Source: a virus (lineage: Duplodnaviria; Heunggongvirae; Uroviricota; Caudoviricetes). From it: DNA of 15,244 bases. Made by a program: the position numbers and the translations under genes. This document shows positions 1 to 15,244 of this stretch, piece by piece. The notes beneath the pieces were generated by a model. That model saw only the letters and a program-made list of their open reading frames with translations. It was not told where the DNA came from and made no database searches. How positions within the stretch are numbered: the stretch's first letter is position 1; every line of letters begins with the position of its first letter. The stretch lies in the IMG/VR virus record IMGVR_UViG_2695420523_000022; one strand, 5' to 3'.

Positions 1-165
1 ATGGCAAAGCCGATCATCACGCTCAATGGCCTAAAAATCGTCATTATGTTGGGAATGCTGGTCATTATTCTCTGCGGTATCCGTTTTGCCGCCGAGATCA
101 TCGTGCCGTTTATTCTCGCATTATTTATTGCTGTTATATATAACTTATTTCACATAATACGTTGA
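1..165 (+). pseudogene. tqsA: 5' fragment of a tqsA-like (AI-2 exporter, PerM/YdgG family) membrane protein gene, truncated by insertion of the element
   Basis: ATG at 1; translation [45 protein letters not shown] is a hydrophobic transmembrane N-terminus I recognise from memory as the TqsA/YdgG start. The frame then runs into AT-rich sequence and stops at 163-165 after 54 codons. Confidence 0.55.
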
Positions 166-211
166 TTTAATTAAATAATTTTCACCGCAAAAAGTGCCAA
201 AAATCGCAAAA

Positions 212-233
212 TGACTACACCAGTGACTACACC
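212..233. repeat. Direct repeat TGACTACACC x2 (212-221 and 224-233) close to the insertion junction; candidate integrase arm-type sites
   Basis: Two exact 10-bp copies with 12-bp start-to-start spacing, about 70 bp from the junction. Confidence 0.3.
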
Positions 234-250
234 GTTCGGTGCACTGTATG

Positions 251-280
251 AAACAACGTGGAACAAATAGACACAAGAAA
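251..280 (+). promoter_or_regulatory. Array of 10-bp-phased GAACAA-like pentamers (aAACAAcgtg gAACAAatag acACAAgaaa); candidate binding array
   Basis: The same 15-mer AACAACGTGGAACAA occurs at 7754-7768; unit and cgtg spacer also match the array at 13931-13980 on the other strand. Confidence 0.45.
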
Positions 281-495
281 TATACAGGCGGATCATCTTT
301 CCAGGGGGAAGCGCACCAATTCATGAGGGGCGTTAATGTCGATATGGGGATCCCCACCTACCGGAATTTTTTTCCGGTTAAACGTTAATCAGGCTGGTGG
401 GCTTTACCTGTTCGGTAGGTGTTATGATTATCGTAATACCTTTCCCCCAATGGGGTAAAAGCATCAACCGTAACGAAAGTCGTTATGGTTGCCAC

Positions 496-570
496 TGATA
501 CCCCAAATTTGGGTATCACGAGTAAGACCCAAAATCTGGGTGTTACTCTTACTACCCAAACTACGGGTAG
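496..570. repeat. Three palindromic sites of the form ACCC-N7-GGGT centred at 507, 534 and 561, exactly 27 bp apart
   Basis: TGATACCCCAAATTTGGGTATCA (496-518), ACCCAAAATCTGGGT (527-541), TACCCAAACTACGGGTA (553-569); the second is nested in a 7-bp outer stem AGTAAGA/TCTTACT. Confidence 0.5.
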
Positions 571-589
571 TTTCCGTAGTTTCATGGTC

Positions 590-609
590 GAGTTGCAGAT
601 CTGCAACTC
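590..609. repeat. 20-bp perfect palindrome GAGTTGCAGATCTGCAACTC
   Basis: Exact reverse-complement symmetry; no adjacent T-run on either strand, so not a canonical terminator. Confidence 0.5.
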
Positions 610-901
610 CCCCATTAACCACAGGCGAATTTCCGCCTTCGGTCATTCCTTAATCATCTGCGTAATCATAATGATTATTCAGCAAGCGCAATTTTGCGCT
701 TTGCTTAAAGTTCAGCGAGTTACCGCGCCGACTTCCTCAAATTGAGGTTTCCGAAATATCAGCGGGTTAGCGATTAAGCTGTTCATTAATTAAACTGCGA
801 AAATTTCGTAGTTTGTGACTGTCTTTCAGGCAGCTTGTTAACAGTCCTCAGAAGCGAGGGATGTAGCCACCCATTTTTGGTCCGTCGGGAATATCAACCA
901 G

Positions 902-1183
902 TTACCGCCGCAACCGCTCCGGCTTCTTCCAGTGGTACGTTATTTTCTCCTTCTCCCGATACATCTCCACGCGGCGACGGTAGGCCAGCAACTCAAGAAC
1001 TCTGGTTCGTATGTTGCGCATATCCACGCCATTAAGTTCTATACCATCACGGCGCATCACCTCAGCAACAACACGCGCATAGTTTTCGGCTGTCACGCTG
1101 TCCGGCTGCGTGGCCTGTTCGTCAGCCTGCTGGCTGATTCCGGCAACGCGGCGGATTAATCCCGTTATTTCGGCTTCTGTCAT
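902..1183 (-). CDS. Hypothetical protein (93 aa) co-transcribed downstream of terL
   Basis: ATG at 1183 preceded by GAGGT with 7-nt spacing, 13 nt after the terL stop; charged, non-repetitive translation; no family recognised. Confidence 0.45.
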   Translation of the reverse strand: MTEAEITGLIRRVAGISQQADEQATQPDSVTAENYARVVAEVMRRDGIELNGVDMRNIRTRVLELLAYRRRVEMYREKEKITYHWKKPERLRR

Positions 1184-1196
1184 GCTGCTGACCTCA

Positions 1197-2858
1197 TTAC
1201 ACCCCGCTAAATTCTTCCAGTTTCTGGCGGTGGCTGTCGCTTATATCAAAAGCAAAATCCTCATGCTCTGCCTGGAATGTACCAAACGCCATCAGCGCCG
1301 CCACGCTCGGGTCTATCTTGTTCGGTGATTTTTTCTTGTTCGGCTTGATATTGGCGTTCGCGTCACTCTGCATCACGACGTTACTCATCGACCAGGACAA
1401 CACCGGATCGCCACGATGCACAATCACCCTGCGGTTAACAAAAACTTCGAACGATTTCGCCGCCGGACTGAATCTGAGGTAGGTTTGCGGGAACGGCTCC
1501 ACCTCAAAACCTGCCCCCTGTAATTGCGTTCTGAGATGCGTGGCGTTCCACGTATCAAAGCCCACCAGCCTGATATTAAATTTCTCCGCGTCCTGCATGA
1601 TGTCATCTCTGATCCGGTCGTAATCAATGCAGTCGCCAGGCGTTGTGCGTATCCAGCCTGCTTTAGCCCACTGACGATAGATGGCGCGGTTTTTATTGGC
1701 GGGGTTCTGTAGCTGGAACTCCGGCAGATAATGACGGGAAACCAGCATAATGGTTTTACCGACCGGAAAGGCATAGCACACGCTGGAAATATCGCTTGTG
1801 GATGATAAATCCAGCCCCGCGTAACACTCCTGGCCGTGTAAATCTTCCTCCGTGAACGTTCCGGCACACTCAGCCCATGCGCCGTTACCCATCCACGGGG
1901 TAGTCCCCTGACACCAGATATTAAATCGCTTTGTCATCATCTCCACCCACTGCGACGGAATACCCCGCGCTTTCTGGATGGTTGAGGCCAGTTTTTCACG
2001 ATCCACGGAAACATCAATATTAGGGTTCGCCTTTATCCACATCGCCGGATCATCAACCTCGTTTTCGTCGTCCAGTTCGTAAATCAGTACAAAAATTGAA
2101 TCGTTGACCTCTTCGCCGTCCAGGATCTGGCAGCAATAATCATAGTGCTGCTTACAGGCTGAAACGACGTTACTGCCTGATGTGGTAATAGCAAATAACA
2201 GCCCTTCGGGACGTGCGCCCATCCCCAGCTCAAGCGCGGAATAAACGCCGTTATCGGGGTGCAAGTGGTATTCGTCCACGATGGCAAGACTCGGGTTTGT
2301 ACCTTCAATGGTTGCCGCTTTTGCTGCCAGCGGCTTTAACAGGCTGTTGCTTTTCGGGTGTATCACCTTATGCGCCTGAATATTCACCCGCCTGCGTAAC
2401 GGTCGGGATAAAAGGCACATCTGACGCGCATCATCAAAGACGATCCGCGCCTGGTCACGGCTCACCGCTGCGGTGTAAATATCCTGCTGACCGTTCTCCA
2501 TAATCAGAAACCAGTCAGCCAGAATCGCGGCGGTCGTGGATTTCGCATTTTTGCGCGGCACTTCGATAAAGGCGCTCGTGTATTTGCGCCGTCCGGTGGC
2601 CTTAACCTTAAAGCCGAGGATGCACGCAAAGGCGAACTGCTGCCACGGCTCCAGCTCAATGGGTCTGCCACGCATCGGCCCTTTTACGTGCGGGCACACC
2701 CTTGAAAAGGCAATAAACCGCTCCACAACCTCACGATCGAACGTGTAAAGGGGGCTTTTAAGGTCCGAAAAGTACCGTTTAACAGCCTGTTTTAACCGTT
2801 TACAGGCCGGAATTTTGCCCGTTTTTACGTCTTCTGCGTACTTATTCCAGGCGGTCAA
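1197..2858 (-). CDS. terL: Terminase large subunit (553 aa)
   Basis: Size and translation typical of a phage terminase ATPase/nuclease large subunit; TTG start at 2858 with strong SD (AAGAGGA, 5-nt spacer) and no in-frame ATG nearby; overlaps terS by 17 nt. Confidence 0.85.
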   Translation of the reverse strand: MTAWNKYAEDVKTGKIPACKRLKQAVKRYFSDLKSPLYTFDREVVERFIAFSRVCPHVKGPMRGRPIELEPWQQFAFACILGFKVKATGRRKYTSAFIEVPRKNAKSTTAAILADWFLIMENGQQDIYTAAVSRDQARIVFDDARQMCLLSRPLRRRVNIQAHKVIHPKSNSLLKPLAAKAATIEGTNPSLAIVDEYHLHPDNGVYSALELGMGARPEGLLFAITTSGSNVVSACKQHYDYCCQILDGEEVNDSIFVLIYELDDENEVDDPAMWIKANPNIDVSVDREKLASTIQKARGIPSQWVEMMTKRFNIWCQGTTPWMGNGAWAECAGTFTEEDLHGQECYAGLDLSSTSDISSVCYAFPVGKTIMLVSRHYLPEFQLQNPANKNRAIYRQWAKAGWIRTTPGDCIDYDRIRDDIMQDAEKFNIRLVGFDTWNATHLRTQLQGAGFEVEPFPQTYLRFSPAAKSFEVFVNRRVIVHRGDPVLSWSMSNVVMQSDANANIKPNKKKSPNKIDPSVAALMAFGTFQAEHEDFAFDISDSHRQKLEEFSGV

Positions 2859-3198
2859 GCTCGTCCTCTTCTTCTGTTTCCGGTGGATTTTTACGGCGGC
2901 TTACCGGGTCAAAACCGAGCAAGGAGGCCATTTTTATCATCACTCTTTCAGCGTCGGATTTTGCGCTTAATGCGGGGTTTCTGCTCTCGCCGCCCTGACT
3001 GTTAACAATGCTGAACCCGCGTGCCGCAAGGTCTGCGACGGCTTTCCGGTATATCGAGTAATTGACGCAATACAGTTCCAGATTACTCCAGTCGGCGGGG
3101 GTAAGGTCTCCCCGTTCCGCAAGCTGCCGCGATTTTTCCCGCCACTGCTTCACGGCGATATCATCCAGGTAGGCGGGGGCTTTCGGTGGTCTTGCCAT
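2842..3198 (-). CDS. terS: Terminase small subunit, P27 family (118 aa)
   Basis: N-terminus MARPPKAPAYLDD and overall composition match the P27-family small terminase as I recall it; immediately upstream of terL. Confidence 0.75.
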   Translation of the reverse strand: MARPPKAPAYLDDIAVKQWREKSRQLAERGDLTPADWSNLELYCVNYSIYRKAVADLAARGFSIVNSQGGESRNPALSAKSDAERVMIKMASLLGFDPVSRRKNPPETEEEDELDRLE

Positions 3199-3321
3199 GC
3201 TTATTTTTTCGCCAGATTATTTTTCAAAAAATTCCCGTGCATAAAAATTTGAGGAGGCGTTCGGTGCCCGGCGGGGTCGGGTTTGTCCTGAAAACGCCCC
3301 CCACCCCGTCATACAGCCTCA

Positions 3322-3504
3322 TCAGCGATTGCGGAAACATTCCATAACCTCGCGGTCACGGTCGGTTAATCGCTTCGCTGTGATGCGTTCTGCGCGTCCT
3401 GACGCTTTATCTTTATGCCCTGTTTCCTGTGTCTTCCATGCGTCACGCTGCCTTATAAGTCCACGGATAAGGCGTTTTTGTTCCCGCTCATTCATCAGCG
3501 TCAT
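3322..3504 (-). CDS. Possible small basic protein (60 aa) between HNH and terS; uncertain
   Basis: ATG at 3504 gives MTLMNEREQKRLIRGLIRQRDAWK, overlapping the HNH stop by 17 nt; weak SD; could be a spurious frame. Confidence 0.25.
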   Translation of the reverse strand: MTLMNEREQKRLIRGLIRQRDAWKTQETGHKDKASGRAERITAKRLTDRDREVMECFRNR

Positions 3505-3928
3505 ACATCCAGTTATTGCGGTTAGCGGCCCGTTCTTCCTCTTCACGAAATCCACCTGCGGCACGCTTGCTTTTTGTTGCTGGATCAAGCCACTTCGTTT
3601 TCTGGTTATGACACGCCTGGCACAATGGCTGATGGTTCCATTCGGGCCAGAAGAGAACATCATCACCGCCATTAATCGGGATAATGTGATCCACCACCAC
3701 GGCGGGCGTATATATCCCCTTCTCAAGGCATCGCACGCATAACGGGTTTTTACTCAGATACATGGCGCGGTATTTTTCCCACTGTCTGGAGTACCCACGC
3801 GCGCGGCGGTGTCCTCGTCTGGCATCCTCTGCACGCCATGCCGCCCGCCTGTGCTCCTCACACTTGCCGGACTTAACGCGCCTGTTACAGCCTGGTTCTG
3901 TACATCGTCTTAATGGTTGCCACGGCAT
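3488..3928 (-). CDS. HNH endonuclease (146 aa), packaging-associated
   Basis: Cys pairs (CTEPGC, CEEH, CVRC, CQACH) plus DHIIP and NHQPLC motifs typical of HNH; placed directly before terS/terL as in HK97-like phages; ATG overlaps the connector stop. Confidence 0.8.
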   Translation of the reverse strand: MPWQPLRRCTEPGCNRRVKSGKCEEHRRAAWRAEDARRGHRRARGYSRQWEKYRAMYLSKNPLCVRCLEKGIYTPAVVVDHIIPINGGDDVLFWPEWNHQPLCQACHNQKTKWLDPATKSKRAAGGFREEEERAANRNNWMYDADE

Positions 3929-4224
3929 CAGTACACCCCCACATCACGGTAAGCCGTCCAGAGCGCGCCAATCGTCATGGGTACGCGCGTTTTTGCGTTA
4001 TCCGCTACCAGCTGGCGATTCTCGTACAGGTGAGCGATAAACATCATGCAGCCAATCTTTATGGCTGGCGTGAACTCCAGCCCGTCATCAAAGCGCCTGC
4101 CTATATGTATCTGGCACGCCTCAAGCGATGCGGCAATGTATCCGCTGATTAACTGGTCTTCCTCGTCGCCATCGATGCGGCAATGGAGTTTCACTTCTTC
4201 CAGGGTGATAAGTTCTTCTGTCAT
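3928..4224 (-). CDS. Head-tail connector protein, gp6-like (98 aa)
   Basis: MTEELITLEEVKLHCRIDGDEEDQLISGYIAAS matches the gp6-like connector N-terminal pattern; position between head closure and HNH. Confidence 0.65.
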   Translation of the reverse strand: MTEELITLEEVKLHCRIDGDEEDQLISGYIAASLEACQIHIGRRFDDGLEFTPAIKIGCMMFIAHLYENRQLVADNAKTRVPMTIGALWTAYRDVGVY

Positions 4225-4559
4225 TTTTCCGCGCCCTCACGACAAAGAATTTCAAGGCGTGTCCTGGCGGCATCCGGCAGCGGTTGCCCGATGATATTCA
4301 GTACACGCCCCGCCAGCGGCCCCGTATTGACCTTTATCCGGCTGGTGGCGTTGATGTCCTTCCGGTACCGTATCCAGATCCTTACGGTACCAATCGCCAG
4401 CTCTGCACCCGATGAAATGGCCTCCTTGCTGCTGATCATGTTCACGCTTGCCCAGAGTGTGTGACCGTCCTCCCACGTTTCGAGTATTTCGCCGGTTATA
4501 TCCCTGGTCTGTTTCAGGGTCTGAATCGTTACCCTGTCACGCAGTCGCCCTATGTTCAT
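4221..4559 (-). CDS. Head closure / head-tail adaptor protein (112 aa from ATG at 4559)
   Basis: RDRVTIQ...WASV...IRYRKDI...RI pattern typical of the head-tail joining family; ATG at 4559 overlaps the portal stop; the track ORF extends to 4601 but has no better start. Confidence 0.65.
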   Translation of the reverse strand: MNIGRLRDRVTIQTLKQTRDITGEILETWEDGHTLWASVNMISSKEAISSGAELAIGTVRIWIRYRKDINATSRIKVNTGPLAGRVLNIIGQPLPDAARTRLEILCREGAEK

Positions 4560-5767
4560 TCCGGTTTTTCTCCCTCGCTGATTTTTACTTCCTGTTTCCA
4601 TGCCTGGCTGAACTCATCACCACCATCACGCGGGGACAGCCCTTCACGTTCGCGGGCTTCGTTCGGGCACATAACGCCGGATTTGATGCCGCGTTCATAG
4701 GTGGCAAAGCGTTCGCCAGGTGTGGCCCGTAACAGGTCCGCGCTGTCAAACTCCACCTGATACCGGATACCAGGTACAGGCGAGGCCACCAGCAGGGCGT
4801 TTTTTATCTGCTGCTCAAAGTTCGCCAGCCACGGGCGCATTGTCATGGTGAGAAATGCGCGGCTTGCCTCGCTGAAATTGCTGTAGGTGCTGTTGCTGTA
4901 TTCCTGCAGAAAAATCGGCGAGACGTTGAACATTCGGGCGATGTCTTCAATGGTGAAGCGACGGGAGGCCAGCCATTCAGCATCCTGATTACTCATGCCC
5001 AGCTGCTGATAGCTCATACCCCCTTCAAGAATGGGCGTTTTTCCGGCGTTTCTGGCTCCTTTGTAGCGTTCCAGTGCGGCTAATGCCTGTTTGCCCTTCA
5101 CGCCGTCCAGCCATTCGCCTGACGTGATAACCCCTGCCGCCATCATGCCATCACGCATCACGCTCGCGCCGTGGCGTTGTTGGGCCAGCCCAAGCCCCAG
5201 CGATTCGCGGCAGATGGTTACAGGTGAGCGCCCCATAAAACCGTCATCCGTGGAGTAACGAAGGTGGAGAACCTCCCACGGTAAATAGTTGCGGGTGTTT
5301 CCGGTGTAGGCGTCAGTGATGCAGTAGCGCCAGTTATGCTCACCTGTCTGCTCAACGTTCACCGACTGCGGCGGGTAAGGATGTAAAGCCACCGGAAAAC
5401 CATCACGCCCCCACTGAATCACCGCATAAGCATTACCGTTTAACAGGCAGTGGCGGATCATCATTCGCTTAAACTGGTAGGGAGTCTGCCACGCGTTCGG
5501 GCGCTCGTTGAGGATGTGATCGACCGGATGAGAATCAAGCCACTCGCGGGCCTCCTTCCCCTTCTCATTGCGTACCAGGTACAGGTAACACGGCATGGTA
5601 GCCACCGCCTCAGAGATGACCGTCACGGCGTTCATGACGGCGGGCAGTGATTCCGCTGTCCCCGATGATACGTACTCACCCGCCCCCGTGTTCGATGTGC
5701 CAGCCAGCGCCATAAATTCATCAAGCGTCATGCTGCGCTGCTCTTTTTTTCTTCTGAAAAGCCACAT
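4556..5767 (-). CDS. Portal protein, HK97 family (403 aa)
   Basis: Size, composition and position between prohead protease and head closure; ATG at 5767 is 1 nt after the protease stop. Confidence 0.8.
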   Translation of the reverse strand: MWLFRRKKEQRSMTLDEFMALAGTSNTGAGEYVSSGTAESLPAVMNAVTVISEAVATMPCYLYLVRNEKGKEAREWLDSHPVDHILNERPNAWQTPYQFKRMMIRHCLLNGNAYAVIQWGRDGFPVALHPYPPQSVNVEQTGEHNWRYCITDAYTGNTRNYLPWEVLHLRYSTDDGFMGRSPVTICRESLGLGLAQQRHGASVMRDGMMAAGVITSGEWLDGVKGKQALAALERYKGARNAGKTPILEGGMSYQQLGMSNQDAEWLASRRFTIEDIARMFNVSPIFLQEYSNSTYSNFSEASRAFLTMTMRPWLANFEQQIKNALLVASPVPGIRYQVEFDSADLLRATPGERFATYERGIKSGVMCPNEAREREGLSPRDGGDEFSQAWKQEVKISEGEKPE

Positions 5768-5768
5768 A

Positions 5769-6341
5769 TCACACCCCCGCTAAATCCACCCACCAGCGGC
5801 GATTATCCGCACGCGGCATTTTTTCTGGGTGCTGCTCATACAGGGAACGGCGGGCCAGCTCCACGCCGGAATCGGGGTAAGCCGGTACCGATGTAACGGT
5901 AATTTCGTACAGTTCCGCCACCAGCACGGTGCGCACGCATGGATCTGTTGTGGTATCCCATACATCCTTACGGGAGCGAAAGCCAAAGCTCATCCCCGAG
6001 ATGTCCCCACGCTTAACCAGTTCGATAACGTCGCGCCCTGTACTGGTATCCGGTGGGGTCAGTTCAAAGCGTAACCCTGTTTCGTCCTCTTCCAGTTTCA
6101 GCGTGCCGGAACGGGTACGCCCCAGCAACATGCTGTGGTCATGCTCATACAGGCCGCGAACGTCATTACCCACCGCAAGCCATTCAGTAAACGCTCCCCG
6201 CTGGAATTTTTCGTAAAACTCCCCCCATAGCAGCTCTGAAAGCTTATCCCAGCGAACAACGTAGCCTGTAAGCGTGTTGCTGGCGCTGGTGGTGATTTCC
6301 GATGACCGGATTTCCATACTCTTCATAATTTTTTCACCCAT
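5769..6341 (-). CDS. Prohead maturation protease, HK97 family (about 185-190 aa)
   Basis: Translation typical of the HK97 prohead protease; lies between capsid and portal; start ambiguous among ATGs at 6341, 6326 and 6317. Confidence 0.75.
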   Translation of the reverse strand: MGEKIMKSMEIRSSEITTSASNTLTGYVVRWDKLSELLWGEFYEKFQRGAFTEWLAVGNDVRGLYEHDHSMLLGRTRSGTLKLEEDETGLRFELTPPDTSTGRDVIELVKRGDISGMSFGFRSRKDVWDTTTDPCVRTVLVAELYEITVTSVPAYPDSGVELARRSLYEQHPEKMPRADNRRWWVDLAGV

Positions 6342-6370
6342 AAAACACTAAAGGGGCTTTTAAGCCCCTT
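6342..6370 (-). terminator. GC-rich hairpin plus U-rich tract between the capsid and protease genes; probable partial terminator or attenuator
   Basis: Minus strand reads AAGGGGCTT-AA-AAGCCCCTT followed by TAGTGTTTTATG, 10 nt after the capsid stop. Confidence 0.5.
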
Positions 6371-6380
6371 CTGTATGCTG

Positions 6381-7538
6381 TTAATCGTCGTCCTGTGGCA
6401 GTTCCAGAATCTTGATCGCGTTCGAATCCACCACGCCACCGCCTAAATATTTCTGCGTGAAAATTTTGATGAAGCCCGGCTCTGTGAGGTTGTCCGGTCT
6501 GGTGCGAACACCTGTTTCGTGATCAACAATGTAGTAACCGCGTTTGAAGTCACCCAGGGCAATAACGTTATCAGGCATAAACTCCAGATATTCGACCGGA
6601 AGGCCCAGCAACGTATCAGGATCACCCGCCTGTAAACGGTCGCGCCAGATGTAATCACCGTTCGCGTTCTTCACCTTCTGAAGTTTTGCCGCCGTCGTGG
6701 AGTTAACCACCCAGACCGCGTTTTTGCGGTATTTTTTACGTAATGCAAATTTCAGGTCGATCAGCGGGTCAGCAGATGTCCACGCCAGAGATTCGGAAGG
6801 TTTAATTACCTGTAACGTACCAAAATCACGCTCTTTGTCGTTCTTCTCTGCACGGGGTACGGATAAAAAGCCTTTTGCTTTTTTGTCACCGTCGCCCACA
6901 ACCAGATCGCTTTCTTCGGTTTCCGTGAAGGTGTCGCCAATCTCACCCGTCAGCCATGAAAGGATGTCCACATCGGAAAAATCCACGATTTCCTGTGTGG
7001 TGCGCGGGTACGCATAGACCGGATACAGCTTAATGCTCACCTCGTTAATCTGCGGGGTGCTGGTCTGTTCGCGTGTCTTACCCTCTTCACCGTGGTTAAC
7101 GGTCGCACCGCCAGCGGAAACAAGCTGCTTAAACTCGTTGCTGCTGATTTTCTTCACGGTACAGATGCGGCGCATGGTGGATTCATCCGTCAGCATTCGC
7201 ATGATTTCGGTGTTCAGTTCGGGGATAACGGTATAACCACCATCAGCGGGAACGCCTGTACTTAATGCGCGGGTTTCACCTGTCAGGATGTAGTTGCGGA
7301 GTTCTGCCGGGTCAGTGGTCTGGCTGCTTTTACCTGGCTTGCTGCGCTCTTCGTCTGCAATGGCTTCAAGGCGGGAAATGTCTTTATCGAGGGATTCAGC
7401 TTTAGCGCGTAATTCGTCAAATTTTGCGCCCTCAGCATCGTTAAGACTGCGGTTTTCTTTTTCCGCGTTCTCCAGCATGTCGCGCATCTGATTTTTAATG
7501 GCGGTTTTCTGCTGGCGTAATTCGATTATTCTCGGCAT
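6381..7538 (-). CDS. Major capsid protein, HK97 fold (385 aa) with N-terminal coiled-coil delta/scaffold domain
   Basis: N-terminal 100 aa are charged and helical (ELRQQKTAIKNQMRDMLENAEKENR...), as in HK97-type capsid delta domains; C-terminal part resembles HK97-family capsids; followed by protease and portal. Confidence 0.85.
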   Translation of the reverse strand: MPRIIELRQQKTAIKNQMRDMLENAEKENRSLNDAEGAKFDELRAKAESLDKDISRLEAIADEERSKPGKSSQTTDPAELRNYILTGETRALSTGVPADGGYTVIPELNTEIMRMLTDESTMRRICTVKKISSNEFKQLVSAGGATVNHGEEGKTREQTSTPQINEVSIKLYPVYAYPRTTQEIVDFSDVDILSWLTGEIGDTFTETEESDLVVGDGDKKAKGFLSVPRAEKNDKERDFGTLQVIKPSESLAWTSADPLIDLKFALRKKYRKNAVWVVNSTTAAKLQKVKNANGDYIWRDRLQAGDPDTLLGLPVEYLEFMPDNVIALGDFKRGYYIVDHETGVRTRPDNLTEPGFIKIFTQKYLGGGVVDSNAIKILELPQDDD

Positions 7539-7575
7539 AAAAAAAGTCCTGGGGTTAAGTAAGGAACTCCAGGAC
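7539..7575 (-). promoter_or_regulatory. Terminator-like hairpin with U7 tract directly abutting the capsid ATG; stem contains the only SD-like AGGA
   Basis: Minus strand: GTCCTGGAGTT-CCTTACTT-AACCCCAGGAC-TTTTTTT-ATG (stem 7 bp + mismatch + 3 bp). Confidence 0.5.
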
Positions 7576-7752
7576 GCGGCAAAAACTCAACCGTTTTTCA
7601 TAAGGAAATCAGCAATCGCACCGATCGTTTTCCCGCCTGGTAATGAATATTGGCGAGAACATTAACAGGCGGAAAAGTGGCCCCAGCGTCCTGGCACCAC
7701 GGGCGAGAATAATCATGATTCAGTTCGGGTAAAATATGCCGATCCTGTCAGT

Positions 7753-7782
7753 GAACAACGTGGAACAACCACGAACAAATAA
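7753..7782 (+). promoter_or_regulatory. Three GAACAA pentamers at exact 10-bp phasing (gAACAAcgtg gAACAAccac gAACAAataa), about 215 bp upstream of the capsid start
   Basis: Direct reading; shares the 15-mer AACAACGTGGAACAA with 252-266 and the unit with 13931-13980. Confidence 0.5.
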
Positions 7783-7790
7783 TTTACAAA

Positions 7791-7819
7791 AAATGACAAA
7801 AAGCCGGATTGCTCCGGCT
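7791..7819 (-). terminator. Rho-independent terminator after the 74-aa ORF
   Basis: Minus strand: GCCGGAGCAATCCGGC followed by TTTTTGTCATTTTTT, 11 nt after the stop at 7830. Confidence 0.75.
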
Positions 7820-7829
7820 GTATGCGTGC

Positions 7830-8054
7830 TCAGTCCCTGATCCCTTTCAGAAATTCTATCAATGCATCTATCTGTTCAGGATTTACCGCCAGCATTTCAC
7901 CGGACAGAGCACATCTCACAAAACCATGCTGATCCTTTTCAATCAGTGCGCCCGTCTCCAGGAATGCGCGGTAATCATTGATGCTCATCGTCTCCATGTT
8001 GTCAGCATGGTATTTATCACGCTGTTTTAATATCTCATCAAATTTCATCGGCAT
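7830..8054 (-). CDS. Hypothetical protein (74 aa), moron-like with its own terminator
   Basis: ATG at 8054 (MPMKFDEILKQRDKYHADN...) with SD AGAGGA at 7-nt spacing; flanked by terminators on both sides. Confidence 0.5.
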   Translation of the reverse strand: MPMKFDEILKQRDKYHADNMETMSINDYRAFLETGALIEKDQHGFVRCALSGEMLAVNPEQIDALIEFLKGIRD

Positions 8055-8149
8055 TGTTTTTTCCTCTGTTGTGTCTGTTTGTTTCAGATAGTAACTATGC
8101 CTGACCGTGACGAAAACCCGGTAATGCGCCATACCGTTTCAACTGGTGC

Positions 8150-8173
8150 AAAAAAAGCCGGATTTCTCCGGCT
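8150..8173 (-). terminator. Rho-independent terminator after the PerC-like gene
   Basis: Minus strand: AGCCGGAGAAATCCGGCT followed by TTTTTTT, 5 nt after the stop at 8179; near-identical to the 7791-7819 terminator. Confidence 0.8.
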
Positions 8174-8178
8174 GTTGA

Positions 8179-8451
8179 TTAGCTGTCTGGGTAATTACGC
8201 CATATTTCATCGCTTACACCATCTATACCCATTTCAGCATAAGTGCGATCTACTGCCTTTCTCAGGTCTCCGAAGTTATCCGGCGGCTCCGGTGGCTTCT
8301 GTGCCTTCCTGGAACATTCCAGCCGTCGCATCGTAACCTGATGCCGTTCCTTGTCTGTCTCCACCAGCAGCATGACTTCACCCCATCGCGCCGCCGCCCT
8401 CCGGTAAAAGCCTTTCGCCTCGAGTTCTTCCGCTATGCGGTCATGTACCAT
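8179..8451 (-). CDS. PerC-family-like small transcriptional regulator (90 aa); family assignment tentative
   Basis: ATG at 8451 with SD GAGGGGG at 5-nt spacing; motif AEELEAKGFYRRAAARWGEVM resembles the PerC/Pch motif as I recall it; the track ORF from 8571 lacks a credible start. Confidence 0.45.
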   Translation of the reverse strand: MVHDRIAEELEAKGFYRRAAARWGEVMLLVETDKERHQVTMRRLECSRKAQKPPEPPDNFGDLRKAVDRTYAEMGIDGVSDEIWRNYPDS

Positions 8452-8461
8452 CGCCACCCCC

Positions 8462-8872
8462 TCAGAACGGAATACCGTCACCGTAAGGGTCATCGCCTCC
8501 CGCTGGTGGCTGATTACCCTGTGTGCCTGTGGTTTTGCGTCTGTTCCCGCCAGGACGTGCCGCACGGACACTGATTACGCTGTCTGCAATAACCTGATAA
8601 CCCTGCCGCGTTTCCCCGTTCTGTCCGGTCCACTGGCTGACCTGCATCGTGCCGGATACGCTGGCAACGTCGCCTTTTTGATGTTTAGCCAGGAAGTCGG
8701 CCTGCTTACCAAATGCGATGACCGATAGCCATAACGTCGCCTGCCCATCCTGCGCCTGACTACATGGCAACGATACCGCCATACGCGCCAGCGTCATCGG
8801 TGTGCCCTTACTGGTCTGTTTTACCTGCGGGTCGTCCACCAGCCGCCCGTAAGCCGCTATCTGTGCTGTCAT
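8462..8872 (-). CDS. ssb: Single-stranded DNA-binding protein (136 aa)
   Basis: OB-fold-like N-terminus, Gly/Gln-rich linker and acidic C-terminal tail ending DDPYGDGIPF, the canonical SSB tail type; ATG overlaps the upstream stop. Confidence 0.75.
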   Translation of the reverse strand: MTAQIAAYGRLVDDPQVKQTSKGTPMTLARMAVSLPCSQAQDGQATLWLSVIAFGKQADFLAKHQKGDVASVSGTMQVSQWTGQNGETRQGYQVIADSVISVRAARPGGNRRKTTGTQGNQPPAGGDDPYGDGIPF

Positions 8873-9120
8873 GATTCCACCTCTCCGGTTTTAACGTTGA
8901 TGGTTGTTACCTGTTCTGCTTCTGCGATCTCCCGTTCTGTCAGCGTGGCAAAGTTTGCCGCTGCTGTGGTCATGAATGCGCTTATCAGGTCGGGATGTTC
9001 CTTCGCGTATCCTTCCCGCGTGTGGCGGTCTATCGTTCTGATTGCCACCTTTAAGGTGTGCTCAGTCATGTCTAACGCTTTATATTTTGGCTCTGTTCTG
9101 TCTCTGCGTTTTTGGGTCAT
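8869..9120 (-). CDS. Hypothetical protein (83 aa) between the origin and ssb
   Basis: ATG at 9120 (MTQKRRDRTEPKYK...); stop overlaps the ssb ATG; no family recognised. Confidence 0.4.
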   Translation of the reverse strand: MTQKRRDRTEPKYKALDMTEHTLKVAIRTIDRHTREGYAKEHPDLISAFMTTAAANFATLTEREIAEAEQVTTINVKTGEVES

Positions 9121-9131
9121 TTCTCGCAACC

Positions 9132-9323
9132 TCTCACTTTTTCGCCTCACTTTTTCAAGCGTCTCACTTCGTCGCAGTTGGGATTTTCGGTTTTTCTATG
9201 TGTGTGTTTCATAAGTATTTTTTTACCCCTCACTTTTGAGGATGTATACAGGTCGAAAAGTGAGGGAGAGCGGGCTAATTTTGGCCCTCTTTCTATCCCC
9301 CTCGCTTTTGCTCCTCACTTTTA
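9132..9323. repeat. Iteron-type replication origin: at least 5 direct copies and 1 inverted copy of CCTCACTTTT around an AT-rich tract
   Basis: CTCACTT at 9133, 9146, 9163, 9229, 9314; inverted copy AAAAGTGAGG at 9257-9266; degenerate CTCGCTT at 9301; AT-rich 9181-9228; lies directly 3' of the replication gene. Confidence 0.65.
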
Positions 9324-10721
9324 TAGCGGCGCTACATCATCCCCATCGATACGAATAACCCCATCTTTTTCCAGCTTGTACAGCCAGCGCCGGAAGTTTT
9401 TCATTTCATACCCCAGCTTTTTCATGTCATCACGTAACAGCGGGATCGTGCACTTGTCGCCGTTCTGTGTGCGTGAACGGATGCACCCCCATAGCGCGGT
9501 ATGGTTTTCCGTCTTGTTCCCTGCCTCCTCGATGCGCTCCAGTTCAACAGGAGGGCGCGGATCATCCACCACCACCAGCGACGTGATTAATTCACCGTCA
9601 GCGTCGGTAAAAAGCTCCACCACGCGTAAGTCATATGCGGCTTCTTTGAGTTCCTCCGCGTCCTTCATTTTGGTGCATGAGATAACCAGCGCTTCGCTTC
9701 CTGCGTCCTCCCTGCGTATCCGGTATTCAGCATCCAGCGAAGCACGAAATGCACTGGAACCGCGCGCGCCTTTCGTCTCATCCTTGCCGGAATGGTGAAC
9801 CACCAGCACCGTGGCCCCTGTGCGTCGTTTCAGTTCGTCACAACCACGGATAAACGCCCCCATATCACGGGAATCATTTTCATCATTCCCACCAAAGCAA
9901 CGCGCCAGCGTATCCAGAATAATCATGCGTACAGGTTTACCCGTTTCCCGCTCCACCTGACGGGCAGCGATAACCATTTCATCAACATCAAGCGGGGCAG
10001 CCGGAAAGATGGGGCGGTTTACCAGATACAGATTTTTCACCTGCTCATCGTGCACAACCTCCCAGGCTTTTACACGACGCGGAACACCTATACCGCCTTC
10101 ACCAACCACATAGAGAACCGCACCATGTGCAACCCTGCGGCCTCCCCACTGGCGACCAGTGGCAACATGGCACGCCCACGATCCGGCAAGGAATGATTTA
10201 TAGGACCCGCTAGCCCCGTATATGCTGCATAGCGATACCGCCGGAATAATCCCCTTAACCACGTAATCCAGTTGCGTGTCGTATCCGGTAGATCCAACGC
10301 TCATCGGTAGCGTGGTTTTTCGCTGGTGGTTTTTTTCTTCCACCGGCTCTTTCCCGCGCACCCGTTCCAGGTATTCGCGCCAGTTCTCCCGCATATGGCT
10401 GTGCATCCCTTCGGGGTAATAATTCGCATCAGTTACACCCGCCGCCGCCAGCTTGTGCGCAATGGCATTAATATTTGATGGCCTGATGTGGCCTGCCTTG
10501 TACAGCCGGACACAATAGCGCCCCTCGTCGATGATTCTCAGGTCTGCCAGTTCATCCAGTTGATCATCAGCCAGCACAACGGGAGGCACATTATCGCCAG
10601 CCAGTCGCCCGTCCTGTTCCTGCCACTGTTTCGCATGTGCCCACGCATCACTACCCGCAAAAATGATGACTTCGGTCATCTTGTCGTAAGGCTGTTTTTT
10701 TAAGTTCGGTGCGCTTTTCAT
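9321..10721 (-). CDS. Replication initiator / RepA-like RecA-fold ATPase, the satellite pri-rep equivalent (466 aa)
   Basis: Walker A-like GASGSYKS, downstream hydrophobic strand then D (MIILDTLARCFGG) and VLVVHHSGKD, typical of RepA/AAA_25-type replicative ATPases; iterons immediately downstream. Confidence 0.7.
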   Translation of the reverse strand: MKSAPNLKKQPYDKMTEVIIFAGSDAWAHAKQWQEQDGRLAGDNVPPVVLADDQLDELADLRIIDEGRYCVRLYKAGHIRPSNINAIAHKLAAAGVTDANYYPEGMHSHMRENWREYLERVRGKEPVEEKNHQRKTTLPMSVGSTGYDTQLDYVVKGIIPAVSLCSIYGASGSYKSFLAGSWACHVATGRQWGGRRVAHGAVLYVVGEGGIGVPRRVKAWEVVHDEQVKNLYLVNRPIFPAAPLDVDEMVIAARQVERETGKPVRMIILDTLARCFGGNDENDSRDMGAFIRGCDELKRRTGATVLVVHHSGKDETKGARGSSAFRASLDAEYRIRREDAGSEALVISCTKMKDAEELKEAAYDLRVVELFTDADGELITSLVVVDDPRPPVELERIEEAGNKTENHTALWGCIRSRTQNGDKCTIPLLRDDMKKLGYEMKNFRRWLYKLEKDGVIRIDGDDVAPL

Positions 10722-11017
10722 TTCTTGCCCCTGAATACGTTAAGCATCTTTTTTATTTCCTGAATATTGGCGCGTGCTTTCTCCCTGCTGGTTGGTTTAC
10801 TGCGGGGCGCTGCCTGTACCAGAGAAAAATCACGCCGGAACTGATAAACAGGCATCACGCAGTCATATTCGTAGCCTTCACGGCGGTAGGTAATGCGTCG
10901 CTCTTCTACACCTTTAATCGTTACGGTGCCGCCGTACTGGTCGCGGTAAATATCGCCGCGCGTAAATTTAGGGTGAGTGTTGCCACTGGCAGTTAAGCCA
11001 GAATATTTAAGTTTCAT
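10718..11017 (-). CDS. Hypothetical protein (99 aa), translationally coupled to the replication gene
   Basis: ATG at 11017 with SD GGAGAA; stop overlaps the downstream ATG (ATGA). Confidence 0.5.
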   Translation of the reverse strand: MKLKYSGLTASGNTHPKFTRGDIYRDQYGGTVTIKGVEERRITYRREGYEYDCVMPVYQFRRDFSLVQAAPRSKPTSREKARANIQEIKKMLNVFRGKK

Positions 11018-11022
11018 TATTT

Positions 11023-11256
11023 TTATTCTCCGGTGTGCTGTTCTTTATATCTGTCGTGCAATATATCTATTTCTTGCAGTTCCATTATTACAGGCTCAAG
11101 AAGCGTTATTAATGCCGTGGCAATTCTTGATTTTTGTTTGTCGCGTTCATTGTCGCCAAGTGTTTCAAGCCATATGCGTAATATTTCCAGCATGTTTTCA
11201 CTGTGAGAAAGTGCAAGAAATGCGCGGTCTATTGTTTCAAGGTAAATATCACGCAT
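11023..11256 (-). CDS. Hypothetical protein (77 aa)
   Basis: ATG at 11256, 1 nt after the upstream stop; MRDIYLETIDRAFLALSHSENMLEILRIWLETLGDNERD; no family recognised. Confidence 0.45.
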   Translation of the reverse strand: MRDIYLETIDRAFLALSHSENMLEILRIWLETLGDNERDKQKSRIATALITLLEPVIMELQEIDILHDRYKEQHTGE

Positions 11257-11257
11257 A

Positions 11258-11836
11258 TTAATCCCCGTCCGTCGTTTTTCTTAAAATAACCTCTGTCACG
11301 AAATCAGCATAATCGGCGACGATATTCAGTACATCAAGCCCCGTTGATTTATATTCTCTCGTGGAAAGTAAGAAAAAAGCCGCTCTAATAAGCTCTGGCA
11401 TTGACGAAAGCGCATCAGCCGCATCATCAGGAACGCCGGAAAATTCCTGTTTCAGGGAATTAAAACGATCATCACGCATGTTTACCCCCTGAATGACCTG
11501 ATAACCGCAACTGGTCAACAACTCGATAAATTCCGGCAGTGTGCCGAAACAGCAATCATCACGCAGCCGTTCGCAGGATACCTCGACGCCGTTTTCGTAG
11601 TGACTCACCATACATCCGGTAAAATGCAGATCATCATCGTGATGGCTCGTTGACGGCTTAATCAGTCGCGCACGTTCCGCCAGTTCCAGCAATGCTTCAA
11701 CGCTTCCGGCAATTGCACCATCCGGCAGGTGATAATTACGCACTATGCGCCCGTTCTCCACATTGACCAGCAACTGCCCGGTAAATTTCTCGTCAAACTG
11801 AATGCTGTTAAGGTCAGAAATTGACAGGTTATGCAT
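11258..11836 (-). CDS. Hypothetical protein (192 aa), largest unknown in the accessory operon
   Basis: ATG at 11836 (MHNLSISDL...) with strong SD AGGAGG at 6-nt spacing; the track start at 11854 has no SD; no motif recognised. Confidence 0.55.
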   Translation of the reverse strand: MHNLSISDLNSIQFDEKFTGQLLVNVENGRIVRNYHLPDGAIAGSVEALLELAERARLIKPSTSHHDDDLHFTGCMVSHYENGVEVSCERLRDDCCFGTLPEFIELLTSCGYQVIQGVNMRDDRFNSLKQEFSGVPDDAADALSSMPELIRAAFFLLSTREYKSTGLDVLNIVADYADFVTEVILRKTTDGD

Positions 11837-12053
11837 GGTGCACCTCCTGCACATCAGCCATGATAATTTTTCCGGCCTTATCCAGTGCCTGATCGGCTTT
11901 TAGCTGCACAAATGTTAAATAATGGAAGATGCATTCTGATTCTCTGGCTGCGTGTTTATGCGCCCTGTCAGCAATAACAGAAATATCAATAAGCGCGTGC
12001 ATCAGCGTAGTGAGCGCGGCGGCGGCTGCGTCCGGTGTGGTTTTATTGCACAT
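11829..12053 (-). CDS. Hypothetical protein (74 aa)
   Basis: ATG at 12053 with SD GGAGGGG; overlaps the upstream gene by 11 nt and the downstream start by 8 nt. Confidence 0.45.
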   Translation of the reverse strand: MCNKTTPDAAAAALTTLMHALIDISVIADRAHKHAARESECIFHYLTFVQLKADQALDKAGKIIMADVQEVHHA

Positions 12054-12273
12054 GTACCCCTCCGCATTTTTTTTCGTTAGAAATAAGCGTTCTTCTTTCC
12101 TGTTCATCGCTCAGGAATACGCAGACCTCACCGCTAAGGCGTTTAAGTAAGCCGATGATTGCCCCTGATTCGCTGTCGGTCATCATGCCAGGGTAATCCT
12201 CTGCCAGTGCGCAAATAACTTCGATTTGGTGGGCGCGTTCTGCTGCCTGTTGTAGTGTGATTTCCTGGCTCAT
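12043..12273 (-). CDS. Hypothetical protein (76 aa)
   Basis: ATG at 12273 overlapping the upstream stop (ATGA); SD AGGGGG 8 nt upstream. Confidence 0.45.
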   Translation of the reverse strand: MSQEITLQQAAERAHQIEVICALAEDYPGMMTDSESGAIIGLLKRLSGEVCVFLSDEQERRTLISNEKKCGGVHVQ

Positions 12274-12470
12274 AAGCCTACCCCCTGACGAATACGGGCA
12301 GCAAATACCATCACGCAGCCAGCCGGAGATTGCTGGCGTGCTTCCTGTTCGCTGGTGGCCTCAATGGTAATCACGCGCGGTTGTGCCGTGCTCAGGGCGA
12401 TAAAACGCCAGATGTATTTATTCAGGTTGTGCGAGTCCCGCCCTTGCGGGTGTATGGTATAATTTCTCAT
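12270..12470 (-). CDS. Small protein (66 aa), first gene of the leftward operon; possibly Icd-like (P4-type host cell division inhibitor family), tentative
   Basis: ATG at 12470 with SD GAGG at 5-nt spacing; MRNYTIHPQGRD...IWRFIALSTAQPRVITIEATSEQEARQQSPAGCVMVFAARIRQG resembles Icd-like satellite proteins as I recall them. Confidence 0.4.
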   Translation of the reverse strand: MRNYTIHPQGRDSHNLNKYIWRFIALSTAQPRVITIEATSEQEARQQSPAGCVMVFAARIRQGVGL

Positions 12471-12567
12471 AGCTGCCTCGATACTGTTGCTATCGTTGGT
12501 GGTTAGACGCCCTGCATGTGTTGCGAGCACTGCGGGGCGTTGCTTAATTTGAGTAACAAAACTCAAA

Positions 12568-12648
12568 CTGTGCGCACAGATTAAAATCATGTGTGCGCAC
12601 ATGTCAATACTTAACATCTCATTTTTTTTACTGTATTGTGTGCGCCCA
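12568..12648. promoter_or_regulatory. Divergent promoter region with three TGTGCGCACA-type operators (12569-12578, 12592-12601, imperfect 12639-12648)
   Basis: Leftward promoter: -35 TTGACA (revcomp of 12602-12607), 16-nt spacer, -10 TTTAAT (revcomp of 12580-12585); one operator fills the spacer, one sits at the predicted start site. Rightward promoter: -35 TTAACA 12611-12616, -10 TATTGT 12634-12639, overlapped by the third operator. Confidence 0.6.
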
Positions 12649-12675
12649 TAAAGTCCATTTAAGTGAGGTGCATCA

Positions 12676-12873
12676 ATGTCTAGCGGTAACAAAAACAACA
12701 AATCAGCAAAGAAAAATATTCGATTCCCACATGAGCTTATAGATGGGATTGATGCCAGCGTTGAACAAGAAAAATTAACTAATCCTAGTGCTAATTTTTC
12801 CGCATGGGTCTTAGATGCCTGTGGACGCAAATTAAAATATGAACAGCGCCGGAAGGCCAAAGAATCAGAATAA
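12676..12873 (+). CDS. YlcI/YnfO-family (DUF3950) small protein, likely ribbon-helix-helix DNA binder (65 aa); candidate island repressor
   Basis: NIRFPHELIDGIDASV...NFSAWVLDACGRKL matches the YlcI pattern (NIRFP...NFSAWVIEACRRRL) as I recall it; SD GTGAGGTG 6 nt upstream; divergent from the operator-bearing promoter. Confidence 0.65.
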   Translation: MSSGNKNNKSAKKNIRFPHELIDGIDASVEQEKLTNPSANFSAWVLDACGRKLKYEQRRKAKESE

Positions 12874-12930
12874 TCACTATCAGCGCCGTGGTGTGAGGAA
12901 CTACGGCGCATTTCTTTACAGGAGTAGACA

Positions 12931-13116
12931 ATGAACAACGAAGAATTACGGGAAATCGCATTATCCATACTTGAAAGACAGGTAGAAAAAAAATTAAGAG
13001 AAATGGATGAAATGCCTGACCATGAACAGGAAGCAAGGCCAAAAAGATTTGCCCTTGAGGATTTTCTTAAAAATTGCCCAAGAAAGATGAGATCGTGGCG
13101 TTGTTGTCCGCCCTGA
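12931..13116 (+). CDS. Hypothetical protein (61 aa) downstream of the ylcI-like gene
   Basis: ATG at 12931 with strong SD AGGAG at 6-nt spacing; MNNEELREIALSILERQVEKKLREMDE... Confidence 0.5.
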   Translation: MNNEELREIALSILERQVEKKLREMDEMPDHEQEARPKRFALEDFLKNCPRKMRSWRCCPP

Positions 13117-13288
13117 TGACAGATTTGCCAACCAGCCAAAAATGTGGCATCGTTGTCGATGCATAGTGTAATCAACATGTATATCATATTTTTGCCTGTA
13201 ATCCGGCAATTGTGGCGCTTCTTCACACAGTTGATATAATTCCAATGCTCATATTTATTTTTTGTGCAGCAGGTTAATCGTTCACAAA

Positions 13289-13318
13289 GGCGCTCAGGTA
13301 ACTGGGCGCTTTTTGTTA
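13289..13318 (+). terminator. Rho-independent terminator between the convergent alpA and ylcI-like transcripts (probably bidirectional)
   Basis: GGCGCTCAG-GTAA-CTGGGCGCT (9-bp stem with two G-U pairs) followed by TTTTTGTT; CCTTTGTG on the other strand. Confidence 0.6.
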
Positions 13319-13463
13319 TGCCTGAAAAACCCCAATTTTGTTGTTTTTCAGTTTCACCAGGGCGAACGAATCCCCGCCCACGTTCTGGCGTATATTCAAT
13401 CTTCATGGTTATAGCTCTGTGTTCAGATGATTGATGTGTGGCGGCTGCGTGCCGCCAGCGTGA

Positions 13464-13652
13464 TTAATGAACTGCCTTGCAGCTATCCTTCCAGGCCAGA
13501 ACCTCGGATAAAGACCAGCCAACGGAACGACCGCCAAGTTTACGACGTGATGGGAATTGTCCGGCCTTTTCCAGGCGGTAGCGGCATGAGCGGCTAAGGC
13601 CTGTTAGCTTTTCGCATTCTTTTTCACGTATAAACCGATCAGTGCTTAACAC
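13464..13652 (-). CDS. alpA: AlpA-family phage regulatory protein / excisionase-like wHTH (62 aa)
   Basis: LTGLSRSCRYRLEKAGQFPSRRKLGGRSVGWSLSEVLAW is the AlpA signature; GTG start at 13652 with SD AAGGGGG at 5-nt spacing. Confidence 0.8.
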   Translation of the reverse strand: MLSTDRFIREKECEKLTGLSRSCRYRLEKAGQFPSRRKLGGRSVGWSLSEVLAWKDSCKAVH

Positions 13653-13930
13653 TATTGCCCCCTTTCGTTTCTTAAAGAGTTATTTCGTGTTCTATTGCGT
13701 TGGGATGTGTCTGATTGTGTCAGGATGATTCAGAGTTGGCAAATGTTGAGGCCGCATGGTTTACAGAAAGAGGAATAATCAGGATAAAATCATTTAAATT
13801 CATGTTAATACAAAGGCATAAAATATTGTTTCATGCCTTTTTTCTCGCTATTTAAAGAGTGATTCGCTAGTGTATAAAAAACCAGTAACACATTAAAAAT
13901 CAGCTACTTATAAATCTGTACACTTTTTCG

Positions 13931-13980
13931 CCTCTTGTTCGTAGTTGTTCCGCATTGTTGCTCATTGTTGCACGTTGTAT
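13931..13980 (-). promoter_or_regulatory. Five tandem 10-bp units each containing TTGTT (GAACAA on the minus strand) between int and alpA
   Basis: cctcTTGTTC gtagTTGTTC cgcaTTGTTG ctcaTTGTTG cacgTTGTAT; same unit and cgtg spacer as the arrays at 251-280 and 7753-7782. Confidence 0.55.
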
Positions 13981-13993
13981 CTGTTCGCATATC

Positions 13994-14009
13994 CAGTATG
14001 CGCATACTG
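13994..14009. promoter_or_regulatory. 16-bp perfect palindrome CAGTATGCGCATACTG, 18 bp beyond the int stop; candidate protein-binding site
   Basis: Exact dyad symmetry; no flanking U-tract on the int strand, so not a canonical terminator. Confidence 0.4.
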
Positions 14010-14026
14010 AAAAAATACGAAAAAAA

Positions 14027-15244
14027 TTATTTTCTTCTGGCTACTGGTAGCGTGGTTACGTTTTCATGTGTTCCCGCCAGTATCCCTAACCGCTCCATCC
14101 ACATATCCAGCACATTGCGTTTAGCATCCAGATAACGGGAATGATTATAAACTCGCTGCATTCCTGGCATCTGGTGGCCTGTAAGCTGCTCCACGACATG
14201 CGGATCAACGCCTAAATCGTTCAGCATGGTTGTAAAGGTGCGCCGGATGTCATGCAGTGACCAGTGAGGATGATTAAGCCTCCTGTGCGCTAATCTTCCA
14301 TACTGCGATACGCTGGCCTCCTGTTTCACTTCCCCCAGCAATAAGCCCGTGTGCCTGTTCTGCTCCACCAGCTGCGTGACGAACGGCAGGATCGCTTCCG
14401 GTATGGGCCGGAATATTGCGACCTTCGTTTTGCTGTGCTCCTTCGGAACGGTCCATAGCATTTCCGTAAAATCCCACTCCCCGATCTCCGATAGCCTCAG
14501 TTCTACCGTCCTGGCTCCGAAGACAATCAGGAGGCGGATTAACGCGACGTAGTAAGGGGAAAATATTTTTTTGTCCAGTGCCTGCAATAATTCGCCAAGT
14601 TCTTTGTTACTTAAGACACGTTCGCTTATATCCGGTTTTTTCCCAACGTCCGCCACGTTCAGATCGTCCAGAACGTTGCTGATTGCATAGCGCCGCCTAC
14701 GGCAGAACTTAAGCGCCTGTTTGCACGCCTGTAGCACGAATCCGGCAGTAACAGGCGTTCGCTTTGCCACCAGGTCAAAACAGGCCAGCCAGTGCCGTAG
14801 CTCGCATTTATCCAGCGGCATAGCACCAATCTGCTGTATTACGTGATTATTAAGTCGCCTTTTCAGGGCGATATAATCCACGCGGTTTTCCTTTACGTAA
14901 TACTCAAGCCAATAGGTGAGCGCATCGCCAACCGTTACGGGCTTTAACGCTTCCTGTACGGTGTAATTCATCTCATGACGTGGATTTTTCCCCTCAGCCA
15001 GCCATGTGCGACACTGTGCGGCTTTTTCCCTGGCTGCTTTCAGGCTCAGATCAGGATAACTTCCCAGCTTAATGCGTTCGGGTCGTGTCTCCCTTCCCGT
15101 TCCGGCCCTGTATGTGAAATACCAGGTCAATTTCCCTGATGTTAAATATTTCACGCTCAGGTTTCCGCCATCACTATAAAACGTGTTTTTCTCCGCTGGC
15201 TTACCATGAAGTTTCCTTAGCAAGGTATCGCTCAGTTTGTTCAT
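14027..15244 (-). CDS. int: Tyrosine integrase, P4-type with N-terminal arm-binding domain (405 aa)
   Basis: N-terminus ...FYSDGGNLSVKYLTSGKLTWYFTYR...IKLGSYPDLSLKAAREKA matches the P4-like integrase N-domain; C-terminal HDIRRT...H..Y catalytic region; ATG sits exactly at the window edge, so the true start and promoter are unseen. Confidence 0.85.
   Translation of the reverse strand: MNKLSDTLLRKLHGKPAEKNTFYSDGGNLSVKYLTSGKLTWYFTYRAGTGRETRPERIKLGSYPDLSLKAAREKAAQCRTWLAEGKNPRHEMNYTVQEALKPVTVGDALTYWLEYYVKENRVDYIALKRRLNNHVIQQIGAMPLDKCELRHWLACFDLVAKRTPVTAGFVLQACKQALKFCRRRRYAISNVLDDLNVADVGKKPDISERVLSNKELGELLQALDKKIFSPYYVALIRLLIVFGARTVELRLSEIGEWDFTEMLWTVPKEHSKTKVAIFRPIPEAILPFVTQLVEQNRHTGLLLGEVKQEASVSQYGRLAHRRLNHPHWSLHDIRRTFTTMLNDLGVDPHVVEQLTGHQMPGMQRVYNHSRYLDAKRNVLDMWMERLGILAGTHENVTTLPVARRK

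Follow-up and report, generated by a model that had tools for sequence, protein, structure and literature searches.

A 65-residue YlcI-like protein is likely to be the autoregulated ribbon-helix-helix (RHH) repressor of the leftward operon of the satellite element studied here, with a putative antisense RNA over the first gene of that operon forming an additional layer of control. This combined reading, which we consider probable, is built on in silico comparison of related loci, where we observed a conserved operator geometry, covariation between operator and protein, and covariation with strand bias in the leader RNA.

The window (the whole stretch of DNA analyzed, 15,244 bp) holds an element of ~15 kb which encodes int, alpA, a replication module, major capsid protein, protease, portal, connectors, HNH, TerS and TerL, while tail genes are absent from the PGAP annotation of a 100% identical region (NZ_CP116067.1), in which the element is inserted at tqsA. 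By this gene content, which includes Pfam matches to AlpA and AAA_25, the element is a capsid-forming PICI (cf-PICI). The same divergent-region layout was found in 35 related loci of the Enterobacterales and Pasteurellaceae, comprising 34 loci from other genera (Serratia, Pectobacterium, Klebsiella, Rahnella, Xenorhabdus, Pantoea, Brenneria, Proteus, Morganella, a Pasteurellaceae strain and others) and EcCICFT073, the prototype Gram-negative PICI, in which the same module of icd-like gene, operator region and ylcI is present, its ylcI being C_RS30120. The common order is the icd-like start, hairpins, O1, 23 bp, O2 beside TTGAC, a T-rich stretch, a TAnnGT hexamer fused to O3, and ylcI. The operator class of the window was present in 69 of 5,426 E. 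coli genomes and never in two copies per genome. The features of the region are as follows.

12270..12470, minus strand: icd-like gene, 66 aa, first gene of the leftward operon, start at 12470 with a Shine-Dalgarno sequence
12455..12463, plus strand: Pas, extended -10 TGgTATAAT just inside the icd-like gene, putative antisense RNA promoter
12470..12555, plus strand: putative cis-antisense RNA of ~85 nt (inferred ends), complementary to the icd-like start codon, Shine-Dalgarno sequence and leader
12479-12495, plus strand: HP3, stem-loop of the putative antisense RNA
12507-12540, plus strand: HP2, GC-rich stem-loop followed by a U-rich tail
12548..12567, minus strand: HP1, TTTGAGT/ACTCAAA, 5' end of the leftward mRNA
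12568..12579: O1, CTGTGCGCACAG, 12-bp palindrome in GTG-N6-CAC register, covering the predicted start (~12571) and the final 2 nt of the leftward -10
12578..12583, minus strand: leftward -10 TAATCT, 18-nt spacer, from the anchored consensus across loci (TAnnGT pattern)
12591..12602: O2, GTGTGCGCACAT, in the leftward promoter spacer, abutting the -35 or overlapping it by 1 nt
12602..12607, minus strand: leftward -35 TTGACA
12611..12639, plus strand: rightward (ylcI) promoter TTAACA-17-TATTGT, from a promoter scan, with its start predicted at ~12646
12638..12649: O3, GTGTGCGCCCAT, one core mismatch, its first GT being the last GT of the rightward -10, covering the ylcI start site
12676..12873, plus strand: ylcI-like gene, 65 aa, proposed RHH repressor (Pfam DUF3950, NCBIfam YlcI_YnfO_N)
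12883..12909, plus strand: terminator-like hairpin after ylcI, with a homologous hairpin 3' of ylcI in CFT073
12931..13116, plus strand: orf61, candidate ORF of 61 aa with a Shine-Dalgarno sequence, 3' of ylcI
~13289-13316, plus strand: terminator after orf61
13464..13652, minus strand: alpA (Phage_AlpA, E = 5e-18), upstream of the icd-like operon in the same direction and convergent with ylcI-orf61

The initial annotation described two perfect copies and a third imperfect copy of a 10-bp palindrome in this region, and these were found: TGTGCGCACA occurs exactly at 12569-12578 and 12592-12601, and a one-mismatch copy, TGTGCGCCCA, at 12639-12648. The whole window has no other site within one mismatch of TGTGCGCACA, and the three are clustered inside 80 bp between ylcI and the leftward icd-like/replication operon. 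Shuffled windows contained a mean of 0.78 sites each; six of 200 reached three sites and none of these were clustered. Comparison across loci extended the unit to a 12-mer, GTG-N6-CAC. The core of this 12-mer varies from locus to locus and agrees within one locus, whereas the flanking GTG and CAC do not change, nor do the 23-bp spacing or the position of the sites with respect to the -35 and -10. Spacings in the window are 23 bp and 47 bp, and the 23-bp distance between O1 and O2 was kept in 24 of 28 loci. These properties support a role of the palindromes as operators for a sequence-specific protein which the element itself encodes. The geometry that had been proposed, with one palindrome in the leftward spacer, one at the predicted start and one at the divergent -10, also holds, and supports an arrangement in which occupancy would block both divergent promoters, O2 lying against the -35 and O1 and O3 being fused to the two -10 hexamers. 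O3 is probably an autoregulatory site weaker than O1 and O2. L007-L009 have a perfect copy of it and several other operator classes a degenerate one, so autoregulation may not be general. No class-matched operators were found elsewhere in the elements, for example near alpA or int; in this search own-class cores gave 0.145 matches per locus compared to 0.187 for cores of other classes. The satellite master repressor and lysogeny-type switch suggested at first thus gain no support.

The leftward promoter itself was less well described at the outset. Its consensus -35 was correctly read, TTGAC(g/a) being kept in 31 of 31 distinct loci. The -10 originally named, TTTAAT (12585..12580, minus strand, 16-bp spacer from TTGACA), lacks the A at position 2, was not reported by the promoter scan of the window and is not conserved across loci; the conserved hexamer is TAATCT, and a promoter scan of locus L008 independently returned TTGACA-18-CATACT. 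Since TTTAAT is unconserved and the conserved -10 sits at 18-bp spacing, the promoter, which had been called strong, is not demonstrably so, and because this -10 is weak and the spacer 18 bp long it may need an activator. On the rightward side the -10, TAT(A/T/G)GT, is conserved across loci; the -35 is unconserved and its region is T-rich. Nor is ylcI the only divergent gene, as first stated, given the second plus strand ORF, orf61. The latter has weak similarity to an ORF adjoining ylcI in CFT073 and no counterpart in the remaining related loci, its conservation being confined to E. coli.

Assignment of the 65-residue product to the YlcI/DUF3950 family was borne out by profile matches above curated cutoffs (PF13132, DUF3950, 30.1 bits against a cutoff of 25; NF041551, YlcI_YnfO_N, 59 bits against a cutoff of 30) and by a match to phrog_949 (E = 1.9e-27). 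Between 124 and 266 homologues were found, all of ~60-70 aa, with R16-F17-P18 and N40-F41-S42-x-W44-V45 as family invariants. The RHH fold remains plausible, as judged from an AlphaFold2 monomer (pLDDT 75) with helices at residues 19-33 and 41-63 after an extended N-terminus, marginal Pfam matches to four RHH families and a profile alignment with P22 Arc. In the predicted arrangement a strand at approximately residues 12-17 (KKNIRF), which would form only in the dimer, is followed by helix 19-33, the NFS turn and helix 41-63. Alignment by hhalign placed KSAKKNIRFPHELIDGIDA on Arc residues 6-24, a register in which K12, N14 and R16 correspond to Arc Q9, N11 and R13; the alignment with Mnt was in register and very weak. 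Positions two, four and six before the conserved proline have their counterparts in MetJ K23/T25 as well. A PDB sequence search with the YlcI family profile returned nothing relevant, Foldseek of the model gave no match in PDB or BFVD, and a second protein-database profile search had only DUF3950 proteins among its best 120 matches, with no bridge to named RHH families. That the family has no firmly assigned function, as noted initially, agrees with the searchable literature, itself an incomplete sample, in which we found no functional study of DUF3950/YlcI/YnfO and none of an RHH protein of PICIs or of a cf-PICI or EcCICFT073 repressor.

Comparison of the loci identified YlcI as the protein whose sequence tracks the palindromes, a conclusion supported by several measures of covariation. 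The operator core followed residues 10-14 of YlcI, with a Mantel r of 0.64 (residues 15-56 gave 0.105) and a partial r of 0.639, a value reached in none of 10,000 permutations. This signal is partly confounded by physical linkage, with flanking DNA correlating at r = 0.2-0.38. When non-operator DNA between the operators and the specificity codons was used as a linkage control, the UTR gave r = 0.32 and the hairpin region r = 0.20, compared to r = 0.57 for the YlcI N-terminal residues. The columns best associated with the core were K12, N5, N14 and A11; columns 12 and 14, which align with Arc Q9 and N11, are thus among the four most core-associated on comparative evidence. At half-site position 5, residue 12 is K with G, T with A, and Y or F with T, and at position 6 N14 goes with C. 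Exceptions to this code are L027, with KKN and a different core, and L010 and L011, which have G14 with the core of the window. In a reverse search, 20 IMG/VR contigs carried two TGTGCGCACA sites 13 nt apart, and 19 of these had a YlcI gene within 500 nt (residues 12-14 being KKN in 17, KKG in one and KKY in one); in the remaining one the region is truncated at the contig end. On account of the core covariation and the alignment with the base-contacting strand of Arc and MetJ, the proposal that YlcI is an operator-binding RHH repressor is well supported in silico.

It is very unlikely that some other factor (the Icd-like protein, AlpA, orf61, or a host or helper protein) binds the palindromes and that YlcI does something else. 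The Icd-like protein does match phrog_6196 and phrog_1743, both annotated as 'transcriptional repressor', and AlpA is a DNA-binding regulator encoded in most of the related loci, but the operator core did not covary with either the Icd-like protein (r = 0.023, p = 0.31) or AlpA (r = -0.02, p = 0.55), and both were rejected as operator binders along with orf61, which is missing from most loci. Loci L013, L030 and L032 encode near-identical Icd-like proteins and have three operator classes, with YlcI residues YKG, KKN and KKH, respectively; the operator core is TTTAAA in L013 and TGAACC in L032. A host factor cannot account for the differing operator classes found in one genome (L003 versus L005, L024 versus L030). 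The dyad within an over-long 18-bp spacer is reminiscent of MerR-type control; however, the same site is also present at O1 and O3, where such logic is inapplicable. We give next to no credence to a structural role of the palindromes, for example as terminator hairpins, repeats of an origin or sites of recombination, in place of protein operators. A scan did flag the O2 palindrome and T-rich stretch as a terminator-like feature on the minus strand, but 5-6 bp make too weak a stem for termination, kilobases separate the palindromes from the replication genes and origin, and a structural role does not fit a core that changes across loci within constant outer bases, spacing and promoter register.

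That YlcI binds the operators without being the maintenance repressor, quiescence then resting on the lack of AlpA, appears unlikely to us. YlcI could then be a Cro/Arc-like post-induction damper, an autoregulated accessory regulator or an antitoxin-like guard of a toxic Icd-like gene. AlpA is necessary for EcCICFT073 induction and sufficient if overexpressed, alpA and int have no operators nearby, and the leftward promoter has a weak -10. The controlled operon opens with a division-inhibitor-like gene that the putative antisense RNA also covers, and RHH proteins are often antitoxins. Against this, ylcI, like the genes for Mnt and CI, diverges from the operon that it would control, and YlcI would therefore be made while the operon is off. 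In addition, the promoter preceding the whole replication/packaging operon has two high-quality operators over its -35, spacer, -10 and start site.

For the preferred reading, in which YlcI is the repressor, we propose that one YlcI dimer would bind each 12-bp GTG-N6-CAC operator, and that occupancy of O1 and O2 would silence the promoter from which the icd-like, accessory, replication and packaging genes are transcribed leftward. Because O3 is fused to the ylcI -10 and appears weaker in the window element, its occupancy would result in negative autoregulation of ylcI. Residues 5 and 11-14, in the arm and strand at the N-terminus, would set the specificity, which would have diversified into heteroimmune classes with matching operators. 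Overexpression of AlpA alone induces EcCICFT073 (PMC6092414), so that any repression by YlcI can be overridden and would be one control layer; YlcI cannot be a dominant lock on the island. Our leading guess for derepression, which is speculative, is that AlpA-dependent upstream transcription reads through ylcI in antisense into the operon.

The leader of the operon gave evidence of an RNA element. The icd-like start and its Shine-Dalgarno sequence are kept in all loci and NCBIfam phage_ICD_like matches residues 19-62 of the product; the longer start annotated by PGAP (12617) is probably wrong, and PGAP itself uses the short start in CFT073. At Pas, 25-26 of 27 loci had a TAnnnT hexamer with G at -14 at the same distance, compared to 4-16% of random windows, and a promoter scan of L008 gave TATACA-16-TATCAT with TG at this position. 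Compensatory changes were found in 12 of 18 RNA pairs, which none of 500 shuffles reached. When the non-Watson-Crick pairs were read on the mRNA strand there were 36 A·C as against four G·U, and the plus strand fold was more stable than that of the mRNA strand in 26 of 27 loci. The putative RNA has a fold energy of -39.9 kcal/mol (z = -4.8) and a conserved single-stranded stretch, GUUG(G)UGGUUAGA. The covariation and the G·U asymmetry indicate a plus strand antisense RNA of ~85 nt over the icd-like ribosome-binding site; transcribed from the extended -10 inside the icd-like gene and ending at the GC-rich hairpin, it would silence this first, division-inhibitor-like gene of the operon. HP1, taken from per-sequence folds, is variable in sequence and forms a hairpin in most loci. 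A simple terminator scan left HP2 unflagged in the window and three other loci, owing to the bulge within its stem and the length of its loop. An Rfam scan of 12200-13700 (E up to 10) gave chance-level matches only, with no C4 or isrK. This antisense-RNA layer was absent from the initial annotation.

The immI region of phage P22 encodes two RHH repressors, Mnt and Arc, with overlapping divergent promoters Pant and Pmnt and the sar antisense RNA. The window resembles it in having a small RHH repressor, as predicted, divergent from a silenced operon, operators within overlapping back-to-back promoters, a short cis-antisense RNA (here putative) over the ribosome-binding site of a downstream gene, and a YlcI strand in register with the base-contacting strand of Arc. 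It differs in that YlcI does not match Arc or Mnt significantly by either sequence or structure, in that each site is a single 12-bp dyad, apparently for one dimer, rather than a 21-bp tetramer site, in having three sites and one repressor gene where P22 has two repressor genes, and in an operon of satellite icd-like and replication genes in place of the antirepressor. The immI of P1/P7 (c4 RNA, icd, ant) and the CI RNA of P4 share an operon headed by an icd-family gene and held down by a leader-encoded small RNA. Some Gram-negative PICIs carry P4-like CI/seqA RNAs (PMC10111431). The C4 and CI RNAs, however, lie on the same strand as the operon and are processed, whereas the G·U bias puts the putative RNA of the window on the opposite strand; the region is also without a C4 or isrK match in the above Rfam scan and additionally has a candidate protein repressor.

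In the SaPIs and Gram-positive PICIs, Stl and Rpr are likewise satellite repressors encoded divergently from the replication/packaging operon with operators between, and YlcI may work like them for the leftward operon. It is not a member of this group. Stl and Rpr are much larger helix-turn-helix proteins with a helper-binding domain and with int on their side, whereas YlcI, at 65 aa, has no room for a sensor domain and no helix-turn-helix domain in the Pfam search, and int and alpA are encoded on the opposite strand. Dependence on the activator AlpA is a known trait of Gram-negative PICIs (PMC6092414). As in MetJ, CopG and omega, the short dyad operators would be read by alternating residues of an N-terminal strand; YlcI differs from these in belonging to the distinct DUF3950 family with its own NFSxWV helix-2 cap and in that its Lys/Asn-rich N-terminal arm also covaries with the operator.

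A wider generalization, that RHH proteins of the YlcI type are the maintenance repressors so far missing in Gram-negative PICIs, cf-PICIs and related satellites, EcCICFT073 among them, and that helper phages induce the islands by neutralizing these proteins, is one we regard as doubtful. The helper could act by subunit poisoning or competition from its own YlcI/YnfO paralogue. Phage lambda encodes an unannotated 64-aa YlcI homologue, orf64 at 48109-48303, ~200 bp from cosN; around it we found no satellite-type operators, only the R sites of cosB. If the generalization were true, YlcI, antisense RNA and AlpA would together make up an immunity system of three layers, similar to immI, whose specificity classes could be exchanged and whose recognition code could be read.

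On the preferred reading, YlcI would fill a repressor role formerly not known in Gram-negative satellites of this type. This would be the first proposed function for the y-ome/DUF family YlcI/YnfO/DUF3950, with a predicted residue-to-base code which is simple and testable by swaps, and the heteroimmunity classes would explain why otherwise similar islands differ in a short operator region. The putative antisense RNA over the icd-like gene is previously unreported. Orthogonal pairs of a 65-aa repressor and 12-bp operator would serve as parts for engineered PICI-based delivery vehicles. As an ORF of ~60 aa, missed or added late in annotations, ylcI is easily overlooked; a ylcI candidate sits in EcCICFT073, the same island used for the AlpA experiments.

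The initial annotation had described a strong leftward promoter with a palindrome in its spacer, another at its start site and an imperfect third copy upstream of the divergent gene. We found TGTGCGCACA exactly at 12569-12578 and 12592-12601 and TGTGCGCCCA at 12639-12648; these putative operators (O1, O2 and O3, respectively) lie between the minus-strand icd-like gene and ylcI, and were the only sites in the whole window within one mismatch of the palindrome. The -35 element was confirmed as TTGACA at 12607..12602 on the minus strand, with TTTAAT 16 nt further on. The use of TTTAAT as the leftward -10 could not be upheld, as a T replaces the key A and the hexamer was neither listed by the promoter scan nor conserved; as conserved among the loci described below, the leftward -10 in the window is TAATCT (12583..12578). 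Rightward promoter elements were reported by the scan at 12611-12639 (TTAACA-17-TATTGT). The 65-aa ORF at 12676-12873 scored above curated thresholds for both Pfam DUF3950 and NCBIfam YlcI_YnfO_N, in agreement with its proposed YlcI identity. It is not the only divergent gene, as had been stated, since a second plus-strand ORF (orf61) with its own Shine-Dalgarno sequence is present at 12931-13116.

A family profile built from 24 members retrieved 34 loci from one-genome-per-species contigs, with source taxa including Serratia, Pectobacterium, Klebsiella, Rahnella, Xenorhabdus, Pantoea, Brenneria, Proteus, Morganella, Arsenophonus, Erwinia, Enterobacter and a Pasteurellaceae strain. The order upstream of ylcI was identical in all loci: the icd-like start codon and Shine-Dalgarno sequence (other strand), conserved hairpins, O1, a spacer of about 11 bp, O2 abutting TTGAC, a T-rich stretch, TAT(A/T/G)GT fused to O3, and ylcI. 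The start-to-start distance of O1 and O2 was 23 bp in 24/28 loci. When 31 distinct loci were aligned at their -35, the leftward consensus was TTGAC(g), an 18-nt spacer holding O2 and TAnnGT, and in locus L008 the scan independently reported TTGACA-18-CATACT. In the register common to the loci the 10-mer is the inner part of a 12-mer operator, GTG-N6-CAC. At both promoters the first GT of the operator is the last GT of the -10, and therefore a bound protein would mask the -10 and the start site at each of them; at the leftward promoter the spacer beside the -35 would be masked as well. The operator and promoter geometry originally proposed, though not the strength of the leftward promoter, was borne out. 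In two loci the ylcI match lacked the N-terminus: in L031 (Erwinia tracheiphila) the 5' part of the coding sequence is broken by an A-run and the operators are intact, and in L035 (Symbiopectobacterium) no in-frame start was recovered and one operator is apparently lost.

The operator core varies between loci, but its copies agree inside each locus, which calls for a specificity factor encoded by the element itself. The classes observed are listed here.

YlcI residues 11-14 and operator core in the compared loci
AKKN (DKKN in L030): core TGCGCA; the window, L007-L009 and L030; the frameshifted L031 has the same operators
x[YF]KG: core TTTAAA (CTTAAA in L006); L006, L013, L018, L019, L023 and L034
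TTKG (ITKG in L021): cores CA(T/C)ATA, TA(C/T)AAA and TTTATG; 15/34 loci, including L004, L005, L016, L017, L020-L022, L024-L026, L028, L029, L033 and L035 (N-terminus not recovered in L035)
AKKH: core TG(T/A)ACC; L015 and L032

Among the 31 distinct loci operator distance was correlated with YlcI residues 10-14 (Mantel r = 0.64; partial correlation 0.639, matched by 0/10,000 permutations) and little with residues 15-56 (r = 0.105). The columns most associated with the core were K12, N5, N14 and A11. With half-sites written as GTGxxx, position 5 was G with K12 (35/40 half-sites), A with T12 (27/36) and T with Y or F12 (22/24), and N14 accompanied C at position 6. Because the codons concerned adjoin the operators, a control for linkage was run. 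The 5' UTR between operators and codons gave r = 0.32 and the hairpin region 0.20, while third codon positions of residues 15-30 gave 0.19 compared with 0.57 for the N-terminal residues; physical linkage contributes to the signal but does not explain it. The reverse test used 20 IMG/VR contigs with two TGTGCGCACA sites 13 nt apart. A YlcI gene was located within 500 nt in 19 of these, the 20th being cut by the contig end, and residues 12-14 were KKN in 17 of the proteins, KKG in one and KKY in one. Four other contigs (L042, L054, L058, L059) with TGTGCGCACA pairs 11, 12 or 14 nt apart had no YlcI-like gene within 500 nt; presumably another regulator uses the same palindrome there.

In the family alignment R16-F17-P18 and N40-F41-S42-x-W44-V45 were invariant. 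The AlphaFold2 monomer (pLDDT 75) has an extended N-terminus followed by helices at 19-33 and 41-63, a strand-helix-turn-helix pattern as in Arc and MetJ. Alignment by hhalign with the Arc sequence placed KSAKKNIRFPHELIDGIDA on Arc residues 6-24 (E = 0.0064, probability only 5.9%), and in this weak register YlcI K12, N14 and R16 stand opposite Q9, N11 and R13, the base-contacting residues of Arc. The covariation, which is independent of the fold data, picks the same strand positions. These individually weak items agree with each other and with the covariation, so that YlcI is likely a ribbon-helix-helix protein.

Other proteins of the element were weighed as readers of the operators. Neither the Icd-like protein (r = 0.023, p = 0.31) nor AlpA (r = -0.02, p = 0.55) covaried with the core, and no homologue of orf61 is present in the other loci. 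Xenorhabdus loci L013, L030 and L032 have near-identical Icd-like proteins, but their operators fall into three classes, in each case the one that goes with the YlcI of that locus. The comparative evidence supports well the reading that YlcI is an operator-binding repressor, which we consider probable. As a side observation, orf61 (61 aa) is weakly similar (40% over 35 aa) to a small ORF beside ylcI in EcCICFT073 (L063 10243-10416); in L032 and L034 its position downstream of ylcI is taken by a 113-aa Cys/His-rich protein, and in most loci nothing is found there.

The 15.2-kb window region is contained at 100% identity in the E. coli DETEC-S792 chromosome, where PGAP annotation indicates a compact element inserted at tqsA. 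By PGAP and Pfam the minus strand encodes integrase, an AlpA-type regulator, the Icd-like protein, several small ORFs, DUF4222, RepA helicase, SSB and PerC. Next come genes for the major capsid protein, prohead protease, portal, head closure and connector proteins, HNH, TerS and TerL; no tail genes are annotated in the element. This gene set is that of a capsid-forming phage-inducible chromosomal island (cf-PICI). The switch lies between alpA and the leftward operon, which is headed by the icd-like gene. Behind the switch, related loci carry different replication modules (D5-type primase-helicase, DUF927/Toprim or RepA), and it is therefore a portable cassette. Genes atypical for PICIs were seen downstream of it in L007 (2177-3082), L008 (2315-3301) and L016 (1654-2304), comprising a Mu-like gpT major head protein, a second tyrosine recombinase and a ParA/MipZ-like ATPase; other kinds of integrative element may likewise use the cassette. 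Parts of a wider 1.5-kb query (12200-13700) matched 1,680 genomes. The operator class of the window was found in 69/5,426 complete E. coli genomes and never twice per genome, and different operator/YlcI classes were observed within one genome in Serratia sp. Ag1 (L003 and L005) and Xenorhabdus kozodoii (L024 and L030), a distribution compatible with heteroimmunity.

Published work on EcCICFT073 identified AlpA as an activator that helper phages induce, found that AlpA overexpression alone induces the island, and termed the global repressor "unclear" (PMC6092414). We found the same module in this element: int and alpA, with a YlcI/YnfO protein of 59 aa and a small ORF encoded on the opposite strand, ylcI divergent from a 66-aa Icd-like gene, hairpins as in the window and a doubled operator GGTGTGGCCCAC. 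Its ylcI locus tag was a late addition to the annotation, and the database record for an induced cf-PICI leaves the gene unannotated. No class-matched operators were found outside the divergent region in the compared elements, which gives no obvious sign that YlcI controls alpA or int. This result and the induction by AlpA alone limit the case for YlcI as a master repressor. The position of alpA in the window is as follows.

13464-13652, minus strand: alpA, upstream of the icd-like operon, co-directional with it and convergent with ylcI

An AlpA homologue of Pseudomonas aeruginosa is a processive antiterminator. Given this and the arrangement of alpA, a plausible, though speculative, induction route would be AlpA-dependent transcription through ylcI in antisense and on into the leftward operon. 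A perfect 12-bp palindrome, GTATGCGCATAC (13996-14007), with a 6-bp core identical to that of the operators and GTA/TAC flanks, lies in the interval separating alpA from the int stop codon, near TGTTCGCATA (13982-13991) and a tract of TTGTT repeats (13935-13975). Because the other loci have no class-matched extra sites, those at 13935-14007 probably have no connection with YlcI, and Int or AlpA may bind there instead.

Functionally the closest known system is P22 immI, with its ribbon-helix-helix repressors at back-to-back promoters and sar antisense RNA; P1 immI, where an RNA controls icd, is also similar. The switch is not a sequence member of either family, its operator format and the element it controls are different, and YlcI is not an Stl/Rpr-type repressor. 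Phage lambda has an unannotated 64-aa YlcI/YnfO homologue (J02459, 48109-48303, minus strand; L036 1810-2004) matching phrog_949 and NF041551, about 200 bp from cosN and divergent from Nu1 across cos. A paralogue of the putative satellite repressor is therefore present in helper phages. Around the lambda gene there were no GTG-N5-7-CAC sites, only the cosB R repeats.

The following elements lie in the icd-like leader and, in the case of the putative promoter, just inside the gene.

12507-12540: HP2, conserved stem-loop in the icd-like leader
12479-12495: HP3, conserved stem-loop in the icd-like leader
12455-12463, plus strand: putative antisense promoter TGgTATAAT; an equivalent element was also reported by the scan in L008

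Compensatory changes were present in 12/18 leader pairs (matched by 0/500 shuffles; slid controls 0-5). Read on the mRNA strand, the non-Watson-Crick pairs were 36 A·C against 4 G·U, and it is therefore on the opposite (plus) strand that the helices tolerate G·U. Plus-strand RNA was the more stable in 26/27 loci (mean -27.6 vs -20.0 kcal/mol), HP2 is followed on this strand by a U-rich tail, and in the window the plus strand of 12468-12560 folded at -39.9 kcal/mol (z = -4.8). In 25-26/27 loci, compared with 4-16% of random windows, the icd-like start codon was preceded at a constant distance by a -10-like hexamer with G at -14. HP2 was not flagged by a simple terminator scan and Rfam had no family matching the leader RNA. 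The simplest reading is a cis-antisense RNA of about 85 nt, with predicted ends, which would cover the icd-like start codon and Shine-Dalgarno sequence. The conserved start with a Shine-Dalgarno sequence is 12470, and PGAP uses the equivalent short form in CFT073; the 12617 start of the 115-aa Icd-like CDS of PGAP (NZ_CP116067), which would run through O1, O2 and the -35, is probably wrong, and a 378-aa minus-strand ORF (12270-13406) from a mechanical ORF list is spurious. At the apex of HP2 (12519-12531), and at the equivalent position in all loci, we observed GTG-N6/7-CAC independent of operator class, e.g. GTGTTGGCGCAC, which has the invariant frame of the operator without its variable core. 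It may serve as a low-affinity site of a generic kind, or the inverted repeat may produce it by coincidence.

Follow-up and report, generated by a model that had tools for sequence, protein, structure and literature searches.

Introduction

The closest characterised relative of the region described here is the alpA control region of EcCICFT073, where a PalpA-lacZ fusion was activated by AlpA and induced by the helper phages lambda and phi80, and not by SOS alone (PMC6092414). The fused fragment took in the final 33 nt of int and ran to position +58 within alpA, covering the whole spacer between the two genes, and the SOS independence of alpA induction has been reported in two studies (PMC6092414, PMC11773190). 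Reported helpers are lambda and phi80 for EcCICFT073 (PMC6092414), and HK106 and HK446 for EcCIEDL933 (cf-PICI preprint). The helper factor that turns on alpA was still "under study" in 2018 (PMC6092414), and our literature search found no later identification of it, no published sub-fragment mapping of the PalpA sites and no description of an AlpA operator.

RDF proteins typically bind direct repeats that are spaced by one helical turn (PMC7498355; P2 Cox, PMC3936717), and Apl of phage 186, Cox of P2 and Xis of lambda have such repeats both at att and in the promoter region of the same element (PMC7498355, PMC3936717). At promoter sites Apl and Cox act as repressors; AlpA, by contrast, is reported to activate. 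In the satellite P4, Cox of the helper P2, itself an RDF, switches the satellite on by binding boxes of this kind (PMC3936717). The AlpA of Pseudomonas aeruginosa, a Q-like processive antiterminator, shares the name and is also a positive regulator at a promoter followed by a terminator, but it is an eight-helix protein with a 21Q-like fold that contacts DNA through residues 128-142 and binds between the -35 and the -10, whereas the protein considered here is a 62-aa winged-helix protein of the Phage_AlpA family. The two are unrelated, no function is transferable by homology, and Q-type antitermination of the Pseudomonas AlpA kind was rejected as a model.

Here we analysed the int-alpA spacer of a 15,244-nt viral sequence (the window) and compared it with related spacers and with these systems.

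Results

The int-alpA spacer belongs to a characterised class of control regions

We identify the window as a cf-PICI of the EcCIEDL933 type with tqsA as its insertion site. A RefSeq-annotated genome carries, in tqsA, an element to which it was 100% identical, its layout was that of the EcCIEDL933-type element, and int, alpA and the genes for a RepA-type helicase, the capsid, the portal and TerL all lay on the minus strand. The original prediction placed a 374-bp spacer at 13653-14026, and this was borne out by the minus-strand int stop codon on one side and the GTG start of alpA on the other; the RefSeq annotation of the identical genome agreed on both boundaries and listed no feature between them. 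The spacer, at the end of the PICI that carries int, is a non-coding, AT-rich interval (31-39% GC) separating int from alpA, two genes of the same orientation. Two plus-strand ORFs (13715-13855 and 13935-14135) were rejected as coding, their frames being broken by indels of 1, 2, 5, 10 and 11 bp in relatives, and mimicry of helper-phage DNA was likewise rejected, a blastn search of the spacer against 50,697 phage records having returned chance matches only (at most 44 nt).

The comparison set consisted of 51 distinct int-alpA spacers, 36 from the window's own clade and 15 of the EcCICFT073 type, which are related, and the conservation counts given below are therefore counts of non-independent events. 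A scan of genome contigs for more distant relatives recovered 3 loci only, and in relatives with 63-70% AlpA identity a gene occupied the place of the spacer. The window spacer was about 67-70% identical to the EcCICFT073-type spacers of the sister clade (L007-type), onto which five of five published EcCICFT073 cloning primers mapped exactly. Conserved across the spacers were an ACAA(C/T) array, an IHF-like core, an AT-rich block, a hairpin, a sigma-70 promoter and two ACTCTTTAA boxes (Table 1). PalpA of EcCICFT073, which like that of EcCIEDL933 and EcCIMP1 also lies between co-oriented int and alpA, showed the same block order (array, IHF-like core, conserved block, hairpin, TTGCCA promoter, ACTCTTTAA box); the window spacer differed from it in having five array units instead of six, an extra 11-12 bp that form a palindrome, and another hairpin loop.

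Homology to the EcCICFT073 fragment thus supports the proposal that the spacer is the control point through which a helper signal reaches alpA, and the suggestion that SOS induction could be that signal is contradicted by the published SOS independence (PMC6092414, PMC11773190). The control role is already known in kind, and the spacer is an ordinary member of a characterised class. The SOS box bound by LexA is CTGT-N8-ACAG; the closest candidate in the spacer, TACTGGTTTTTTATACAC, reads CTGG-N8-ACAC or ACAT in all lineages, with CAC or CAT in place of CAG, and was rejected. A site for lambda CII, whose motif is TTGC-N6-TTGC, was also rejected, as the motif occurred on the plus strand only and in one clade only.

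Table 1. Sequence features of the int-alpA spacer and of associated sites in the window
Feature	Position	Strand	Remarks
Int arm-type repeats, GACTACACC x2	213-233		left att arm
Sister ACAA array, 3 units, AACAACGTGGAACAA...	253..283	+	left att arm, 20 nt past the Int arm-type repeats
Sister ACAA array, 3 units	7755..7785	+	upstream of capsid module; conserved in other cf-PICI contigs
Terminator-like hairpin	7796-7815	-	adjoins the 7755..7785 array
alpA, 62 aa	13464..13652	-	Pfam Phage_AlpA, E = 5e-18
Shine-Dalgarno AAGGGGG (13664-13658) and alpA GTG start (13652-13650)	13650..13664	-	
Proximal run of five 10-bp units (ACAC/ACAC/ACGC/ACAC/ACTC)	13671..13720	-	overlaps the -10 of P1
Box 2, AATAACTCTTTAA	13672..13684	-	leader, just upstream of the Shine-Dalgarno
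P1, predicted sigma-70 core promoter of alpA	13714..13742	-	from conservation; -35 TTGCCA 13742-13737, 17-bp spacer, TG 13722-13721, -10 CACAAT 13719-13714
Invariant motif TTCTGTAAA	13769-13761	-	same bases as the antisense promoter-like pair
Antisense promoter-like pair TTTACA-19-TAAAAT	13761..13790	+	putative
Conserved hairpin, GGCATGAAA / TTTTATGCC core	13812..13840	-	12-nt arms; proposed bidirectional terminator/insulator ending int transcripts
Box 1, AATCACTCTTTAA	13852..13864	-	about 11 nt upstream of the hairpin
AT-rich block, most conserved	13869..13897	-	weak promoter-like pair TTTAAT-17-TACACT
IHF-like core AATCAGCTACTTA, matches WATCA(A/G)NNNNTTR	13898..13910	+	fixed positions kept in 50/51 spacers
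Array of five ACAA(C/T) units, ACAACGTG-headed	13935..13978	-	proposed AlpA (RDF-type) operator
Extended sense-strand RNA hairpin around the palindrome	13985..14020	-	-11.7 kcal/mol, z = -3.3
Perfect palindrome CAGTATGCGCATACTG	13994..14009		clade-specific; a sixth ACAAC unit stands here in the sister clade
int stop codon TAA	14027..14029	-	upstream boundary of the spacer

A phased ACAA array recurs in both att arms and upstream of the capsid module

The predicted five-unit phased array is real: ACAA recurred five times at exactly 10 bp on the minus strand. TRF returned a period of 10 for it, and no ACAA run longer than 3 appeared in any of 500 shuffles. Its ACAA cores were invariant across relatives while the bases between them varied, with six units in the EcCICFT073-type clade, and the array lay 296-349 bp upstream of alpA in 50/50 related contigs. 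No ACAA array was detected in about 160 kb of unrelated viral contigs. The relative L157 carried a different 10-bp array at the equivalent position (GTCAGGA, four copies). The unit ACAACGTG occurred four times in the element, every time inside a phased array: in the left att arm (253), in the int-side att arm (L001 4914-4953), upstream of the capsid module (7755) and in the spacer. It was the first unit in three of these arrays and the second in that of the int-side att arm. In both att arms the array came directly after two copies of GACTACACC.

The element combines at least three direct repeats at one-turn spacing, att-arm copies beside Int sites and an encoded protein of the RDF type, AlpA. 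Because matching arrays next to Int repeats in the att arms are the signature of excisionase-type binding sites, we propose that the spacer array is an AlpA operator. AlpA was the only recognisable RDF-type protein among the 20 ORFs scanned, and several small ORFs without assignable function could encode the array-binding protein instead. The window resembles the 186 Apl, P2 Cox and lambda Xis systems in that its alpA control region and its two att arms have identical arrays; it differs in that more than 200 bp separate the best promoter from the array, to which AlpA binding is putative. The predicted P1 start lies some 230-270 bp downstream of the array, too great a distance for activation by direct contact, and one has to assume a DNA bend or loop, or use of a distal promoter.

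Likeness to P4 was evident in the protein, window AlpA being 47% identical to P4 Vis, annotated as excisionase and regulator, and in the presence of a 10-bp phased direct-repeat array upstream of vis or alpA. In addition, the ACTCTTTAA boxes read TTAAAGAGT on the plus strand, and their TTAAAG core is common to the P4 cox-box TTAAA(G/C)NC(A/C). The P4 array differs in sequence (CTTTAA, three copies, upstream of vis, versus ACAA(C/T) in the window), and the P4 attP showed no clear phased CTTTAA array. The PLL-vis region of P4 doubles as an origin, whereas the origin-like iterons of the window adjoin rep. P4 Vis reportedly represses PLL. In contrast, PICI AlpA is an activator (PMC6092414). Unlike P2, the helpers here are lambdoid phages, in which tblastn detected no homologue of AlpA/Cox.

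A conserved core promoter precedes alpA

The original prediction of an internal alpA promoter in the spacer was supported by the sequence TTGCCA-17-(C/A)ACAAT, present in 51/51 distinct spacers and retained even across a 10-bp indel, and by the activity of the homologous PalpA fragment. This promoter, P1, has a predicted start near 13707. Its extended -35, TTTGCCA, was invariant, while just 6% of the columns of its 17-bp spacer were, and it was the top-scoring promoter in 7/7 lineages scanned. Because promoter-like matches in the spacer (2 found) were no commoner than in shuffles (2.4 expected), it is conservation that argues for P1. The proximal run of 10-bp units fills the leader of about 55 nt, and whole units have been gained or lost among lineages. 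The sequence ACTCTTWAA occurred in the window in two copies only, box 1 and box 2, 180 bp apart. A structured leader hiding the Shine-Dalgarno was rejected: CUCUUU/AAAGGG pairing was seen in some leader folds but not in all lineages, and leader z-scores were only -0.2 to -1.6.

AlpA itself matched PDB 8C3T ("AlpA family phage regulatory protein"; E = 2.6e-6), for which we found no describing paper. The terminator predicted for alpA was borne out only in part: a GC-rich hairpin was present at 13438-13457 (-16.3 kcal/mol, z = -3.25), with no U tract after it.

An IHF-like core adjoins an AT-rich block with a possible distal promoter

The consensus core for IHF is WATCAANNNNTTR with an A/T-rich flank. 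The spacer sequence AATCAGCTACTTA deviates from it by one mismatch (position 6) and the EcCICFT073-type clade matches it perfectly; the core held the same aligned position in 50/51 spacers, with its N4 varying freely. It abuts the AT-rich block, whose weak promoter-like pair may be an activator-dependent distal promoter, its -10, TACAYT, being kept in all spacers.

The alternative that follows, and the one we regard as least improbable while still rather unlikely, is that alpA is transcribed mainly from TTTAAT-17-TACAYT, with a start near 13862, and that P1 is minor or constitutive. The array would then stand at -72 to -120 and the hairpin would be a leader attenuator at about +20 to +50, a geometry resembling that of P4 PLL with its upstream 10-bp boxes. 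The interval 13847-13905 was the longest well-conserved stretch, and a -10 kept in every spacer together with a poor -35 is the pattern of activator-dependent promoters; the distance between array and promoter also resembles that from the P4 boxes to PLL, and the G·U pattern described below places the function of the hairpin in sense RNA. However, the putative -35 is abutted by the IHF-like core, the score was low (7.9 versus 10.6 for P1), the start is a prediction, and activation would be counteracted by a leader terminator unless that is relieved. In the favoured reading P1 is the core promoter.

The palindrome is a lineage-specific extra

The predicted 16-bp palindrome CAGTATGCGCATACTG is present and perfect (8+8). 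By chance, a Markov shuffle the size of the window should contain about 0.25 such palindromes, and 22% of shuffles had at least one; the window holds another of 20 bp (590-609), so the palindrome is not significant by itself. It was absent in 15/15 distinct EcCICFT073-type spacers and arises in the EcCIEDL933-type clade from the additional 11-12 bp and neighbouring changes. No U tract follows the extended RNA hairpin around it, which was not conserved beyond the palindrome clade.

The original prediction included this palindrome in the control point and suggested comparing it with operator motifs; as an operator it would be bound by a dimeric regulator of helper or host origin carrying the helper signal to alpA. 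Its symmetry within a non-coding regulatory spacer, its perfect form in 33/36 distinct spacers of its own clade, and its place among the few features that distinguish two clades reported to answer different helpers speak for such a role; retention, however, says little in a clade of 84-100% identity, and the palindrome is missing from the very clade where helper induction was demonstrated. Single uncompensated substitutions broke the symmetry in three lineages (L014/L023 and L053), and dyad symmetry was not conserved among relatives sharing the regulation. The chance expectation, the position about 290 bp upstream of P1 and directly after the int stop, and the lack of co-occurrence with TGTGCGCACA operators elsewhere in the element weigh further against it. 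We therefore consider the operator reading improbable; as judged from these alignments, the palindrome is a lineage-specific extra outside the conserved machinery. An additional site for the regulator of the three TGTGCGCACA palindromes (12568-12648) was also rejected, those being confined to the element type while the present palindrome occurs with many other downstream modules.

The conserved hairpin has terminator features and a pairing pattern that points to sense RNA

The hairpin AGGCAT-N13-ATGCCT was present one base from where it had been predicted (13814-13838, not 13813-13837). A role as an operator-like DNA element was not sustained, and the comparison revealed instead a conserved RNA hairpin with terminator features. 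On the minus strand it is preceded by an invariant A6 run, which is T6 on the plus strand (13838-13843), and followed by TTTGTATT. Folded as sense RNA it gave -12.9 kcal/mol (z = -3.9). Across relatives, its pairs as sense RNA comprised 108 Watson-Crick, 14 G·U and 4 mismatches, compared with 108 Watson-Crick, 2 G·U and 16 mismatches as antisense RNA, a G·U pattern that points to sense RNA as the functional form. The stem was AU-rich and 9-12 bp long, with a loop of CAAUA, GUAAAA or ACAGAA depending on the lineage. The sense-strand tail was weak (6/8 T in the window, 2-4 in some lineages), whereas the antisense T6 was invariant. A terminator scan of the sequence did not call this hairpin, and Rfam gave no gathering-score match in the window (best sub-threshold E-value in the spacer, 0.32).

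The promoter-like pair on the plus strand could mark the start of a plus-strand RNA of about 50 nt ending at T6, or an activator site at about -58 of P1. In the first case, the hairpin with T6 would terminate an antisense RNA starting near 13797 from TTTACA-19-TAAAAT and regulating against int read-through or distal-promoter transcripts. TTTACA was invariant, TAAAA(T/A) followed at 18-19 bp in 51/51 spacers, the invariant T6 contrasts with the variable sense-strand tail, and P4-type satellites use small immunity RNAs (PMC10111431). Nevertheless, the mismatch asymmetry (16 antisense versus 4 sense) favours the sense strand, sigma-70 promoters rarely have spacers as long as 19 bp, no Rfam family matched, and the RNA would not overlap the P1-derived alpA mRNA; we judge the antisense RNA about as improbable as the palindrome operator.

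A lambda-type nut site has boxA GCUCUUUA and, downstream of it, a short GC stem capped by a GNRA-like pentaloop. Such a site was rejected here, since box 1 ACUCUUUAA varies (ACGCGTTAA in L055) and the hairpin has a long AU-rich stem and other loops. A looser reading, in which the hairpin and the boxA-like ACUCUUUAA about 11 nt upstream form a nut-like RNA site for a helper antiterminator or RNA-binding early protein, appears very unlikely. If true, polymerase from int or a distal promoter would read through the hairpin into alpA, the satellite would sense its helper by antitermination and not by promoter activation, and the hairpin differences between the two clades would set helper specificity.

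Least credible of all was a replication origin or purely recombinational scaffold in place of transcriptional control, which the annotated P4 origin directly upstream of vis (including three 10-bp repeats), the AT-richness of the spacer and the repeat runs flanking its AT-rich centre on both sides might suggest, but which is opposed by the mapping of PICI origins beside rep (PMC6092414, PMC10111431), by separate CCTCACTT iterons beside rep (9129-9322), by the recurrence of ACAA arrays in the two att arms and ahead of the capsid module, a distribution that fits a regulator and excision factor and not Rep, and by the demonstrated promoter activity of the homologous EcCICFT073 fragment (PMC6092414).

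Discussion

With moderate confidence, we interpret the spacer as the region that controls alpA in cis, AlpA being both the master activator of the cf-PICI and its excision factor. Published work has shown that the homologous spacer has promoter activity, is autoactivated by AlpA and responds to helpers independently of SOS; for the window we infer what each site is, where transcription starts, that AlpA binds the array and IHF its core, and that the hairpin terminates transcription. In the proposed mechanism, AlpA, a small winged-helix protein of the excisionase class, would bind the ACAACGTG-headed array of five units, one per turn, cooperatively, and the IHF-like site could bend the DNA. The conserved AT-rich block would contribute a weak, possibly activator-dependent promoter. 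The sense-strand hairpin, flanked by A/T runs, would stop int and antisense transcripts, preventing leakage of constitutive int expression into alpA, and transcription would start from the core sigma-70 promoter TTGCCA-17-TGnCACAAT, followed by the leader of about 55 nt. A trans-acting factor of the helper phage would raise alpA transcription from the spacer, AlpA would feed back positively through the spacer array, and it would also occupy the identical arrays in the two att arms, for excision, and upstream of the capsid module.

In Gram-negative phage-inducible islands, among them capsid-forming ones that move between species, AlpA acts as the master switch. The comparative dissection presented here turns its control region into a testable site map, with an ACAACGTG-headed, phased ACAA array common to four regions, an IHF-like core, a sense-strand hairpin and a fully conserved predicted promoter. 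The map shows which pieces of 10-50 bp merit mutation, and the palindrome is the least promising among them.

Genetic context of the int-alpA spacer

The genes of the window all lie on the - strand, apart from a + strand DUF3950 gene. Beyond int and alpA, genes for a RepA-type helicase, capsid, portal and large terminase follow along the window, and this gene set identifies the element as a capsid-forming PICI (cf-PICI). In E. coli DETEC-S792 a 100% identical copy lies within tqsA, the insertion site; the same layout is seen, beside roxA, in the O157:H7 (EcCIEDL933-type) element. Related spacers were present in 877 of 5,426 complete E. coli genomes, with no annotated feature inside the spacer in any of the 877. 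The coordinates of all features are collected in the table.

Features of the element (window positions unless a locus is named)
Feature	Position	Strand	Details
tqsA 5' part	1-137		
att core TGCTGTTAT	129-137		second copy beyond int
IHF-type core, left att arm	155-167	-	perfect
Int arm-type repeats GACTACACC	213-221, 225-233		left arm, two copies
ACAA array, left att arm	253-283	+	3 units
Palindrome GAGTTGCAGATCTGCAACTC	590-609		20 bp, perfect, non-coding, downstream of terminase gene
12-bp palindromes	133-144, 165-176, 345-356, 502-513		near the 590-609 palindrome
ACAA array AACAACGTGGAACAACCACGAACAA	7755-7785		3 units, upstream of capsid module
PerC-family activator gene	8179-8571		between replication and capsid modules
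SSB gene	8462-8872		between replication and capsid modules; ORF overlaps PerC-family ORF
Iterons CCTCACTT(TT)	9129-9322		at least 5 copies, ~17-85 bp apart, at and just downstream of RepA-type helicase gene 3' end
TGTGCGCACA-type palindromes	12568-12579, 12590-12603, about 12638		three, within 12560-12650
DUF3950 (YlcI/YnfO-family) gene	12676-12873	+	
Bro/AntA-type region	13117-13463		downstream of alpA; apparent remnant
GC-rich hairpin	13438-13457		right after alpA stop; -16.3 kcal/mol, z = -3.25
alpA	13464-13652	-	62 aa, GTG start, Pfam Phage_AlpA at 5e-18; next after int
Spacer	13653-14026		374 bp
ACTCTTTAA box 2	13672-13684		in alpA leader
Predicted core alpA promoter P1	13714-13742	-	start near 13707
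Conserved hairpin AGGCAT-N13-ATGCCT	13814-13838		arms extend to 12 nt at 13812-13840
AT-rich block	13847-13905		
ACTCTTTAA box 1	13852-13864		
IHF-type core WATCA(A/G)NNNNTTR	13898-13910	+	
ACAA array, spacer	13978 to 13935	-	5 units, exactly 10 bp apart
Palindrome CAGTATGCGCATACTG	13994-14009		16 bp, perfect
int	14027-15244	-	Arm-DNA-bind_3 and Phage_integrase domains
ACAA array, int-side att arm	L001 4914-4953		4 units, just outside window

A 378-aa ORF at 12270-13406 was rejected as a gene, RefSeq calling only an Icd-like CDS (12270-12617). The region downstream of alpA looks like what is left of a Bro/AntA-type gene: the related locus L011 has an intact 266-aa antA/antB gene there. The TGTGCGCACA-type palindromes sit between the DUF3950 gene and the - strand Icd-like operon, in what looks like a divergent operator region; among the elements compared, they occurred only in the window's element type. 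The original prediction gave alpA its own terminator: a stable hairpin does follow its stop codon, but it lacks a U tract and is not a canonical intrinsic terminator.

The spacer is homologous to a tested alpA control region

In EcCICFT073, AlpA activated lacZ fused to the alpA promoter region. A fusion downstream of alpA was inducible by the helpers lambda and phi80, whereas mitomycin C did not induce it in non-lysogens; induction requires alpA, and alpA overexpression alone was enough for runaway excision and replication (PMC6092414). EcCIMP1 behaved in the same way (PMC11773190), and the alpA requirement also holds for EcCIEDL933 (cf-PICI preprint). We located the tested EcCICFT073 fragment from the supplementary primer table. 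All five primers match L007/L008/L020-type loci, and the PalpA fragment starts 33 nt ahead of the int stop and extends to +58 of alpA, hence including the whole spacer. The spacers of these loci form the sister clade to the window's type, with 67-70% identity and a shared block order. Because the tested fragment covers the whole homologous spacer, the core idea of the original prediction, that this interval contains a promoter and a control point responding to the helper, is right and already known in kind (PMC6092414, PMC11773190). The same two studies contradict SOS induction as a trigger. The spacer had no similarity to phage genomes (blastn, 50,697 phage records), and tblastn found no AlpA homologue in lambdoid phages.

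Conservation of spacer features

The palindrome, hairpin and phased array predicted for the spacer were all confirmed, with a sharp contrast in chance expectation: 0.25 perfect 16-bp palindromes were expected per window-sized shuffle, whereas phased ACAA runs of more than three units occurred in 0/500 shuffles and the hairpin as sense RNA gave z = -3.9. The comparison then covered 51 distinct spacers, drawn from E. coli genomes, a single Shigella genome and IMG/VR contigs. The palindrome was perfect in 33 of them. In three others one substitution (G to A in L014/L023, T to C in L053) destroys its symmetry and nothing compensates, and it is missing from all 15 EcCICFT073-type spacers, which carry a sixth ACAAC unit in its place and lack 11-12 bp. 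It did not travel with the TGTGCGCACA operators further downstream in the window element. Within its own clade the palindrome folds, as sense RNA, into an extended hairpin (13985-14020; -11.7 kcal/mol) without a U tract after it. The palindrome is the least conserved feature of the spacer and is regarded as lineage-specific and of doubtful function.

The ACAA cores were invariant, with variable intervening bases. An IHF-type core occupied the same aligned position in 50/51 spacers, its N4 freely variable, and matched the IHF consensus perfectly in the EcCICFT073-type clade. The AT-rich block was the longest conserved stretch and includes a weak promoter-like pair, TTTAAT-17-TACAYT. At the core promoter, the -35 TTTGCCA was invariant and TTGCCA-17-(C/A)ACAAT occurred in 51/51 spacers (TG-extended CACAAT, n = 34; AACAAT, n = 17). 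A 10-bp indel leaves the pair intact, since an equivalent -10 comes from the next unit of 10 bp. The two ACTCTTTAA boxes are the only copies of this motif in the window; the proximal box, in the alpA leader, was nearly invariant, and the leader had no significant structure. Among satellites with AlpA 63-70% identical (L151, L152, L155, L156), an ORF of 257-302 aa, without a Pfam match, fills the int-alpA interval; in L157 the interval is still a long spacer, and int has a canonical terminator.

The pairing pattern of the conserved hairpin points to sense RNA

The nine core pairs of the hairpin, scored over 14 sequence variants, gave 108 Watson-Crick pairs, 14 G·U pairs and 4 mismatches as sense (int to alpA) RNA, against 108, 2 and 16 as antisense RNA. 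Several independent transitions are thus tolerated on the sense strand only, a pattern that points to an RNA hairpin of int/alpA-sense transcripts. The flanks gave a mixed picture: the sense tail is TTTGTATT in the window, with only 2-4 T in some lineages, and an invariant run of six A's precedes the hairpin (T6 after it on the + strand). A bidirectional terminator or insulator is the simplest interpretation; it would keep int expression from leaking into alpA and would stop antisense transcription too. A short + strand RNA from a conserved TTTACA-19-TAAAAT element is possible. A nut-like site formed by box 1 and the hairpin is an improbable reading and lacks the features by which known nut sites are defined.

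The ACAA array is a candidate AlpA operator

The 8-mer ACAACGTG has four copies in the element, every one within a 10-bp phased ACAA array, as the first unit in three arrays and the second in the int-side arm array. In both att arms (window 1-300, and L001 4858-5034, the stretch just past the window's right end), two Int arm-type repeats precede the array; their sequence is GACTACACC, replaced by AACTACACC where the integrase is of the roxA type. The spacer array was found in 50/50 related contigs, always in one orientation and 296-349 bp upstream of alpA, and the int-side arm array in every related contig that extends far enough; none was found in 17 unrelated viral contigs (~160 kb in total). 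Recombination directionality factors (RDFs) that double as regulators, 186 Apl (PMC7498355) and P2 Cox (PMC3936717), are known for this arrangement of direct repeats, spaced by one helical turn and located at att as well as at a promoter region. AlpA was the only protein with an RDF-type domain among 20 ORFs scanned; it shares 47% identity with P4 Vis, whose annotation reads excisionase and regulator. P4 and L157 have their own 10-bp arrays at the corresponding place, with other motifs (CTTTAA x3 upstream of vis; GTCAGGA x4). From this placement, the RDF signature, AlpA as the sole RDF-type protein and the arrays of relatives, we infer that the ACAA array is the operator behind the published autoactivation. 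The capsid-upstream array adjoins a - strand terminator-like hairpin, AGCCGGAGCAATCCGGCT, with a T run (7755-7815), is kept in other cf-PICI contigs (L109, L117, L137), and may mark an AlpA-controlled late promoter.

Proposed working of the spacer

In the proposed model, int transcripts would stop at the hairpin, and P1 would yield little alpA until a trans-acting helper product raised transcription. AlpA would then polymerise along the array, which an IHF bend could draw towards the promoter region, and the outcome would be positive feedback and excision. A weak point is the distance of 230-270 bp from the array to P1. Alternatively, AlpA could in fact act on a distal promoter, in which case the hairpin would serve as an attenuator. 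A replication origin in the spacer is unlikely because the CCTCACTT iterons, a probable origin, lie beside rep, and the Pseudomonas AlpA antiterminator, an unrelated protein, was rejected as a model.

This regulatory spacer is real and well described, and it belongs to a known class. The new result of use is the proposed site map, chiefly the shared ACAA array code, which is open to testing: the same code would serve excision and probably late-gene control.
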